Positions 1 through 64,000 of a stretch of DNA of 64,000 nucleotides are shown here, piece by piece (positions within the stretch are counted from its first letter, which is position 1; the number at the start of each line of letters is the position of its first letter). Both the position numbers and the translations under genes were made by a program. Under the pieces are notes generated by a model. It was not told the DNA's origin and searched no databases. It saw nothing but the letters and a program-made list of their open reading frames with translations. The DNA comes from Planctomycetota bacterium (GTDB taxonomy: Bacteria > Planctomycetota > UBA1135 > UBA2386): contig JBKAGP010000001.1 of assembly GCA_046290465.1 (NCBI GenBank), positions 672,001-736,000 on the forward strand, read 5' to 3'.

Positions 1-2
1 CC

Positions 3-1112
3 GGTGGCATCAACCAGGCCGGCCAGCCGAACGTCAACCTGCCCGGCACCTTCCTGTCGCCGCAGAACCCGTTCGGCAACGGCAGCCAGGGGCCCGACGA
101 GTTCTCGTCGATCTGGTCGGCGCCGTCGGCGCCGCAGTGGTCGGGCTTCCCGGCGTTCCCCGGCAGGCTGCAGGGCTACGGCAACTACCCGCTGCCGGCG
201 GATCCCGACGATCCGAACGCGACCGGGCTGGTCGCGCCGCTGCCGGCCGCCGAGCCGGAGCCGGTGGGCTGGCCGTCGTGGGTGCGCCTGCGGGCGCGCA
301 AGCCGCTGCCGTTTTCGACCGACGTCGGGCTGTTGATCGCGCAGGACGGGCGTTCGTGGTTCCGCGAGACGCCGGACGAGCCGTTCGTGCCGTCAATGCA
401 GCACGACAAGTTCGCGTCGCTGCCGGTCGGCGCCGAGGCCGAACAGCGCGGCCGCGGCACCTTCGAGGTGCTGCTGCACCAGAGCACCCGCATCGAAGCG
501 GCTGGCCGCACGCGGCTGCGCGTGGTCGGACTCGACGAGCAGAACGTGTCGCTCGCGTTCGCAGACCTGTCGTGGCTGCGCGTGCACGTCACCGGCCGCA
601 CCAACAAGGTGCGCCTGCCCGACGGCAGCGAACTCGAGATCGCGCCCGCTGAGGTGCCGGCCGAGATGCAGGGCGCGCTGTCGGGCTTCGGCGCGCTGTT
701 CGGCACCGCGTCGATCCCGGAGGTCGCGCGGCCGGCGCTGGTCGAGGTCGAGCGCGTCGACGAGCCGTCGTGGTACGGCGGCCGCGCGACCATCACCAAC
801 CTCGGTTCGCGCAGCGTGCGCTGGCGGCACGCGTTCGGCGAGACCACCATCGAGCCGTCGCAGCGGGTGACGTTCTTCCTGACGCCGCCCGCCGCACCGA
901 CCCTCGCCGGCCTGCAGCCGGGCGACGCGCGGGTCGAGGACGACGGCGACGCGACCGTCTGCCGCGCCGTCAGCAACACCGAGGTGCAGTGGTGCGGGGC
1001 CAGCATCGCGGTGCCGGCAGGTGGTGCGGTGCGCATCGAGTCGCTGTCGGGACCGCTACGGCGCAGCGACGGCGTCGGCGGCGACGCGGCCGAGACCGCG
1101 ACCGGTGGCTGA
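3..1112 (+). CDS. hypothetical protein, 5'-partial (frame open from window edge)
   Basis: The frame of ORF 264..1112 stays open back to base 3 with GC3-rich codons (GGINQAGQPNVNLPGTF...). It overlaps the next gene start. Confidence 0.7.
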   Translation, partial: GGINQAGQPNVNLPGTFLSPQNPFGNGSQGPDEFSSIWSAPSAPQWSGFPAFPGRLQGYGNYPLPADPDDPNATGLVAPLPAAEPEPVGWPSWVRLRARKPLPFSTDVGLLIAQDGRSWFRETPDEPFVPSMQHDKFASLPVGAEAEQRGRGTFEVLLHQSTRIEAAGRTRLRVVGLDEQNVSLAFADLSWLRVHVTGRTNKVRLPDGSELEIAPAEVPAEMQGALSGFGALFGTASIPEVARPALVEVERVDEPSWYGGRATITNLGSRSVRWRHAFGETTIEPSQRVTFFLTPPAAPTLAGLQPGDARVEDDGDATVCRAVSNTEVQWCGASIAVPAGGAVRIESLSGPLRRSDGVGGDAAETATGG

Positions 1113-2079
1113 TCCGGGCGACGTCTCGGAGCTCGCCGACGAGGTCGGGCGCGCCGCAGGCCGGCTGCGCGGCCACGTGCTGCACACGCCGCTGGTGCCG
1201 TGCCCGTGGCTGTCGGACGAACTCGGCGCCGAGGTGCGCCTCAAGCTCGAGAACGTGCAGCACACCGGCTCGTTCAAGCTGCGCGGCGCCAGCCACGCGC
1301 TGCGCACGATGCCGGCGGCCGTGCGGGCGCGCGGCGTGGTCGCCGCGTCGTCGGGCAACCACGGCCTCGGCCTCGCCGCGGCCGCGCAGCAGCTCGGGGT
1401 CGACGCGCAGGTGTTCGTGCCGACGACGACGCCGGTGCCAAAGCGCGAGGCGATCCAGCGCTACGGCGCCGACGTGCAGGTGCACGGTGACGACTGTGTC
1501 GTGACCGAAGCCCACGCGCGCGCGGTCGCCGCCGGGACCGGCCGCGCCTACGTGTCGCCGTACAACGATCCGGCGGTGGTCGCCGGCCAGGGAACGGTCA
1601 TGCACGAGCTGCTGCAGGACTGGCCGGACGTCGACGAGGTCTACGTCGCGCTCGGCGGCGGCGGGTTGATCTCGGGCATGGCCGCCTACGGCAAGGCGCA
1701 GCGGCCCGGCGTGCAGTTCGTCGGCTGCTCGCCGCAGGCCTCGCCGGCGATGGCCGAATGCGTGCGCCGCGACGCGATCGTCGACGTGCCGTGCGAGCAG
1801 ACCTGGTCGGACAGCACCGCCGGCGGCGTCGAGCCGGGTGCGGTGACGTTCGGCTGGTGTCGCGAGCTGGTCGACCGGTTCGTCGACGTCGACGAGCCGG
1901 CGATCGCGCGCGCGATGCGCGACGCGCTGGCGCGACAGCACCTGCTGGTCGAGGGCGCGGTCGGCGTCGCGATCGCAGCGTGCCGCGCCGACCGCGACCG
2001 CCGCGGCCAGCGCGCCGCCATCGTCGTCTGCGGCGGCAACCTGCCGTTCGACCTGCTGCAGCGGCTGGTGCGCGGCTGA
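1105..2079 (+). CDS. PLP-dependent threonine/serine dehydratase family protein
   Basis: Motifs KLENVQHTGSFKLRGA (PLP lysine), ASSGNHG and GGGGLISG. No regulatory ACT domain. GTG start at 1105 inferred. Confidence 0.9.
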   Translation: MADPGDVSELADEVGRAAGRLRGHVLHTPLVPCPWLSDELGAEVRLKLENVQHTGSFKLRGASHALRTMPAAVRARGVVAASSGNHGLGLAAAAQQLGVDAQVFVPTTTPVPKREAIQRYGADVQVHGDDCVVTEAHARAVAAGTGRAYVSPYNDPAVVAGQGTVMHELLQDWPDVDEVYVALGGGGLISGMAAYGKAQRPGVQFVGCSPQASPAMAECVRRDAIVDVPCEQTWSDSTAGGVEPGAVTFGWCRELVDRFVDVDEPAIARAMRDALARQHLLVEGAVGVAIAACRADRDRRGQRAAIVVCGGNLPFDLLQRLVRG

Positions 2080-2101
2080 GGGCCAGAGGCGCGGGCGCGC
2101 G

Positions 2102-3310
2102 TCAGAGCCTGGCGGCGCGGCCGAGGCGCTGCGTGCACAGCGCGGCGAGCACCACCAGCGCACAGGACGCGAGCAGGCACCAGCCGAGGCCCTGGCCCGC
2201 CGACGCACCCGCGGCGAACAGCGCGCCGGACGCCACCGTGCCGCAGAGCCGTCCCATCGCGTTGGCCGAGTAGTAGAAGCCGACCCGTTCGGGGTCCTTG
2301 TGGTCGTCGTGCATCGCGACGACCAGCCAGCTGTGCAGGCTGCTGGTCAGCGCGAACAGCACCCCGTAGGCGCACAGCGACACGACCAGCGCCGGCACCG
2401 GCTGCTCCAGGTCGGCGAGCGTGCCCGCCATCGGCAGCAGCGGCACCAGCAGGCTCACGGTCCAGCGCAGCGTCGCCGTCACGCCGGCGCGCGGTTCGGT
2501 GGCGCGCGTCAGGCGCGGTGCCGACGCCTGCACCAGGCCGTAGACGATCACCCAACCGGCCAAGAGGGCGCCGATGCTCGCGTGCGGCCAGCCGGCCTCG
2601 ACCAGGAACAGCGGCAGCGCGACCGCGAACCACGCGTCGCGCGAGCCGAACAGGAACATGCGGGCGGCGCTGAGCCACCACATGCGCGCGTCCTGCCGCA
2701 GCACGGCCAGCAGCGAGGCGGTGCGGCGGCCGGGGATGCGCGGCAGCGCCGCGAGCGCCAGCAGCGCGAACGCGGCCAGCAGCACGGCCAGGCCCGCGTT
2801 GGTGTGGCGGAAGCCGACCCAGGCCAACAGCGCGCCACCGACGAAGAAGCCCAGTCCCTTGATCGTGTTCTTGCTGCCGGTCAGCAGCGCCACCCAACGG
2901 AACAGGCCGGCGCTGCCGCCCGGCGGCTGCAGCGCCTTGACGTAGCTCTTGGCGCTGGTCTTGGCGAGGTCCTTGGCGACGCCCGACAGCACCTGGGTGG
3001 CGCCGACGTAGGCGATCGACAACGACGCGGTGTCGACGGCGAGCAGCGCGCACGCGACCGTCTGCAGGCCGAGGCCGAGCACCAGCGTCGCCTTGAGTCC
3101 GAAGCGCGCGCCAAGGTAGCCGCCGAGCAGGTTGGTCAGCACGCCGGCGACCTCGTAGGGCACCAGCAGCAACGCCAGCGCCCAGGCGGTCTGGCCCTGG
3201 TCGTGCAGGTGCAGCAGCACCAGCATGCGCAGCGCGCCGTCGCTGAGCGTGAACGCCTGGTAGCACAGCGCCACCAGCAGGTAGCCGCGGGAGTGCCTGC
3301 CTTCGTTCAT
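2102..3310 (-). CDS. arsJ: organoarsenical efflux MFS transporter ArsJ
   Basis: Motifs FTLSDGALRMLVLLH, LSGVAKDLAKTSAKS, LTGSKNTIKGLGFF, FLFGSRDAWF and GFYYSANAMGRL. Its ATG overlaps the GAPDH stop. Confidence 0.9.
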   Translation of the reverse strand: MNEGRHSRGYLLVALCYQAFTLSDGALRMLVLLHLHDQGQTAWALALLLVPYEVAGVLTNLLGGYLGARFGLKATLVLGLGLQTVACALLAVDTASLSIAYVGATQVLSGVAKDLAKTSAKSYVKALQPPGGSAGLFRWVALLTGSKNTIKGLGFFVGGALLAWVGFRHTNAGLAVLLAAFALLALAALPRIPGRRTASLLAVLRQDARMWWLSAARMFLFGSRDAWFAVALPLFLVEAGWPHASIGALLAGWVIVYGLVQASAPRLTRATEPRAGVTATLRWTVSLLVPLLPMAGTLADLEQPVPALVVSLCAYGVLFALTSSLHSWLVVAMHDDHKDPERVGFYYSANAMGRLCGTVASGALFAAGASAGQGLGWCLLASCALVVLAALCTQRLGRAARL

Positions 3311-4305
3311 CGCTGCGCGGCCTGGATGCAGCGCACCAGGTCGGCCATGCGGTTCACGTAGCCCCACTCGTTGTCGTACCAGATCATGACCTTGGCGAGG
3401 CGGCCGTCGACGACGCGGGTGCAGCCGGCGTCGACGACGCCGCTGCGCGGGTCGTTGGCATAGTCGCTGCTGACCAGCGGACGATCCTCGATGCCGAGCA
3501 CGCCCTGCATGCGGCCGGCGGCCGCGGTGCGGATCGCCGCGTGGATCTCGTCGACGCTGGTGGTGCGCTGCATCTCGAACGTGCAGTCGGTCAGCGACGC
3601 GTTCAGCACCGGCACCCGCACCGCGATGCTGTCGAGCCGGCCGCGCAGCTCGGGCACGATCATCGTCACGGCGGTCGCCGAGTTGGTCGACGTCGGGATC
3701 AGGTTGAGCAGCGCCGAGCGCGCCCGCCGCGGGTCCTTGTGCGGCCGGTCGACGACCACCTGGGTGTTGGTCGGGTCGTGCATCGTGGTGATCGCGCCGC
3801 GCTCGATGCCGATCGCGTCGTGCAGCACGCGCACCACCGGCGCCAGGCAGTTGGTCGTGCACGAGGCGGCGGTCAGCACCGGCTCCCCGGCGAAGTCGAC
3901 GTCGGCGTGGTTGACGCCGTAGACGATGTTGGGCACGCCCTGCACCGGGTTGCTGACCAGCACCTGGTGGGCGCCGCGGTCGAGGTGCACGCGGGCGCGG
4001 TCGAGCTGCTTGGCCTTGCCGCTGCAGTCGACGACCAGGTCGACGCCGTGTGCGGCCCAGTCGAGCCGTTCGAAGGTCGCGACCTGGATCAGGTCGACGC
4101 TGCGGTCGGCGACGACCAGCCGGGCGCCGTCGGTCGTCACCGGGGACGCGTAGCGGCCCTGCACGGAGTCGAACTCGACCCCGAGCGCCAGCGCCTCGGC
4201 GGTGCCGTCGGGTTCGTTGATCACGACGACGTCGATGCCGGCCGGCAGCGCTGCACGCAGGAACAGCCGGCCCATGCGGCCGAGCCCGTTGATCGCGACC
4301 CTCAT
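3307..4305 (-). CDS. ArsJ-associated glyceraldehyde-3-phosphate dehydrogenase
   Basis: N-terminus MRVAINGLGRMGR, catalytic AASCTTNCLAP and WYDNEWGY. Lies between arsR-arsC and arsJ. Confidence 0.93.
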   Translation of the reverse strand: MRVAINGLGRMGRLFLRAALPAGIDVVVINEPDGTAEALALGVEFDSVQGRYASPVTTDGARLVVADRSVDLIQVATFERLDWAAHGVDLVVDCSGKAKQLDRARVHLDRGAHQVLVSNPVQGVPNIVYGVNHADVDFAGEPVLTAASCTTNCLAPVVRVLHDAIGIERGAITTMHDPTNTQVVVDRPHKDPRRARSALLNLIPTSTNSATAVTMIVPELRGRLDSIAVRVPVLNASLTDCTFEMQRTTSVDEIHAAIRTAAAGRMQGVLGIEDRPLVSSDYANDPRSGVVDAGCTRVVDGRLAKVMIWYDNEWGYVNRMADLVRCIQAAQR

Positions 4306-5159
4306 CGTTCGGAGCCCGTCTGGTGCAGGACCTCGGGGATCGCGCGCGCACCGCGGCGACGTTCGAGCATCCAGGTGCCGAGCCGGGCGTTGATGGCGTC
4401 GCGCACGGTGCGGAACCGCTGCAGCTGCGCGCTCGGCGACGGCGCCGGCTCGGTCGGGTCGGGGAACGGCCAGAAGTCGACCGACCGCGTGAACGGCACC
4501 ACGTTGGGGCAGTCCTGCTGCGCCTCCGGGCACAGCACGATGGCCTGGTGGATGACGCGCTTGCCGAGCAGTTCGCCGAGGTCCTTGGCGACCAGGCCGT
4601 CGGTCGGCACGTCGATCTCCTGCAGCACGCGCAGCGTCATCGGATGCACGGGCCGCGGCCGCATGCCGGCGCTGACGACGTCGATCTCGCCGGCGGCCCG
4701 GTGGCGCAGCAGCGCTTCGGCCATCTGGCTGCGCGCGGTGTTGTGCGTGCACAGGAACGCGACCGTCGGCCGGTCGCCGGGCTGGTCGGAACGCCCGTCC
4801 ATGGGCCGGTCCTGGGGCTGCGGGGCGCGCAGCTGCTGCTCGATGCGATGGGTCGGCGTGGTCAGCAGGTCGGCGCGGCCCTGGCAGCAGTCCTCGCCGA
4901 GGAACCAGATCAGCTGCTGCAGGGTCTTGGGCTCGACCGCGTAGCGGATCCGGCGGCCGTCGCGCTCGCTCGACAGCAGCCCGGCGCCGGTCAGCTCGTG
5001 CAGGTGGAAGGACAGCGTCGACGCCGGCAGCTGCACCCGTTCGGCGAGCTCGCCGGCGAACAGGCCCGCGACGCCCTCGCGCGCGAGCGTGCGGAACAGC
5101 TCCAGCCGCACGGCGTGGGCCAGGGCGCCGAACACCCTTGCTGCCAACTTCGGTTCCAT
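4302..5159 (-). CDS. ArsR/SmtB regulator fused to LMW-PTP-type arsenate reductase ArsC
   Basis: N-terminal wHTH (FGALAHAVRLELFRTL...STLSFHL, EDCCQG). C-terminal FLCTHNTARSQMAEA, VLCPEAQQDCP and WPFPDP. Confidence 0.88.
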   Translation of the reverse strand: MEPKLAARVFGALAHAVRLELFRTLAREGVAGLFAGELAERVQLPASTLSFHLHELTGAGLLSSERDGRRIRYAVEPKTLQQLIWFLGEDCCQGRADLLTTPTHRIEQQLRAPQPQDRPMDGRSDQPGDRPTVAFLCTHNTARSQMAEALLRHRAAGEIDVVSAGMRPRPVHPMTLRVLQEIDVPTDGLVAKDLGELLGKRVIHQAIVLCPEAQQDCPNVVPFTRSVDFWPFPDPTEPAPSPSAQLQRFRTVRDAINARLGTWMLERRRGARAIPEVLHQTGSER

Positions 5160-5253
5160 GGTTCTGGAATAGTCGAACGGTCTCTCCCAGGGAAGCGCCG
5201 GTCCGGAAGATCCGATCGGGAGCGTGCCGCGCGCTCAGCCGTAGACTGCCGGC

Positions 5254-6888
5254 ATGAGGACCTCTTCGCTGATCCTGCTGGGGGCGCTCGGCGCGGCCGC
5301 GCTTGGCCAAGACCGACCGAAGCCCAACGTCTCGGGCGGGCCGCTGCGGCCCGACCAGGCCTGCTACGACGTGCGCCACTACACGTTGGTGATCGACGTC
5401 GACCCCGCCGAGCGGGCCATCGATGCGGCGCTGACGATGCGGGCCGACGCCGTGCAGGCGATCGAGACGTTCGCCTTGGACCTCGACATGCACCTGCAGG
5501 TCGGCGAGGTCACCGTGCAGGGCGAGCCGGCGCCGCACCAGCACGCCGACGGCAGGATCGTGATCACGCCGGCGCAGCCGATCGAACGCGGCGCGACGTT
5601 CGAGGTGCGCGTCGCCTACGGCGGCAAGCCGCTGGTCGCGAAGCGGCCGCCGTGGACCGGCGGCTTCACGTGGTCCGAGACCAAGGCCGGCAAGCCGTGG
5701 ATCGCGACGTCGTGCCAGGGCGAGGGGGCCGATCTGTGGTGGCCGTGCAAGGACCACCCGTCCGACAAGCCGGACGGCTTCGACCTGCACGTCACCGTGC
5801 CCGCAGGGCTGATCTGCGCGTCCAACGGCACCTTGCAGGGCGAGCCGAAGACCGCGCTCGGCAAGACCACGTTCCACTGGCGCTCGGCCTCGCCGATCGC
5901 CAACTACAACATCGCGCTCAACATCGCGCCGTACGTGGTGCTCGAGGACACGTTCACGTGCGTCGACGGCACCGAGATGCCGATCGCGTTCTACGTGCTG
6001 CCGAGCAGCAAGCGGAAGGCCAAGCGCTGCATGCCGGCGTTCCTCGACCACATCGCGGTGTTCGAACGGTTGCTCGGGCCCTACCCGTTCCGGCACGAGA
6101 AGTACGGCATCGCCGAGACGCCGCACCTCGGCATGGAGCACCAGACGATGGTCGCCTACGGCAACGGCTTCCGCGAGGAGCAATACGACTGGCTGCACAA
6201 CCACGAGCTGGCGCACGAGTGGTGGGGCAACCTGGTCACCTGCCGCGACTGGAAGGACATGTGGCTGCACGAGGGCTTCGGCACCTACATGCAGCCGCTC
6301 TATCGCGAGGTGCGCTTCGGCCGGAAGGCCTACGACGACGAGATCCACCGGCACCGCACCATGAACCGTTCGCCGATCGCGCCGCGAAAGGTCAAGGACA
6401 GCAAGCAGATCTACTTCGGCGGCGGCGGCGGCAACGACATCTACTACAAGGGCAGCCTGGTGCTGCACTCGCTGCGCTACCACCTCGGCGACGCGAAGTT
6501 CTTCGAGGCGCTGAAGCGGTTCGCCTACCCGACCGAGGCGTCGCGGCAGCGGACCGACGGTAGCCAGGTGCGGTTCGTCGACACCGAGGACTTCGTGAAG
6601 CTGGTCGACGAGATCGCCGGGGTCGACACGCGCTGGTTCTTCGAGGTCTACGTGCGCAGCGCCGGCCTGCCGCGGGTCGTCTACCGGTTCGAGGACGGCA
6701 CGCTGCACCTCGAGTGGCGCACGCCGGGCGACCTGCCGTTCCCGATGGACGTGCCGATCAGCGTCAGCGGCGCCGAGGTGCGGGTCGCGATGGTCGATGG
6801 CAAGGGCGCGATGAAGATCGGCGACGCCGAGTTCAAGATCGATCCGAACCGACGGCTGCTGATGGCGAGCCCCCGTCGTCTGCAGTGA
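5254..6888 (+). CDS. secreted M1 family metallo-aminopeptidase
   Basis: Signal peptide. Motifs GMEH, HELAHEWWGN...WLHEGF and YYKG. Confidence 0.92.
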   Translation: MRTSSLILLGALGAAALGQDRPKPNVSGGPLRPDQACYDVRHYTLVIDVDPAERAIDAALTMRADAVQAIETFALDLDMHLQVGEVTVQGEPAPHQHADGRIVITPAQPIERGATFEVRVAYGGKPLVAKRPPWTGGFTWSETKAGKPWIATSCQGEGADLWWPCKDHPSDKPDGFDLHVTVPAGLICASNGTLQGEPKTALGKTTFHWRSASPIANYNIALNIAPYVVLEDTFTCVDGTEMPIAFYVLPSSKRKAKRCMPAFLDHIAVFERLLGPYPFRHEKYGIAETPHLGMEHQTMVAYGNGFREEQYDWLHNHELAHEWWGNLVTCRDWKDMWLHEGFGTYMQPLYREVRFGRKAYDDEIHRHRTMNRSPIAPRKVKDSKQIYFGGGGGNDIYYKGSLVLHSLRYHLGDAKFFEALKRFAYPTEASRQRTDGSQVRFVDTEDFVKLVDEIAGVDTRWFFEVYVRSAGLPRVVYRFEDGTLHLEWRTPGDLPFPMDVPISVSGAEVRVAMVDGKGAMKIGDAEFKIDPNRRLLMASPRRLQ

Positions 6889-6910
6889 CCGTTGGCGCTA
6901 CGCTGCGCAC

Positions 6911-8170
6911 ATGCTGCGCAGCCCGATCCTCGCGACCCTGACGCTCGCCGTGCCGTCGCTGGCGCAGCGGGTCGTCGAGGCGCCCGAGCCCAACGCCTCC
7001 ACGCTGACCGCGACCACGCTGTCGTGTGGCGAGGAGGCGGCCGGCGGCCTCGGCACGCTTTCCGACGAGGACTGGTACCGGGTGGTGCTCGCCGCGAGCA
7101 CCGACCTGCACGTCGCGACCGGGCCCGGGCTCGGCGGTGCCGTGCGCGACACGGTGGTGACGCTGCTCGACGACACCGGCGGGCCTCTGCAGCAGAGCGA
7201 CGACGGCGTCGAGAGCGGTTGGTACTCGGAGCTGTTCGCGGCGGCGCTGCCGGCCGGCGTCTACTACGTCGCAGTGACCGCCGGCGCCAACGCGGTGCCC
7301 GGCAGCTACGTGCTCGACGTTCGCTGCGGGGCTGCGGCGGGTGCGACCGTGCCGCCGACGACCAACGAGGCGGCCGAGAACAACGACCCGCGCAGCGGCG
7401 GCGTCGCGACCAGCGCGATCGTGCCGATGCGCGGCCTGGGCGCGCTCGGCTCGACCGGCGTCGACGGCGATTGGGACTTCTGGCGCGTGCTGGTGTTCGG
7501 CGACAGCGTGCTGCGCGTGCGGCTGGACGCCACCGGCGCGGTCGCGGGCACGCCGGCGCAGGATCCGGTGCTGTACCTGTTCGACGGTGCCAGCGTGCCC
7601 AACCTGGTCGCCGGTCCGTTCTACGCCAGCGACCGCGATGCGTGGGACCAGGTGCTCGACCTGCGCGTCGCCGGTGGCATCCATCACCTCGCGGTGCGCG
7701 GCGCCGACGGCAGCCAGGCCGGCGCCTACGTGCTCGACGTGACCGCGACGCCGGCGGCCGCGGGCACGGTGTTCGCAGGCGGCTGCGGCGGCCGCACGCT
7801 GTGGCTCGGCACAACCGGGTTCGGTCCCGGCGCGCCGCTGGTGCGCGAACGGCCGCGGCTCGGCAGCAGCTACTCGGTCGACGGCAGCAGCCTCGGCGGC
7901 AACGGCTTCGCCTTCCATGTGGTCGGCCTGCAGGCGACGTTCGTCGACCTGACGCCGTTCGGCGCCGCCGGCTGCGCGCTCGAGGTCAGCGTCGTCGACA
8001 CGGTGTTCCAGTTCGCCGACGCCGTCGGCAACGCCAGCTGGACGATCCCGGTGCCGGACACGGCGGCTTTGATCGGCACCCAGCTGCACAGCCAGATCGC
8101 GGTGCTCGACCTCTCCAACGCGCTCGGCATCACGATCAGCAACCGGGTCGCGGCGACGATCGGCGGCTGA
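6911..8170 (+). CDS. secreted protein with two PPC-like (pre-peptidase C-terminal) domains and a C-terminal beta domain
   Basis: Signal peptide. Repeated D-x-D-W/F...GxY-x-V...GxYVLDV modules and E..ENND motif. Confidence 0.7.
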   Translation: MLRSPILATLTLAVPSLAQRVVEAPEPNASTLTATTLSCGEEAAGGLGTLSDEDWYRVVLAASTDLHVATGPGLGGAVRDTVVTLLDDTGGPLQQSDDGVESGWYSELFAAALPAGVYYVAVTAGANAVPGSYVLDVRCGAAAGATVPPTTNEAAENNDPRSGGVATSAIVPMRGLGALGSTGVDGDWDFWRVLVFGDSVLRVRLDATGAVAGTPAQDPVLYLFDGASVPNLVAGPFYASDRDAWDQVLDLRVAGGIHHLAVRGADGSQAGAYVLDVTATPAAAGTVFAGGCGGRTLWLGTTGFGPGAPLVRERPRLGSSYSVDGSSLGGNGFAFHVVGLQATFVDLTPFGAAGCALEVSVVDTVFQFADAVGNASWTIPVPDTAALIGTQLHSQIAVLDLSNALGITISNRVAATIGG

Positions 8171-8187
8171 GCGGCGCGCGAGGCGGC

Positions 8188-9585
8188 TCAGAGCCGCTTG
8201 ATGCGCAGGTTGCGGAACGCGACCTCGTCGCCGTGGTCCTGCAGCGCCATCCGGCCCTGCGTGGCCTTGCCGAACGGCCAGTCCTTGAACTTGCTCGCGG
8301 CGATCATGCGGTCCCACTCGGGGCCGGCGCAGGCGCAGTCAACGACCTTCTGTCCGTTGAGGAAGTGCTGCAGGCGGCCCTTCTGCACCACGATGCGCGC
8401 ATCGTTCCAGCAGCCGGCGGGCCGCGCGCGCTTGCCGGTGGGCGACACCAGGTCGTAGAGCGCGCCGACCGCGTGCTTGGGGCCGGGCTTGCGGGTCAGG
8501 TCGTCGAGCACCTGGAACTCCGGACCGCTGAAGTAGGTCTCGCGGCCCTCGTCGGTCACGTGCCACATGACGCCGGAGTTGCCGCCGCTCGCGATGCGGA
8601 ACGAGAACCGGAAGTCGAAGTCGCCGTACTGCTCGCGGCTGACCAGGTCGCCGCCGCCGCCGCCCGCCTCGTGCACGATCGCGGCGTCGCGCACCACCCA
8701 GCCCTGCTGCGGCAGCTCGTCGCTCTGGAAGCCGGTCCAGTGCTCCATCCGCCTGCCGTCGAACAGCGACACGAAGCCCTGCTGCTCCTCCTTCGCCGAC
8801 AGCCGGTTGAGCGGCGTCGGCGACAGCGTGACGGCGCCGGTCGCCGCCCATTCGCTGCCGCGCGCCAGCAGGTGGCGCAGCTGCGGGTCGTGCCAGGTGG
8901 CGTGGCTCGGCACCCGGTTGCGCCAGACGTGGCCGAGCGGCGTGTGGAACACGCGGCCCTCGCCGAACGTGGCCGCGGTCGCCATCGGTTCGTGGCGGCC
9001 GGTGCCGCCGGTCTTGGGGTCGCTGAACGCGCTCATCAGCACGCGGTACTCCGCGCCGGGCTTGTGCACCAGGCGGTGGTAGAGCTCGTCCGGGTGCATG
9101 CGCAGGTCGCGCATGCCCGCCGTGATCGGGTGGTGGTGGTCGATGCAGTGCACGTCGAACGGGTGGTAGCGGCCGTGGCCGGTGCCGCGGCGCCACAGCA
9201 GCCCGACCATCAGTTCGTAGTCGTGCCAGCCCTCGAACGCGTTGTTGGCCGCGTGCACGACGCTGACCCCGCAGCCGGCGCGCACCGCCGCCAGGAACGA
9301 GGTCTCGGCCGCCTCGCCCCAGCGCGGGCCGTTGTAGTCGAGCACGATCAGGTCGAGCTTGCCGTCGGCGTGCCGTGCCGCGACGTCCTGCAGGTCCTTG
9401 GCAGGTTCGTAGGTGATCTCCACCTCGAAGCGGCCGGTCTCCTCGAGTGCCGCTTTGATCTGCGGCGAGGTCCACTGCCAGTCGTGGTTGTTGGCGCCGG
9501 ACACGACCAGCGTCCGGATCGGCTGCTGCGGAGCCTGCGGCGCGCACAGCGCGAGCAGGGACGACACGAGGGTGGCGGCGAACAT
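8188..9585 (-). CDS. ThuA-like plus DUF1080 (3-keto-disaccharide hydrolase-like) secreted protein
   Basis: ThuA motifs SGANNHDW and GRVFHTPLGH. DUF1080 motifs SLFDG, GNSGV, EFQVLDD and LQDHG..V.FRNLRIK. Confidence 0.88.
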   Translation of the reverse strand: MFAATLVSSLLALCAPQAPQQPIRTLVVSGANNHDWQWTSPQIKAALEETGRFEVEITYEPAKDLQDVAARHADGKLDLIVLDYNGPRWGEAAETSFLAAVRAGCGVSVVHAANNAFEGWHDYELMVGLLWRRGTGHGRYHPFDVHCIDHHHPITAGMRDLRMHPDELYHRLVHKPGAEYRVLMSAFSDPKTGGTGRHEPMATAATFGEGRVFHTPLGHVWRNRVPSHATWHDPQLRHLLARGSEWAATGAVTLSPTPLNRLSAKEEQQGFVSLFDGRRMEHWTGFQSDELPQQGWVVRDAAIVHEAGGGGGDLVSREQYGDFDFRFSFRIASGGNSGVMWHVTDEGRETYFSGPEFQVLDDLTRKPGPKHAVGALYDLVSPTGKRARPAGCWNDARIVVQKGRLQHFLNGQKVVDCACAGPEWDRMIAASKFKDWPFGKATQGRMALQDHGDEVAFRNLRIKRL

Positions 9586-9665
9586 GGCGAGAACGGTAGC
9601 GCGACGGCGCGCGCGGTGGCCACGTCACGCTGGCGATGCTCGTCGCGTTCCTGTATCCCATCGCC

Positions 9666-11054
9666 ATGCAACCGTGGTCCGTGCCTGCGCTCGTCGTCAC
9701 TGCAGCGCTCGCGACGTCGGTGTGCGCCCAGCGCGACGCGCTGCAGCGCGCCGTCGACAACGCCGAGGCGCGCGGCGTGCGCACCGGCGTCGCCGTCTGC
9801 AGCTCGACCGGCGACGTGCTGTTCCGCCACCGCGCGGCCGAGTCGTTCGCGCCGGCGAGCAACATGAAGCTGTTGACCGCCGCCGGCGTGCTGCAGGGAC
9901 TCGGCGCCGACCACCGGTTCGAGACCGTGTTCTCCCTCGAGGCGGGCGAACTGGTGGTGCAGGCCGGCGGCGACCCGAACTGGATCGCCGAGACCGAGCA
10001 CGACCCGGAGCAGGTGTTCGCGCTGGTCGCGCGCGCGCTCGCCGAGCACGACGTGCACAGCGTGCGCGGGGTCCGCCTCGAGCCGGGGGTGTTCCACGGA
10101 CCGTCGCGACCGAAGACGTGGCCGCAGGACCAGCTCTACACCTACTACTGCGCGCCGACCGGTGGGTTCGTGCTGCAGCAGGGCACGTTCGTGATGGCGA
10201 TCGAGCGCAGCGGCGGCCGCAACGCCCGCGCCACGCTGCTGGCGCCGCCGGCCGGCTACGAGATCCGCGGCGGCATCCGCGAGGTCGCGTCCCAGCAGGG
10301 CGCCACCTACGGCGCCATCGACCAGGGCGGCACGATCCGCGTGCGCGGCAAATTCTACGAGAAGTCGCCGCGGGTCGAGATCCGGACCGCGGTCAACGAC
10401 CCCGACCGGTGGTTTGCCGACGCGTTGGCGCACCAGCTGCGCAAGAACGGCGTGCGCGTCGGTGCCGGCGGGCCGGCGCACCAGCACGGCGAGGTCTACC
10501 GGCACCGGACGCCGCTGCAGCCGGCGCTGCGGCGCATGCTCGAGGACTCGTCCAACTTCGACGCCGAGCAGTGCCTGCGCGTGCTCGGCGCGCGCACGCG
10601 ACGCGACGGCAGCCTGCTGGGCGGCAACGCCGCGCTGCGCGACCGCCTCGCCGACCTCGTCGGCCACGTGCCGGAGGGCGTCGTGATCGCCGACGGCTCC
10701 GGCCTGTCCAAGGAGAACCGGATCACTCCCGGCCTGCTGGTCGTCGCGATGTTCCAGTTGCAGCGCAAGGGGCTGTGGTCGCAGCTGCAGGCGTGCCTGC
10801 CGGTCGCCGGCCGCACCGGCACGCTGCGCAAGCGGTTCGTCGGCAGCGACCTGGTCGACAAGGTGCGCGCCAAGACCGGCTGGATCCGCGGCGCATCGTC
10901 GCTGTCGGGCATGGTCGAGCTGCCCGACGGCGAGCTGCGCTGGTTCTCGATCCTGATGAACTACGACCGCGGTCGCAACGGGCTGAACAAGGAGCTCAAG
11001 CAGATCCAGGAGGACATCGTCGCGGCGGTCGCGGCGATGCAGGTGCAGCGTTGA
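9666..11054 (+). CDS. dacB: D-alanyl-D-alanine carboxypeptidase/endopeptidase (PBP4, peptidase S13)
   Basis: PASNMK (SxxK), SSN (SxN), DGSGLS and AKTG (KTG). Signal peptide. Confidence 0.92.
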   Translation: MQPWSVPALVVTAALATSVCAQRDALQRAVDNAEARGVRTGVAVCSSTGDVLFRHRAAESFAPASNMKLLTAAGVLQGLGADHRFETVFSLEAGELVVQAGGDPNWIAETEHDPEQVFALVARALAEHDVHSVRGVRLEPGVFHGPSRPKTWPQDQLYTYYCAPTGGFVLQQGTFVMAIERSGGRNARATLLAPPAGYEIRGGIREVASQQGATYGAIDQGGTIRVRGKFYEKSPRVEIRTAVNDPDRWFADALAHQLRKNGVRVGAGGPAHQHGEVYRHRTPLQPALRRMLEDSSNFDAEQCLRVLGARTRRDGSLLGGNAALRDRLADLVGHVPEGVVIADGSGLSKENRITPGLLVVAMFQLQRKGLWSQLQACLPVAGRTGTLRKRFVGSDLVDKVRAKTGWIRGASSLSGMVELPDGELRWFSILMNYDRGRNGLNKELKQIQEDIVAAVAAMQVQR

Positions 11055-11875
11055 GCGAGCTGCAGCCGTTCGTCGACGAGGCGGTGCGGTTGGCGCACCT
11101 CGCCGGCGAAGAGCTGCTGCGCCAGCGCCGCAGCCGGGTCGCGTTCGAGACCAAGGGCGCGCGGCGCGAACTGGTCACCAGCGCCGACCGCGCCGCCGAG
11201 CACATCGTCGTCGGCGGCCTGCAGCGGGCGTTTCCGGAGCACGCGGTGCTCGCCGAGGAGGGCGTGCTGACGACCCAGGGCGAGCCGAGCAGCGCGTCGG
11301 AGTGGCTGTGGATCGTCGACCCGCTCGACGGCACCACCAACTTCGTGCACGACGTGCCGTTCTACTGCGTGGCGATCGCGTTGGCGCACCGCGGCGATCC
11401 GGTGGTCGGCGTGGTGCACGCGCCGGCGCTCGGCGAGACCTACGAGGCCAGCCGCGGCGGCGGGGCGCGGCGCACGCTGGCCGACGGTGCGGTGCGCGCG
11501 CTCGAGGTCAGCGCCACCGACGCGTTCGCCGACGCGCTGCTGGCGACCGGCTTCAGCTACAACCGCAACGAACCGGGCTGTGACGACAACTCGGGCAGCC
11601 TCGCCGCGATCCTGCCGCACTGCCGCGACCTGCGGCGACTCGGCAGCGCTGAGCTCGACCTGTGCCTGGTCGCCGCCGGCAGCTACGACGGCTACTGGGA
11701 ACGCTACCTGCAGCCGTACGACGTGGCCGCGGGCTCGGTGGTGGTGCGCGAGGCCGGCGGCCGGATCAGCGACTACCCCGGTGGCGACGACTGGCTGTTC
11801 GGCGACTCGGTGATCGCCAGCAACGGCCGGCTGCACGACGAGCTGCGCGAACGGCTGCTGCGGGCCACGCGGTAG
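11051..11875 (+). CDS. suhB: inositol monophosphatase family protein
   Basis: Motifs DPLDGTTNF, GSAELDLC and PYDVAAG. TTG start overlaps the dacB stop. Confidence 0.88.
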   Translation: MSELQPFVDEAVRLAHLAGEELLRQRRSRVAFETKGARRELVTSADRAAEHIVVGGLQRAFPEHAVLAEEGVLTTQGEPSSASEWLWIVDPLDGTTNFVHDVPFYCVAIALAHRGDPVVGVVHAPALGETYEASRGGGARRTLADGAVRALEVSATDAFADALLATGFSYNRNEPGCDDNSGSLAAILPHCRDLRRLGSAELDLCLVAAGSYDGYWERYLQPYDVAAGSVVVREAGGRISDYPGGDDWLFGDSVIASNGRLHDELRERLLRATR

Positions 11876-11930
11876 CGCGCGGCCCGCGGCCGACCGATCC
11901 TGGCGGCGGATCGCGCCGGCGCGCGCAGGA

Positions 11931-13193
11931 CTAGAAGTAGAGCGTCGCCTGCGCGTAGCCGACCTGACGCTGGTCGTCGTCGATCGCGTAGCCGGCGCCG
12001 ACGTGCAGGCCGGGCCGCACCATCTTGCCGACCAGCAGGTCGAACTCGAGTTCGCCGAGCTGGGTCGCCGCGCCGTCGCGGTCGAGGGTCAGCACGGTCG
12101 CGGTGCAGTCGAGGTCGAAGCCCGGCGTGAACTGCGCGCTCAGCTGGTTGGTGTCGAGGTCACTGCGCCAGATGCCGCCGTACTGGTGCAGCAGGCCGGC
12201 CGAGTTGAAGTCGGCAGGGTTGATGTGCAGCGCGCCTTCACTGTCGGTGCGGGTGAACGCGACCGCGCGCAGGAAGCCGCAGCAGGGCTCGTCGAAGGTG
12301 TATTCGAGGCGCGCGCGGTAGGCGGTGACGTCGTCGCCCATGTCGACCGAGCGGTGGGCGAACTGCGCCTCCCATTTGAGGTTCTCGGTGAAGTGGCCGA
12401 CGCCTTCGAGGCCGGCCCAGTTGTCGTTGGCGTTGCGCTGCACGTCGCCGTCGTTGGTGCCGGTCATGAAGTAGGCGTTGAGGGTCTCGAGCAGTCCGTC
12501 CTCGCAGGCGTTCCAGCGCGCGGTGCCGCCGGCGTAGCGTTCGCCGCCGCCGACCAGCTGGCTCTGCAGCGGACCGTAGTTGTCGAACGCGAACGCCTCG
12601 ACGTCGATGTCGCCGAAGCTGCGCGACACCCAGATGCCGGTGAACGCACCGGGGTACTGCAGGAAGTCACACGAGCCGAGCACCATGCCGTTGGCGAGGA
12701 AGTAGTTGCTGCGGCCGATGCGGATCCGTTCGTCGAAGCCGAACGCGTCCTCCAGCTGCATGTAGGCCTGCGCGATGCCGTTGAAGTTCTCGCGGGACAG
12801 GATGCCGTTCGGTCCCTGCTGGAACGGCGCGGCGTCCGAGTAGCCCTCGGCACCGGCCCAGACCTCCGAGTAGTTGAACTCGACGTAGGCCTGCGCCCAC
12901 TCGTTGACCTCGTAGTCGAGCTGCAGGCGCGTGCGCGTGCTGTAGTTGTCGTTGGCGTTGTAGGGGGCGTCGTCCGGGGTCTCGGCGAAGCGACCGCGCA
13001 GGCGGGTGTCGCCGGTGAACCGCAGCTTGTCGGAGCGCAACGTCAGGCCGGTGTCGACCCGTTCGACCTCGTCGCCGGGAGGGGCGAAGCTGAAGCAACG
13101 GTTCTGCGGTGAGTAGCACTGCTGCGCCACCGCGACCTGGGACACGCAGAGGACCGCAGCCACCGTGGCTGCGGTCGAGAGGAGCTTGATCAT
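11931..13193 (-). CDS. outer-membrane beta-barrel protein (alginate-export/porin-like)
   Basis: Signal peptide, R-x-R-x-x-x-E and RTRLQLDY strands, QAY...IRIGR, terminal aromatic residue (TLYF). Confidence 0.7.
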   Translation of the reverse strand: MIKLLSTAATVAAVLCVSQVAVAQQCYSPQNRCFSFAPPGDEVERVDTGLTLRSDKLRFTGDTRLRGRFAETPDDAPYNANDNYSTRTRLQLDYEVNEWAQAYVEFNYSEVWAGAEGYSDAAPFQQGPNGILSRENFNGIAQAYMQLEDAFGFDERIRIGRSNYFLANGMVLGSCDFLQYPGAFTGIWVSRSFGDIDVEAFAFDNYGPLQSQLVGGGERYAGGTARWNACEDGLLETLNAYFMTGTNDGDVQRNANDNWAGLEGVGHFTENLKWEAQFAHRSVDMGDDVTAYRARLEYTFDEPCCGFLRAVAFTRTDSEGALHINPADFNSAGLLHQYGGIWRSDLDTNQLSAQFTPGFDLDCTATVLTLDRDGAATQLGELEFDLLVGKMVRPGLHVGAGYAIDDDQRQVGYAQATLYF

Positions 13194-13269
13194 CTGGCTT
13201 GCTCTGCTGTGAGAGAGTGGCGGCCGATGCCGCGGAGCAAGTCGATGACGTGGAAGCTGGAGAGCGCCG

Positions 13270-13419
13270 TGAACTCTTGGCTCAGAAGTTCAGGGGGAAC
13301 CGACCGGCTCCCCGGCTCTCCACGGAACCTGCTCCGTGGATCAGCCAGGGGTTGCTTCACGTGTATGGAAGCAATGGGGTCTGGATCGGTCGGTCGATCA
13401 CGCGACGAACCATATCGCG
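13270..13419 (-). promoter_or_regulatory. structured 5' leader (six adjacent hairpins), candidate cis-regulatory RNA
   Basis: Stems TGAACT/AGTTCA, GGGGA/TCCCC, TCCACGGA/TCCGTGGA, TTGCTTC/GAAGCAA, GATCG/CGATC and CGCGA/TCGCG. Plus-strand A.C mismatches become G.U pairs on the minus strand. Confidence 0.45.
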
Positions 13420-13517
13420 CAGCCGCGACGGCGGACGTCGCGAATTGTCGCGAAGTTGTCCGGCAAAGCCTGCGTTGCCGTGCAGCGCTTGGGTTTGCCA
13501 TTGCATCGCCGCGCCGC

Positions 13518-13532
13518 TGGCAGGTTCAATGC
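13518..13532 (+). promoter_or_regulatory. possible sigma54 (-24/-12) promoter for the dsrE operon
   Basis: TGGCAGGTTCAATGC has GG-N10-GC spacing but is an imperfect match to TGGCAC-N5-TTGC. Confidence 0.3.
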
Positions 13533-13814
13533 GCGCTGTCCCGGAACGCGCACCCGCCGATGAACCACCCCCGCAGACATTGACACCCCTGAGCCCGGCC
13601 CGGGCGGGGTGCGGTCTGCGCCCCTCATCGGCCTCTCGCTGCCGTTCCGACGCAGGCGTAGCGCATCGCGCTCGCACGGCTTGGGGCGGGCGGGGTCGTG
13701 TGCCTTGGTCAGGCTCTCGGACGGACACGCGCCGTTCCGCTGGATCGATCCACACCGAGCCCCTTGACCCGAACCCTGAGCCCCGAACCCCGAACCCCGG
13801 GGCAAGCCGAAGCC

Positions 13815-14180
13815 ATGAGCAACACATTCTGCGTCACCATCACCGAGTGCAAGACCAACGAGGACAAGGCCACGCTCGGCTTCGTCGTCGCCAACGCCGC
13901 GGTCGGCAGCGAGAAGGAGACGATGGTCTTCCTGAGCGCCGACGGCGTCTGGGCCGCCGTGCAGGGGGAGATGGACAAGGTCGCGGCCGGCGAGCCGTTC
14001 GTGCCGCTGAAGGAGCTGGTCGACAAGTTCGTCGCCAACGGCGGCAAGATCCTGGTCTGTTCGCCGTGCATGAAGAAGCGCGGCATCACCGAGGACCAGC
14101 TGGTGGCGGGTGCGACCCCGGCCGGCGGTGCCGCGCTGGTCGAGTGGCTCGCCAACGGTTCGCCCAGCGTCGGCTACTAG
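13815..14180 (+). CDS. DsrE/DsrF-like family protein
   Basis: 121 aa. ATLGFVVANAA, VFLSADGVW and ILVCSPCMKKRGI. Confidence 0.88.
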   Translation: MSNTFCVTITECKTNEDKATLGFVVANAAVGSEKETMVFLSADGVWAAVQGEMDKVAAGEPFVPLKELVDKFVANGGKILVCSPCMKKRGITEDQLVAGATPAGGAALVEWLANGSPSVGY

Positions 14181-14190
14181 GGAACGGTCC

Positions 14191-14946
14191 GTGCTGACCC
14201 CCGAACAACTTGCCGGACTCGAGCCCGACCGCGTCTTCGACGGCGGCGCGCTCGACTGCGGATCGGGTCTGGTGCTGCTGATCCGCGAGAACATGCTGCC
14301 GGTGCCCGACGCCGGCGTGCTCGAGATCCGCAGCGTCGAACGCAGCGTGCGCGACGACCTGCCGCCGTGGTGCCGGATGGTCGGCCACGAGTTCCTCGGC
14401 GCGCTGCCGGGGGCGAGCCCCGAGCAGGCGCGCTACTTCGTGCGGCGCGGCGGCGGCGCGGCGATGCAGCAGGAGGCGGCCGCGCTCGAGCAGGACAAGC
14501 AGCGCGCGCGCGACTACCAGTGGCGGCTGCGGGCCCGTTCGTCGGCGCCGCTCGAGACGTCGGTCTACTGCCGCAACTTCCAGTGGCGGATCGGGCAGCC
14601 GGCCAGCTTCGAGGAGCAGGACGCCAACCCGTCGGCGATCGAGTCGCTGGTCGGAGCGCTGGCGGGGGACCTGGTGACCGGGTTCGCGGTCGCCGCATCC
14701 CGGGCAGGCCTGCAGGTCGACGACATCGAGTTGACCGCGCGGGCCCGCCTGCACGACGTCACCGCACACCTCGGCCTGGTCGAGGGCGACCCTTCGATCG
14801 AGTCGATCGAGGCGCGTCTGTTCGCGTCGACGTTCGACGACGAGGCGCGGGTGCGGGCGGTCTGGGACCAGACCGTGCGCCGGTCGCCGCTCGCTGCGAC
14901 GCTCCGCAAGGCCACCCGGCTCCACATCACCCTGGCAATCGTCTGA
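14191..14946 (+). CDS. TusA/SirA-like sulfur carrier fused to an OsmC-like domain
   Basis: TusA part FDGGALDCGSGLVL...DLPPWCRMVGHE. OsmC fold NPSAIESLVGALAGDL...DDIELTARARL...RRSPLAATL. Confidence 0.8.
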   Translation: MLTPEQLAGLEPDRVFDGGALDCGSGLVLLIRENMLPVPDAGVLEIRSVERSVRDDLPPWCRMVGHEFLGALPGASPEQARYFVRRGGGAAMQQEAAALEQDKQRARDYQWRLRARSSAPLETSVYCRNFQWRIGQPASFEEQDANPSAIESLVGALAGDLVTGFAVAASRAGLQVDDIELTARARLHDVTAHLGLVEGDPSIESIEARLFASTFDDEARVRAVWDQTVRRSPLAATLRKATRLHITLAIV

Positions 14947-14960
14947 CCGAGGAGAGGCCG

Positions 14961-16115
14961 ATGTTTTCCGTTACCCAGGTCGGCAGCTGGCCGCGTTCGC
15001 GCAAGCTGCTGCAAGCCCTCCGCGACAAGCAGCAGGGGCGTGCGAGCCGCGCCGAGTTCGAGGCCGTCGCCGACGAGGAGGTGCGTCGCTGCGTCGCGCT
15101 GCAGGTCGAGGCCGGGGTCGACGTGGTCGTCGATGGCGAGCATCGACGCGACAACTTCTACTCGTTCGTCACCGACAAGCTGTCCGGCACCCGGCTGATG
15201 TCGCTGGCCGAGATGCTCGAGTCGATGGAGGACAAGGCGGCGTTCGAGGAGATGCTCGAGACGCTCGACGTGCCGGCGTCGGCGATCCGCAACCCGACCT
15301 GCACCGGCAGGCTCGAACGGCGTGAACCGCTGGCGACCGAGGAGCTGCGGTTCGTGCAGCAGCTGACCGACAAGCCGGTCAAGGTCTCGCTGCCCGGGCC
15401 GTACCTGCTGACCCGTTCGATGTGGGTCGGGGCGTTCTCGCGCGCCGGCTACGACGACAAGACCGAGATGGGCGACGACGTGGTCCGGATCCTGCGCGAG
15501 GAGCTGATCGAACTGCGCGACGCGGGCGTATCGTTCGTGCAGTTCGACGAACCGGTGCTGACCGAGGTCGTGATGAGCGACGACAACGACCGGCGAACAT
15601 TCATGTGAGCCACCCTTGCTACCCGCCGTGATGCGGGTGCCGAACTGGAATACGCCGCGACGCTGCTCAACCGGGTCGTCGACGGCGTCGACGGGGTGCG
15701 TACGGGGGTGCACGTCTGCCGCGGCAACTGGAGCCGCCAGGAGGACGTGCTGCTGACCGGGGACTACGAACGGCTGCTGCCGGCCTTCCGCGCGATGCGC
15801 GTCGACCAGTTCGTGCTCGAGTACGCGACGCCACGCGCCGGCGAGCTGTCGGTCGTCGGCCGTGCCCTCGCCGATCGCGAGCTGGGGCTCGGCTGCGTCA
15901 ACCCGCGCACCGACGAGGCCGAGGATCCGGCGACGATCGTGGCGCGCGCCGAGGAGGCGCTGGCGTACTTCCGCCCGGAGCAGGTGTTCCTCAACCCGGA
16001 CTGCGGCTTCGGCTGCTTCGCCAATCGCTGCGTCAACGTCGAAGACCACGCGGTCCAGAAGCTGCGCAGCATGGTCGCGGCGGCGCGGCAGCTGCGGGAG
16101 CGGCACGGCGGATGA
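14961..16115 (+). CDS. cobalamin-independent methionine synthase II (MetE C-terminal-like) family protein with in-frame TGA, probable selenocysteine at residue 216
   Basis: VGSWPR, DGEHRR and QFDEP lie before TGA 15606-15608. The same frame continues to HVCRGN, LEY and NPDCGF (Zn ligands). 384 aa with read-through. SECIS-like hairpin follows; RBS GAGGAG precedes the start. Confidence 0.88.
15618..15640 (+). promoter_or_regulatory. bacterial SECIS-like hairpin
   Basis: GC[T]ACCCGC-CGTGAT-GCGGGTGC: 8-bp stem with a bulged U and a GU-containing loop, starting 9 nt after the UGA. Confidence 0.75.
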
Positions 16116-16726
16116 GCGCGTCGGCCGACGACGACGACGAGACGGGCGATCCGCGCACGGTGGCGGCGCTCGCCGACGCGGCGGCGTTGACCGGTGCTCC
16201 GTGCCGGCGCTGCAGCAGGGCGCTGTGCGGCCACGAAGCGGTCTACTGCCTGGTGCTCGGCTACAAGGGGGCACCGCACTGCCTGCCGTGCATCGCCGCG
16301 CACATGGGCGAAGCGCTCGCACCGCTGCGCGAACGTGGCTTCGAATACGTGCGGCACCACGACTGCTTCCTCACCGCGTGGCGGCACGCCGGCGACCTCG
16401 AGGGCCATGCCGGAGTCGATCGGCCGCCGTGCGTGTTCGCGCTCGACGAAGATCCCGCCGCTGCGGCGCAGGCGGGCGCAGGGCGCGATGCGGTGGCCGA
16501 GGCCCAACCGTCCGGGCATGCGAGCTGGGACGCCGGCGGCATGGGCTGTGGCGACCTCGTGCTCGAACTGCGCCAGCGGCTGGCGAAGCTGCCGCCGCGC
16601 GGCCTGCTGCACCTGATCGCCACAGACCCTGGTGCGCCGACCGACCTGCCCGCCTGGTGTTCGATGACCGGGCACACGCTCGAGTCCGCCGAGCACCCGG
16701 ACTATCGCATCCGCCGCCGCCCCTGA
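16112..16726 (+). CDS. Cys-rich (putative Zn-binding) domain fused to a TusA-like sulfur carrier
   Basis: CRRC..LCGH...HCLPC...HHDC followed by WDAGGMGCGDLVL...ATDPGAPTDLPAWCSMTGH. ATGA overlap with the upstream gene. Confidence 0.82.
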   Translation: MSASADDDDETGDPRTVAALADAAALTGAPCRRCSRALCGHEAVYCLVLGYKGAPHCLPCIAAHMGEALAPLRERGFEYVRHHDCFLTAWRHAGDLEGHAGVDRPPCVFALDEDPAAAAQAGAGRDAVAEAQPSGHASWDAGGMGCGDLVLELRQRLAKLPPRGLLHLIATDPGAPTDLPAWCSMTGHTLESAEHPDYRIRRRP

Positions 16727-16758
16727 ACGGCCGGCGGTCGCCTGCACGCGGGCTCGGC

Positions 16759-17121
16759 TCAGAGCCGCACGTTCTCGCGGCGCATCTCGCCGTCGTCCTG
16801 CTCGACCAGCCGCACGAAGTGCGCGCCGCGCGCGAGCGACGAGCGCTGCAGCAGCGGCCGCAGCACGCCGAGCAGCTGGTCCTCGTCGGGGCCGCAGAAG
16901 AACAGGATGCACTCGCCGCCGCCGAACTCGTCGCCGTCGTACTCGCCGACGCCCGCGTCCAGCACCGCCGCCTCGAGCTGCTCGGCCAGCAGTTCGATCT
17001 GGGCACGCTCTTCGTGCGTGCCCATGTTGCGGTTGCTCAGCCGGAGCACGACGAGCAGGTCCCGCTCGTCGGCGGGATCCTCGTCGTCGAAGCCGAAGTC
17101 GGGCAGGTTCTGGTCGCTCAT
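16759..17121 (-). CDS. small acidic hypothetical protein
   Basis: 120 aa with coding-like codon use; GVGEYDGDEFGGGECILFFCGPD. Confidence 0.75.
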   Translation of the reverse strand: MSDQNLPDFGFDDEDPADERDLLVVLRLSNRNMGTHEERAQIELLAEQLEAAVLDAGVGEYDGDEFGGGECILFFCGPDEDQLLGVLRPLLQRSSLARGAHFVRLVEQDDGEMRRENVRL

Positions 17122-17159
17122 CGCGAGCAAGTCTAGCCCGACGGGGGCCGGCCGCGCGA

Positions 17160-18296
17160 CTACGGGTCGAGCGTCAGCGTGTCGGCGGTGGCGACGATCG
17201 CGAAGGTCGTCGGGTCCTGGCTGACGGCGCTGGCGTAGGTCGTGATGCCGAGCAGGGCGGTGGCGCTGGGCAGGCCGAAGTAGACCGCGTCCCGGTCGTT
17301 GTCGACCGTGCCGTAGGCGAGCGGCAGCGACGCGACCGCAAGCGTCAGGCCGTCGACCGTGAAGTTGCTCTGCCAGCCGTTGGCCGGATCGATCTGGAAC
17401 GCGCCACACGCCGGCGCGGTGAAGCCGATCAGCAGGATGTTGGAGTCGCCCGGCTCGCCGGCGTTGCGGCACACGTAGCCCGGCAGGTTGGGGTCGTACT
17501 CGACGTAGGTCACGCGCAGGCCACCCGCGAACAGGTTGTTGTTGGCGTTGCCGCCGTTGCGGTCGTCCATCCAGGTGACGACCACGTCTCCGCGGGTGGT
17601 GACGGCGACCACCGCGTCGGCGTCGGCGTCGATCGCCGCCGGGTCGACCAGTTCGCAGTAGGTCCAGGTCGTGCCGAAGTCGTAGGTGAACGCGACCGCC
17701 GCCGGGTCGGCGCCGGCGATGTTGTCGACGAACGTCACCGCCGCGTAGCTGCCGTGGCAGTCGAGCAGCGGCGTGCTGGTGTTGCCCTGCGAGATCAGCG
17801 TCTCGGTCTGCAGGCCGGCGAGGAAGTCCGCGCCGCCGTTGGGGTCGGTGACGACGAACGTCTGGTTGGCGCCCGAGCGGTCGTCCTCGTAGCTGACGTA
17901 GAGCGCGCCCTCGGGCGTGCAGCCGACGGCCATGCCGTCCGAGTCGACGCCGGCGGGCGACATGCTGACCACGACCGGCGGCACGAACGTGCCCGGCGCG
18001 CCCGAGGTCGTGCTGAGGTAGAGGTAGCAGTCGTCGTCGCCGCCGCGGGAGTCCTCGGTGAACACCGCCACCGAGTAGTTCGGCGCCTGGCCGAACACGC
18101 ACAGCTGGCTCTCGCGCTGCGCGGCGAACGTGGTCGGCGCGGCGAACGAGGTCAGGTTCTGTTCGGCGCCGAAGGTCGCGCCGTCGTCGGTCGACACCCG
18201 GATGACGGTGTCGTTCCAGTTGTTGTTGCCGACGCCGGCGGCGGCGCGGTCGTCCTGCCAGCCGACCACGACCAGGTCGTCGACGCAGGCCACCAT
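17160..18296 (-). CDS. sialidase/BNR (Asp-box)-like beta-propeller protein, possibly 5'-truncated
   Basis: Asp-boxes STDDGATF and TYDFGTTW, repeated W/Y-x-DDR motifs. No signal peptide; start uncertain (18296 or 18383). Confidence 0.65.
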   Translation of the reverse strand: MVACVDDLVVVGWQDDRAAAGVGNNNWNDTVIRVSTDDGATFGAEQNLTSFAAPTTFAAQRESQLCVFGQAPNYSVAVFTEDSRGGDDDCYLYLSTTSGAPGTFVPPVVVSMSPAGVDSDGMAVGCTPEGALYVSYEDDRSGANQTFVVTDPNGGADFLAGLQTETLISQGNTSTPLLDCHGSYAAVTFVDNIAGADPAAVAFTYDFGTTWTYCELVDPAAIDADADAVVAVTTRGDVVVTWMDDRNGGNANNNLFAGGLRVTYVEYDPNLPGYVCRNAGEPGDSNILLIGFTAPACGAFQIDPANGWQSNFTVDGLTLAVASLPLAYGTVDNDRDAVYFGLPSATALLGITTYASAVSQDPTTFAIVATADTLTLDP

Positions 18297-18555
18297 CGGG
18301 CGGCGAGATGGCTCCAGAACTCGGGGAGTGGAAGATGGCTCCACTGCTCGGCCGGCAGCCGGGGCGTTCCGTGAGCGGTGCATGAAGGTCGCGACCGGCG
18401 CTGGATCTGCGTGCGATCTTGTCCGTTCGTTGGCCGTCGGCTGCGCAGCAGGGCCCGGGCCGGGGGCGGGCGACAAAGCCTGGTGCGCGGCGCCGCAACA
18501 ACCGTCGCGACGCTGGCCAAGCGGACCCCACCCGCTATGCTGCGGGGTTCGAAAC

Positions 18556-21500
18556 TTGGCCACGAACTCGAAAACCACCTCCCGCAGGGCCGCTCCGGCG
18601 GCGCCGAAGCGGGCCCGCAAGAAGGCCCGCAAGAAGGCCCGCAAGAAGGCAGCTGGGGCGCCGGCGCAGGCGCCACAAGTCGTGGTGCGGGGGGCGCGTG
18701 AGCACAACCTGAAGAACGTCGACCTGGCGTTCCCGCGTGATTCGCTGACGACCTTCACGGGCGTCTCGGGCTCCGGCAAGTCGAGCCTCGCGTACCACAC
18801 GATCTACCAGGAGGGCCAGCGGCGCTTCCTGGAGAGCCTGAGTTCGTATGCGCGGCAGTTCCTCGGGCGCATGGAGAAGCCCAAGGTCGACCACGTCGAA
18901 GGCCTGTCGCCGACGGTCTCGATCGACCAGAAGTCGACCAGCCACTCGGCGCGCTCGACGGTCGGCACGCTGACCGAGGTGATGGACTTCCTGCGGCTGT
19001 GCTGGTCGCGGCTGGGCGAGCCGAGCTGTCCCGAGTGCGGCGCGGCGATCGAGTCGTGGTCGCCCGATCGCATCGTCGACGCGATCGTCGCCGAACACGA
19101 CGGCCAGGCCGCGATGGTGCTGGCGCCGGTGGTGCGCGAGCGCAAGGGCGAGTACCGCAAGGAGCTGGTCGAGTGGGCGCAGAAGGGCTTCGTGCGGGCG
19201 CGCATCGACGGCGTCGTGCGCCGCCTCGACGAGGACATCCAGCTCGAACGCTACGTCTAGCACACGATCGAACTGGTCGTCGATCGCCTGACGATCAAGC
19301 CGGAAGTGCGGTCGCGGCTGGCCGAGGCGGTCGAGCAGGCGGTGCAGCTCGGCTGTGGCCTGTGCACGCTGGTCGACGGCAAGGGGCAGGACGACCGGCT
19401 GTTCTCGACCCAGCGCAGCTGCCCGGACGGCCACGGCGCGCTGCCCGAGATGGAGCCGCGGCTGTTCTCGTTCAACAGCCCGATCGGCGCGTGCCCGAGC
19501 TGTGACGGCATCGGCGAGACGTTCGGTTTCGCGCCGGAGCTGTTGGTCCAGGACGAGAACAAGTCGATCCGCGACGGCGCGCTGCACGTGTTCACCGACC
19601 AGGGCCGGCTGGTCTACGGGCGGTTGACGATCGAGCACCTGCAGGGCGTGCTCGAGGCGTTCGGCGGCGACGTCGACACGCCGTGGAAGAAGCTCGGCAA
19701 GCGGGTGCAGAAGGTCGTGCTGCACGGCTCGGGCAAGAAGAAGTTCGAGTTCAAGTGGCAGCGCAAGACCGCGATGTTCACGACCTCGGGCAGCGACAAG
19801 GTCGCGTTCCCCGGCGTGCTCGGCCACCTGGAGAAGGTCTACCGGCCGTCGCGTGCGCGGCACCTGGATCGCTTCCGGGCCGCCACGCCGTGCGCCGAAT
19901 GCGACGGTTCGCGGCTGTCCGCGGCGGCGCGGGCGGTCACGTTCTGCGGCCGCACGTTGCCCGAAGTGCTGGCGATGTCGGTCGACGACGCGCTGGCGTG
20001 GGTGCGTGCGATCGAACTGAGCGGCAACGACCTGCGCATCGGCCGCGACATCCTCAAGGAGATCGACCGGCGGTTGACGTTCCTGGCGGACGTCGGCCTC
20101 GGCTACCTGACGCTGGCGCGCCGCGCCGCGACGCTGTCGGGCGGCGAGTCGCAGCGGATCCGGCTGGCGGCGCAGGTCGGTGCCGGCCTGCGCGGCATCC
20201 TCTACGTGCTTGACGAGCCGAGCATCGGCCTGCACGCGCGCGACCAGCAGCGGCTGCTCCGCACGCTCGAAGCGCTGCGCGACCGCGGCAACACCGTGGT
20301 CGTCGTCGAGCACGACGAGGAGACCATGGAGCGCAGCGACTTCCTGGTCGACGTCGGCCCCGAGGCGGGCGCGCACGGCGGCCGGGTGGTGGCGGCGGGC
20401 ACGCCCGACGAGGTCAAGGACAACCCCGCGTCGATGACCGGCCGCTACCTGCGCGGCGACGTGCAGGTGCCGATGCCGGCCGAACGCCGCCGCGAGGATC
20501 GCGGGGCGCTGCGGGTCCGCGGCGCGCGCCACCACAACCTCGACGGCCTCGACGTCGACCTGCCGCTCGGCCGGCTGACCGCGGTCACTGGGGTTTCGGG
20601 TTCGGGCAAGTCGACGCTGGTGCACCACGTGCTGGTGCCGACGATCAAGGATCACCTCGCCGACAAGGGCGTCGCACCGGCGCACTGCAAGGCGGTCGAC
20701 GGCATCGACCAGATCGACAAGCTGGTCGAGATCGACCAGAAACCGATCGGGCGCACGCCGCGCAGCAACCCGGCGACCTACACCGACGTCTGGACCCACG
20801 TGCGCGACCTGTTCGCGATGCTGCCCGAGTCGCGGCTGCGCGAGTACAAGAAGGGCCGGTTTTCGTTCAACGTCGCCGGCGGCCGCTGCGAGGAGTGCCA
20901 GGGGGCCGGCGTGAAGACGCTGGAGATGAACTTCCTGGCGCCGGTCGAGGTCGTCTGCGAGGAGTGCGCCGGCGCGCGCTTCCACGCCGACACGCTGGCG
21001 ATCCGCTTCAAGGGCAAGAGCGTCTACGACGTGCTCGAGATGACCGTCGAGGATGCCGCGGCGTTCTTCGCGGACCTGCCCAAGATCGCGCGCGGCCTCG
21101 ACGCGCTGCTGGCGGTCGGCCTCGGCTACCTCAAGCTCGGCCAGCCGTCGACGACGCTGTCGGGCGGCGAGGCGCAGCGGGTCAAGCTGGCGACCGAGCT
21201 GCAGCGTCCGGCCACCGGTCAGACGCTCTACATCCTCGACGAGCCGACCACCGGCCTGCACTTCCAGGACGTGGCGCGCCTGCTCGACGCGCTGCAGCGA
21301 CTGGTCGACGCCGGCAACAGCGTGCTGGTCATCGAACACAACCTCGACGTCGTGCGCGCCGCCGACCACCTGATCGACCTCGGCCCGGAGGGCGGCGTCG
21401 GCGGAGGCCGGCTGGTCGCGACCGGCACGCCCGAGGAGGTCGCCGACCTCGACGACTCGCACACCGGCAGGGCGCTGCGCGCGATGGGGCTCGGCAAGAA

Positions 21501-24500
21501 GCGCCGCCGCAAGGCCGCCAGGAAGGCCGGCAGCCAGGAAAGCGACAAGGGTGGGGCCGCGAGCGCGCGCAGCGCGCCGCCCGAGGCGATCTCGGTGCGC
21601 GGCGCGCGCACGCACAACCTGCAGGCGGTCGACTGCGACGTGCCGCTGGGCAGCTTCACGGTCGTCACCGGTCCGTCGGGGTCGGGCAAGTCGAGCCTGG
21701 CGTTCGACACGATCTTCCAGGAAGGGCAGCGCCGTTTCCTCGAGAGCATGTCGACGTACGCGCGCCGCTTCCTCGGCCGCATGGACCAGGCGCCGGTCGA
21801 CAAGCTCGACGGGCTCGGCCCCGCGATCGCGATCGACCAGAAGCGCACCGGCCGGAGTCCGCGCTCGACGGTCGCGACGACCACCGAGATCCACGACTAC
21901 CTGCGTCTGCTCTACGCGCGCACCGGCCGGCACCACTGCCCGACGCACGGCCAGGAACTGGTCGCCTGGTCGCCGAGCAAGGCGGCCGCGCACCTGGTGC
22001 AGCAGCACGCGGGGGCGCGCGCCTACGTGCTGGCGCCGGTGACCGTGCCCGTGCTGAAGGGCAAGGCGGCGGTGCAGTGGCGCGACGCGCTGCTCGAGCA
22101 GTGGCGCACGGCCGGCTTCGTGCGCGCGCTGGTCGACGGCGAAGAGCGGCGCCTCGACGACGACTGGGGGCGCAAGCTGCCCGGTTCGCTCGACCTGGTG
22201 GTGGACCGCACCACGCTGAAGGACCGCACCCGCCTGGCCGACGCGATCGAACAGGCGCAGGCGCAGACCCGCGAGCACGACGGCCAGGTCGCCGCGGTCG
22301 TGCAGGTGGTGCCGAAGGACGCCGAGCCGGAGCGGCACTGGTTCGGGGCCGAGCCGAGCTGCGAGCACTGCGACTACCGCGCGCCCAACGACCCGCACCC
22401 GCGCTGGTTCTCGTTCAACCACCACAGCGGCGCGTGCAGCAGCTGCCTCGGTCTCGGCAAGGTCGTGCTGTGCGCCGAGGAGCTGCTGGTCAACCACCCG
22501 CACAAGCCGGCGTTCGGCGGCGCGATCTCGCACAGGGGCGGCCACTTCACGTTCCTGACCGGGACCGACGGTTACTACCACGAGGTCGCGTCGGCGGTCG
22601 CCGAACGGTTCGGCTTCGAGCTCGAGCAGCCCTGGAACAAGCTGAGCAAGCAGGCGCGCGAGATCCTGCTGCGCGGCGCCGGTGACGAGCGGTTCGAGGT
22701 CGTCTTCAAGAAGGACGACGGCGGCCGCAAGCGCGAATGGCGCATGAAGGTCGCGTGGAAGGGCTTCGCCAGGCAGGTCGAGGACTGGTTCCACGGCCGC
22801 GACGCCGACCACGAGGACGGCGACGATCGGCTGGCCGCGGTGATGCGCAGCGAGCTGTGCCCCGTCTGTGAGGGCGATCGCCTGCAGCCGGGACCGCGGC
22901 ACGTGCGGGTCGGCGGCGTGCGCATGCCGGAGGTGCTGGCGCAGACGGTCGACCAGGCCAGCGAGACGCTGGCGAACCTGCAGCTCGACCGCACCGAGCA
23001 GCGCATCGCGGCCGACGTGCTCAAGGAGCTCGAGCACCGGCTGTCGTTCCTGCGGGAGACCGGCCTCGGCTACCTGTCGCTGGACCGCTCGGCGGCGACG
23101 CTGTCGGGCGGCGAGGCGCAGCGCATCCGGCTGGCGACGCAGCTCGGCAACAAGCTGGTCGGCGTGCTCTACGTGCTCGACGAGCCGACCGTCGGCCTGC
23201 ACCCGCGCGACACCGAGCGGCTGCTGAAGACGCTGCTCGACCTGCGCGACCTCGGCAACACGGTGCTGGCGGTCGAACACGACGAGGTGATGGTGCGCGC
23301 CGCCGACCACGTGCTCGACATCGGGCCGGGTGCCGGCGTGCGCGGCGGCAAGGTCGTCGCCAGCGGCAAGCCGGCCGAGATCGCCGGCAGCGGCACGCTG
23401 ACGGGCCAGTGGCTGAGCGGCACGCTGCCGATCGAACGGCGCGAGGCGCCGCGCGAAGCCGCCGGCTACGTCGAGCTTCGCGAGGTGTCGGTGCACAACC
23501 TCGACCGCGTCGACGTCGACGTGCCGCTCGGCGTGTTCACCGCGATCACCGGCGTGTCCGGCTCGGGCAAGTCGTCCTTGGTGATGGACGCGCTGGTGCC
23601 GCAGCTCAAGGACGGCAGCGTCGACGTCGTCTGGAACGACGAGGAAGAACGGCACCACCAGCTGATCGTGGTCGACCAGTCGCCGATCGGGGTGTCCCCG
23701 TCGAGCAACCCGGCGACCTACACCAAGGCGTTCGGGCCGATCCGCGAGCTGTTCGCGGCGACCCCGCTGGCGCGCCAGAAGGGCTTCGGCGCCGGTCGGT
23801 TCTCGTACCACGTCGCCGCCGGCCGCTGCGCCAACTGCGAGGGCAAGGGGCAGATCCAGGTCGAGATGCACTTCCTCGCCGACGTCTGGGTGACCTGCGA
23901 GATCTGCCGCGGCAAGCGCTACAACCAGGAGACGCTGACGGTCGAGTACCGCGGCAAGAACATCGCCGACGTGCTGGCGATGGACGTCGACGAGGCGCTG
24001 CAGTTCTTCGGCAACCACAAGAAGATCGTGCGGCCGCTGCAGCTGCTGCACGACGTCGGCCTCGGCTACCTGACGCTCGGCCAGCCGGCCAACACGTTCT
24101 CGGGCGGTGAGGCGCAGCGGATCAAGCTGTGCGCCGAGCTGCAGCGCCGGCCGAGCGCGCACACGATCTACGTGCTCGACGAGCCGACCACCGGCCTGCA
24201 CGCCGACGACGTGCAGAAGCTGCTGCGCGTGCTGCAGCGGTTGCTCGATCGCGGCGACTCGGTGATCTGCATCGAGCACCACCTCGACGTGATCGCCGCC
24301 GCCGACCACGTGATCGAGATGGGGCCCGAGGCCGGCGACGGCGGTGGACGCTGCGTCGCCGCGGGAACCCCCGAAGCGCTCAGCAGGATCCAGGCCAGCC
24401 ACACCGGCCGGTTCCTGAAGGACCACCTGCAGGCGCTCGCCACCGCGGGCGCAACGGCCAGCGAGAAGGCGGCGCCGCGGAAGAAGGGCGCTCGGAAGAC

Positions 24501-24705
24501 GGGCGCGACGAAGAAGGCGCCCGCGAAGAAGGCCCCCGCGAAGAAGGCCCCCGCGAAGAAGGTCCAGAAGAAGAAGGTCCAGAAGAAGAAGGCCCAGTCC
24601 AAAAAGGCCCAGACGAAGAAGGCCCCGAACACCACGGGGCAGCAGCAGAAGGCTCAGGGAGCGCGGCGCAGCGCGTCGCGCAAGACCCGAGAGGAGATCG
24701 GATGA
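18556..24705 (+). pseudogene. uvrA: double-length excinuclease ABC subunit UvrA interrupted by one in-frame TAG (19258-19260)
   Basis: ORFs 18130..19260 and 19306..24705 share a frame. Four Walker A (GxSGSGKS) and four SGGE signatures plus Zn fingers. Reads ERYV*HTIELVVDRL across the stop. Pseudogene versus sequencing error is unresolved. Confidence 0.85.
24511..24630 (+). repeat. 15-bp coding tandem repeat (KKAPA/KKVQK) x8 in the UvrA tail
   Basis: AAGAAGGC(G/C)CCCGCG x3, AAGAAGGTCCAGAAG x2 and three further variants. Confidence 0.85.
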
Positions 24706-26387
24706 CGGAACCCCCTCTGATCGTTCAGGCCGACGGCGCGGTGCTGCTCGAGACGCAGCACCCTCAATACGAACCGGCGCGCGAACGGCTGGCCAGCTTC
24801 GCCGAACTGGAGAAGTCGCCGGAGTACGTGCACTTCTACCGGATCACGCCGATCAGCATCTGGAACGCCGCGGCGCTCGGCGAGTCGGCGGACGAGGTGC
24901 TGCGCTGGCTCGAGGACCACGCGCGGTTCCCGATCGCCAAGGAGGTCACCGAGCGCATCGCCGAGTGGTTCCGCCGCTACGGGCTGCTGCGCCTCGAGCG
25001 GGTCGACGACGAACAGCTGCACCTGCGCAGCCGCGACGCCGAGCTGCTGCAGGAACTCGCCGAGCATCCGCGGCTCGAAAAGCTGGTCACGTTCGACCAG
25101 CGCGGCCGCGCGTTCGTCGCCGCGGGCCAGCGCGGCGAGGTCAAGCAGGAGCTGGTGCGGCTCGGCTATCCGGTCGACGACCGCGGCGGCTACCGCACCG
25201 GCACCGACCTCGCGTTCGGGCTCGCCGACCGCGACGGCTTCGCGCTGCGCGACTACCAGTCGGCGGCCGCCGAGGCGTTCCACATGGGCGGCACCGATCA
25301 GGGCGGCTGTGGCGTCGTGGTGCTGCCGTGCGGTGCCGGCAAGACCGTCGTCGGCATCGCCGCGATGCACCTGCTGCAGACCAATACGCTGGTGCTGACC
25401 ACCAACACCGTCGCGGTCCGCCAGTGGGTGCGCGAGATCCTCGACAAGACCGGCCTCGCCGCAGACCAGGTGGGGGAATACACCGGCGAGAACAAGCAGA
25501 TCCGGCCGGTGACGGTCGCGACCTACCAGATCCTGACGCACCGCAAGGGCAAGCTCGACGGCTTCACGCACCTCGACCTGTTCGACCGCGGCGACTTCGG
25601 CCTGATCGTCTACGACGAGGTGCACCTGCTGCCGGCGCCGGTGTTCCGCGCCACCGCGGGAATTCAGGCGCGCCGTCGGCTGGGGCTGACCGCGACGCTG
25701 GTGCGCGAGGACGGCCGCCAGGACGAGGTGTTCTCGTTGATCGGCCCGAAGCGCTACGAGCTGCCGTGGAAGCACCTCGAACAGCAGGGCTTCCTGGCGG
25801 TCGCGCGCTGCCACGAGGTGCGGGTGCCGCTCGGCGACGAACGCCGCCAGCGCTACGACGCGGCCACCGCGCGCAACCAGATCCGGATCGCCGCCGACAA
25901 CGAGCGCAAGCACGATGTCGTCGGCCGGCTGCTGCGCGTGCACCAGGACGACCGGGTGCTGGTGATCGGGCAGTACCTGGAGCAGTTGAAGCAGCTGTCG
26001 ACGCTGTTCGGGATCCCGCTGATCACCGGCCAGACCAACAACGCCGAGCGCGACCGCCTCTACGCGGCGTTCCGCAGCGGCGAGGTGCCGCACCTGATCG
26101 TCAGCAAGGTCGGCAACTTCGCGGTCGACCTGCCCGACGCCAACGTCGCGATCCAGGTCAGCGGCACGTTCGGCAGCCGCCAGGAGGAGGCGCAGCGGCT
26201 CGGTCGGGTGCTGCGACCGAAGGCGGACGGCGGCACCGCGACCTTCTACACGCTGGTCAGCGAGGAGACGCGCGAGCAGGAGTTCGCACGCAAGCGGCAG
26301 CTGTTCCTGACCGAGCAGGGCTACGCCTACGAGATCCTGGCCAGCGGGCAACTGCCGGACGCGAACGGTCGCGAGGTGCGCGCATGA
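24702..26387 (+). CDS. bacterial XPB/Ssl2-like DNA repair helicase
   Basis: PLIVQADGAVLLE, ELEKSPEYVHFYRITP, LPCGAGKT, DEVH and SRQEEAQRLGR. ATGA overlap with uvrA. Confidence 0.93.
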   Translation: MTEPPLIVQADGAVLLETQHPQYEPARERLASFAELEKSPEYVHFYRITPISIWNAAALGESADEVLRWLEDHARFPIAKEVTERIAEWFRRYGLLRLERVDDEQLHLRSRDAELLQELAEHPRLEKLVTFDQRGRAFVAAGQRGEVKQELVRLGYPVDDRGGYRTGTDLAFGLADRDGFALRDYQSAAAEAFHMGGTDQGGCGVVVLPCGAGKTVVGIAAMHLLQTNTLVLTTNTVAVRQWVREILDKTGLAADQVGEYTGENKQIRPVTVATYQILTHRKGKLDGFTHLDLFDRGDFGLIVYDEVHLLPAPVFRATAGIQARRRLGLTATLVREDGRQDEVFSLIGPKRYELPWKHLEQQGFLAVARCHEVRVPLGDERRQRYDAATARNQIRIAADNERKHDVVGRLLRVHQDDRVLVIGQYLEQLKQLSTLFGIPLITGQTNNAERDRLYAAFRSGEVPHLIVSKVGNFAVDLPDANVAIQVSGTFGSRQEEAQRLGRVLRPKADGGTATFYTLVSEETREQEFARKRQLFLTEQGYAYEILASGQLPDANGREVRA

Positions 26388-28252
26388 GCCGGTTGAGCCT
26401 GCGAGTGTTGCTGCGCGACAGCGAGGCCGAGGTGCAGACCGAGTGCCTGCGGCGCTGGTGCAGCGACCAGGACGAGAAGAAGCTGGTCGGGCGCACCGGC
26501 AAGCCGGTGCTCGGCAGGGCCAGCACCGCGATGGAGGACGAAGGCCTGGTGCTGCAGCGCATCGGCACGCTGCCGCGCAAGCTGCAGGACCTGCTCGAGG
26601 TGTTCTTCGCCGACGCCGGCGCGGTGCGCACCGTGCAGGCGCTGTTCGCCGACTTCGGCAAGAACTTCAAGAGCCGGTTCGACCTGGAGGCGTCGCTGGC
26701 GGCGCTGCACCGCGAGGCGTTCGTGTGGCCGGTCAAGGACAAGCGCTGGGCGCACTACGACAGCCCGGCGTGGGCGGCGCCGAGCGAGCTGGTCGAGTGC
26801 GTGCGCAGCTACCGCGAACGTCGCCAGCGGCAGCTGCCCGACACGTTGACGCTGCAGGGCTTCCTCGAGGCGCGGTACTTCCAGAAGCACAAGCAGGACA
26901 AGGGCACGCAGAAGGAAAAGGAGCAGAAAGCCGCCGACCACGCGCGCAAGATCTACAAGCTCTACACGCTCGAGAGCGCGATGCAGCAGCGCCTCGACAA
27001 GCTCCCCGAGCACGTGCGCGAGCTGGTCGACGTGACGCTGCACACCCACGGCGGCATCGCCAGCTACGAGGATCTGACCAGCGAGGTCGACCTGAAGTCA
27101 CCGCCCGACTTCGAACTGCTCGGCAAGAGCCTCGAGGAGGCGATGCTCGGCACCACCGCCAACCTCGACCTGGCCCGCGTCGGCATCCAGCCGTACGAGC
27201 ACGGCGTGGTGGTGTTCCACGAGGTCGCGCTGTGGGCGATCCGCAAGCGCGGCGAGGAGCACCGGCCCGAGGTCGAGCAGGAGCTCAGCGCCAAGAGCGA
27301 CCTCAGCAGCAACGTCTGCCGGTTCCTGCGCGAACTGCAGCAGAGCAAGGTGCTGTTCACCGCCGAGGGCGAGCTGTTCAAGGCGTCGGCCAAGCGCATC
27401 GCCGGCACGCTGCTGTCGATCCCGGGCGGCTTCCTGCCGGCGGACTCGATGCTCGAGATGATCTACCGGTTCTGCCTGCAGCGCCGGCTGATCGACCGTC
27501 GCGGCGAACGTTCGCTGCGGCCGACCCCGACCGGCCTGCAGTTCGAGCGCGCCACGCTGACCGACCAGCTCAAGCTGCTGCTCGGCCACTTCGTCGAGGA
27601 CCGCACGCTGCCCGGCGAGGCGTTCCACCACACGCGCATGCGGCGCGTGCTGCTGCGGCTGCTGCGCCGCGCCGAGCCGCTGCTGTGGCAGGACGTCGCG
27701 GTGCTGCCGTTCCTGACGCGCAACGCTTACCTGTCGCAGCTCGATTCGCAGGCGGCCGAGGAGTTCTTCGCGGCGCGCTTCCAGGGCGGCGCCTACACGC
27801 CCAGCGAGTCGCTGCAGCAGATGGCCTGGAACCTGCTCATCTGGATCAAGAAGCGGCTGTTCCCGCTCGGCCTCGTCGACGTCGCGATGACCGGCGGCCG
27901 GGTGACCGCGCTGCGGCTGTCGCAGCTCGGCGCCGAACTGCTCGACGCGGAGCCGGCGACCAAGGTCGGCGGCACGCGGTGCTCGGTGATCGTGCAGCCG
28001 GACTTCGAGATCCTCGTATTCCCGGGCGACGACGTGCACGACGTGCTGCACCTGTTCGACCGGTTCGCCACCCGCACCAAGAGCGACCACGTCTACCAGT
28101 TCACGATCGATCGCGAGAGCGTCGAAGCCGGCATCGAGGATGGCCTCACCGGAGCGCAGATCGTGCAGGAGCTGACCGATCGCGCGCGCGCGCCGCTGCC
28201 CCAGAACGTGCTCTACAGCCTCGAGGACTGGTCCGACAAACCCTCGCGCTGA
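26384..28252 (+). CDS. XPB-associated protein with C-terminal Helicase_C_3-like domain
   Basis: C-terminal IVQPDFEILV...VYQFTIDRESVEAGIEDG...PLPQNVLYSLEDW. ATGA overlap with XPB. Confidence 0.8.
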   Translation: MSRLSLRVLLRDSEAEVQTECLRRWCSDQDEKKLVGRTGKPVLGRASTAMEDEGLVLQRIGTLPRKLQDLLEVFFADAGAVRTVQALFADFGKNFKSRFDLEASLAALHREAFVWPVKDKRWAHYDSPAWAAPSELVECVRSYRERRQRQLPDTLTLQGFLEARYFQKHKQDKGTQKEKEQKAADHARKIYKLYTLESAMQQRLDKLPEHVRELVDVTLHTHGGIASYEDLTSEVDLKSPPDFELLGKSLEEAMLGTTANLDLARVGIQPYEHGVVVFHEVALWAIRKRGEEHRPEVEQELSAKSDLSSNVCRFLRELQQSKVLFTAEGELFKASAKRIAGTLLSIPGGFLPADSMLEMIYRFCLQRRLIDRRGERSLRPTPTGLQFERATLTDQLKLLLGHFVEDRTLPGEAFHHTRMRRVLLRLLRRAEPLLWQDVAVLPFLTRNAYLSQLDSQAAEEFFAARFQGGAYTPSESLQQMAWNLLIWIKKRLFPLGLVDVAMTGGRVTALRLSQLGAELLDAEPATKVGGTRCSVIVQPDFEILVFPGDDVHDVLHLFDRFATRTKSDHVYQFTIDRESVEAGIEDGLTGAQIVQELTDRARAPLPQNVLYSLEDWSDKPSR

Positions 28253-28371
28253 TCCGAACTGAGACGCATCGATGAAGCCCATGCAAAGGGCTTCACGGTC
28301 CGCTGCTTCGGTTTTGCCGATGCACCGTCTGCCGATGATGGTAATTGTTCGCTGCCGCCGCGCGCCTCTCC

Positions 28372-29835
28372 ATGCCGACCCCCAAGTTGAACGAAGCCCC
28401 CGAGATCCTCGTGCTCGGAGCCGGCCCTGCGGGCCTCGCCTGCGCGATGGAGCTGTCGCGCAAGGGCAAGACGTGCACCGTCGTCGAACGTGACGAGCAG
28501 ATCGGTGGCCTCGCCAAGACGCTGACCGTGCGGGAGGGCGACGACGTCTTCCTGACCGACATCGGCCCGCACCGGTTCTTCTCCAAGAACCAGTACCTCT
28601 ACGACTTCATCGAGGACCTGCTCGAGGAGGAGTGGCGGCGCGTGCCGCGCCTGACCCGCCAGTTCGTCGACGGCAAGTACTACAACTACCCCGTCAACTT
28701 CGGCCAGGTCGTCAAGAACCTCGGCTTCTGGAAGAGCGCGCGGGTCGGCATCGACTACTTCGTGGCGCGGCTGCGCTACGACGTGTTCGGCAAGCCGCTG
28801 AAGACGTTCGAGGACTACGTCGTCGCGAACTTCGGCCGCACGCTGGCCGAGTTCTCGATGATCAACTACAGCGAGAAGATCTGGGGCATCCCGTGCGCCG
28901 AGATCCACCCCGACTGGGCCAAGCAGCGCATCAGCGGGCTCAACCTGTGGAGCGTGCTGCAGAAGGCGATCGGGCTCGGTGGCAAGAAGGGCCCGAAGTC
29001 GCTGGTCGACGAGTTCTACTACCCGCAGTTCGGCACCGGCCGGATCTACGAGGAGATCGGCAAGCACCTGGTCGAGACCGGCACCGAGATCAAGACGCAC
29101 AGCCGACCGATCGCGGTCCGTCACGACGGCAAGCGCGTTCGTGAGGTCGACATCGAGACACCCGAGGGCGTGCAGACCGTCAAGCCGCAGAGCGTGGTCG
29201 AGTCGGTGCCGCTGACCGCGTTCCTCGACCTGCTCGATCCGAAGCCGCCGCAGCAGGTGCTCGACGCCGCCAACAACCTGCGCTGGCGCAGCCAGATCTA
29301 CCTGTTCCTGACGCTCGACAAGGAGCAGGTCACCGAGGACAACTGGATCTACTTCCCGCAGAAGGACATCCCGTTCGGTCGCACCTCGGAGATGAAGAAC
29401 TTCAGCAAGGACATGTGCCCCGAGGGCAAGACGTCCTTCTTCATCGAGTTCTTCGCGTTCGAGACCGACGAGCTGTGGACGATGTCGAAGGAGCAGATCC
29501 TCGACATGGTGATGCCGTACTTCGAGAAGTGGGGCTTCTTCACGCGCGACGAGATCCGCCAGACGTACCTGTGGAAGCGCAGCCACGTCTACCCCGTCTA
29601 CGACACGACCTACAAGGGCAACGTCGAGACCATCCGCGACTACCTCGACCAGATCGAGAACCTGATCTACGTCGGTCGCCCCGGCCGCTTCCGCTACACC
29701 AACCAGGACCACAGCCTGGAGATGGGCATCATCGCCAGCCGCATGATCCTCGAAGGCCGGCGCTACGACATGGACACGGTCGGCGCCGAGAACGAGTACT
29801 TCGAGAAGGGCCCGATCTACGAGAAGCGGATCTGA
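28372..29835 (+). CDS. FAD-dependent oxidoreductase (protoporphyrinogen oxidase/UDP-galactopyranose mutase-like)
   Basis: GAGPAGL, DIGPHRFFSK, YSEKIWG and GRPGRFRYTNQDHS. Confidence 0.85.
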   Translation: MPTPKLNEAPEILVLGAGPAGLACAMELSRKGKTCTVVERDEQIGGLAKTLTVREGDDVFLTDIGPHRFFSKNQYLYDFIEDLLEEEWRRVPRLTRQFVDGKYYNYPVNFGQVVKNLGFWKSARVGIDYFVARLRYDVFGKPLKTFEDYVVANFGRTLAEFSMINYSEKIWGIPCAEIHPDWAKQRISGLNLWSVLQKAIGLGGKKGPKSLVDEFYYPQFGTGRIYEEIGKHLVETGTEIKTHSRPIAVRHDGKRVREVDIETPEGVQTVKPQSVVESVPLTAFLDLLDPKPPQQVLDAANNLRWRSQIYLFLTLDKEQVTEDNWIYFPQKDIPFGRTSEMKNFSKDMCPEGKTSFFIEFFAFETDELWTMSKEQILDMVMPYFEKWGFFTRDEIRQTYLWKRSHVYPVYDTTYKGNVETIRDYLDQIENLIYVGRPGRFRYTNQDHSLEMGIIASRMILEGRRYDMDTVGAENEYFEKGPIYEKRI

Positions 29836-29861
29836 GGCGATTGGCCTGGCATGCGCGGCGC

Positions 29862-30518
29862 ATGGGCGATCCGCGGCTGCGACTGATCTTGGTGAGCGAT
29901 GGCGTCGGCGATCCGCGCCGCATCGAAGAGGTCGTGCAGGCGGCTCTGCGCGGCGGCTGTCGCTGCGTGCAGCTGCGCGAACCGCGCTGGTCGGCGCGCG
30001 CGATGCTGCGCGCCTGCGAGGCGCTGCGGCCGATGCTCGACGCCGTCGACGGCCTGCTGCTGGTCAACGACCGCGTCGACGTGGTCGCCGCCGGCGTCGC
30101 CCACGGCGCCCAGGTCGGCCACCGCTCGCTGCCGCCGGCCACCGCGCGCGCGGTGCTCGGTCGCAACCTCGTGCTCGGCTACTCGGCGCACGACGAACAG
30201 GAACTCGACGAGGCCGCCGACGGTGGCTGCAACTTCGCGCTGCTGTCGCCGGTCTGGCGCACCACCAGCAAGCCCGACGCGGCCTTCCTCGGGGTCGCGC
30301 GCGCTGGTGCGCTGACCGAGGCGGCACGCCTGCCGGTCGTCTGGCTCGGCGGCGTCGACGTCGCCACGATGGCCGAACTCGTCGACGTGCCGGCGGGGCA
30401 GCGGCCGGTCGGGGTCGCGGTGCGCAGCGCGATCATGGCGACCGCCGATCCCGAGGCCGCGACGCGGGCGCTGCTGCAGGCACTGCCCGAACGCAGCGCG
30501 GCGCCGAGCGGCGACTGA
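29862..30518 (+). CDS. thiE: thiamine phosphate synthase (ThiE/TenI family)
   Basis: VQLRE, LLVNDRVDV, GYSAH, SPVWRTTSKP and LGGV. Confidence 0.85.
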   Translation: MGDPRLRLILVSDGVGDPRRIEEVVQAALRGGCRCVQLREPRWSARAMLRACEALRPMLDAVDGLLLVNDRVDVVAAGVAHGAQVGHRSLPPATARAVLGRNLVLGYSAHDEQELDEAADGGCNFALLSPVWRTTSKPDAAFLGVARAGALTEAARLPVVWLGGVDVATMAELVDVPAGQRPVGVAVRSAIMATADPEAATRALLQALPERSAAPSGD

Positions 30519-30559
30519 GGACTGGACCGCCGACGTTCGCGGCGTGATGCTGCTGGGGC

Positions 30560-31012
30560 ATGACCGATTCCGCAGCCGAACCACGACCGGACGACGGCAG
30601 CGCGCCGGAGGTGGACGCGCGGCCCTTGTTGCCGCAGCGGCTGGCGCGCATCGCCCGTCGCGCCACGCTGGTGCTCGGGTTGGTCGCGGTGGCCTGGTTC
30701 CTGCTCAAGTTCGAGACCCGCTGGGTTCCGCCCGGCATGAACACGATCACCGAGGTGCCCGGCGGCTCGTGGGTGATCCTCGACCGGTGGACCACCGGCC
30801 TGCGCGTTGGCAGCGACGTGTTCGTGCGCACGCCGCACGGCGAACAGGTGTCGCGCGTCAAGGCGCTCGACGCCGAGACCGTCACGATCGAGCATCCCAA
30901 CCCAGACGCGACCTGGGGTGACAGCCGCGTGTTCGGGCCGCTGCCGCGCGAGCAGATCCTCGGCACCATCGTGGTCGTGTTCGCACCCGATCGGGAGCAG
31001 CGAGGCGGCTGA
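30560..31012 (+). CDS. membrane-anchored S26 signal-peptidase-like protein, catalytic residues degenerate
   Basis: One TM segment and box-E-like GDSRVFGPLPREQILG. Confidence 0.6.
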   Translation: MTDSAAEPRPDDGSAPEVDARPLLPQRLARIARRATLVLGLVAVAWFLLKFETRWVPPGMNTITEVPGGSWVILDRWTTGLRVGSDVFVRTPHGEQVSRVKALDAETVTIEHPNPDATWGDSRVFGPLPREQILGTIVVVFAPDREQRGG

Positions 31013-31929
31013 TGGCGACCGAACGCGAACTGACCGCGCGGCTGCGCGCGCTGTTCCCGTCGCGCCGCGACGTGGCGGTGCCGCTCGGCGACGATGCCGC
31101 GGTCGTGCGCACCGGCGGCGAACGCACGGCGATGTGCTGCGATCCGGTGGTGGCGGGCGTGCACTTCGAGGCCGCCACGCCGCTGTCGTTGGTCGGCCGC
31201 AAGGCCGTCAACCGCAACCTCAGCGACCTCGCCGCGATGGGCGCCGACGCCGACTGGCTGCTGGTGTCGGTGGTGTGGCCGGCTCGCCGCAGCGCCGCCG
31301 AACTGCTGCAGCTGCTGCGCGGCGTGCGCAGTGCCGCCAGCGCCGCCGGCGCGGTCGTGGTCGGTGGCGACGTCGCCAGCACCCGTGGCCCGCTGGTGGT
31401 CACGGTCTCGGCATTCGGGCGCGTTCGCGGCCGCACGCTGACCCGTTCGGCCCTGCGGGTCGGCGACGCGCTGCACGTGACCGGTGCGCTCGGCGGTTCG
31501 ATCGCCGGCCACCACCTGCGCTTCCGGCCGGCGCTGGCCGAGGGCCGCTGGCTGGCCAGGCAGGACGGGGTGCGCGCGGCGATGGACGTCAGCGACGGCC
31601 TGGTGCTCGACCTCGCGACGATGCTCGAGGCCAGCGGCGGCCTCGGCGCCGAACTCGACGCCGCCGCGATCCCGGTCCGCGCGGCGGCGCGGCGGCTCGC
31701 CCACGGCGACCCCGACGAGGCGCTGCGCCGGGCCCTGCACGACGGCGAGGACCACGTGCTGCTGTTCGGGGTGCGCCGCGGCCACCAGCTCGGCAGCGGC
31801 GGCCCCCTGACCGCGCGGGCGCGGCGGCCGATCGGGCGCGTCGTGCGGCAGCCGGGCATCACCCTGTCGCTGCGCGGCCGCAAGGACGTGCTGCCGGCGC
31901 GCGGTTTCCAGCACCGGGTGGACGGATGA
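31012..31929 (+). CDS. thiL: thiamine-monophosphate kinase
   Basis: GDDAA, NLSDLAAMGA, GGD, MDVSDGL and GED. Confidence 0.92.
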   Translation: MATERELTARLRALFPSRRDVAVPLGDDAAVVRTGGERTAMCCDPVVAGVHFEAATPLSLVGRKAVNRNLSDLAAMGADADWLLVSVVWPARRSAAELLQLLRGVRSAASAAGAVVVGGDVASTRGPLVVTVSAFGRVRGRTLTRSALRVGDALHVTGALGGSIAGHHLRFRPALAEGRWLARQDGVRAAMDVSDGLVLDLATMLEASGGLGAELDAAAIPVRAAARRLAHGDPDEALRRALHDGEDHVLLFGVRRGHQLGSGGPLTARARRPIGRVVRQPGITLSLRGRKDVLPARGFQHRVDG

Positions 31930-32417
31930 GCGACGCCGTGGCCTTCGACCTGCCCGACGATCCGGCCGCCACCGAACGCCTCGGCGAACGGATCGGCCGC
32001 CGCCTGCAGCCGGGCCAGACCGTGGCGCTGACCGGCCAGATGGGCGCCGGCAAGACGACCTTCGTGCGCGGGCTGGCGCGCGGCCTCGACGTCGACGATC
32101 CCGACGCCGTCAGCAGCCCGACCTACCTGCTGGTGGTCGAACACGACGGCGAGGTGCCGCTGCTGCACGCCGACGCGTATCTGCCGGCCAAGCTCGACGC
32201 GTTCCTCGAGGACGGCGGCCTCGAATACCTGTTCGATCCGGCCAAGGTGGTCTGCGTCGAGTGGGCCGAGAACGTGCGCAAGCAGTTGCCGGAGAACACC
32301 TTGTGGGTGGAGCTGGGGCACCGGGCCGAGCCTGGCCGATCGGTCCGGCTGCACCCCGCCGAAACGGGGGCCTTCCCGTGGCTTACGGAATTCCGGACGA
32401 TCGTGGACCCGGACTGA
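31926..32417 (+). CDS. tsaE: tRNA threonylcarbamoyladenosine biosynthesis ATPase
   Basis: GQMGAGKTTFVRG, VSSPTY, HADAY and VEW. Confidence 0.92.
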   Translation: MSDAVAFDLPDDPAATERLGERIGRRLQPGQTVALTGQMGAGKTTFVRGLARGLDVDDPDAVSSPTYLLVVEHDGEVPLLHADAYLPAKLDAFLEDGGLEYLFDPAKVVCVEWAENVRKQLPENTLWVELGHRAEPGRSVRLHPAETGAFPWLTEFRTIVDPD

Positions 32418-32463
32418 ACCGGGCGGGGCCCGCAGCCGTTCGCCACCGCGAGCCCTTTCTCCC

Positions 32464-33114
32464 GTGAAGAACAAGACCAAGAAGCAGGCGCCAGCGGAGG
32501 TCTCCGACGACCTGCTGGCGCGGTACCAGGCAGGTGACGCCCAGGCGTTCCGCGAGCTGGTCGACAGCTACCGCGAACGCATGCTGCAGTTCTTCTTCCG
32601 GCTCTGCTGGGATCGCGACCGCGCCGAGGACCTGACCCAGGAACTGTTCATCAAGCTGATGATGGGCAGCAAGCGCTACCGCCCCGAGGGCCGCATGTCG
32701 ACGTTCGTCTACCGCGTCGCCACCAACCTCTGGATCGACCACTACCGGGCCCAGCGGCCGCGCCCGCGCTTCTTCTCGTTCGACCAGGTGGTGCACCCGG
32801 ACGACGACCAGGCGCCGCGCCAGTACGCCAACGACGATCCGTCGCCGCACGAGCAGATGCAGGACGGCGAGGAGCGCGCCGCGATGCGCCGCGGCCTCGA
32901 GCGGCTGACCGAGCCGCACCGCCTGGTGTTCGAACTGGCGGTCTACCAGGAGCGGCCCTACGGCGAGATCAGCGACCTGCTCGGCATTCCGGTCGGCACC
33001 GTCAAGTCGCGCATGCACAACGCCGTCAACGCGCTGAAGGAGATGATGGCGTCGCACCGCGAGGAGCAGGAAGGCCGCGACGACGACGCACGGCGGGTGG
33101 GGGGTGCGGGATGA
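32464..33114 (+). CDS. ECF RNA polymerase sigma factor
   Basis: Region 2 AEDLTQELF...YRVATNLWID and region 4 GIPVGTVKSRMH. Confidence 0.93.
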   Translation: MKNKTKKQAPAEVSDDLLARYQAGDAQAFRELVDSYRERMLQFFFRLCWDRDRAEDLTQELFIKLMMGSKRYRPEGRMSTFVYRVATNLWIDHYRAQRPRPRFFSFDQVVHPDDDQAPRQYANDDPSPHEQMQDGEERAAMRRGLERLTEPHRLVFELAVYQERPYGEISDLLGIPVGTVKSRMHNAVNALKEMMASHREEQEGRDDDARRVGGAG

Positions 33115-34625
33115 GCGACGAACCGTGGAACCCGATCGACCTGCTGCTCGAGCAGGGCAGCCGCGAGGAGCTGGACCGGATGCGCCAGCAGGTCGCCAAG
33201 GATCCGATGCGCGCGCTCGACCTCGCCGACACGGTGCAGTTCGTCGAGCAGTTCCGGCACCTGCGCACCGACGCGGGCCCGAAGATGGCCGGCAAGATGC
33301 AGGACGTGGTGCTGCAGGCGGACCGGTTCTGCCGCGCGCACCATCAGCCCAAGGGGCCGACCTGGCACCTGCCGCTGCTGTTCGGCGTCGCCGCGGCGGC
33401 GACGTTCTGGGCGCTCTGCTGGTTCGACGCGGCGTCGCTGTGGCGCGGCGAACCCGAGCGCAACTACGCCGACCTGGCCGAGGTGCCGCTGCCGCAGGCC
33501 GAGCGCGAACGCGGCGACGACCCGCGGATCGAGCCGGTCGTCGTCGAGGACGCCGACCACCTGTGGCGTGAGTCGGTGCGCGCGATCCAGCAGCGCCTGG
33601 CGATCGAGGAGAGCGAGCACCTGCGTTCGGCGTTCGAGCGCGGCCTGCGCGGCGAACGCGACGAGCTCGGTGGCTGGCTCGACCCGGCCAACGCGCTGAC
33701 GATGATGCGCCTGGGCCACGAGCTGCGCGCCAGCGCCGACCTGCGGGCCGCTGCGCTGCGCGAGCAGGGCGCGCTCGAGGAGGTCGACGGCCGCGTGCAG
33801 GAGCTGGCCGAGGAGCTCGCCGACGAGCTGATGCAGCGGCCGCTGGGCAGCGGCGAGCAGGCGCTCGCCGCCGACCTGGTCGACGTCGCCTGGGGCATGC
33901 GCGCACTGATCGGCGCGGGCTCGACCACCGTGCGCGTGCACGCCCTGCGCCGCTGTGGCGACTGGCTCGCCGAGACCCTGCCGGAGGTCCACGACGAACG
34001 GCTGGTGGTGGCGCTGTCGGGCCTGGTCGAGCTGGCCGCGATCAGTGGCCAGCACTTCGAGGAGGTCGCCGCGCACGGTCGACGCCTGATCGACGAGGTG
34101 CTCGAGGCCGACGAGGAGAACTGGCAGCGGCGCCGCCCGGCCCTGCTGTCGGGCAGCGTGCCGGCGCTGGTGCTGGGCGAGGCGGGCCGCGTGCTCGCGC
34201 ACCTGCCCGCGTTCGGGGTCGACGCGCAGCGCTGCACGCTGGTGCGGGAGCTGGTGCTCGGCCGCCTGCGCGAGCACCGCGCGCTCGGCCAGGATCGCCC
34301 CGAGGTGCTCGCCGCGATGGTCTACGGCTTCAGCGACCTGCTCGACGCCGGCCGCAACGAGCGCGATCGCCTCAACTGGACGCTGCAGCGCTGGAAGCCG
34401 GCGCGGCTGGCGCCCGACTACGCGACCGTGCAGCAGATCGCCTGGAGCCTGTCGCCCGGCACGCGCGGCCACACCCGCATGCAGCGCGAGCTGCGTCAGC
34501 TGGCGGTGCTGCCGGCTCCCGAACGGCTGCGCGATCGTGCGGCGTTCTGCCTGTGTCTGGCGACCAACTACGCCGGCTTCGTCGGCGGACTGATGCCCAA
34601 GGGGCGTCCCGTTCGCGGCAGCTGA
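33111..34625 (+). CDS. putative transmembrane anti-sigma factor
   Basis: ATGA-coupled to the ECF sigma gene. Short N-terminal domain, one TM (LPLLFGVAAAATFWALCW), large helical C-terminal domain. Confidence 0.6.
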   Translation: MSDEPWNPIDLLLEQGSREELDRMRQQVAKDPMRALDLADTVQFVEQFRHLRTDAGPKMAGKMQDVVLQADRFCRAHHQPKGPTWHLPLLFGVAAAATFWALCWFDAASLWRGEPERNYADLAEVPLPQAERERGDDPRIEPVVVEDADHLWRESVRAIQQRLAIEESEHLRSAFERGLRGERDELGGWLDPANALTMMRLGHELRASADLRAAALREQGALEEVDGRVQELAEELADELMQRPLGSGEQALAADLVDVAWGMRALIGAGSTTVRVHALRRCGDWLAETLPEVHDERLVVALSGLVELAAISGQHFEEVAAHGRRLIDEVLEADEENWQRRRPALLSGSVPALVLGEAGRVLAHLPAFGVDAQRCTLVRELVLGRLREHRALGQDRPEVLAAMVYGFSDLLDAGRNERDRLNWTLQRWKPARLAPDYATVQQIAWSLSPGTRGHTRMQRELRQLAVLPAPERLRDRAAFCLCLATNYAGFVGGLMPKGRPVRGS

Positions 34626-34676
34626 TCAGTTTTCGCTGGGTACCACCCTCAGGCTGCGGTTTAAACGTTCGTGCCT

Positions 34677-36347
34677 ATGTTGCAGCGGACGATGGTGCCT
34701 CGACTCGCCCTGACACTGCTCACGGCCGCCGCGCTCGGTGGCCTGACCCGCGCGCAGGAGCAGCAGCCGACGCCACGTGGTGGGGGCCAGCGGGGGGCCC
34801 AGCAGGAGTCCCAGCAGGACCGCAAGGCCGCTGCGCAGGGCGGCCAGCAGGCAGACAAGCAGGCAGGTAAGCAGGCAGGCAAGGTGCCGGTCGACCGCGA
34901 CGCCGAACAGCGCGGCGCGCCGATCAAGGAGATGACGCTCGAGGAGGCCCTGCTGCGCGGCCGCAACTCGAACGTCGGCATCAAGACGGCCGAGCTGCTG
35001 CCCGAGCAGGCGCGGCTCGACGTGATCTTTGCCGAGGCCGGCTTCCAGCCCGAGTTCTACGGTGGCGGCGGCTACTCGTCGTCGGAGAGCCCGCAGCGCA
35101 ACGCGTTCCAGCCGTCGGTCAAGTCCGAGACCATCGACGCCCAGATCGGTTGGCGCCAGCGCGTCATCACCGGCGGCCTGTTCGACCTGGCGTTCCAGCC
35201 GTCGCGCTTCGAGAGTGACGGCGGCGGCGGCTTCTTCCCGAGCCGCCAGTTCACCGCCAACTGGCAGGCGTCGTTCCGCCAGCCGCTGCTGCGCGGCGCG
35301 TGGAGCGACTTCAACCTCGCCGGGGTCACGTCGGCGCGCTACCGCCTGACGCAGGCGCACCACGACTTCGACCGCACGGTCCAGGACACGCTGCTGCAGA
35401 TCGTGCAGGCCTACTGGGAGCTGGTGTTCGCCCGCGAGAACTGGCGCGTGGTCGACAGCGCGCTCGGGGTCGCCGAGGAGCAGCTGCGCATCACCCTCGA
35501 ACGGATCCGCGTCGAGGAGCTGGCGCCGCGCGACCGCGTCGCCGACGAAGCCGAGGTCGCCCGCCGCCGCGAGGAGCTGATCACCGCCGAGAACACCATC
35601 CGGGATCGCGAGGACGACCTGCGCCGGCTGCTGTACGACGGCAGCGAGTCGCGCATCTGGCGCTACAACCTGCGACCGATCTCGCCGATCGCGGTCGAGC
35701 CCGGCGCGTCGTTCCCGGCGTTCGAGGACCTGGTCGAGATCGCGATGCAGAACCGGCCGGACCTGCGCGCGCTGCGCAGTTCGGTCGCCGCCGCCGAGGT
35801 CGCCGCGATGGAGGCCGAGCGCGACATCCTGCCGCAGCTCGACCTGGTCAGCAGCTACTCGTCGGACGGCGTCTCGTCGGACGACCCGGTGGGCGGCCAG
35901 AGCGGTGGCTTCCGGCGCGCGTTCCAGGATGCGACCGACCAGGAGTTCCCGGACTGGTCGGTGCGGCTCGAGTTCGCCATCCCGATCGGCAACCACGCGG
36001 CCCGTTCGAGGGCGCGTCGAGCCCAGCTCGAGGTCGAACGGCAGCGTCGCCAGCTGCACGGCGCGACGCTCGACGTGCAGAAGGAAGTGCGCGAGGCGCT
36101 GCGCCGCCTGCGCACGCTCGGCCAGAGCATCCGCGCGACCCAGGAGTCGGTGCGGCTGGCAGAGACCAACCTCGAGACCGAACAGGTCAAGCAGCGCGTC
36201 GGCGCCTCGACCGCGTTCGAGGTGCAGCGCCGGAACCAGGAGTTGCGCGAGGCCCGCAGCCGTCTTCTGCGGAACCAGCTCGACTACCGCACCGCCGAGA
36301 GCCGATTGCTCTATGTGCAGGGCCTGCTGCAAGCCGAGCCGCGCTGA
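34677..36347 (+). CDS. TolC family outer membrane protein
   Basis: Signal peptide, MTLEEAL, QPLLRGA, AYWEL, NRPDL, LPQLDL and IPIGN. Start uncertain (34671-34692). Confidence 0.88.
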   Translation: MLQRTMVPRLALTLLTAAALGGLTRAQEQQPTPRGGGQRGAQQESQQDRKAAAQGGQQADKQAGKQAGKVPVDRDAEQRGAPIKEMTLEEALLRGRNSNVGIKTAELLPEQARLDVIFAEAGFQPEFYGGGGYSSSESPQRNAFQPSVKSETIDAQIGWRQRVITGGLFDLAFQPSRFESDGGGGFFPSRQFTANWQASFRQPLLRGAWSDFNLAGVTSARYRLTQAHHDFDRTVQDTLLQIVQAYWELVFARENWRVVDSALGVAEEQLRITLERIRVEELAPRDRVADEAEVARRREELITAENTIRDREDDLRRLLYDGSESRIWRYNLRPISPIAVEPGASFPAFEDLVEIAMQNRPDLRALRSSVAAAEVAAMEAERDILPQLDLVSSYSSDGVSSDDPVGGQSGGFRRAFQDATDQEFPDWSVRLEFAIPIGNHAARSRARRAQLEVERQRRQLHGATLDVQKEVREALRRLRTLGQSIRATQESVRLAETNLETEQVKQRVGASTAFEVQRRNQELREARSRLLRNQLDYRTAESRLLYVQGLLQAEPR

Positions 36348-36403
36348 GCGTTTGCGCACGGCGGCGAGGCGGTGACGCGGCGGCCCGCCGTGACTACAAC
36401 CCG

Positions 36404-38125
36404 ATGATGCCGACTTCCACGCTCCGTTCGTCCTTCCTGCTGCATGCCGTGACGCCGCTGCTGGCGGCCTGTTGGGCATCGCTGGCGGCGCCGCTGGCAG
36501 CACAGGAGCGGGCGGCGGCGCAGGATCCGCAGGCCAACCCGTACAAGCTCGAGCCGTTCGAGCCCGGCTTCCCGGTCAAGCTCGACTACCCGCGCATGGT
36601 CGGCCTCGAGTACTCGCGGACCCGCCGCCAGGCGCTGCAGCGGCTCGCCAGCAACCTGCAGGGCAACACCAGCCGCGAGACCTGGCAGCTGGCGACCGAG
36701 TTCTTCTGGCGGGCGCCCGAGGACGCGGGCGACCCGCTGATCGAGGCGATGGACCGCGCGATGAGCAACCCGGCGCTCGGCGACGTGGTGCGCAACTGCG
36801 TCGAGGCGATGGGCAAGGCCCGCAACGACGAGTTCGACGCGGCGCTGCGCCGCGCGGTGCAGCACAAGAGCGACGGCGTGCGCCAGGCCGCCTACGTGGC
36901 GCTGGCGTCGTCGGGATCGCAGCAGACGCTGCGCCGGCTCGCCGGCGACTTCACGATCATGACCGGCCGCGGCCGCGAAGCCTGGCTGCGCGGCGTGCGG
37001 CTGCGGCTGCCCGAGCAGCGCGTGCAGCTGCTGCGGCAGATGATGGTCGCGGACTTCCCGACGCGCGTGCGCGACCAGGTGCTCAAGGAGGCCGCGCAGC
37101 TGCCGGTCAAGGAAGCGGCTGAAGTGCTGCGGCCGCGCTGGGGCACGGCGGTCGACCAGTTCAAGGCGATCGTCGCCGGCGTGCTGCACGCCAACGGCGA
37201 AGCCGCCGGCACCGCCTACCTGCGCGACGCGATGCTCAGCGAGAACCTCGATGAGGTCACCTGGGCGGTGCGGCACTGCGCGTTCGGTCCCGATCCCGAC
37301 GCCGCGATCGGCGACCTGCGCGAAGTGCTGCTGCGGCTGTCGACGCACCTGCGCCCGGAGATCCGGCTCGAGGTCGCCAAGCAGCTGACCCGCATCGACG
37401 GCGACGACGTCGCCGACGTCTTCGAGGTGATGACGGCGCCGGACGAGATCTGGGAGATCCGCGCGCTGGCGACGCGCGAGCTGACCCGGCGCGGCCGCGG
37501 CCAGCTGGTGTCGGTGCTGCTCGAGGAGCTGCCGACGGCCACCGGGACCCGCCTGCAGGCGATCATCAACCAGCTGTCCGCCAGCGGGGACCCGCGCGCC
37601 GTGCCGGTGCTGGTCGAACGCTTCGAGAAGGCTCCCGAGGGCCAGGGCCGCCCGTTCGTGCAGGCGATCGCGCAGAACGGCAGCGACGCCGCCGCAGAGG
37701 CGCTGTTCGACCTGTTCGCGGGCCCGGAGAAGCTGGTGACGCGCAGCGACGACAACCCGCTGACGACGCGCAGCTACCTGCCGACGCTGTTCCTGAACCT
37801 TCGCGGCAGCGAGCACGTGATCGTCGACCGGTTCCTGAAGCTGCCGAAGGAGCAGTGGGAGCTGCGCGCGCGGGTCATGGGCACGATCACCGGCTACGCC
37901 GCCGACCGCCGGCAGGATCAGGAGCTGGTCGAGAAATGCGTCGAGCCGGTGCGCAAGGTCCTGTTCGACCAGAGCGAGCTGCCGCAGCTGCGGGTGCTGG
38001 CGCTCAACCTGCTGACGCGCAACTGGCTGACGATCGACGACGCGATGCGGCTGAAGCGGATGATCCGCAAGGAGCAGCCGGGCCTGCGCGGGCTGTTCGC
38101 GGACTTCCTCAACAATGCGTTTTGA
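36404..38125 (+). CDS. secreted HEAT-repeat protein
   Basis: Signal peptide, repeated VR..A..AL and DPRAVPVL helical motifs. Confidence 0.72.
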   Translation: MMPTSTLRSSFLLHAVTPLLAACWASLAAPLAAQERAAAQDPQANPYKLEPFEPGFPVKLDYPRMVGLEYSRTRRQALQRLASNLQGNTSRETWQLATEFFWRAPEDAGDPLIEAMDRAMSNPALGDVVRNCVEAMGKARNDEFDAALRRAVQHKSDGVRQAAYVALASSGSQQTLRRLAGDFTIMTGRGREAWLRGVRLRLPEQRVQLLRQMMVADFPTRVRDQVLKEAAQLPVKEAAEVLRPRWGTAVDQFKAIVAGVLHANGEAAGTAYLRDAMLSENLDEVTWAVRHCAFGPDPDAAIGDLREVLLRLSTHLRPEIRLEVAKQLTRIDGDDVADVFEVMTAPDEIWEIRALATRELTRRGRGQLVSVLLEELPTATGTRLQAIINQLSASGDPRAVPVLVERFEKAPEGQGRPFVQAIAQNGSDAAAEALFDLFAGPEKLVTRSDDNPLTTRSYLPTLFLNLRGSEHVIVDRFLKLPKEQWELRARVMGTITGYAADRRQDQELVEKCVEPVRKVLFDQSELPQLRVLALNLLTRNWLTIDDAMRLKRMIRKEQPGLRGLFADFLNNAF

Positions 38126-38214
38126 TCGGGGCGTTTTGATCGGGGCGTTTTGATCGGGGCGTTCTAATCGGGGCGTCTTGATCGGGGCGTTTGGATCGGG
38201 GCGTTCTGATCAGG
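38117..38214. repeat. 14-bp tandem repeat x7 (GCGTTTTGATCGGG)
   Basis: Three exact units followed by four degenerate ones. The first unit contains the TGA of the upstream gene. Confidence 0.95.
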
Positions 38215-38244
38215 GACGGCCTGCCGGGCGCTCCGCCGGCGCGT

Positions 38245-38868
38245 TCAGAAGACGAGCCAGCGCTCGCTGTCCTGCCCGGGATAGTGCGACGAACGGCGGC
38301 TGCCGAGGCCCGGACGGCGGTGTGGGGCGCCGGGCTTCGGTCGCTTTTCGCCGAAGCCGGAGTACTTCGCCCGCAGGTTACGGGTGTAGGCGCGCGCGGC
38401 GTTCTCGGGATAGAAGAACGCGCAGTGGCCCGGGCCGATCGCGCTGCGCGGCCACGCGATCACCTCGACGGCCGCCATCGTGTGGCGCCCCGGCTGCTGG
38501 GTGACGTCGGGCGGCGACTCCGCTAGCTGGAACGCGTAGTGCTTGTTGGTCAGGCACAGCAGCGTGCCTTCGGGCGGCGGCTCGACCCGTTCGAGGTCCT
38601 TGGTGTGCTCGCCGCGGCTGTCGGCGAGCGCCAGGAAGCGCGCCTGGATCGACAGCAGGTCGGCCTCGTCGAGCGGCAGGTCGAAGCCGCTGCTGGCGTC
38701 GAGCAGCGCTTCGGCGAGGCCGTTGGCGCGGCGTTCGATGCGGGCCGTGCGCGACGCGCTCAGCCACGGGATCCACAGGCTGAACGCGAGCAGCAACAGA
38801 CCGATGGTCGTGTACCACCCGGCCGGGTTCGCCCACCGTGACCGCCGCCATTCCGTCGTCGTCGCCAT
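38245..38868 (-). CDS. hypothetical membrane-anchored protein
   Basis: 207 aa with N-terminal TM (IGLLLLAFSLWIPWL). GAGG upstream of the ATG. Confidence 0.7.
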   Translation of the reverse strand: MATTTEWRRSRWANPAGWYTTIGLLLLAFSLWIPWLSASRTARIERRANGLAEALLDASSGFDLPLDEADLLSIQARFLALADSRGEHTKDLERVEPPPEGTLLCLTNKHYAFQLAESPPDVTQQPGRHTMAAVEVIAWPRSAIGPGHCAFFYPENAARAYTRNLRAKYSGFGEKRPKPGAPHRRPGLGSRRSSHYPGQDSERWLVF

Positions 38869-38899
38869 GCCGCCTCGGCCGGTAGTATCCTCGTTTCCG

Positions 38900-40258
38900 A
38901 TGCAGGTGACCAGGATCGAACTGCCGCCACCGCCGCCGCCGGTCGCCGAATGCCTGCGGCGCCTCGCTGCGGCCAACGGACGTGGCTGGATCGTCGGTGG
39001 AGCGGTGCGCGACCTGCTGCAGGGCAGGCCGCCGCGCGACTTCGACCTCGCCACCGACCTGCTGCCGGAAGCCGTCGCCGCGGCGATGCCGGACGCCGAC
39101 CTGCGCGAGGCGCGCTTCGGCACCTGCCGGACGACGATCGATGGTGCCGAGTGCACGATCACGACGCTGCGCGCCGAGGCGGGCTACGCCGACCAGCGAC
39201 ATCCGGATGAGGTCGCGTTCGTGACCGAACCCGACCGCGACGCCGCGCGCCGCGACTTCACCGTCAACGCGCTCTACTACGATCCGCTCACGGGCCAGCT
39301 GTACGACCCGTGCGGTGGTCGCGCCGACCTCGACGCCGGCCTGCTGCGCTGCATCGGGGACCCGGTCACGCGGTTGCAGGAGGACCCGCTGCGGCTGCTG
39401 CGGCTGGTGCGGTTCGCGGCCAGCGCCGAGCTCGAGCTCGACCCGGCGACGCGCGCGGCGGCGATCGCGACCGCTGCGGGTGTCGCGTCGCTGTCGGCCG
39501 AGCGCAGCTACGCGGAGCTGACCGACATGTTCACCGGGGCGGGGCGCGGTCGCGCGCTGCGGCTGCTGGTCGAGCTGGGCCTCGCCGCGCACGTGCTGCC
39601 CGAATGCGCCGCGATGGACGGCGTCGAGCAGCCGCCGGAATACCACCCGGAGGGGGACGTGCTGACCCATGTCTGCCTGGTGCTGGACCAGTGCCCCGAG
39701 GGCGACGAGGTGCTCGCCTGGAGCGCGGTGCTGCACGACGTCGGCAAGCCGCCGACGTTCCGGGTCGCCGAGGACCGCATCCGCTTCGATGGCCACGACA
39801 CGCTGTCGGCGCGCATGGCCGACGACGTGCTGCGCCGCCTGCGCGCCCCGAAATCGGTGCGCGAGGCGGTCGTCGACGTGTGCCTGCACCACATCCGGTT
39901 CGCGTCGCTGCCGCAGATGCGGCCGGCGCGCGCCGAACGGTGGATGCGCGAGCCGGGGTTCGTGCAGCACCTGCAGTTCCACCGCGCGGATTGCCTCGGC
40001 AGCCATGGCAAGCTCGACATCCACGACTTCGCCAAGCAACGGCTGGCGGCGTTGCCGCCGCTGCGCGAGCCGCTGCTGCAGGGGCGCGACGCGCTGGCGC
40101 TCGGGATCCCGCGCGGCCCGCAGGTCGGCGCGCTGCTGCGGCAGGTGCAGGCCGAGATCGACGAACGTCCCACGCCAACGACGCGAGAGCAGGCGCTGGT
40201 CCTGCTTCGGGACGCGGCCAGGCGCCTGCTTCAAGGCGACGACGACGGCGCTCGATAG
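38900..40258 (+). CDS. cca: CCA tRNA nucleotidyltransferase (with HD domain)
   Basis: VGGAVRDLL...DFDLAT, RRDFTVNAL, EDPLRLLR, HPEGDV and LHDVGK. Confidence 0.92.
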   Translation: MQVTRIELPPPPPPVAECLRRLAAANGRGWIVGGAVRDLLQGRPPRDFDLATDLLPEAVAAAMPDADLREARFGTCRTTIDGAECTITTLRAEAGYADQRHPDEVAFVTEPDRDAARRDFTVNALYYDPLTGQLYDPCGGRADLDAGLLRCIGDPVTRLQEDPLRLLRLVRFAASAELELDPATRAAAIATAAGVASLSAERSYAELTDMFTGAGRGRALRLLVELGLAAHVLPECAAMDGVEQPPEYHPEGDVLTHVCLVLDQCPEGDEVLAWSAVLHDVGKPPTFRVAEDRIRFDGHDTLSARMADDVLRRLRAPKSVREAVVDVCLHHIRFASLPQMRPARAERWMREPGFVQHLQFHRADCLGSHGKLDIHDFAKQRLAALPPLREPLLQGRDALALGIPRGPQVGALLRQVQAEIDERPTPTTREQALVLLRDAARRLLQGDDDGAR

Positions 40259-40300
40259 TTCCTGCCACGCGGGGCCATCGAGCCCTGCGGGAGGAGACCG

Positions 40301-41173
40301 ATGCTGCGCCAACCTACCGACGAATTCGACGCTTTCCGACGCGACCGCAAGAAGGTGCAGGCCAAGCTCGGACCCCAGAACAGCGTGCTGGGTTACGAGA
40401 ACCAGGCGCTGCGCGAACTCGAGCAGGTCGAGGCCCGCGAGGTGCGGGAGCAGCAGCTCTCACGCGAGGTGCACGACTTCTTCGCCGCGGCGACCAAGCA
40501 GGCGGCGTCGATCGTCGAGAAGGTCTCGCACGACGCCGAGCAGGAAGCCGACACGCGCCTGCAGGTCGAGATGCAGAGCTTCCTGATGGAGTCGCTGACG
40601 CGGATGAACAACTTCATCGTCAGCGCGATGAACAAGCGCCAGAACGTCAACGTCGCCGAGGCGCAGGTCGAGCCCGACCTCAAGCACATCGTCGGCCCGG
40701 ACCTCGACGGCTTCCGCTACGAGGGCACGCCCGAGGCGCGCGACGCGCACATCGGCCAGGACCCGTTCGCCACCGCGGTCGAGGACGTGCAGGCCGAGTT
40801 CCGCCAGGTCATGAACGAGATGGACGGGCTCGAGGCGGAGGCAGCGCCGATCGAGGACCACCTGGTCGCCGAGACCGTCGAGATGGAGGACGAGGAAGCG
40901 GCGCCGGTGGCCGAGCAGCGGCGCGCGCCGGTGCCCCAGCAGGAGCCCCAGCAGGCACCCCGGCAGGCGCCCGCGCCCGCGGCCCCCGAAACCCACAGCG
41001 AACTCGTCGACGAGCAGATCGAGGACGACGAGCCGGCGCCGAGCATCGAAGAGGAGCTCGAGACGTTCAAGAACGCCCTGAAGGCGCTGGTGCGCCAGGG
41101 CGTGATGCAGCGCGAAGAGGCGCGCGCGGCCTGGAACGCGCGCCTGGTCGCGCTCGGTCGCGCGCCGCAGTAG
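40301..41173 (+). CDS. acidic coiled-coil hypothetical protein
   Basis: Strong RBS GGAGGAG, E/Q-rich helical sequence. Confidence 0.78.
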   Translation: MLRQPTDEFDAFRRDRKKVQAKLGPQNSVLGYENQALRELEQVEAREVREQQLSREVHDFFAAATKQAASIVEKVSHDAEQEADTRLQVEMQSFLMESLTRMNNFIVSAMNKRQNVNVAEAQVEPDLKHIVGPDLDGFRYEGTPEARDAHIGQDPFATAVEDVQAEFRQVMNEMDGLEAEAAPIEDHLVAETVEMEDEEAAPVAEQRRAPVPQQEPQQAPRQAPAPAAPETHSELVDEQIEDDEPAPSIEEELETFKNALKALVRQGVMQREEARAAWNARLVALGRAPQ

Positions 41174-41210
41174 CCGGCTGCAGCGGCCCGTCGGCTGGCG
41201 CAGGTCGGCC

Positions 41211-42083
41211 TCAGGTCAGCGCGATGCTGCGCGCGATGCGTCTGGCGATCGGGATCGCCAGCAGGATGCCGACCGCCTCCGGCCAGCGACCGGCCGCGAG
41301 CGTCAGCATTGCCGTGTAGAGCATCGTGCCGAGCAGCAGGAACATCATCGAGCGACGGATCTCGGGCTGGGTCCACTCGGTGGTGCGCGCGTTGCGTCGC
41401 AGGAACCACAGCACCGGCAACGCGGCGATCGCCGGTGCCGGCCAGAAGGCGCCCTGGACCACCGCGATGCCGGCGAACGCGACCAGCGGCGGCGCGGCCT
41501 GCACGGTGGCGACCGTGCGCCCGCGCACCGACGGCGTGTCCTCGAAGATGCCGACGAACGTCACCGCGACGATGTAGATGCCGTAGCAGAGCGCCGCGAT
41601 CAGCAGAGCGCGGCGGGCCTCGTCCGGGATCGCGTCGCTGGCGAGGAACAGCCCGGTCGACAGGTTGAGGGCGCGCAGCACGCCCATGTTGAGCGCGCCC
41701 AGCCACTCGAGGCGCTTGCCGAGGAAGTCGTAGACCAGCACCAGCGCCGCGATCAGGCCGTGGTGGGCGCGGCACGGCGACAGGCCGATGCCGCCGCCGA
41801 GCAGCAGCAACCCGAGCGTCACCGCGAACGCCATCGACAGGTCACCGCTCGGCAGCGGCCGTTCGGGGCGCTGCCGACGGTCGAGCTTGCGGTCGGCGAC
41901 GTCGTTCCAGACCATGCCGGCGCCGTAGATCAGCACGCTCGCGAGCATCGCGCGCACGACGTCGACACCGAGCGCGACCTGCGCGATCGCCGACGACGCC
42001 AACACGTCGGCGGCGGGGGAGAACCAGGTGCCGATGCGGCACAGCCGCAGCACGGAGAGGACCTTGGTCGGCCGTTCTGTCAC
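41211..42083 (-). CDS. UbiA family prenyltransferase
   Basis: GMVWNDVADRKLD...RPERPLPSG and multiple TM segments. Confidence 0.88.
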   Translation of the reverse strand: MTERPTKVLSVLRLCRIGTWFSPAADVLASSAIAQVALGVDVVRAMLASVLIYGAGMVWNDVADRKLDRRQRPERPLPSGDLSMAFAVTLGLLLLGGGIGLSPCRAHHGLIAALVLVYDFLGKRLEWLGALNMGVLRALNLSTGLFLASDAIPDEARRALLIAALCYGIYIVAVTFVGIFEDTPSVRGRTVATVQAAPPLVAFAGIAVVQGAFWPAPAIAALPVLWFLRRNARTTEWTQPEIRRSMMFLLLGTMLYTAMLTLAAGRWPEAVGILLAIPIARRIARSIALT

Positions 42084-42134
42084 CCGGGCACGATCGCACA
42101 AGCCCGCCGCGATTGCACGGCGGAGCGGCCGGCG

Positions 42135-43964
42135 CTACGGCCGCAGGAAGTCCTCGATCACCCGCTGGATGTCGTTGTAGGTGACGAACAGCACCAGCAG
42201 CAGCACGAACACCAGCCCGATGACCTGGCTGTAGCCGAACACCTTGGTGCTGACCGGCGAGCCCTTGACCTTCTCGATCAGCAGGAACATCAGGTGGCCG
42301 CCGTCGAGCACCGGGATCGGCAGCAGGTTGACGAAGGCGAGGTTGACGCTGAGCAGCGCCAGGAAGTACCAGAACCACGTCGGGCCGCGCTGGGCCGCCT
42401 GGTAGCTGACCTGGCTGATCCGGATGATGCCGCCCAGGTTCTTGGCGCCGACCTCGCCGGTCAGCATGCGCTTGATCGTGACGTAGAGCTGCTTGACGAG
42501 GTCGAGCGACGACACCGTGCCGAGCTTGACGGCGTCGACGAAGCCGTCGGCGCGGATCTCACTCATCACCGGCGCAATGCTGCGGCGGAAGCCGACGTCG
42601 GGGGCCGGCGTGCGCTCGGGCGTCAGGGTCAGCTGGATCGGCGCGCCGGTCGGCGTGCCGAGGCCCGTGACCTGGTCGGGATCGGGGCGCAGCAGCGCCA
42701 GCTGCAGCGGCTGGTCGCCGGCGTCCTTGACGGCGCGGCGCAGGTCGTCCCAGTCGTCGATCTGCTCACCGTCGATCCGCTGCAGCCAGTCGCCGGCGCG
42801 CAGGCCCGCGGCCTCGGCAGCACCGCCCGGCATCGGCAGCAGCTGCAGGCGGGTGTCGCTGTCGATCGCGACCAGCTCGGCCAGGGCGCGACGATCCGGC
42901 GCGGCGGCGGCGGCGGTCAGCTGCTTCTGTTCGCCGTCGCGAACGACCAGCCAGGTGGTGCTCGGCGCCGGGTTGCTGGCGAAGGCGTCGAGCGTGCCCG
43001 ACAGGAACGGGCGGCCGTCGATCGCCAGCACGATGTCGTCGCGCTCGAGTCCGAGCTCCTCGACGACCTTGCTGCCGGGACGGATGCCGGCGACGCGGTG
43101 CGGCAGCGGCCGCACGCCGATCATCGGCGTGACGTCCTCGGTGCTCGGCTTCGGGGTCAGCGTGACCTCGATCTGCTGGCCGTCGCGTTCGACCACCACG
43201 TCGAGCGGCTCCAGGCCTTCGAAGGCGGCGACGGCGCCTTCGCGGGTGCCGTTGATCGACACGACGCGATCGCCGCTGCGCAGACCGGCCTGGTGCGCGA
43301 TGCCGCCGTCGTCGACGGCCAGCACGACCTGGTCCTGGTCGTAGGCCGGGTTCAGGCCGAGGCTGTACAGGCCCTGCTGGCGGTCGTAGTGCGGCCTGGC
43401 GGTGACCACGCGACGCTCGCCGGCCGCGGTCTCGACCAGCAGCTCGACCGGCCGGTTGCCGGACAGCGCCACCTCGATGGTCAGGTTCTGCAGCGAGTAG
43501 ACCGGCTTGCCGGCGACCTCGACGATGCGTTCGCCCTCCTCGATGCCGGCCTCCCACGCCGCCGAGCCGGGCACGATCGGCCCGGCGACCGCCGCCGGGA
43601 ACTTGACCCCCGACGAGAAGACGATCGGGAACACGATCAGCGCGAACAGCGCGTTCATCAGCACGCCGCCCGACCAGAACAGCGCGCGCTGGCCGACCGA
43701 CTTGCTCCACAGCGACATGCTCGCCGGATAGCGGCGGTCGCTCGGGTCCTGGCCTGCCACCATCACGTAGCCGCCGAACGGCACCGCCGACAGGCGGAAG
43801 TCGGTGCCGCGCCAGGCGAACCCTGCGATGCGTGGGCCGAAGCCGAGCGAGAACACCTCGACGCGCACGCCTGCCGCCCGCGCCGCGAGGAAGTGGCCGC
43901 CCTCGTGCAGGAAGATCAGGAGGCCGATGCCGAAGATGGCCAGTACGATGCTGCCGAGTTCCAT
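42135..43964 (-). CDS. rseP: RIP metalloprotease RseP (M50) with several PDZ domains
   Basis: HEGGH, FSLGFG, GGYV and NLLPIPVLDGGH. Confidence 0.94.
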   Translation of the reverse strand: MELGSIVLAIFGIGLLIFLHEGGHFLAARAAGVRVEVFSLGFGPRIAGFAWRGTDFRLSAVPFGGYVMVAGQDPSDRRYPASMSLWSKSVGQRALFWSGGVLMNALFALIVFPIVFSSGVKFPAAVAGPIVPGSAAWEAGIEEGERIVEVAGKPVYSLQNLTIEVALSGNRPVELLVETAAGERRVVTARPHYDRQQGLYSLGLNPAYDQDQVVLAVDDGGIAHQAGLRSGDRVVSINGTREGAVAAFEGLEPLDVVVERDGQQIEVTLTPKPSTEDVTPMIGVRPLPHRVAGIRPGSKVVEELGLERDDIVLAIDGRPFLSGTLDAFASNPAPSTTWLVVRDGEQKQLTAAAAAPDRRALAELVAIDSDTRLQLLPMPGGAAEAAGLRAGDWLQRIDGEQIDDWDDLRRAVKDAGDQPLQLALLRPDPDQVTGLGTPTGAPIQLTLTPERTPAPDVGFRRSIAPVMSEIRADGFVDAVKLGTVSSLDLVKQLYVTIKRMLTGEVGAKNLGGIIRISQVSYQAAQRGPTWFWYFLALLSVNLAFVNLLPIPVLDGGHLMFLLIEKVKGSPVSTKVFGYSQVIGLVFVLLLVLFVTYNDIQRVIEDFLRP

Positions 43965-45142
43965 CAGTCGTGTTGCCTATCGTCTGCCCGGGGGGCCGGA
44001 GTGGAGGCGTGCAGGGCCGCGGCCCGGGCGCGACCGTCGCGGTCGGCTGCCAGCACCTCGTCGATCGAACGGATCGGCCCTGTCGGCCGTTCACGCAACA
44101 CCTGCTCCGCGGTGCGCGTGATCTCCGGGAACGGAATCTCGCCGGCCAGGAACGCCGCGGTGGCGACCTCGTCGACGGCGTTGAGCACGCAGCCGGTGTC
44201 GCCGCCTCGCCCGATCGCGTCGTACGCGAGCGCCACCGCCGGGTAGCGCTCTGGCTCGAACGGGACGAACTCGAGCGAGCGCCACTTGCGCGGATCGAAC
44301 GGCTGGAAGCCGAACGGCAGCCGATCCGGGTAGCCGAGGCAGAACAGGATCGGCACCCGCATGTCGGGCACGCCGCACTGCGCCAGCATCGAGCCGTCGA
44401 CGAACTCGACCATCGAGTGCACGATGCTCTGCGGGTGCAGGACCACCTCGATGCGATCCGCCGGCACCCCGAACAGCCAGTGCGCCTCGAGCACCTCGAA
44501 CGCCTTGTTCATCATCGTGGCGCTGCCGATCGTGATGCGCGGCCCCATCGTCCAGGTCGGGTGCTTGAGCGCCTCGTCGCGGGTGATCGCGTCGAACGTG
44601 TCGAGCGGCCGCTGCCGGAACGGGCCGCCCGAGCCGGTCAGCCAGATCTTGCGGATCGCCTTCGGATCCTCGCCGTCGAGGCACTGGAAGATCGCGCAGT
44701 GCTCGCTGTCGACCGGCAGGATGGTCGCGCCGCTCTCGGCGGCCAGCGGCATCAGGTATTCGCCGGCGACGACCAGCGACTCCTTGTTGGCCAGCGCCAG
44801 CGTGCGGCCGCTGCGCAGCGTCCACTCCGAGGCCCGCAGGCCCGCGGCCCCGGTGATCGCGTTGAGCACGGTGTCGGGTTCGGCCGCGGCCAGCGCCTCG
44901 ATCAGGCCGTCGGCACCGTGGAACCAGCGGGTGCCGCCCGGCAGCGCCGGCGGCTCGCTGCGGCCGGTCAGGCAGGCCGCCGCAGGGCGGTGTCGCGCCG
45001 CGGCTTGGGCCAGGGCGTCGGCGGAGGTGTGGGCCGCGAGCAGGCAGGCCTCGAACCGGTCGGGGTGCTCCTCGAGGATGCTGAGGGCCTGGGTCCCGAC
45101 GGATCCGGTGCAGCCCAGGACGGCGATGCGGCGCTTCGACAC
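43964..45142 (-). CDS. dxr: 1-deoxy-D-xylulose-5-phosphate reductoisomerase
   Basis: LGCTGSVG, LANKESLV, PVDSEH, HPTWTMG and NKAFE. Confidence 0.96.
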   Translation of the reverse strand: MSKRRIAVLGCTGSVGTQALSILEEHPDRFEACLLAAHTSADALAQAAARHRPAAACLTGRSEPPALPGGTRWFHGADGLIEALAAAEPDTVLNAITGAAGLRASEWTLRSGRTLALANKESLVVAGEYLMPLAAESGATILPVDSEHCAIFQCLDGEDPKAIRKIWLTGSGGPFRQRPLDTFDAITRDEALKHPTWTMGPRITIGSATMMNKAFEVLEAHWLFGVPADRIEVVLHPQSIVHSMVEFVDGSMLAQCGVPDMRVPILFCLGYPDRLPFGFQPFDPRKWRSLEFVPFEPERYPAVALAYDAIGRGGDTGCVLNAVDEVATAAFLAGEIPFPEITRTAEQVLRERPTGPIRSIDEVLAADRDGRARAAALHASTPAPRADDRQHD

Positions 45143-45314
45143 GGCGCTCGATCATGGGCCGCCCGGCCGTTCCATTGCAACCTCGTCGGGGCATCGCGCG
45201 ACACAAGGTTGCCGCACGGACCGTCGCTGACCATGATGGGGGCGAGGCGTGGGAGTGCCACGCTCATCGGATTCGTTGATCGGCGGACCCACCGTCGACC
45301 GGAGTGCACCCATC

Positions 45315-46355
45315 GTGAGCGAAGCTCAATCCGCGTACCGTCGCGCGGGCGTCGACATCGACAAGAAGTATGCGGCCGTCACCGGGGCGGCCGAAGCCAT
45401 CCGCAAGACCTACACGTCCGGTGTGGTCGGGGACGTCGGCGCGTTCGGCGGCCTGTTCGATCTGGACCGCGCCGGCGTCGCGGGGCAGCTGATGGTCGCG
45501 TCGACCGATGGCGTCGGCACCAAGGTGATGATCGCCGCGCAGCGCGGCGACATGGCGAGCGTCGGGGAGGACCTCGTCAACCACTGCGTCGACGACATCC
45601 TGGTGCAGGGCGCGCGGCCGCTGTTCTTCCTGGACTACATCGCGATGTCGCAGATGGTCCCCGAACGCGTGCAGCAGATCATCCACGGCCTGGCCAAGGC
45701 CTGCAGTGAGAACGGCTGCGCGCTGCTGGGCGGCGAGACCGCCGAGATGCCGGGCGTCTACCGCGACGGCGAGGTCGACGTCGCCGGCACCATCGTCGGC
45801 TCGGTCGCGCGCGAGCAGCTGCTCGACGGCACCCGGATCCAGGAGGGCGACCAGCTGGTCGGCCTGCCGAGCAGCGGCCTGCACACCAACGGCTACTCGC
45901 TGGCGCGCAAGGTGCTGTTCGCCGACGCCGGCCTCGCGCTCGACGATACGCCGGACGAACTCGACGGCCGCAGCGTCGGCGACGCGCTGCTGGCGGTGCA
46001 CAAGAGCTACCTGAAGCCGTGCCTGCCGCTGGTCGAGCAGGGGCAACTGCAGGGCATGGCGCACATCACCGGCGGCGGCCTGCCCGACAACGTCCCGCGC
46101 GTGTTGCCCGACGGCCTCGGCGTGCGCATCGACACGGCGGCGATCCCGCGCTCGCCGATCTGCGAACTGATCGCGCAGCGCGGCAAGGTCGCCCGCGACG
46201 AGGCCTACCGGGTGCTCAATATGGGCATCGGCATGGTGCTGTTCGTGCGCAAGGAGCACGTCGACCACGTGCTCGACGGCTGCCGCGCCGCGGGCGAGCA
46301 GCCGTTCCTGGTAGGCGACGTCGTGTGCAGCGAGACCCGGGTGGCGCTGTCGTGA
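45315..46355 (+). CDS. purM: phosphoribosylaminoimidazole (AIR) synthetase
   Basis: YRRAGVDI, TDGVGTK, GGETAEMPG, SSGLHTNGYSL and HITGGG. Confidence 0.96.
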   Translation: MSEAQSAYRRAGVDIDKKYAAVTGAAEAIRKTYTSGVVGDVGAFGGLFDLDRAGVAGQLMVASTDGVGTKVMIAAQRGDMASVGEDLVNHCVDDILVQGARPLFFLDYIAMSQMVPERVQQIIHGLAKACSENGCALLGGETAEMPGVYRDGEVDVAGTIVGSVAREQLLDGTRIQEGDQLVGLPSSGLHTNGYSLARKVLFADAGLALDDTPDELDGRSVGDALLAVHKSYLKPCLPLVEQGQLQGMAHITGGGLPDNVPRVLPDGLGVRIDTAAIPRSPICELIAQRGKVARDEAYRVLNMGIGMVLFVRKEHVDHVLDGCRAAGEQPFLVGDVVCSETRVALS

Positions 46356-47299
46356 ACGGGTGCGTCGCTGTCGGCCGAGGCCTGCGTGCGCTCGGTCTCG
46401 CGTTTGCGCTGGCCGGCAGTGCCACGGCACAGCAGCAGGGCGAGCTGGTCGCGACGTTCGACCGGATCGCCGCCGAGTATGCCGCGGCGCCCGAGGCGGA
46501 CCGCGGCGACCTGGCGCACCGGCTCAGCAACGCGTTCTTGCGGCTGCCCGAGGGCGCCGCGCGCACCGAACGGCTGCCGCTCGGCGCCGAGGCGACGCTG
46601 GCCGCCGGCCGCATCGACCACGCGCTGCGGCTGAGCACCCCGATCGAAGGTCCGCAGGCGGTCGAGGGCCGGCCGCGCCAGCCGCGCTTGCTGACGGTCC
46701 GCCTGCGCGCGCTCGCGCAGAGCGAACGCCTGGTCGAGCTGACCCGTATCGTCGAGCAGCAGGCGGCCGCGTTCCCGGATGCGGTCGCCGCCGCGCTGCG
46801 CGCCGAGGAGGCGCGGCTGTTGCCGCTGGCGGCCGCGGCGCTGCGCGGCCCCGATCGGCCGGCGGGGCGTTCGATCTTCCAGTTCCTGGCGACGCTCGAG
46901 CCGATCGAGTCCTACCGGGTCGCCAACCTCGGGCTGTGCCTGCGCCAGATCGGCGACGTCGACGCCGCGTTCCGCACCTACGAGCTCGGTCGGCGCGTGG
47001 CGCCCGACGACCTCGAACTCTGGAACGACTACGGCCTGCTGTTGCGCGCCAGCGGCCGTCGCGAAGAAGCGCTGGCGGCGTTCCGTCGCAGCGTCGCGCT
47101 GGACCTGAAGCGCGGTCCGGAGCAGCGTGCCAAGGGCCCCGCGATCACCAACCTGCTGCACATGGAGGCGCTGCAGCCCGGCCAGCAGGGGGGCGATCCG
47201 GTGCCGACCGCGAACCAGGCGTTGCAACAGCGGCCGCAGGCGACCATGTTGCGGCGGCTGCTGCTCGACGTGCAACTCGATCGGCTCACCCGACGCTGA
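46352..47299 (+). CDS. secreted tetratricopeptide-repeat protein
   Basis: Signal peptide and TPRs (ANLGLCL...WNDYGLLL...EEALAAF). Confidence 0.75.
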   Translation: MNGCVAVGRGLRALGLAFALAGSATAQQQGELVATFDRIAAEYAAAPEADRGDLAHRLSNAFLRLPEGAARTERLPLGAEATLAAGRIDHALRLSTPIEGPQAVEGRPRQPRLLTVRLRALAQSERLVELTRIVEQQAAAFPDAVAAALRAEEARLLPLAAAALRGPDRPAGRSIFQFLATLEPIESYRVANLGLCLRQIGDVDAAFRTYELGRRVAPDDLELWNDYGLLLRASGRREEALAAFRRSVALDLKRGPEQRAKGPAITNLLHMEALQPGQQGGDPVPTANQALQQRPQATMLRRLLLDVQLDRLTRR

Positions 47300-47476
47300 T
47301 CGGCGGCGTGCCGCGGCCGTCGAACGCCCGGCCGGATGCGCCATGGGGCGGTAGCCGACGGGCTCCGTGGCCGTTACACTGAGCGGACCCCTCTCTCCGC
47401 GATACCCGCGATGGCGCCGGACTTATGCCGCGCCGCGCACACGACTTTCTCCCCGAACGGAATCCAAGGACCTGCC

Positions 47477-48856
47477 ATGTTCGTAGCTGCATCGTTGAGC
47501 CTGATCTTCGCGGCCGCCGCCCCCCAGGGCGGCGACAAGCCCATCCTCAGTGCTCGCGACCAGAAGTCCCTCGCTGACAAGCTGAAGAAGTATCTCGACG
47601 CGGAGATCACCTACGACAACGCGGAGGGCAAGGCGCGCGAGAAGGCCGGCAAGAACCGCCGCAAGGCCAAGGAGGCCTTCACCGACGCGTGGGACAAGGC
47701 CGAGAGCAAGGGGGAGATCCTCGGCTCGATGGTCGACCTGCGGGCGATCTACCACAACTGCTTCACGCCGGGCAAGCCGAAGCACGGCAAGGGCAAGCTC
47801 TACCCGCAGTCGATGGGCTCCGGCTCGGACCTGAAGTGGGGCATCTTCGTGCCCAAGAAGTACAAGGAGAAGGAGCCGTGGCCGGCGATCGTGTCGCTGC
47901 CGGACGGCAAGGCGGGCGTCTGGACCAAGCCCTCCGACCACTTCAAGAACACCTGGGACGGCAGCGAGATGATGGCGACGCACGTCGTGCACATCCCGCA
48001 GATCCCCGAGGGCCTCGAGCTCGACCCGGTGCCGGACTACACCCGCGACGGCGCCGAGAAGGACGAGGACAGCCGCAACCGCGCCGTGCTCGGCACGCTC
48101 GGCTTCGTGCTCAACAACTACAACATCGAGCGCGACCAGGTGTTCCTCGACTGCGGCACGCAGACCTGTGGCTACGGCATGCGCCTCGCGTCGCTGTTCC
48201 CCGATCGCTTCGCCGGCGTCATCCTGCGCAACCCGATCCCGGTCGACGACATCCGCCTCGGCGCGCTCAGCAACCTGCCGATCCTGCTGCTGCGCAACGG
48301 CGCCAACGCCAACGAGGTCGACGCCCTCAAGAAGCGCCTCGACGAGACCTGCCCCGGCATGGCGACCGTGCTCGATTCGAAGGGCGCGGCACCGCACAAG
48401 GAGTCGAGCGCCGACATCCTCAAGTGGATGGGTGAGCACAAGCGGGTGATGGCGCCGAAGAAGGTCGTGCTCGAGCCGAACCACGACCGCTTCAAGAAGG
48501 CCTACTGGGTCAACATCCACGTCGCCGAGTCGCTGCTGACGACCGGGCCCGACGACAAGCCGCGCCTGCAGGTCGAGGCCGACCGCGAGCAGAACCGGAT
48601 CACCGTCGAGGCCAAGAACGTCGAGCGCTTCGAGCTGCTGCTCAACGACGACCTGATCGACCTCAGCAAGGAGTTCACGATCGTGATCAACGGCAAGGCC
48701 GTGCAGGAGAAGCGCCGCCGTTCGTTCCGCGACATGCAGAGCCGCATGGTCGGTCGCAACGACTGGGACTACCTGTTCCCCGTGCGCTACGTGACGACGG
48801 TCTCGAAGGAGACCGACAAGGACAAGGAAAAGGGCAGCGGCGAGAACGAGAAGTAG
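47477..48856 (+). CDS. secreted alpha/beta-hydrolase-like hypothetical protein
   Basis: Signal peptide, FVPKKY..KEPWPAIV, YNIERDQVFL and PDRFAG. No GxSxG motif. Confidence 0.65.
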   Translation: MFVAASLSLIFAAAAPQGGDKPILSARDQKSLADKLKKYLDAEITYDNAEGKAREKAGKNRRKAKEAFTDAWDKAESKGEILGSMVDLRAIYHNCFTPGKPKHGKGKLYPQSMGSGSDLKWGIFVPKKYKEKEPWPAIVSLPDGKAGVWTKPSDHFKNTWDGSEMMATHVVHIPQIPEGLELDPVPDYTRDGAEKDEDSRNRAVLGTLGFVLNNYNIERDQVFLDCGTQTCGYGMRLASLFPDRFAGVILRNPIPVDDIRLGALSNLPILLLRNGANANEVDALKKRLDETCPGMATVLDSKGAAPHKESSADILKWMGEHKRVMAPKKVVLEPNHDRFKKAYWVNIHVAESLLTTGPDDKPRLQVEADREQNRITVEAKNVERFELLLNDDLIDLSKEFTIVINGKAVQEKRRRSFRDMQSRMVGRNDWDYLFPVRYVTTVSKETDKDKEKGSGENEK

Positions 48857-50911
48857 GTGGCCGACTCGACCGAGGGCGCGCGCGGGCTGCGCCCGCTGCG
48901 CGCCGTGCTCGCGGCCGGCGCGACCGGCTTCGGCGTGATGGCCGCGGAACTGACCGCGGTTCGGCTGCTGGCCCCGCACTTCGGGGACAGCGCCTACGTC
49001 TGGACCAACGTCATCGGGGTCATCCTGGCCGCGATGGCGCTCGGCGCGACGCTCGGCGGCAGGCTCAGCGCCCGCGACGGTGCCGAACGGTGGCCGTTCC
49101 GGCTGCTGCTGGCCGGCGGCCTGCTGCTGGTCGTGGCGCCGTTCTCGACCGGCTGGCTCGGCGCCTTGCTGTTGCCCGCCGACCTGCCGCTCGACGCCGC
49201 GATGCCGGTGCTGATCCGCGGCTCGCTGGTCGCGACGGCGCTGGTGTTCGCGCCGCCGCTGCTGCTACTGGCCGCGGTGTCGCCGCTGCTGATCGTGTTG
49301 CTGGCGCGCGGTGGCACCAGCCTGGGCCGCGCCGCGGGTGACGTCGCGGCCTCCGGCACCGTTGGCAGCCTGGTCGGCACGTTCCTGGCGACGCACTGGC
49401 TGGTGCCGACGCTCGGCTGTCGGCTCGCGCTGCTGGTGGCCGCCGCGGTGATGCTGCTGGCGGCGCTGCTGGTCGCGCCGGGCCGAGGGCGCGGCGCCGC
49501 CGCGGTGGCGTTGCTGGTCACCGGCGCCAGCACCCTGCTGCACGGCGGTCCGCTGCGACCGACCGCCGCCGGGGTCGAACTGGTCGCCGAGCGCGAGACG
49601 CCCTACCAGTTCTTGCAGGTGCACCGCACCCGCGAGCACGGCCGATCCCGCACCACGCTGGTGATCAACGAAGGCCTCGACTCGTTCCACTCGCTCGATC
49701 TCGAGGGATCGCCGTTCACCGGCGGCGCCTACTACGACTGGCACGGCGTCGCGCCGCTGCTGGCGGCCGACGGTGGCGGACTGGACGGCCTGAAGGCGCT
49801 GTCGATCGGCGACGCGGCCGGCACGCTGCGCCAGGTCTACGGCGCGCTATATCCGGGCATGACGGTCGACGCGGTCGACATCGACGCCGAGACGATGGCG
49901 CTCGGCGACGCCCACTTCGGCGACGGCAAGGCAGCGGGTCGGCGCTTCGCGATCGACGGCCGCCAGTTTCTGGCGCACGCCGAGGATCGCTGGAACGTCA
50001 TCCACGTCGACGCCTATGCGCACCAGGTCTACGTGCCGGCGCACCTCGCCAGCCGCGAGTTCTTCACGCAGGCGCATGCCCGGTTGCTCGACGGCGGCGT
50101 GCTGGCCTGCAACGTCGGCGCGCTGCAGCTCGACGACGCCGTGCTGCAGGCGGTCGCGGCGACCGTCGCCGACGTGTTCGACGAAGTGCGCGTGTTCCTG
50201 ATCCCGTCCAGCCGCAACGCGCTGCTGGTCGCCCGCCGCGGCGCGCCGCTGCGGCCCGAGATCCTCGAGCAGGCGCTCGACCGGCCGTTCGGGCTGGCCG
50301 ACGCCGACCTCCTGCACTGGCGCGACGTGCTGCGCCGCACGGCGGAGCCCGCCAACTGGCACGCGCTGGCCGAGGCTGCGCCGGTGCTGTGCGACGACCA
50401 GCCGCTGCTCGACGAACTGCTGTTCGACAGCTACGTGCAGCATGCGGACCCGCGCCAGGTCGTGGCCGCGTCGGGCCAGCGCGGGCGGACCGATGCCGAG
50501 CAGGAGGCGTTCGAGGCCAGCCAGCGAGGTGCGTGGCGCGCGACCTTGCAGGTCGTGGCCGAGAGCGCCGCGGCGACGCCGTTCCTGCGGCTGCAAGCGG
50601 GCGACGCCCGCTGGAACCTGCGCCACCTGCACAGCGCCGCGCTCGAGTATCGCGCGGGACTCCAGCTGTCGCCCGACGCCAAGCTGCGCAACAAGCTCGA
50701 GCAGCGCCTCGCGGACCTGCAGGAGCAGCTCGGGCCGATCGAGGCCGCGGACACCGCAGCAACCCGCAACGGCTGGCTCGCCGGCGCGATCGTCGCGCTC
50801 GGCGCCGCGCTGGCGCTGCTGCTGCGACGGGTCTGGCCGCGCCGCGCTACAGCAGGTCGAGGATGCCCGAGCCGCCGTCGGTCAAGGTCTCGGTCGCCGC
50901 GCGGTAGTTGA
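48857..50911 (+). CDS. fused MFS-like membrane domain / spermidine synthase-like methyltransferase
   Basis: MAAELTAVRLLAPHFGDS, ETPYQ, VDID, DGR, DAY and HLASREFF. Confidence 0.85.
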   Translation: MADSTEGARGLRPLRAVLAAGATGFGVMAAELTAVRLLAPHFGDSAYVWTNVIGVILAAMALGATLGGRLSARDGAERWPFRLLLAGGLLLVVAPFSTGWLGALLLPADLPLDAAMPVLIRGSLVATALVFAPPLLLLAAVSPLLIVLLARGGTSLGRAAGDVAASGTVGSLVGTFLATHWLVPTLGCRLALLVAAAVMLLAALLVAPGRGRGAAAVALLVTGASTLLHGGPLRPTAAGVELVAERETPYQFLQVHRTREHGRSRTTLVINEGLDSFHSLDLEGSPFTGGAYYDWHGVAPLLAADGGGLDGLKALSIGDAAGTLRQVYGALYPGMTVDAVDIDAETMALGDAHFGDGKAAGRRFAIDGRQFLAHAEDRWNVIHVDAYAHQVYVPAHLASREFFTQAHARLLDGGVLACNVGALQLDDAVLQAVAATVADVFDEVRVFLIPSSRNALLVARRGAPLRPEILEQALDRPFGLADADLLHWRDVLRRTAEPANWHALAEAAPVLCDDQPLLDELLFDSYVQHADPRQVVAASGQRGRTDAEQEAFEASQRGAWRATLQVVAESAAATPFLRLQAGDARWNLRHLHSAALEYRAGLQLSPDAKLRNKLEQRLADLQEQLGPIEAADTAATRNGWLAGAIVALGAALALLLRRVWPRRATAGRGCPSRRRSRSRSPRGS

Positions 50912-52913
50912 CGTGCGTCGCGTAGGCCGCGTTCCACGGCAGCGGGTCCTTGTCGCAGACACCGCCGAGCGCCACCGCGGCGAACGCGCGGGTCAGCGGG
51001 GTGACGTCCTCGTTGGCCAGCAGGCCGCGCAGGGCCGGCAGGCAGCGGCGGTCGCCGATCTGCGCCAGCGCGGCCGCGGTCGCGGACAGCCGCACGAGGC
51101 TCTGGCCCGAGCCCTGCAGCTCCGCGATCAGCTGGTCGGTCAGCGTGTGGTCGCCCAGCAGGCCGAGCGAGCGCACGGTCTGCAGCAGCACGAACGGCCG
51201 CCGGGTGGCGTCCTTGCGCACCTCGCGCAGGTCCTTGATGGCGCGGTTGTCCTGCAGCAGTCCGAGCGCCAGCGCGACGTAGCCGGCGACCGCGTCGCGC
51301 TTGTGGTGCTTGACCAGCCGTGCGCGCAGCACGTCGCGGGCGTCGCCGGTCCCGGTCAGGCCGAGCGCGATCGCGATGGCGCCGACGGTGCTCGGGTTGC
51401 GCACCTCGTCGATCTGCCAGATCAGCGCGTCGGTCACCTGCTGGTAGGCGTCTGCGTCGACACCCTGGTGGGTGTTGGCGGCCCGCTGCCGCGCCGCGAT
51501 CACGCCGAGCGCGACGGCCAGCCACGGCTGTTCGATCGCCTTGTTCGCGTGCGCGAGTTCGCCCAGCAAGAAGATGCGGGCGCGTTTGCCGCCGATGCGC
51601 GCCAGCGCCAACGACGCGAACGAGCGGGTCTGCTGGTCGCGGTGGTCGCGGTAGACCTCGACCAGCAGTTCACCCACATCATGGCTGGACGAGTTCTCGT
51701 CGTTCCACGGCTCGCACAGGGTGCCGAGCGCCATGGCGCACGACTGTGCGATGTGGTGGTTGACCTTGACGCCGCCGGCGCGTGAGCGCGTGCGCAGGCC
51801 GTTCTGCAGGTCCTCGGCGAACTGCTTGCGCCAGGCTTCGGCGTCGCGCGACGCGCGCGGCAGCAGGCGGGCCAGCGCGGTCGGCACGTGGGCCTGGATC
51901 AGCTGGTCGCCGACGCCGAGCTCCTTCCGGTAGTAGGCGCCGAGCGTCGCGAGGATCTCGCTTCGCAGCGTGTCGGGGGCCGCGCCCTGCCACTGCGTCG
52001 GGAACAGCGCCAGCGCCTCGATTGCCGCGACCACGAGGTTGCGGTCGTGTGCCTCGGCGCGTTGCACGATCGGCAGCAGCGCGCGCACCAGGCGCATGCT
52101 GGTCGCCGCCTTGCGCGAGCGGTCGAGCAGCAGGCCGGCGCCGTAGGCGGCGAACGCGCGGGTGCGCTGGTTGACCTCGTGCCGGCCGCTCAGGCGGCGG
52201 CCCTCGGCGGTGTCGCCGATCAGCGCGGTGACGGTCTCGACGGTCTCCTTGTCGAGGTCGCCGCTGATGCCGATGGCCAGCGCAGCCGTCTCGCGAAGCT
52301 CCTGGTCGCCGCGCTTCAGCAGCGGCTGGAGCAGGTCGACCAGATCGAATCCGGCGCGCTTCGAGCCGATCTTTGCCAGCGCGACGATGCAGGCGGAACT
52401 GGTATCACGGTCCCGCGACGACGACAGCGTCGCGGCCAGCTGGCTCGCAACCTGCCGCAGGTCGTTGTCGTTCGGTGGTTGGATGTCCCGCTTGCGGCCG
52501 GCGAGCCGCGGGTTCCAAAGCGACTGGCCGTCGTCGCCGACGGTCTCGCGGTAGATGGTTTCGCGCAGGTTGAGGAACGGGTCCTTGCCGAACTCCCACC
52601 AGAATTCCCAGCGGCCGAGGTCGTCGCCGACCGGCACGCCGCGCGGTGCCGCGCCGGCAGCCGACGCGCCGGTGCGCCCGAGGCCACGCGGAGCGGAGGG
52701 CGCTGCGGTCGTTCCGCCACCGCCTGCGCCGCCTGCCGTGCTGCCCGGCAGGACGTCGCTCGGACCACGGAACTGGCCGCCGCCCGACGCGCCGCCGCCC
52801 GATGGGGGGACGACGTTGCCGGGGCCGCGGTACTGGCCGCCATGGGCCCATGCGGGCGCGGTGAGCAGCAGGCCGAGCACGGCGCGGAACGCGTAGGCTT
52901 CGAGGGTTCGCAT
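50847..52913 (-). CDS. secreted HEAT-repeat protein (paralog 1)
   Basis: Signal peptide, then HGGQYRGPG, WEFWWEF.KDPF and HEAT repeats. 688 aa. Confidence 0.85.
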   Translation of the reverse strand: MRTLEAYAFRAVLGLLLTAPAWAHGGQYRGPGNVVPPSGGGASGGGQFRGPSDVLPGSTAGGAGGGGTTAAPSAPRGLGRTGASAAGAAPRGVPVGDDLGRWEFWWEFGKDPFLNLRETIYRETVGDDGQSLWNPRLAGRKRDIQPPNDNDLRQVASQLAATLSSSRDRDTSSACIVALAKIGSKRAGFDLVDLLQPLLKRGDQELRETAALAIGISGDLDKETVETVTALIGDTAEGRRLSGRHEVNQRTRAFAAYGAGLLLDRSRKAATSMRLVRALLPIVQRAEAHDRNLVVAAIEALALFPTQWQGAAPDTLRSEILATLGAYYRKELGVGDQLIQAHVPTALARLLPRASRDAEAWRKQFAEDLQNGLRTRSRAGGVKVNHHIAQSCAMALGTLCEPWNDENSSSHDVGELLVEVYRDHRDQQTRSFASLALARIGGKRARIFLLGELAHANKAIEQPWLAVALGVIAARQRAANTHQGVDADAYQQVTDALIWQIDEVRNPSTVGAIAIALGLTGTGDARDVLRARLVKHHKRDAVAGYVALALGLLQDNRAIKDLREVRKDATRRPFVLLQTVRSLGLLGDHTLTDQLIAELQGSGQSLVRLSATAAALAQIGDRRCLPALRGLLANEDVTPLTRAFAAVALGGVCDKDPLPWNAAYATHVNYRAATETLTDGGSGILDLL

Positions 52914-52924
52914 GACGCCTGCAT

Positions 52925-52940
52925 TGCAACGGCCGTGCCA
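52925..52940 (-). promoter_or_regulatory. sigma54 (-24/-12) promoter
   Basis: Minus strand TGGCACGGCCGTTGCA is an exact match to TGGCAC-N5-TTGCA. Confidence 0.75.
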
Positions 52941-53031
52941 GCGGACCGTACATGGAAAAGCCTCTCCGCGGCCTGGGCCACGGAGAGGCTTCGTTGGGGC
53001 AGGCAGACTCGGCAGCCCGAGGTCCGAAGAC

Positions 53032-55098
53032 CTACAGGATGTCGAGGATACCCGTTTGGCTGTTGGTCAGCGTTTCCACCGCGGCGCGGTAGTTCATGTT
53101 GACGCCGATGGCGCTGTTCCACGGCAGCGGCTGCTTGTCGGCGACGCCACCCAGCGCGACCGCGGCGAACGCGCGCGACAGGTCGCTGAGCTTGTCGTCG
53201 AACAGCAGGTCCTTGAGCGGCTTGATCGAGCGCTTGTCGCCGATGAAGCCGATCGCCGAGGCGATGGCGCTGAGCTTGGCGAGGTTCGGCTCACCGTCCG
53301 TCATCAGCTTCTGCAGACGCTCGGCGACCGTCTTGTCGCCCAGCTTGCCGAGCGCGATGGCCGCCTGCTGCAGCAGGCTGAAGCGACGCGTCGACGCGTC
53401 GACGACGTTCTTGATGTCCTCGATCGAGCGGTCGTCCTTCATCAGGGCGAGGCCGATGGCGAGGTAGCCGGCCATCTCTTCCTTGGCCTGGTTCTTCAGC
53501 ATCTGGTCGCGCATCTCGTCGGCGGCGTCCGTGAACTGGTTCAGGCCCAGCGCAATCGCGAGTGCGCCGGTCAGGCTCGGGTTCTTGCTCTTCTCGAGCT
53601 CCTTGAACAGCGTCTCGCCGATGAACGTGTCGGGGTTGACGCTCTCGCCGCGCGCCTTCTGCGCTTCGTACTGGAAGTGCGAGTAGACGCCGAGCGCCAT
53701 CGCGCACCACGGCTTCTCGATCGCCTTGCCGCCCTTGTCGAAGGCCTTCAGCAGGGCTTCGCGGTTCAGCTCACCGCCGATCCAGCCGAGGCTGAGCACG
53801 GCGAAGTTGCGGGTCTGCTGATCCTTGTGCTTGTTCCACATGTTCAGCAGCAGCTTGCTGTACTCGGCGTCGTCGGACTTCTTGTCCTCGTACGGCTTGC
53901 ACATCTGGCCGAGCGCGAGCGCGCACGACTGGCTGATCGCGTTGCCGGCACGCTTGATCTTGCCCTTGTCCTGCATGTCGGCCGCGAACAGCTTCTTGAA
54001 GTAGTCGCTGCGCTCGTGGTCGGCACCGATCAGGGTGGCGATCGCCGGCGGGCAGTGGGCCAGGATGATGTTGCGGCCCGCACCCAGCTTCTGCATGTAG
54101 TGCTTCTCGAGCGTGTTGACCGCGTCGGTCAGCAGCGCCTTCTCCTCGTCGGTGCCGGTGCCGATGTTGAGGATGCGGATGCCGTTGATGGCGGCGACCT
54201 GGATGTTGCGGTCGCGCAGGTCCTTGCTCTCGAGCACCGTCTTCAGCGCGTCGAACGCCTGCTTCTTGACGGCGACGTTGGCGTTGCGGTAGGCGACCAG
54301 GCCGAGGCCGTAGCACGCGAACGCGCGGGTGCGCATGTTGACGCTGCCACCCGAGGCCTCGCGGCCCTTGCCCTTGTCGAGCGCCAGGTCGACGAGCATG
54401 TTCATCTCGTCCTCACCGGCGATCGCGGCGATGCCGTACGACAGCGCGGCCGACTCGCGGACCTCCTGGGTGTTCTCCGACAGGCGCGGGGTGAACACGT
54501 CGCGGAGCTTGAACTCCGGGTGGTCCTGCCCGATCTTCGCCATCGCGATCATGCACGACGAGCTGATGTCCTTGTAGTCGGTCGAGTCGATCGCCTTCTT
54601 CAGCGCCGGCAGGATCTCGCCCATGATGTCTTCCTGCGTCGGACGCAGGGAGTCGCGGGCCGCGCTCTTGCGCGTGCTGCCGAGGTAGAAGTCGTCGGAG
54701 CCGGTCTGCGGGCCGCCCTGGAGGACCGCGTCACGCAGGCGGATGAAGGGGTCCTTGTTGAACTCCCACCAGAAGCTCCACTTCGTCAGGTCGTCGCCGA
54801 TCTGCATGCCGCGACCGCCGGTGACCGGGCCGGGACGGCCTGCGGGGCCAGCCGGGCCGCCGGTGCTCGGGCCGGCCGGGCCACCCGTCGCCGGGCCGGA
54901 CGGGGCCGGGGCGCTCGGGCCCGAGGGGCCGCCGGTGGTCGGGCCGCTCGGGCGGCCGGTGGTGCCACCGCCGCCACCGCCACCCGGCGGGACGACGTCG
55001 CCCGGGCCACGGTACTGGCCACCGTGGGCAAGGGCGGTTTCGGGCAGCATCGCCACGAAGCTGGCGACCGTCACTGCAGACAGCAGGATGTTCTTCAT
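53032..55098 (-). CDS. secreted HEAT-repeat protein (paralog 2)
   Basis: MKNILL...ALA-HGGQYRGPG, WSFWWEFNKDPF and the same C-terminus (GILDIL). 688 aa. Confidence 0.87.
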   Translation of the reverse strand: MKNILLSAVTVASFVAMLPETALAHGGQYRGPGDVVPPGGGGGGGTTGRPSGPTTGGPSGPSAPAPSGPATGGPAGPSTGGPAGPAGRPGPVTGGRGMQIGDDLTKWSFWWEFNKDPFIRLRDAVLQGGPQTGSDDFYLGSTRKSAARDSLRPTQEDIMGEILPALKKAIDSTDYKDISSSCMIAMAKIGQDHPEFKLRDVFTPRLSENTQEVRESAALSYGIAAIAGEDEMNMLVDLALDKGKGREASGGSVNMRTRAFACYGLGLVAYRNANVAVKKQAFDALKTVLESKDLRDRNIQVAAINGIRILNIGTGTDEEKALLTDAVNTLEKHYMQKLGAGRNIILAHCPPAIATLIGADHERSDYFKKLFAADMQDKGKIKRAGNAISQSCALALGQMCKPYEDKKSDDAEYSKLLLNMWNKHKDQQTRNFAVLSLGWIGGELNREALLKAFDKGGKAIEKPWCAMALGVYSHFQYEAQKARGESVNPDTFIGETLFKELEKSKNPSLTGALAIALGLNQFTDAADEMRDQMLKNQAKEEMAGYLAIGLALMKDDRSIEDIKNVVDASTRRFSLLQQAAIALGKLGDKTVAERLQKLMTDGEPNLAKLSAIASAIGFIGDKRSIKPLKDLLFDDKLSDLSRAFAAVALGGVADKQPLPWNSAIGVNMNYRAAVETLTNSQTGILDIL

Positions 55099-55225
55099 CG
55101 AAGGGCTCCTCATGGATGGTTCGGGTGCACGCGCAGGGGACCCGGTCGAGAAAGGACCAGGTCGGTTCGGACATGGGATGAACCCGCCGCGCGCGCACGG
55201 GCACTCTAGCCGACTGCCCAGAGCT

Positions 55226-55241
55226 TGCAAAAGAGGGACCA
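55226..55241 (-). promoter_or_regulatory. probable sigma54 promoter
   Basis: Minus strand TGGTCCCTCTTTTGCA has GG-N10-GC with TTGCA. Confidence 0.5.
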
Positions 55242-55352
55242 ACCGCGCCGGGTGGCCATTTTCCGGGGGCGGCGGGCCGTTCGTGTCACGCTCAGCCGAC
55301 ATCCGGCCGGCGAACGTTACGAGGGCGGAACAACAAGCGCGATCTGCCCACG

Positions 55353-56177
55353 TCAGCGGGCGAACGGATGCAGCAGTGCGACGATGCGGCGGTGCACGTT
55401 GGGCCGGGCCGCGATCGTCGCGGTGTGCGCGACCTGCAGGTCCTTCACCGGGAACACCGCGGCGCCGGACCAGTCGGTGAAGCGCAGCCCGGCCTCGACC
55501 GCGACCAGGCCGGCCGCCGCGAAGTCCCACAGCCGGCCCTGCTGCTGCACGTTGGCGTCAAGGCGGCCCATGACGCAGTCGGTCAGCTGCACGACGGTGC
55601 TGCCGAGCGTGCGGATCCTGGCGCCCTCCGACTGCAGGGCCGGCAGGAACGACATGTCCTCCTGGCCGCGGAACCACTGGCAGCCGACGATCGCGCCGTC
55701 GTCGAAGCGACCGCGCGGCGTCGTCACCCGTCGTCCGTTGCGCCAGACGCCGTTGCGGTGCACGGCGACGAACAGCGCGTCCTCCGGCTGGCAGTGCACG
55801 ACCCCGAGCACCGGCTGGCCGCGGAACAGCAGCGCGACCGACACGGCGAACTGCGGCAGGCCGCGCGAGAAGTTGGAGGTGCCGTCGATCGGGTCGACGA
55901 CCCACAGCCAGTCGTGGTCGAGCTGGTCGGCGTCGGTCTCCTCGCCGAGGAAGCCGGCGTGCTCGCGCAGCGCCCGCAGTTCGCGTCGCAGCCGCTTCTC
56001 GCTGCGCAGGTCGATCGCGGTGACGAAGTCGCCGACGCCCTTGCGGGTGACGTCGCTCGGGCGCAACCGGGATTGCGCACGCTGGATGCTGCTGGCCAGC
56101 TCGCGCACGATGTCGCCGAGCGGCTTGCGCAGCCGCATGGCGTCCTTGATGACCCGTTCGAGCTCCGCTGACGGCAT
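55353..56177 (-). CDS. inositol monophosphatase family protein
   Basis: DFVTAID, GEE, DPIDGTSNF and WDFAA. Confidence 0.88.
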   Translation of the reverse strand: MPSAELERVIKDAMRLRKPLGDIVRELASSIQRAQSRLRPSDVTRKGVGDFVTAIDLRSEKRLRRELRALREHAGFLGEETDADQLDHDWLWVVDPIDGTSNFSRGLPQFAVSVALLFRGQPVLGVVHCQPEDALFVAVHRNGVWRNGRRVTTPRGRFDDGAIVGCQWFRGQEDMSFLPALQSEGARIRTLGSTVVQLTDCVMGRLDANVQQQGRLWDFAAAGLVAVEAGLRFTDWSGAAVFPVKDLQVAHTATIAARPNVHRRIVALLHPFAR

Positions 56178-56256
56178 GGCGGCATCGTGCCCGAACGCGG
56201 GCCGTGACGGAAGCGCGGGAATCGTGCGTGCAGCGGCTCGCGGGTTCGCCTACACC

Positions 56257-57675
56257 ATGGCGCTCGCAATGGCTTCCTGCGGTGGTGGCGCGCGCGGCGC
56301 GCAGTGGATGGCGGCGCTCGCGCTGGCGGCGTGCGTCGGACCCGACGAACCGGCGGGCGCGCGCTCGTTCGGCCGCGACGCGCGCGCGCCGTTCGCCGCC
56401 GAAGAGCAGAGCGGGCCGGCCGGGCCGAGCGCGGCAGCGGGCACGCCGACGCGTCGTACGGGGGCGGCTGGCATGGCTCCGAAGGCAACGGTCCCGGTCG
56501 TGATGGTTCCGAGCGCCGAGGTTCCGGTCGCGGAGGTTCTGGTCGCGGAGGTTCCGGGCGCGGCGGTTCCGAGCGACCGGCAGCCGGGCCGAGGCGATCC
56601 GACCGAGGCGGCCGCGGCGAAGCCGCCGGCAGGTGGTGCGGTCGAAGCGATCGCCGAGGACCCGGCCGCGGCGGTGGTCTCGCTGCCGGCGCCGCCGGCC
56701 GCAGAACCGTCGCCGACCGAGGTCGCCGACGATGGCCGCGGCGAGGAGCGCACGCTGCGCAACGCGTTCGCCAACGCCACCGACGTGACCGAGCCGGCGC
56801 TGAAGCTGGCCAGCTTCCTGGTGCGCAAGGAGCGCTACCCGGAGGCGCGGCACGTGCTCGACCAGGCGATCGATCGGATTCCCGCGGACCAGCGCGCCGC
56901 GTCGTCGGACCTGCGTCTGGCGCGCGCCGGCCTGCTGCGCGACGTCGCGCGCAACGACCTGGCGATGGTGGAGCTGCGCGCGGTCGTGCGCGAGCGCGGC
57001 CGGAGCCGCGTCGCGCCCGGCACGTTGTTCGAACTGGCGCAGGTCGAGTGGCTCGCCGGCGAACGCGAGGCCGCCAACGTGACGATGCGCGACCTGCTGC
57101 GGCTGCACGTCGACAGCGCGTTCCTGGTCGACAACGCCGCGTGGCTGCGTGAGTGGCACGTGCGCATCGAGAACCGCACCGTCGCCGACGACGGCGGCGA
57201 GTTGCGCGACGCGTTCGCGCTGCTGCGAGCGGCGCCGGTGGTGACCGGGCGCATGCGCATCCTCGATGCGCTGGCGCGACCGCAGGCGAGCGGGCCCGAC
57301 GACGGTCGGCGACCGGTGCGGCTGCGCGCGATCGGCATCGCGTGCGCCGACGAGTCGCCGGCGGTGCGGACCCGCGCCGTGCAGCTGGCCGACGCCAACG
57401 GCCTCGACAATCTGGTGTTCTGGCGCGCAGCGATGGCCGACGACTCGCCGCTGGTGCGTCGCTTCGGCGCCTACGGGGCGGCCAGGCAGCACGGCGAACG
57501 GGCGGCCGGGGCCCTGCTGCGGGCGATGGCCGACGAGCAGGATCCGAGCGCGTTCGCCGGCATGCACGCGGCGATGGCGCGCGCGCTGTCGGTCGACGCG
57601 CCGCCGTGCGCAGCCGAGAACGAGGAGGGCCGCAGCAACGCGGTGGCGATGTGGAGGAAGCAATGCGAACGATGA
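56257..57675 (+). CDS. putative lipoprotein with Pro/Ala-rich linker, TPR and HEAT repeats
   Basis: Lipobox LAAC, repeats DESPAVR and DDSPLVR. Start uncertain. Confidence 0.65.
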   Translation: MALAMASCGGGARGAQWMAALALAACVGPDEPAGARSFGRDARAPFAAEEQSGPAGPSAAAGTPTRRTGAAGMAPKATVPVVMVPSAEVPVAEVLVAEVPGAAVPSDRQPGRGDPTEAAAAKPPAGGAVEAIAEDPAAAVVSLPAPPAAEPSPTEVADDGRGEERTLRNAFANATDVTEPALKLASFLVRKERYPEARHVLDQAIDRIPADQRAASSDLRLARAGLLRDVARNDLAMVELRAVVRERGRSRVAPGTLFELAQVEWLAGEREAANVTMRDLLRLHVDSAFLVDNAAWLREWHVRIENRTVADDGGELRDAFALLRAAPVVTGRMRILDALARPQASGPDDGRRPVRLRAIGIACADESPAVRTRAVQLADANGLDNLVFWRAAMADDSPLVRRFGAYGAARQHGERAAGALLRAMADEQDPSAFAGMHAAMARALSVDAPPCAAENEEGRSNAVAMWRKQCER

Positions 57676-58874
57676 TGCGGAGGACCCTGCAGGCCACCGT
57701 ACTGGTCCTGCCGCTGCTGGCCGGCGGCGGCTGCTCGGTCGCCGACGTGCTCAGCAGCGACGAGATCCTCGAGGAACTCGACGAGATCGTGCGCATCGAC
57801 GGCACCGGCGAGGCCCGTCAGGTGGTCTACGCCAACGAAGCGATGCTGTCGCGCGACTTCCGGCGGCTGGTGCTGCTGGCTCCGATCCGCACACCGCTGG
57901 CTTGGATCTTCGGCCGCCGCAGCATGCAGGAGCTGAAGAACCCCGGCTACCACGTGCGCGAGCTGCTGCGCGAACTGCCGGACGAGACCGCCGGCGGCTG
58001 GTTCACGGGCCCGGACCTGTTGACGTGCGCAGCGGCGATGACGCGGTTCGGCTGGCTCGGCGAACTCGACCTCAACGCGACCACGCGGGTGCGCTCGATC
58101 GACGGGCTGTCGCGGGTCAGTCGCCAGCTGGGTCTGACGCCGTTCGCCGGGGCGTTCCTCGAGCTGACCACGCCGCTCGACGCCACCGTCGCCGAACGGG
58201 CGCGCGCTGGCCTGCGCGCCGCCGGTCCCGACGCGCGCGGCGAGTCGGGTGCGTTGACCGCGCCGGAGGCGTACCGCGACGCGCTCGCGGCGATCACCAG
58301 CCAGCCGCTCGCGAGCTTCGCCGACCGGCTGGTGCTGGTCGAGGACCTCGGCGTGCTCTACGCGCAGGAGCGCGACCCGGCTGCGCGACCGTGGGTGCGC
58401 GACGCGCTGCGCGCGGCGATGAGCCACTGCGTGCGCGGCGTGCTGCTGCGCGCGATCCAGGGTCGTTCGCGGCGCCTCGCCGAGGTGCGGCTGTGCGCCA
58501 TGGAGCAGATCCGTCGTCTCGGTGGGCCGCGCACCGTGCCGCTGATGCTGGCGACGATGGCGGCGAGCCCGGCCGAACGTGCCAGCGGTGCTGCGCCGTT
58601 CGATTCGGACTCGCTGGTGCAGCTGCGCCTGATCCACTACTGCGGCCAGCTCGATCGCGAACTGTCGGAGACCGTGGTGCGCCTGCCGGGCCGGCAGGAC
58701 TGGGAGGCGACCTCGCCGGTCGAGTTCCTGGCGCGCACGATCCTGTCCGAACAGGACTACTACTCGAAGCTGCGGACGCCGGCGATCGTGGCGCTGACGT
58801 GGTGCCTCGGGCGCGAGACGCTCGACCCCGATCCCGCGTGGGTGCGGGAGTGGATCGACAACCGCGGTTCGTAG
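57672..58874 (+). CDS. putative lipoprotein, HEAT-like
   Basis: MMRR...LLAGGGC lipoprotein-like signal and ATGA overlap. Confidence 0.7.
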   Translation: MMRRTLQATVLVLPLLAGGGCSVADVLSSDEILEELDEIVRIDGTGEARQVVYANEAMLSRDFRRLVLLAPIRTPLAWIFGRRSMQELKNPGYHVRELLRELPDETAGGWFTGPDLLTCAAAMTRFGWLGELDLNATTRVRSIDGLSRVSRQLGLTPFAGAFLELTTPLDATVAERARAGLRAAGPDARGESGALTAPEAYRDALAAITSQPLASFADRLVLVEDLGVLYAQERDPAARPWVRDALRAAMSHCVRGVLLRAIQGRSRRLAEVRLCAMEQIRRLGGPRTVPLMLATMAASPAERASGAAPFDSDSLVQLRLIHYCGQLDRELSETVVRLPGRQDWEATSPVEFLARTILSEQDYYSKLRTPAIVALTWCLGRETLDPDPAWVREWIDNRGS

Positions 58875-58876
58875 CG

Positions 58877-59443
58877 ATGCAGACCCACTGGAGCGACGAC
58901 GAGATCGCCTACGACGGCAGCCAGCTGCGCGCGCACTGGTTGCTCGATCGCTTCGACCTGGTCGGCGACGCCTGCGTCGCGTTCCGCGGCGCGTGCCGGG
59001 TCCAGGACGTCGAGATGGCCGACCTCGAGGACCTCGACGGGCCGGGCATCGCTGCCGACGACATGGTGCACTTCGTGTGGGAGTCGTTCGCGACCACCGA
59101 CCTGCTGCTCGCCGTGCACCGCCAGCGGCTGTTCGCGGCGCAGGTGCGCGAGGTGCTGCACGAACTCGCACCGCAGCACGACGTCCGCCGCGACGGCGAC
59201 GACCTTTACGTCGCGGACGGGAAATTGTCGATCTCGATCGCTACGGTCACCCCCGTCAGCGCCTTGATCCACTTCGCCGTCAACGCCCGCTCCAGCGGGG
59301 CTCCCGTAGCCATCGCGAGCCTCGCCGACCTGTGCGTCGATCCCGCCGCGTTCGCCGCGGCGACGTTGCGTCGCGTCGCCGCCGAACAGGGTTCGATCGC
59401 CGCCGCGCGCGCCAAGGTGCGCGGCAAGGGGGAGTGGCGATGA
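58877..59443 (+). CDS. DUF366 family protein
   Basis: YDGSQL..HW, F.G.C.V...M.DLED, GDDLY...KLSISIAT. Confidence 0.8.
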   Translation: MQTHWSDDEIAYDGSQLRAHWLLDRFDLVGDACVAFRGACRVQDVEMADLEDLDGPGIAADDMVHFVWESFATTDLLLAVHRQRLFAAQVREVLHELAPQHDVRRDGDDLYVADGKLSISIATVTPVSALIHFAVNARSSGAPVAIASLADLCVDPAAFAAATLRRVAAEQGSIAAARAKVRGKGEWR

Positions 59444-60663
59444 ACAAGCACGCCGTGACCGCCCTGAAGATCCTGTTCGTCGGCGGCATGATGTGGTTCG
59501 TCTTCACGCTGATCGCGTTCGAGGACCGGCTCGTCCACCTGGTCGACCAGAAGGTCGTGCAGGAGGAGGTCATCGAGATCCAGGGCGACTGGCGCGCCGA
59601 CCCGGTGCGCTTCGTGCAGGCCGGTGTCGAGACCGAACAGCCGGCGTCGCGCACGCTCGAGGACGGCCGCCAGATCGACGTGCGGCCAGGCTTCCTCAGC
59701 TACCTCCGCAACCTCGACGTCGCCTGGTTCGCGCTCGGCGCGCTGTGCTACTTCCTGACCGTGCTGATCGCCGGCGCCCGCTGGTGGTGGCTGCTGCGCG
59801 TCAACAGCATGAACGTGTCGCTGCTCGAAGCGCTGCGCTTCACCTGGATCGGCGTGTTCTTCAACACGGTGTTCCCGGGTTCGACCGGCGGCGACGTGAT
59901 CAAGGCGCTGTACATCATGAAGCGCTGCCCCGGCCACCGCGTGCAGGCGCTGGTCTCGGTCGGGGTCGACCGGATCCTCGGGCTCGGCTCGCTGGCGCTG
60001 CTCGGCGCGATCTGCGTGCTGTTCGCGCTCGACCAGTTCTCGACCATCGCGATGGCGATCTGGGGCGTGATCCTCGGCGTCGGTCTGCTCGGTGTGGTCG
60101 CGTTCAGCAAGCGCCTGCGCGAACTGGTGCGGCTGACCTGGTTGCTCAACCGGCTGCCGGCCAAGGTCCGCTCGGCGCTGCAGATGGTCGACAAGGCGGT
60201 GTTCTTCTACCGCGACCAGCGCAGCGTGATCGTGTTGAGCCTGCTGCTCGGCATCGTCAACCACGTGCTGTCGGTGTTCTGCGTGGTGTGCCTCGGGATC
60301 GCGATCGGCGTCGGCATGCCGACGTTCGAGTACTTCGTGCTGGTGCCGGTGATCAACATCGTCTCGGCGGTGCCGATTGCGCCCAACGGCTGGGGGGTCG
60401 GCGAGCTGCTCTACGGCTACCTGTTCGCCGAGCACGGTGCCCAGCACCTGAGCAACGTCTCCGACGCGGCGATGGCGATGCGCACCCGCGGGGTGGCGCT
60501 GTCGATCCTCTACCGCACGGTGCTGACCGGGTTCAGCTTCCTGGCCGGCCTGCTGGTTCTGTTCGAGAAGGACCGGGTCACCCGGGAGGACATCGACCGC
60601 GAGGTCGCGCTGGAGGAGAGCGAGGCCGAAGAAGCCGCCCGCCGCCCGCTCGAAGACGAGTAG
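59440..60663 (+). CDS. lysylphosphatidylglycerol synthase TM / flippase-like protein
   Basis: RWWWLL, FFN..PGSTGGDVIK, DRILGL and PIAPNGWGVGE. Confidence 0.85.
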   Translation: MNKHAVTALKILFVGGMMWFVFTLIAFEDRLVHLVDQKVVQEEVIEIQGDWRADPVRFVQAGVETEQPASRTLEDGRQIDVRPGFLSYLRNLDVAWFALGALCYFLTVLIAGARWWWLLRVNSMNVSLLEALRFTWIGVFFNTVFPGSTGGDVIKALYIMKRCPGHRVQALVSVGVDRILGLGSLALLGAICVLFALDQFSTIAMAIWGVILGVGLLGVVAFSKRLRELVRLTWLLNRLPAKVRSALQMVDKAVFFYRDQRSVIVLSLLLGIVNHVLSVFCVVCLGIAIGVGMPTFEYFVLVPVINIVSAVPIAPNGWGVGELLYGYLFAEHGAQHLSNVSDAAMAMRTRGVALSILYRTVLTGFSFLAGLLVLFEKDRVTREDIDREVALEESEAEEAARRPLEDE

Positions 60664-60718
60664 CGCGGCGGAACGGGTTGGATCCGCTGGCGTCGGATCG
60701 CTAACCTGTTCCCCCGAA

Positions 60719-61621
60719 ATGACGCTGCTCGTAGTTGGATCCACTGCGTTCGACACCATCGAGACCCCGCACGGCAACGCCGAGCGCTGTCTGGGTGGTT
60801 CGTCGACGTACTTCGGACTCGCCGCCCGCCTGTTCACGCCCGTTCGCCTGGTCAGCGTGATCGGCGAGGACTTCCCCGACGAGCACCGCAAGCTGCTGGC
60901 GGATCGCGGCATCTGCCTCGACGGCCTCGAGGTCAAGGAAGGCAAGACGTTCGCCTGGCACGGCCGCTACTCGGCCGACATGAACGACCGCGAGACCATC
61001 GACGTGCAGCTCAACACGTTCGGGGACTTCGAGCCGAAGGTGCCCGAGCACTACCGCGATACCCCGTTCGTGTTCCTCGCCAACGGCGCGCCGGCGACCC
61101 AGCTGTCGGTCGTCGAACAGATGAAGGACCCGAAGTTCGTCGTGGCCGACACGATGGACCTGTGGATCGACATCGCCAAGGACGGCCTGCTGACGCTGCT
61201 GAAGCGCATCGACGGCATCATCCTGAACGACAGCGAGGTCAAGCAGCTGACCGGCAAGAGCAACCTGATCGCCGCCGGCAAGGCGACGCTCGAGCTCGGC
61301 CCGAAGCTGGTGATCGTCAAGAAGGGCGAGCACGGCTGCTTCGTGTTCTCGAACTTCTTCCACTACGCGCTGCCGGCCTACCCGACCGAGACGGTGGTGG
61401 ACCCGACCGGCGCCGGCGACAGCTTCGCCGGTGGCTTCATGGGCTTCCTCGCGAACTGCGACCAGATCTCGCTGGCCAACATGCAGCGCGCGGTCGCCTA
61501 CGGCACGGTCACCGCTAGCCTCAACGTCGAGGGCTTCGGCGTCGACCGCCTCGCCGACACCAGCCGCGAAACGGTCGAGCGCCGCTTCCGCGAGCTGATG
61601 CAGTTCGTCAGCGGCGTCTGA
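60719..61621 (+). CDS. PfkB family carbohydrate kinase
   Basis: VGSTAFDTIETP, GGS, KKGEHG and DPTGAGDSFAGG. Confidence 0.92.
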   Translation: MTLLVVGSTAFDTIETPHGNAERCLGGSSTYFGLAARLFTPVRLVSVIGEDFPDEHRKLLADRGICLDGLEVKEGKTFAWHGRYSADMNDRETIDVQLNTFGDFEPKVPEHYRDTPFVFLANGAPATQLSVVEQMKDPKFVVADTMDLWIDIAKDGLLTLLKRIDGIILNDSEVKQLTGKSNLIAAGKATLELGPKLVIVKKGEHGCFVFSNFFHYALPAYPTETVVDPTGAGDSFAGGFMGFLANCDQISLANMQRAVAYGTVTASLNVEGFGVDRLADTSRETVERRFRELMQFVSGV

Positions 61622-61624
61622 TCG

Positions 61625-61664
61625 CCGCGGGTCGTCTGACCGCTGGTCGTCTGACCGCGGGTCG
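61625..61664. repeat. 15-bp tandem repeat x2.7 (CCGC(G/T)GGTCGTCTGA)
   Basis: Seen directly. Its CGTCTGA matches the pfkB gene end. Confidence 0.8.
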
Positions 61665-61741
61665 GCGGCCGGCCGGAGCCTTCGAGGCAAGGGCTCTACG
61701 GCTGCTCATTGGCCGGCTTTCGCCCAGCTCGGGGCCAGCCG

Positions 61742-63298
61742 CTACTGCAGCTGGACCAGCACCGGCGCGCTCAGCTCGAAGCCGCCGGGCTGCAGGCCGA
61801 CGCCCTGCACCATCAGCGTGAAGCCGGCGAAGCCGCCCGGGTTGGGGTTGGGCACCGTCACCGACGTGTAGCCGAACGCGTCGGTCAGGCCGAGGCCGAG
61901 CGACACCGGCGTCGTGGTCAGGAACAGGTCGGGCCAGCTGTTGGCGTCCCAGCCCAGCGGCACCAGGCCGATGTCGAACGACGGCGCGAACGTCGCCGGC
62001 GACTGCGGGCCGACGTCGACCAGCGCGAACACCGCCTGGTTGGGCAGGCCGTGGAAGTCGACGGTGAAGTCCGGCTGCGTGACCGCGTCGGGCAGGCGGC
62101 CGAAGCCCGCGACGTCGGCGGTCAGCGGCTGCTGCGGCAGGTCGATCAGCGTCATCGCCAGCAGCGTCGGCTGGAAGTTCGCGACGTCGAGCTGCACGCC
62201 GAGCCAGCTGCCGTCGGCCGGCACACCGGGGGTCAGGCTGCCGCACAGCACGCCGGTGCCGGGGCCGCCGAACGCGTTGATCTCGAGCACGTCGCCGTTG
62301 TTGGCCGTGGTGAAGATCGTGCCGCCGTACGAGCCGGCGTTGCTGCAGAACGCGAGGTTCGGCTCCGGCGGGTAGGCGCCGGTGGCGTCGGGGAACATCG
62401 GCACGAACGTGCCGCCGTTCGGGTCGAGGCCGAGGCCGCCGGTCTTGCCGTAGATGCCCGCGGTCAGGATCGGCTGGCCGGTGCGGTCGTAGGCGAACGC
62501 GTTGTCGACGACCTGGCGAACGGTCAGGTTGCCGCCGGGCGCGCCACCGACCTCGTTGAGCAGGCAGCGCGCCGAATCGGGCGCCAGGCTCAGCACGTCG
62601 CCGTTGGCGTCGTAGGTGATGTTGGCCGCGTCGATCTTGCAGATCGCGCCGTCGTAGACGAACACCTGGCCGGACTGGTTGCCGTTGACCCAGTGGCCGC
62701 CGTCGCCCGGCACGTAGTAGAGGTCGCCGTTCGCAGCCTGCACCAGCGCCGTCGCCGACGGCACGTCGTTGTTGACCTGCGCGCCGGCGGCGATCGCCAG
62801 CTGGGCCTGGGTCAGGAAGAACGTGACGTTGCCGTTGGGCTCGAAGCGCACCCAGTCGCCCTCGGCGAGCACGACCGGCTGGCCGTTGTTGTCGAGCGCC
62901 TCCATCGGCGTGGTGGCGGCGTCGAGTCGCGGCGTCCAGTAGACGTCGCGCCAGCTCGGCGCGGTGGTGCCGTACTTCACGAACACGCCGTCGATGCCGA
63001 CGTTGGTGAAGTAGGACGGCTTCCAGCCGTCGAACTTGAGGTAGTCGCCGTTCTGGTCGCCGTCGCCGAGGTAGGCGTGCATCGAGTTGGCGCCCAGCAT
63101 CGTGCGGCCGACCGTCTGTCCGGGCAGCGGCACCGCGTAGCTGAAGTCGAACTCGCTCATCTGCACGATCGAACCGCCGTTGTTGGCGGCGTCGACGCTG
63201 ACGAACGGAAAGCGGCCGGTGAACAGGATGGCCTGTTGGGCCGAGGCGAGGGAGGCCGTCGTGGCGAGACAGACGGCGAGCAGCAGAGGCTTCTTCAT
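61742..63298 (-). CDS. secreted hypothetical beta-rich protein
   Basis: Signal peptide MKKPLLLAVCLA...ASA, AAGGAG upstream, 518 aa. Confidence 0.82.
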   Translation of the reverse strand: MKKPLLLAVCLATTASLASAQQAILFTGRFPFVSVDAANNGGSIVQMSEFDFSYAVPLPGQTVGRTMLGANSMHAYLGDGDQNGDYLKFDGWKPSYFTNVGIDGVFVKYGTTAPSWRDVYWTPRLDAATTPMEALDNNGQPVVLAEGDWVRFEPNGNVTFFLTQAQLAIAAGAQVNNDVPSATALVQAANGDLYYVPGDGGHWVNGNQSGQVFVYDGAICKIDAANITYDANGDVLSLAPDSARCLLNEVGGAPGGNLTVRQVVDNAFAYDRTGQPILTAGIYGKTGGLGLDPNGGTFVPMFPDATGAYPPEPNLAFCSNAGSYGGTIFTTANNGDVLEINAFGGPGTGVLCGSLTPGVPADGSWLGVQLDVANFQPTLLAMTLIDLPQQPLTADVAGFGRLPDAVTQPDFTVDFHGLPNQAVFALVDVGPQSPATFAPSFDIGLVPLGWDANSWPDLFLTTTPVSLGLGLTDAFGYTSVTVPNPNPGGFAGFTLMVQGVGLQPGGFELSAPVLVQLQ

Positions 63299-63380
63299 CG
63301 GTGTGGGGGGGGTCTCCTTGAGACGACGACCTTACCAGCCCGCCTGCCGTTGCGAGCCTGCGCTCGCTATCGTGATCAAC

Positions 63381-64000
63381 ATGGTACGCGTTCTCGCCAC
63401 CCTGCTGCTCGCGCCGGTGCTCGCCGCCCAGGCGCCCTCCTCGGACGTCGCCGTCGGCGTCTTCCCGTTCCTGGTCGGCGACATGACGCCACGGATTGCC
63501 GAAATCGTGACCAACTGCCAGACCCACGGCGTCGACACGGTCTACGTCAGCGTGTTCCGCGCGACCGGGCCGACCGACGGCGACCTCTGGATCACCGACA
63601 GCGCCGGCGACTGGAATCCGCTGTGGGGGGACGTTCGCAGCACCGGTGCGGGCATCGACCTGCCGCTGCTGATCGCGAACTGCCACGCCGCCAACATCCG
63701 CGTCGTCGGGGTGCTCAAGTGCTTCGCCGACACCGTGCAGCCGAGCAACGCGGCGCACCGGCAGTACCTGCTCGACGTGGTCGACTACCTGGTCGACGCG
63801 TGGCAGCCCAACGGCCAGCCGGTCTACGACCTCGACGGCCTCGCGCTCGACTACGTGCGCTACGTCGGCAGCAGCGGGGCGGTGGCGCAGGACGTCACCG
63901 GCTTCGTCGCCGACGTGCGCGAGCGCGTCGGCAGCCTGTCGCTGCACGCCTACCTGATCGCCAACCGGTCGGCGTTCGACGGCCCGGTCTACAACACCAA
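63381..64000 (+). CDS. secreted GHL10-like glycoside hydrolase (TIM barrel), 3'-partial
   Basis: Not in the ORF track because it has no stop in the window. MVRVLATLLLAPVLAAQ...GVDTVYV...CHAANIRV...YDLDGLALDYVRY. Confidence 0.7.
   Translation, partial: MVRVLATLLLAPVLAAQAPSSDVAVGVFPFLVGDMTPRIAEIVTNCQTHGVDTVYVSVFRATGPTDGDLWITDSAGDWNPLWGDVRSTGAGIDLPLLIANCHAANIRVVGVLKCFADTVQPSNAAHRQYLLDVVDYLVDAWQPNGQPVYDLDGLALDYVRYVGSSGAVAQDVTGFVADVRERVGSLSLHAYLIANRSAFDGPVYNT

Follow-up and report, generated by a model that had tools for sequence, protein, structure and literature searches.

Four genes, all on the forward strand, occupy positions 13815 to 16726 of the window (the whole 64,000-nucleotide stretch of DNA analysed here) and encode, in that order, a DsrE-like protein, a TusA-OsmC protein, a short MetE-like protein and a Cys-rich TusA protein; the set is referred to below as the module. 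G1 (13815..14180) codes for a DsrE-like carrier of 121 aa and is separated by a 10-nt gap from G2 (14191..14946), which has a GTG start and joins a TusA-like domain to an OsmC-fold domain. After a 14-nt gap comes G3 (14961..16115), a core MetE-like Zn enzyme of 384 aa whose frame contains a TGA, and a 4-nt ATGA overlap joins it to G4 (16112..16726), in which a Cys-rich N-domain precedes a C-terminal TusA-like domain. This tight packing, with its gaps and overlap, is as the original prediction had described it. In the ORF map, 621 nt of intergenic sequence (13194..13814, forward strand) separate G1 from a divergently oriented porin-like gene and presumably serve as promoter and leader; a simple promoter and terminator scan found no sigma-70-like site and gave nothing else of use. 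An Rfam search of positions 12900-17200 returned no match at E<=1, riboswitches included, and SAM and B12 riboswitches were absent upstream of the module both in the window and in 11 loci. One metatranscriptome run yielded short pieces only, at ~95% identity, which probably derive from a relative and are not proof of transcription.

A MetE-type barrel with an additional loop

G3 matched Pfam Meth_synt_2 (PF01717) over residues 3-376 with 114.1 bits (cut-off 21, E-value 1.1e-32), while Meth_synt_1 gave a sub-threshold local match only (21.6 bits, cut-off 27), so that the N-terminal folate-binding barrel, which had been predicted to be missing, is indeed absent from this 384-aa protein. The score against the full-length MetE equivalog (TIGR01371) was 97.7 bits, below the cut-off of 929.95, and by score the protein also fell outside the core methionine synthase families (PRK04326, MesA-type, 177 bits vs 406). 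Residues were mapped through PDB 3RPD and section 11 of Price et al. 2021 (PMC7857596), where the E. coli homocysteine-binding residues S433, E484 and D599 are used as a criterion. The Zn ligands H251, C253, E287 and C348 were found to be invariant in 41 sequences (alignments A1 and A4), and in the same alignments the homocysteine-binding triad S9, E60 and D196, which aligns with S22, E73 and D188 of 3RPD, was invariant as well. G3 therefore has both the barrel and the His-x-Cys, Glu and Cys ligands that mark a MetE-fold Zn thiol alkyltransferase. The AF2 model had a pLDDT of 89.7, and Foldseek returned 1XDJ and 3RPD (TMq 0.75).

Like the C-terminal barrel of T. maritima MetE (1XDJ/1T7L), whose fold it shares (TMq 0.74-0.75, E ~5e-21), G3 has an H-x-C, E, C zinc site and the substrate motifs GS(W/F)PR, DGE and DEP; unlike MetE, it combines the loss of the folate-binding barrel with an inserted Sec/Cys loop. 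MesD/MesX, a core methionine synthase described by Price, Deutschbauer & Arkin 2021 (PMC7857596) and represented by PDB 3RPD, shares with G3 a single MetE-type barrel without a folate domain, conserved Zn ligands and Ser/Glu/Asp homocysteine triad, and a dedicated partner encoded nearby. Among solved structures, 3RPD matches G3 best by sequence (3e-38) and is similar in structure (TMt 0.83), although identity in the structural alignment is ~19%. In contrast to MesD, G3 has an extra loop of ~30 residues with an invariant Cys/Sec, many of the module enzymes are selenoproteins, and in place of DUF1852 the module has OsmC-like, TusA and DsrE (or rhodanese) proteins. A search for PF08908 (MesX) in the window genome found none and was likewise silent in control genomes.

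The in-frame TGA of G3 (15606..15608, forward strand) falls in the motif R-T-F-M-U-A and corresponds to residue 216 (U216). Among 80 loci, position 216 is encoded by TGA in 33 and by a Cys codon in 47, and the loop residue of the xFM[U/C] motif is thus invariant in 80/80 loci, with Sec and Cys interchanging, a pattern that marks a reactive residue. Past the TGA, the reading frame is open and conserved in all 33 loci, which come from at least 7 phyla. Two independent public DNA runs yielded contigs that show the same TGA, and in an independent strain the differences just 3' of it are synonymous. A SECIS-like hairpin (15621..15638, forward strand), with a G+C stem of 5-6 bp and a 6-nt loop, starts 12-13 nt after the UGA. 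In 18 aligned Sec-form loci two of its five stem pairs are kept in 18/18, one in 17/18 and two in 16/18; no compensatory changes were seen in these 18 loci, and by itself the folding z-score does not stand out. The genome of the window also carries selA, selB, selD and tRNA-Sec, all above curated cut-offs.

The features by which bacterial selenoproteins are recognised, namely a UGA that aligns with Cys in an open frame, a SECIS stem-loop and the Sec machinery, are all present, which indicates that the TGA is a real selenocysteine codon and agrees with the earlier suggestion that the MetE-like enzyme is a selenoprotein. It might be argued that the TGA is either a genuine stop or erroneous, G3 a broken gene and the gene order fortuitous, since gene callers truncate such genes and the best full-length database matches of G3 are just 72% identical and all Cys forms. 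Such an argument is hardly credible given the frame conserved beyond the TGA, the Cys at the same site in the other 47 loci, the synonymous differences downstream in the independent strain, the conserved hairpin and the full Sec machinery, and it is refuted as far as sequence analysis goes. The description of G3 as a Zn/Sec enzyme is correct in that the Zn site and the Sec both exist, but the Sec does not belong to the canonical set of four Zn ligands. It lies in an insertion peculiar to this family, which 3RPD and MetE lack and which was modelled without regular structure (pLDDT 71, 57 and 79 for the 10-residue blocks over 201-230) and is predicted to be flexible and to lie on the catalytic face of the enzyme.

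Carrier proteins with paired cysteines

G1 matched Pfam DsrE with 56.2 bits (cut-off 22.7, E-value 4.9e-15) and contains the expected CSPC motif. C82-x-P84-C85, together with K87 and R89, is invariant in 35/35 DsrE orthologues, and by its Pfam match and these cysteines G1 belongs with the DsrE/TusD proteins, whose fold carries a conserved active-site Cys; either C82 or C85 is a candidate for that role. G2 consists of a TusA-like domain (~1-85), a long helix and an OsmC-fold domain (~114-250). In the TusA domain C23 (DCGSG) and C61 (PxWC) are invariant (alignment A5), and although this part of the window protein gave sub-threshold matches only (NCBIfam PRK00299, 20.3 bits), its TusA identity is clear from the orthologues and from profile matches to PDB TusA/YhhP (~4e-4). 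The OsmC/Ohr fold of the second domain was established by Pfam OsmC (30.7 bits, cut-off 27.5) and, with an AF2 model of pLDDT 93 and pTM 0.83, by Foldseek matches to the OsmC-like structures 1LQL, 2ONF and 1ML8 (TMt 0.81-0.87); the nearest solved OsmC-like protein in the PDB profile search was 2OPL (GSU2788). The two catalytic cysteines of OsmC/Ohr proteins are missing, as G2 has Asp and Ser where 9WO1 (OsmC) has Cys, and in the window genome the OsmC domain has lost both peroxidatic Cys positions. The first of them is Cys in 6/14 aligned sequences (L107, L109, L100, L085, L078 and L102). OsmC partners in the module match the OsmC-related (seleno)protein family NF041052 at 22-58 bits, but all score under its cut-off of 95.

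G4 matched Pfam TusA (PF01206) with 37.1 bits (cut-off 28.6, E-value 2.9e-9), and its TusA-like domain (residues 140-199) bears GCGD and PAWC cysteines. Both this domain and the N-domain of G2 have the fold and the N-terminal active Cys of the TusA family, with the motif CG. The Cys-rich N-domain of G4 (~residues 25-110) had no match to a Pfam or NCBIfam family, and the Atlas named no family for it and offered weak zinc-ribbon leads only. The architecture of G4 is common to a 920-member Atlas cluster, and N-domains of this type are lineage-restricted, occurring in 6/80 loci. Classical TusA of E. coli has one Cys, in a CP motif. The TusA-like domains of the module differ from it in having two invariant cysteines, CG(D/S) and PxWC, and the DsrE protein differs from those of classical relays in its CxPC pair, both carrier types thus retaining two invariant cysteines. 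As in the TusA/DsrE(FH)/TusBCD relays and among rhodaneses, with which G1, G4 and the N-domain of G2 are grouped by Pfam membership, small Cys carriers are encoded together and beside their putative acceptor, but here the acceptor would be a MetE-fold enzyme and not the tRNA-thiolation, Dsr or sHdr machinery. A complex prediction for the Cys-form MetE-like and TusA-OsmC proteins of Brocadia pituitae (A6, A7) scored 0.01, which counts neither for nor against binding.

Recurrence of the gene set in other genomes

Clustered at 90% identity, the enzyme family comprises at least 7,878 protein clusters (E<=1e-70), and no fewer than 581 species-level loci were counted in genomes; its members come from many bacterial phyla and from one archaeon. 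The same gene set was found in 9/9 relatives' loci with enough flank, and 27 of the 61 distant full-flank loci, which come from other phyla, have DsrE together with TusA. The arrangement is far beyond chance, and the comparison of gene neighbourhoods across genomes, which had been suggested as a check, bears out the view that the four genes form one conserved unit, recurring in relatives and in other phyla. The composition of the partner set had been foreseen in part: DsrE and TusA are conserved, but the commonest partner is the OsmC-like gene (56/61 distant full-flank loci), and DsrE/TusA can be replaced by a rhodanese, as in 13/61, or by a pair of acyl-CoA-dehydrogenase-like (ACAD-like) and SBP-like genes. 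A sulfur-transfer gene, either DsrE + TusA or rhodanese, is present in 40/61 full-flank loci; the ACAD-like/SBP-like pair without a recognisable sulfur carrier was counted in 9-12, and 5 have none of the partners. In L036-L039 and P0005 a single open frame covers both a TusA domain and the enzyme, and a search for longer homologues gave three matches, among which P0005 alone is a clear TusA::enzyme fusion. Genes for DUF4268, HD domain and prolyl oligopeptidase proteins are inserted in some loci and look like local additions.

Possible functions of the module

We infer, tentatively and with somewhat less than even confidence, that the four genes act as one functional module in which a relay loads sulfur or selenium onto the loop Cys/Sec of a homocysteine/methionine-type enzyme. 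The stand-alone TusA-like protein, the DsrE-like protein with its CxPC motif and the TusA part of G2 would hand on a chalcogen, sulfane sulfur or possibly selenium, through their conserved Cys pairs until it finishes on the invariant Cys/Sec of the flexible loop at the catalytic face of G3. The loaded loop would carry the atom to the Zn site, where it may react with a homocysteine/methionine-type amino acid held by S9/E60/D196, and the mixed (seleno)disulfide formed in this way would then be resolved by the cysteine pairs of the carriers; the OsmC-fold domain may be a non-peroxidatic partner, either scaffold or ligand binder. The relay is supported by the presence of the module in 9/9 relatives' loci with enough flank and across phyla, with a sulfur-transfer gene in 40/61 loci, by a loop residue invariant in 80/80 loci within an insertion that is absent from 3RPD and MetE and modelled at lower confidence, and by the invariant Zn ligands and triad, the shared TusA-enzyme frames and the two invariant cysteines of each carrier type. 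It is weakened by the 9-12/61 loci without a recognisable sulfur carrier and the 5/61 without any partner, by a hairpin without covariation, by sel genes that adjoin the module in just 1/80 loci, and by a selD so widespread in the clades covered that it does not separate sulfur from selenium as the chalcogen.

The original prediction had placed the enzyme outside ordinary methionine synthesis, and a plain role of that kind is indeed unlikely. Since the window genome has a full-length MetH and a relative (G038) has a full-length MetE together with the module, the module is not simply the cell's methionine synthase. Within the window's order, MetE is found in 2/41 genomes, one of them also with the module, and 30/41 relatives have neither, so that no complementary distribution of MetE and the module was seen in these 41 genomes. 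It was nevertheless considered that G3 might represent a fifth "core" methionine synthase family that works without folate, methylating homocysteine, with the OsmC-like protein and carriers supplying or regenerating an unusual methyl donor or keeping the enzyme reduced, like MesX for MesD. The Zn ligands and homocysteine triad, used as criteria by Price et al. (PMC7857596), are fully conserved, the closest solved relative by sequence is of MesD type, and a dedicated partner is near-universal (OsmC, 56/61 loci). In Brocadia pituitae, which lacks full MetH and MetE, the module enzyme is moreover the sole MetE/MetH-type candidate; that gap proves nothing, because 37/41 genomes of the Brocadia order are without MetH, any PF01717 protein and the module alike, and the gap-filling argument is undercut. 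Set against the core synthase role, too, are MetH in the window genome, MetE beside the module in G038, the lack of a complementary distribution and of SAM/B12 riboswitches, and the fact that homocysteine can be methylated without a Sec/Cys loop or sulfur carriers, all of which make it rather unlikely. Quite improbable is a PLP-independent homocysteine (C-S bond) synthase, in which a Zn-activated loop persulfide would attack an activated homoserine or aspartate-semialdehyde derivative in the homocysteine site. Three kinds of sulfur donor wired to the same enzyme and the retained amino-acid-binding triad would suit such a reaction, as would the absence of HcyBio from B. pituitae, that of Cys/Met PLP enzymes from it and two further Brocadia genomes, and the missing Met-pathway steps in Brocadia, with a "Met(?)" entry, given in a figure legend of Lawson 2017; but the rest of the Brocadia order is also without the module, ordinary PLP Cys/Met enzymes occur in four further module holders besides the window genome, and this chemistry has no precedent on the MetE fold.

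Selenium might be the specific cargo of the module, the two-Cys carriers holding it as a selenotrisulfide and the enzyme forming or methylating a selenol (selenohomocysteine, selenomethionine or methylselenol) that would serve to assimilate or detoxify the element. In 33/80 loci the enzyme itself contains Sec, each carrier has a Cys pair where classical TusA has a single Cys, and the tables of selenoproteome reviews list Sec forms of DsrE-like (UxxC) and OsmC-like (UxxT) families; the CSPC of G1 fits the UxxC pattern, but unlike the metagenomic DsrE- and OsmC-like selenoproteins the module carriers are Cys forms, and the OsmC Cys position is Asp here. A TusA-like protein is likewise tied to selenium metabolism in YedE/YedF, a selenium-associated pair by comparative genomics (Lin et al. 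2015, as cited in the review PMC9312934), whereas a YedE-type transporter was not seen among the module genes. Of the complete genomes with a Cys form of the enzyme, 5/5 have a selD interrupted by an in-frame TGA, and in L063 the genes selA, selB and selD immediately precede the module. This adjacency was seen in 1/80 loci only, however, and selD is found in 40/41 genomes of the window's own order and in 145/201 of Chloroflexota (142/198 without the unpublished G083, G207 and G226), four of these 201 having strong enzyme matches, so that an association of selD with the module is uninformative where selD is near-universal. As rhodanese, DsrE and TusA are also classical sulfur carriers, a selenium-specific module is unlikely.

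In its boldest form the relay would be an undescribed route by which sulfur or selenium enters a four-carbon amino acid, borne as a persulfide or thioselenide on the mobile Cys/Sec loop and activated at a MetE-type Zn site, without PLP, a version that we hold to be distinctly doubtful. It would make the C-S(e) bond of homocysteine or (seleno)methionine and, at the same doubtful level, would draw its sulfur interchangeably from TusA/DsrE, from rhodanese or from an ACAD-like/SBP-like organosulfur branch.

No paper describing the module was found in the literature searched, and a MetE-fold selenoprotein was absent from that literature and from the main text of the selenoproteome reviews. Databases annotate the members of the family generically, as "methionine synthase II family" or "MetE", and gene callers split the Sec forms in two. 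Where a metabolic reconstruction takes this gene for a methionine synthase, the assignment may thus be wrong, an example being the "Met(?)" of Brocadia in the Lawson 2017 figure legend, and the coupling of a sulfur relay to a Zn site for alkyl transfer would suggest a chemistry without described precedent.

Gene layout and the selenocysteine site

The original prediction described four tightly packed genes with gaps of 10 and 14 nt and a 4-nt overlap, and this matched the open reading frame coordinates exactly. In the window, which has a G+C content of about 71%, a DsrE-like gene (13815-14180, 121 aa) is followed after 10 nt by a gene coding for a TusA-OsmC protein (14191-14946, GTG start, 251 aa), after 14 nt by the MetE-like selenocysteine (Sec) enzyme (14961-16115, 384 aa with the in-frame TGA at 15606-15608 read through), and, across a 4-nt ATGA overlap, by a Cys-rich-TusA gene (16112-16726, 204 aa), all on the + strand. 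Their products matched Pfam DsrE, OsmC, Meth_synt_2 (residues 3-376) and TusA, respectively, each above the gathering score. Upstream lies an unusually long intergenic region of 621 nt (13194-13814) in which neither an Rfam match nor a promoter-like site was found, and downstream there is a convergent gene. Further along, a giant UvrA-like frame (18130-24705, + strand), which comprises two UvrA units and a tail rich in Lys and Ala (KKAPAKK), has an in-frame TAG at 19258-19260, beyond which the same frame stays open; a pseudogene, an error or a pair of genes would each explain this.

The source genome, a single contig of 6.59 Mb, carries selD (with its own TGA), selA, selB and tRNA-Sec, all above curated cut-offs. 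A strong orthologue of the enzyme was found in 12 of 41 related genomes, the window's own included, with TGA in the same position in five and Cys in the rest; one genome first flagged with TGA (G015) has Cys at the Sec site. In a wider scan limited to a single genome per species, the 80 best of at least 581 loci were analyzed, and there the site was TGA in 33 and Cys in 47, within an invariant xFM[U/C] motif. A G+C-rich hairpin with a stem of 5-6 bp and a 6-nt loop starts 12-13 nt 3' of the UGA and is conserved in 18 aligned Sec-form loci, each stem pair being retained in 16-18 of the 18, with no compensatory changes among them. The peptide that it encodes, ATLATRRDAG, is conserved in Sec forms and variable in Cys forms. 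The TGA was covered by contigs from two independent public DNA runs with no change listed at the codon, and in one strain of those runs the differences near it were synonymous. That the gene is simply broken has the least weight among the explanations considered, and we regard it as extremely improbable. A quick, not final, maximum likelihood tree placed 14 Sec forms, drawn from seven phyla, and one Cys reversion in one group with a support of 100, and the Sec clade appears to have a single origin.

The enzyme and its carrier proteins

The AlphaFold model of the enzyme was confident (pLDDT 89.7, pTM 0.91) and matched 3RPD, a MesD-type core methionine synthase structure, as well as the T. maritima MetE catalytic barrel (TMq 0.74-0.75). 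The Zn ligands H251, C253, E287 and C348 were invariant in 41 sequences, as were S9, E60 and D196. By alignment to 3RPD and the account of Price et al. 2021 (PMC7857596, section 11), these three correspond to the Ser/Glu/Asp triad with which MetE and 3RPD bind homocysteine or methionine. The Sec residue, U216, is not among the canonical Zn ligands but sits in an insertion, about 30 residues long and C-terminal to the DEP strand, that is missing from both 3RPD and MetE. The model gives this loop no regular structure and a lower confidence (residues ~209-224); it may reach the Zn.

In the DsrE protein C82-x-P84-C85, K87 and R89 were retained in 35 of 35 orthologues, and both TusA-like domains keep two cysteines, in CG(S/D) and PxWC motifs. 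In a Krumholzibacteriia MAG (L046:421-783) the DsrE orthologue is interrupted by an in-frame stop; it falls at codon 16, outside the Cys positions. The TusA part at the N-terminus of the TusA-OsmC protein was below threshold in the window protein and clear in orthologues and against PDB TusA/YhhP; the confident model (pLDDT 93) runs from a TusA-like domain through a long helix to an OsmC fold (TMt 0.81-0.87 against OsmC-like structures). Arg and Glu residues of the OsmC domain were invariant in the alignment. Because Asp and Ser stand at the columns of the two cysteines of a true OsmC (9WO1), and only 6 of 14 aligned sequences have Cys at the first of them, the OsmC domain of the window protein is predicted not to be a peroxidase. 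No family was found for the Cys-rich N-domain of the fourth protein, which occurred at only 6 of the best 80 of at least 581 loci.

Neighborhood conservation

Conservation of the gene set, proposed as a check on the operon, was borne out within the window's order, where DsrE, two TusA domains and the enzyme occurred together in 9 of 9 loci with enough flank, and more loosely beyond it. Two of the nine had the window's gene order; in the other seven a stand-alone TusA gene, the counterpart of the window's fourth gene, lay upstream of DsrE, and at four of them (L033-L036) it retains the Cys-rich N-domain. The OsmC domain is missing from four of these seven loci (L036-L039, in genomes G038, G025, G028 and G036), where a Pro/Ala-rich linker joins a TusA domain to the enzyme within a single open frame, a fusion also seen, likewise OsmC-less, in a database protein (P0005).

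Partners were counted by tblastn with our own queries at the 61 of the best 80 distant loci whose flanks extended at least 2.5 kb in each direction. The commonest partner is OsmC (56 of 61), followed by DsrE plus TusA (27), a two-domain rhodanese (13), an SBP-like gene (12) and an acyl-CoA-dehydrogenase-like (ACAD-like) gene (9), and five loci had none of these. The nearest NCBIfam families of the ACAD-like and SBP-like genes are Rv1679 and Rv1680, with scores below cut-offs; at L064, L092, L101 and similar loci the two, the SBP-like protein being cytoplasmic, are consistently paired, with the OsmC-like gene on one side and the enzyme on the other. Three architectures recur, TusA-DsrE-TusA::OsmC-enzyme, enzyme-OsmC-rhodanese and OsmC-ACAD-SBP-enzyme, and largely track clades of the enzyme tree. 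An archaeal genome (Nitrososphaerota, L102) also has the enzyme with OsmC-like and rhodanese neighbors.

Possible function

Database names of the enzyme family were all generic, and no description of the module, that is, the enzyme with its recurrent partners, came up in full-text literature searches. Core methionine synthases MesA-D were described by Price et al. 2021 (PMC7857596), in whose searched text OsmC, TusA, DsrE, rhodanese and selenocysteine are not mentioned. Two selenoproteome reviews (2022, 2026) list DsrE-like and OsmC-like selenoproteins; methionine synthase, MetE, PF01717 and COG0620 are absent from their main text, to which the search was confined, supplements being outside its scope. 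A text search of Haft's 2022 preprint gave no relevant content.

The weightiest rival, which we consider unlikely, is that the enzyme represents a fifth kind of "core" methionine synthase and uses an exotic donor. The original prediction had set the pathway apart from ordinary methionine synthesis, and a plain or back-up methionine synthase role is argued against by several observations. The source genome encodes full-length MetH (1688 bits), with the enzyme as its only PF01717 protein; full-length MetE was found in two of the 41 genomes of the order, of which G038 carries the module as well, while 30 lack both; and no SAM or B12 riboswitch was found upstream of the operon or at 11 other loci. 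The module was also considered as the sole methionine synthase of Brocadia pituitae, in which full MetH, MetE, HcyBio and a Cys/Met PLP enzyme were not found (the last likewise absent from two further Brocadia genomes); these gaps agree with a figure legend of Lawson et al. 2017, according to which methionine synthase is present in Brocadia and the other steps were not identified. This argument falls because, of 41 genomes sampled from the order (that of G042; G248-G287), none had MetH (E<=1e-60) and PF01717 proteins were confined to the 4 that carry the module, so that 37 manage without all three. A selenium-specific module ranks next and seems rather improbable. All five complete genomes carrying Cys forms have selD with an in-frame TGA, but this association is uninformative because the selD background is high (40 of 41 genomes in the window's order; 145 of 201 sampled Chloroflexota, or 142 of 198 without the unpublished G083, G207 and G226). 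Among the best 80 of at least 581 loci, one, from a Bacteroidales genome (L063:1-4446), has sel genes immediately upstream of the module: selA, selB and selD precede a TusA-DsrE-TusA::OsmC-enzyme set there.

The reading that we tentatively favor, at somewhat less than an even chance, is that the carriers load sulfur or selenium onto U216, or the Cys in its place, for reaction at the Zn with a homocysteine/methionine-type substrate. The carriers, each with a cysteine pair, would relay a sulfane sulfur or selenium atom; the TusA domain of the TusA-OsmC protein may dock on the enzyme, as the natural TusA::enzyme fusions, its sole support, suggest; the atom would then be loaded onto residue 216, carried by the mobile loop to the Zn site to react with the substrate, and the mixed (seleno)disulfide would be resolved by the cysteine pairs. 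A PLP-independent homocysteine synthase, a specific form of this reading ranked third by weight, is distinctly unlikely. That one enzyme is wired to three different sulfur-related gene sets argues most strongly for its receiving sulfur or selenium.

Follow-up and report, generated by a model that had tools for sequence, protein, structure and literature searches.

A putative selenocysteine-containing, MetE-like zinc enzyme encoded beside sulfur-carrier-like genes in a Planctomycetota genome

Thioredoxin-fold redox proteins and enzymes of the formate dehydrogenase type make up most of the known bacterial selenoproteins. In the fdhF type, the bacterial SECIS element sits just 3' of the UGA codon, and the E. 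coli element has a bulged U and a GU loop. A 2026 review (PMC13188914) tabulates 119 selenoprotein families, and a DsrE-like UxxC family and an OsmC-like selenoprotein family are listed in its available text.

The C-terminal catalytic barrel of MetE (PDB 2NQ5, 3L7R, 1T7L and 4ZTX) is a Meth_synt_2 domain with a His-x-Cys/Glu/Cys zinc site and Ser, Glu and Asp residues for homocysteine; the roles of the MetE zinc ligands and homocysteine-binding residues are given in the accessible part of PMC7857596. MesA to MesD, as far as that part of the same paper describes them (Price et al. 2021, PMC7857596), and the YxjG-like protein 1YPX are single barrels with the same substrate-binding residues and without a folate domain.

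The locus described here belongs to a window, which is the whole stretch of 64,000 nucleotides of Planctomycetota DNA that was analysed. Its MetE-like gene very probably encodes one selenoprotein of 384 residues, in which UGA codon 216 is translated as selenocysteine (Sec) and which is a single-barrel, zinc-dependent member of the MetE family with the Sec in a loop on the catalytic face. The domain, the zinc site and the homocysteine residues are those of the MetE barrel. Unlike MetE, the predicted protein is one barrel of 384 residues without the folate-binding N-terminal barrel, contains the putative Sec, and is longer after strand 5 by a loop of some 13 residues that holds the invariant segment RTFM[C/U]A. 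It shares with MesA-MesD and 1YPX the single barrel, the lack of a folate domain and the substrate-binding residues, but it reaches no family cut-off, in a comparison made with NCBIfam models whose correspondence to the Mes families is not fixed, and 1YPX has a gap at the Cys/Sec column. In contrast to MesA-MesD, the scanned neighbours include no corrinoid or MesX (DUF1852) partner, and are DsrE-, TusA- and OsmC-like instead.

As in the fdhF-type selenoproteins, the UGA aligns with Cys, is followed by a 3' hairpin, and stands in a genome with SelA, SelB, SelD and tRNA-Sec. Unlike in those selenoproteins, the bulged U is not conserved, and the family is absent from the 119 tabulated ones in the available text of the review. 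The operon partners share Pfam families and carrier cysteines with the TusA and DsrE sulfur relay proteins, and differ from the DsrE- and OsmC-like selenoproteins of PMC13188914, as its available text presents them, in carrying Cys and never TGA.

The interrupted frame and its Cys/Sec column

The gene and its internal codon are placed as follows.

14961..16115, + strand: gene of the MetE-like, single-barrel zinc enzyme; 384 codons, the 216th being UGA, with the stop inside the coordinates
15606..15608, + strand: in-frame TGA, putatively read as Sec216; TGA in 59 and TGC or TGT in 64 of 123 orthologues

Read directly from the sequence, the frame opens with the ATG at 14961, closes with the TGA at 16113-16115 and contains just one further TGA; its read-through translation is ...RRTFM-U-ATLATRR... 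around codon 216. A preliminary description of this DNA had seen two ORF fragments in one frame separated by that TGA; they indeed make up one 384-codon Meth_synt_2 gene, and the zinc-ligand motifs that it had placed downstream of the TGA, namely HVC (H251, C253), LEY (E287) and PDCG (C348), are all so placed. The assignment to the MetE-like (methionine synthase II) family is upheld by the match to Pfam Meth_synt_2 (PF01717; 114.1 bits against a cut-off of 21, E 1.1e-32, profile positions 2-323 of 324). TGA is the regular stop of 13 of the 20 genes of the window with well-behaved ORFs, where it is the commonest stop, which argues against a general reassignment of TGA.

All 123 orthologues were read at column 216, and none has any residue other than the Sec codon or Cys (0/123). 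Fourteen of the 40 related genomes searched gave a match to the MetE-like gene. The four orthologues with 75-85% identity have the TGA exactly at codon 216, followed by 12 identical residues, and the seven homologues with 42-55% identity have TFMC or SFMC at the column. For the phylum, 401 genomes were evenly drawn; an orthologue at E ≤ 1e-60 was present in 61, and among the 43 loci read, 9 have TGA and 34 have Cys. TGA flags in three genomes (G267, G281 and G288) were rejected as Sec forms, the column being Cys in all three. The best 80 of at least 586 species-genome loci have TGA in 50, TGC in 25 and TGT in 5; since these 80 were picked by their likeness to a Sec form and the orthologues are mutually related, none of these Sec and Cys counts are frequencies.

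The database matches exhibit the same pattern. In the alignment of the best full-length matches listed, which includes the window's own protein entered with C for U, Cys occupies the column in 120 of 121 rows and the remaining row has a gap. When residues 1-215 are used as the query, all of the 120 best matches listed are gene calls of 213-222 aa ending in RTFM, which their sources name methionine synthase II, methyltransferase or hypothetical protein, and never selenoprotein. The homologue check that had been proposed at the TGA column, which set Cys against Trp or Arg, therefore gave Cys throughout (120/121 rows; 64/64 non-TGA orthologues), and relatives with TGA plus a hairpin, for which the same check was to look, exist.

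These short gene calls might also be taken at face value. The TGA would then be a true stop, and the locus either a pseudogene or a split gene that gives a 215-aa N-terminal protein and a separate C-terminal piece. Public gene calls of 215 aa, named methionine synthase II or hypothetical protein, agree with this; the GTG at 15696 could open an ORF of 139 aa, and split MetE genes are known (in the accessible part of PMC7857596). However, the 29 codons between the TGA and the GTG at 15696 are in frame and conserved, with E228, A232 and L235 invariant across the Sec and Cys forms. The break would moreover fall between barrel strand 5 and the zinc site of the AlphaFold model, homologues whose frame is uninterrupted have Cys at the TGA column without exception, and the arrangement persists over about 10 phylum-level labels. 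A true stop is therefore very improbable.

These labels are the depositors' own record labels, of which about 10 at the phylum level occur among the Sec forms: Planctomycetota, Acidobacteriota, Verrucomicrobiales, Bacteroidetes and many Desulfobacterota, and further Calditrichia, Krumholzibacteriia, Eisenbacteria, Fibrobacteraceae and Gammaproteobacteria. In a tree of 43 sequences (IQ-TREE), two state changes are forced and the Sec forms fall into two separate clades with supports of 100/99 and 100/100, which differ in the sequence downstream of the TGA. In a tree of 122 sequences with columns 216-228 masked (FastTree), five state changes are needed, and four Cys forms, labelled Verrucomicrobia or "bacterium", are nested within the large Sec clade. 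The groups so labelled have proteins of 65-85% identity and almost the same hairpin, which suggests gene transfer among them.

The hairpin 3' of the UGA and the selenocysteine machinery

A candidate SECIS element follows the TGA.

15618..15640, + strand: candidate SECIS hairpin, core stem 15622-15626 / 15633-15637, loop 15627-15632

Its sequence is GCUACCCGC-CGUGAU-GCGGGUGC. A hairpin starting 9 nt past the TGA had been described, as had the T-ending codons CTT GCT, CGT GAT and GGT, and both are found so. In isolation the hairpin folds at -11.7 kcal/mol. Of 51 Sec forms, 49 keep its core, a 5-bp stem (CCCGC/GCGGG) and a 6-nt loop (CGNGAY), and each of the five pairs is retained in 47-51 of the 51. 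The loop begins 18 nt past the UGA and its second nucleotide is G, which presumably fits the spacing and loop rules of bSECISearch. In four rows a G-C pair of the stem has become G-U, with Val in place of Ala in the protein, and in one row the closing pair has gone from A-U to G-C; two Bacteroidota Sec forms (L086 and L089) break the core stem. The Cys forms lack the hairpin, even those with nearly the same peptide. The likeness to the fdhF element that had been pointed out holds in part: the bulged U and the lower pairs are present at this locus, but they are not conserved, the bulge and two lower G-C pairs being found in 28 of 51 Sec forms.

The three genomes of the second Sec clade (loci L057, L065 and L066 in G355, G124 and G300) read THTFM-U-GVL at the UGA; both the peptide that follows it (GVLAAKASPEGEL) and the small hairpin (GCCC-GGA-GGGY) differ from those of the main clade.

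Of the 12 codons that follow the TGA, only the five of the stem show no variation among the six closest orthologues, with a background invariance of 26% for codons with an invariant residue; this is only suggestive, because the stem was picked beforehand and the sequences are kin. In this GC-rich DNA, shuffled sequences fold about as well as the region 3' of the TGA (z = -0.24 and -0.16), and strong hairpins also follow the ordinary terminal TGA of the gene. Folding energy was therefore dropped as evidence for a SECIS element. Covariation in the hairpin is almost nil, with one double change in 408 cells and the observed score reached in 61 of 500 shuffles, and Rfam gave no match around the TGA at E up to 10. 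In the aligned sequences, it is conservation and not folding energy that appears to exceed chance for the TGA column and the stem nucleotides.

The genome that was searched consists of one contig of 6.59 Mb. The presence of sel genes in it had been proposed as a check, and selA (453 bits), selB (354 bits), selD and tRNA-Sec (72.8 bits) were all found, each of the four above its curated cut-off. The selD gene has an in-frame TGA of its own, in the motif SSAG-U-AAK near the N-terminus, which we take to be the known N-terminal Cys/Sec site of SelD. It is adjacent to selA outside the window (G000:C1:1309619-1311945, - strand); the SelD-like matches inside the window are ThiL and PurM and were set aside. 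Among other genomes, selA is present in all 10 that were flagged with TGA and also in all five Cys-form genomes tested, so that its co-occurrence does not discriminate Sec from Cys forms.

The TGA at 15606-15608 is reproducible outside the assembly, as it is retained in the contigs of three independent runs from three studies (X2, X3 and X5); those of a further run, X4, leave out 15606-15699. The only nearby variants in the run contigs are at 15611 and 15617, both synonymous and outside the stem. It is hardly probable that the TGA is an assembly error, or that the UGA is read through without selenium, with Cys or Trp inserted by a near-cognate tRNA. Nothing specific favours either, and against them stand the TGA in the three runs, in 59 orthologues and at the end of at least 120 short database entries, the conserved 3' hairpin in the TGA forms only, the full Sec machinery of the genome, and the use of TGA as the commonest ordinary stop in the window.

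Recoding of UGA216 as Sec is strongly supported, as well as computation allows. The tests named beforehand as able to refute it, and run, concerned the residue at this column in homologues, the Sec machinery of the genome and the TGA outside the assembly; each of them favoured Sec. The UGA would be recoded by SelB and tRNA-Sec, guided by the short GC-rich 3' hairpin, and Sec216 would stand in for a Cys that is invariant in the clade.

Zinc site, loop and operon partners

The zinc ligands are encoded downstream of the putative Sec codon.

15711..15719, + strand: His251-Val-Cys253 codons, two Zn ligands, in 123 of 123 orthologues and aligned with the MetE H-x-C
15819..15821, + strand: Glu287 codon, Zn ligand, in 122 of 123 orthologues (a gap in the other row, a partial sequence) and aligned with the MetE Glu
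16002..16004, + strand: Cys348 codon of PDCG, Zn ligand, in 122 of 123 orthologues (a gap in the other row)

In addition, S9, E60 and D196 align with the homocysteine-binding residues of MetE and are invariant among the orthologues, so that none of the seven residues (S9, E60, D196, H251, C253, E287 and C348) varies among the 123 orthologues, gaps in partial rows excepted. The substrate pocket accordingly looks like a homocysteine pocket, judged by these aligned positions. Besides the zinc ligands, column 216 alone is an invariant Cys in the Cys forms. Two further Cys codons, 352 and 357, lie past the last zinc ligand (window 16014-16031, GFG-C-FANR-C-VN). The first of them, four residues after the ligand, occurs in 53 of the 59 Sec forms against 4 of 64 Cys forms, so that C352 may pair with Sec216 in the main Sec clade.

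The AlphaFold model has a pLDDT of 86.8 and a pTM of 0.90; the loop 209-221 falls below 50 and joins a short helix that follows strand 5 to the next helix of the barrel. From the geometry of the barrel, the loop with residue 216 probably lies on the catalytic face. In HMMER alignments that include the MetE structures and the YxjG-like 1YPX, none of the solved homologues has Cys at column 216; opposite RTFM[C/U]A, the MetE structures and 1YPX have either a gap or something other than Cys. The loop, probably mobile, is an insertion relative to the solved MetE structures, in an enzyme that keeps the four zinc ligands and the three residues aligned with the homocysteine-holding ones and lacks the folate-binding N-terminal barrel.

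The profile searches place the protein outside the curated families. No NCBIfam cut-off is reached, the best match being a methionine synthase equivalog (177 bits against 406). The canonical MetE model TIGR01371 gives 97.7 bits against a cut-off of 929.95, and the N-terminal folate barrel Meth_synt_1 gives 21.6 bits, below its cut-off of 27, for a protein of 384 aa. By these scores, the predicted enzyme is in none of the described core methionine synthase families. The members of the clade appear to be distinct single-barrel MetE-like zinc enzymes, the hallmark of which is a putative mobile-loop Cys/Sec.

Four genes of the + strand lie close together, with the MetE-like gene in third place; the other three are the following.

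13815..14180, + strand: DsrE-like protein, 121 aa, Pfam DsrE 54.9 bits against a cut-off of 22.7; start taken from the sequence
14191..14946, + strand: TusA-OsmC-like fusion, 251 aa, Pfam OsmC 30.4 bits against a cut-off of 27.5
16112..16726, + strand: 204-aa protein, Cys-rich towards the N-terminus and TusA-like in its C-terminal domain, Pfam TusA 37.1 bits against a cut-off of 28.6

The start of the last gene overlaps the stop of the MetE-like gene (ATGA). In the fusion, the TusA-like domain bears the motifs DCGSG and PWC and its TusA match is weak, as is the match of the fusion to the OsmC-related (seleno)protein model NF041052. Among 24 aligned copies, C23 and C61 of the fusion are invariant and the OsmC-like domain has no invariant Cys; judged from the OsmC motif, the domain is presumably without a peroxidatic Cys. 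The C-x-P-C motif is found in 47 of the 47 DsrE-like neighbour copies read, with Cys in all and never TGA. Thus the partners belong with the sulfur-relay proteins by scores over the DsrE and TusA cut-offs, by C-x-P-C and by the invariant C23 and C61. The Cys-rich part at 16112-16510 (CxxC...C...C...CxxC) has no Pfam or NCBIfam match, and a homologue of it occurs in 6 of 50 Sec-form loci.

In the 50 Sec-form loci, the upstream partners do not change order or strand: 45 loci have a DsrE-like, 44 a TusA-like and 46 an OsmC-like gene. The succession small TusA, DsrE-like, TusA-OsmC, enzyme is seen in 44-46 of the 50; most Sec-form loci other than the present one have a small TusA gene upstream of DsrE in place of the downstream TusA-like gene. 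The same gene order also occurs beside Cys forms inside the phylum. In the 30 Cys-form loci of other phyla, 25 have an OsmC-like neighbour and only 2 have DsrE and TusA; therefore, the carrier link may be specific to one clade. Three Cys-form loci from Nitrososphaerota, Acidimicrobiia and Armatimonadetes records (L124, L129 and L136) share an order of OsmC-like, acyl-CoA-dehydrogenase-like, PF12974 binding-protein-like and MetE-like genes, which differs from the TusA/DsrE operon.

A Sec-form locus in a gammaproteobacterial MAG (L122) has a PF02574 homocysteine S-methyltransferase upstream, with PF12974 and PNP_UDP_1 proteins near. It also contains a tRNA-Sec (L122:7502-7593, + strand; 59 bits, above the gathering score) about 2.3 kb downstream of the Sec-form gene.

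Rfam has no match of any kind at 11000-17500 of the window and gives only one tRNA and one tRNA-Sec in 15 related loci, with no riboswitch, SAM and cobalamin types included, in either. A scan for promoters and terminators yielded nothing useful. The genome has a full MetH (1689 bits), and the MetE-like gene is its only PF01717 gene.

Elsewhere in the window, an ORF of 1814 residues at 19261-24705 (+) has duplicated UvrA-type domains (UvrA_DNA-bind, UvrA_inter and ABC_tran) and is about twice what we take to be the length of UvrA, and an ORF of 478 residues at 8188-9624 (-) fuses a ThuA domain with a 3-keto-disaccharide hydrolase domain.

Possible function and meaning for the family

Several roles may be considered for an enzyme of this kind. 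The reading that we tentatively favour, at somewhat under even confidence, is that the loop Sec or Cys is a catalytic nucleophile in a sulfur/selenium or redox relay with a homocysteine-like substrate. The loop residue would pass sulfane sulfur, selenium or a disulfide/selenosulfide, in one direction or the other, between the carriers encoded in the operon and a homocysteine-like aminothiol bound at the zinc. The housekeeping role of methionine synthase would be left to MetH and not to the MetE-like enzyme.

The main alternative is a methionine (or selenomethionine) synthase that works without folate and independently of B12, in which the loop Sec/Cys takes part in methyl delivery or in the protection of the zinc thiolates, and the carriers repair or reduce the loop. 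The retention of all homocysteine-binding residues and zinc ligands is in keeping with such a role, as are the methionine synthase models among the top NCBIfam matches, the PF02574 and PNP_UDP_1 genes that adjoin the Sec form in L122, and the existence of MesD-type core families with unknown methyl donors (in the accessible part of PMC7857596). However, the best equivalog score stays far below its cut-off, the scanned neighbours include no gene for a corrinoid protein or DUF1852, no SAM or cobalamin riboswitch lies upstream in the window or in the 15 loci, and MetH is already present in the genome. A methyl thioether or selenoether would also be a poor methyl donor, on general chemical grounds. 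A synthase of this kind is therefore possible but rather unlikely. Less likely still is that the loop Sec is a protein-borne super-nucleophile that replaces cob(I)alamin or folate and shuttles methyl groups or sulfane sulfur/selenium between the carriers and zinc-bound homocysteine.

That MetE-like proteins are not among the known selenoproteins had been suggested in the preliminary description, and no prior mention of a MetE-like selenoprotein was found in the available text of the 2026 review (PMC13188914) and of a 2022 review (PMC9312934), in the available parts of the BSepDB paper and its supplement, in the deep-Sep paper and its supplements, or in a preprint on eight new families. This points to a selenoprotein family, and a chemistry, that are so far undescribed. 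The family is common: at least 120 database clusters end at the Sec codon, with labels of Planctomycetota, Acidobacteriota, Desulfobacterota, Verrucomicrobiota, Bacteroidota and others. Because its members are annotated throughout as short "methionine synthase II" or hypothetical proteins, selenoproteome counts and methionine-pathway reconstructions miss it.

Sec in a zinc alkyltransferase of the MetE fold would add a new structural and chemical class to the bacterial selenoproteins. The invariant loop Cys/Sec, together with the fixed carrier operon, provides a testable handle on the function of a folate-free MetE-like enzyme. If the loop Sec were in fact a super-nucleophile in place of cob(I)alamin or folate, the family would represent a cofactor-free chemistry of sulfur and selenium amino acids that has been spread by gene transfer across many phyla.
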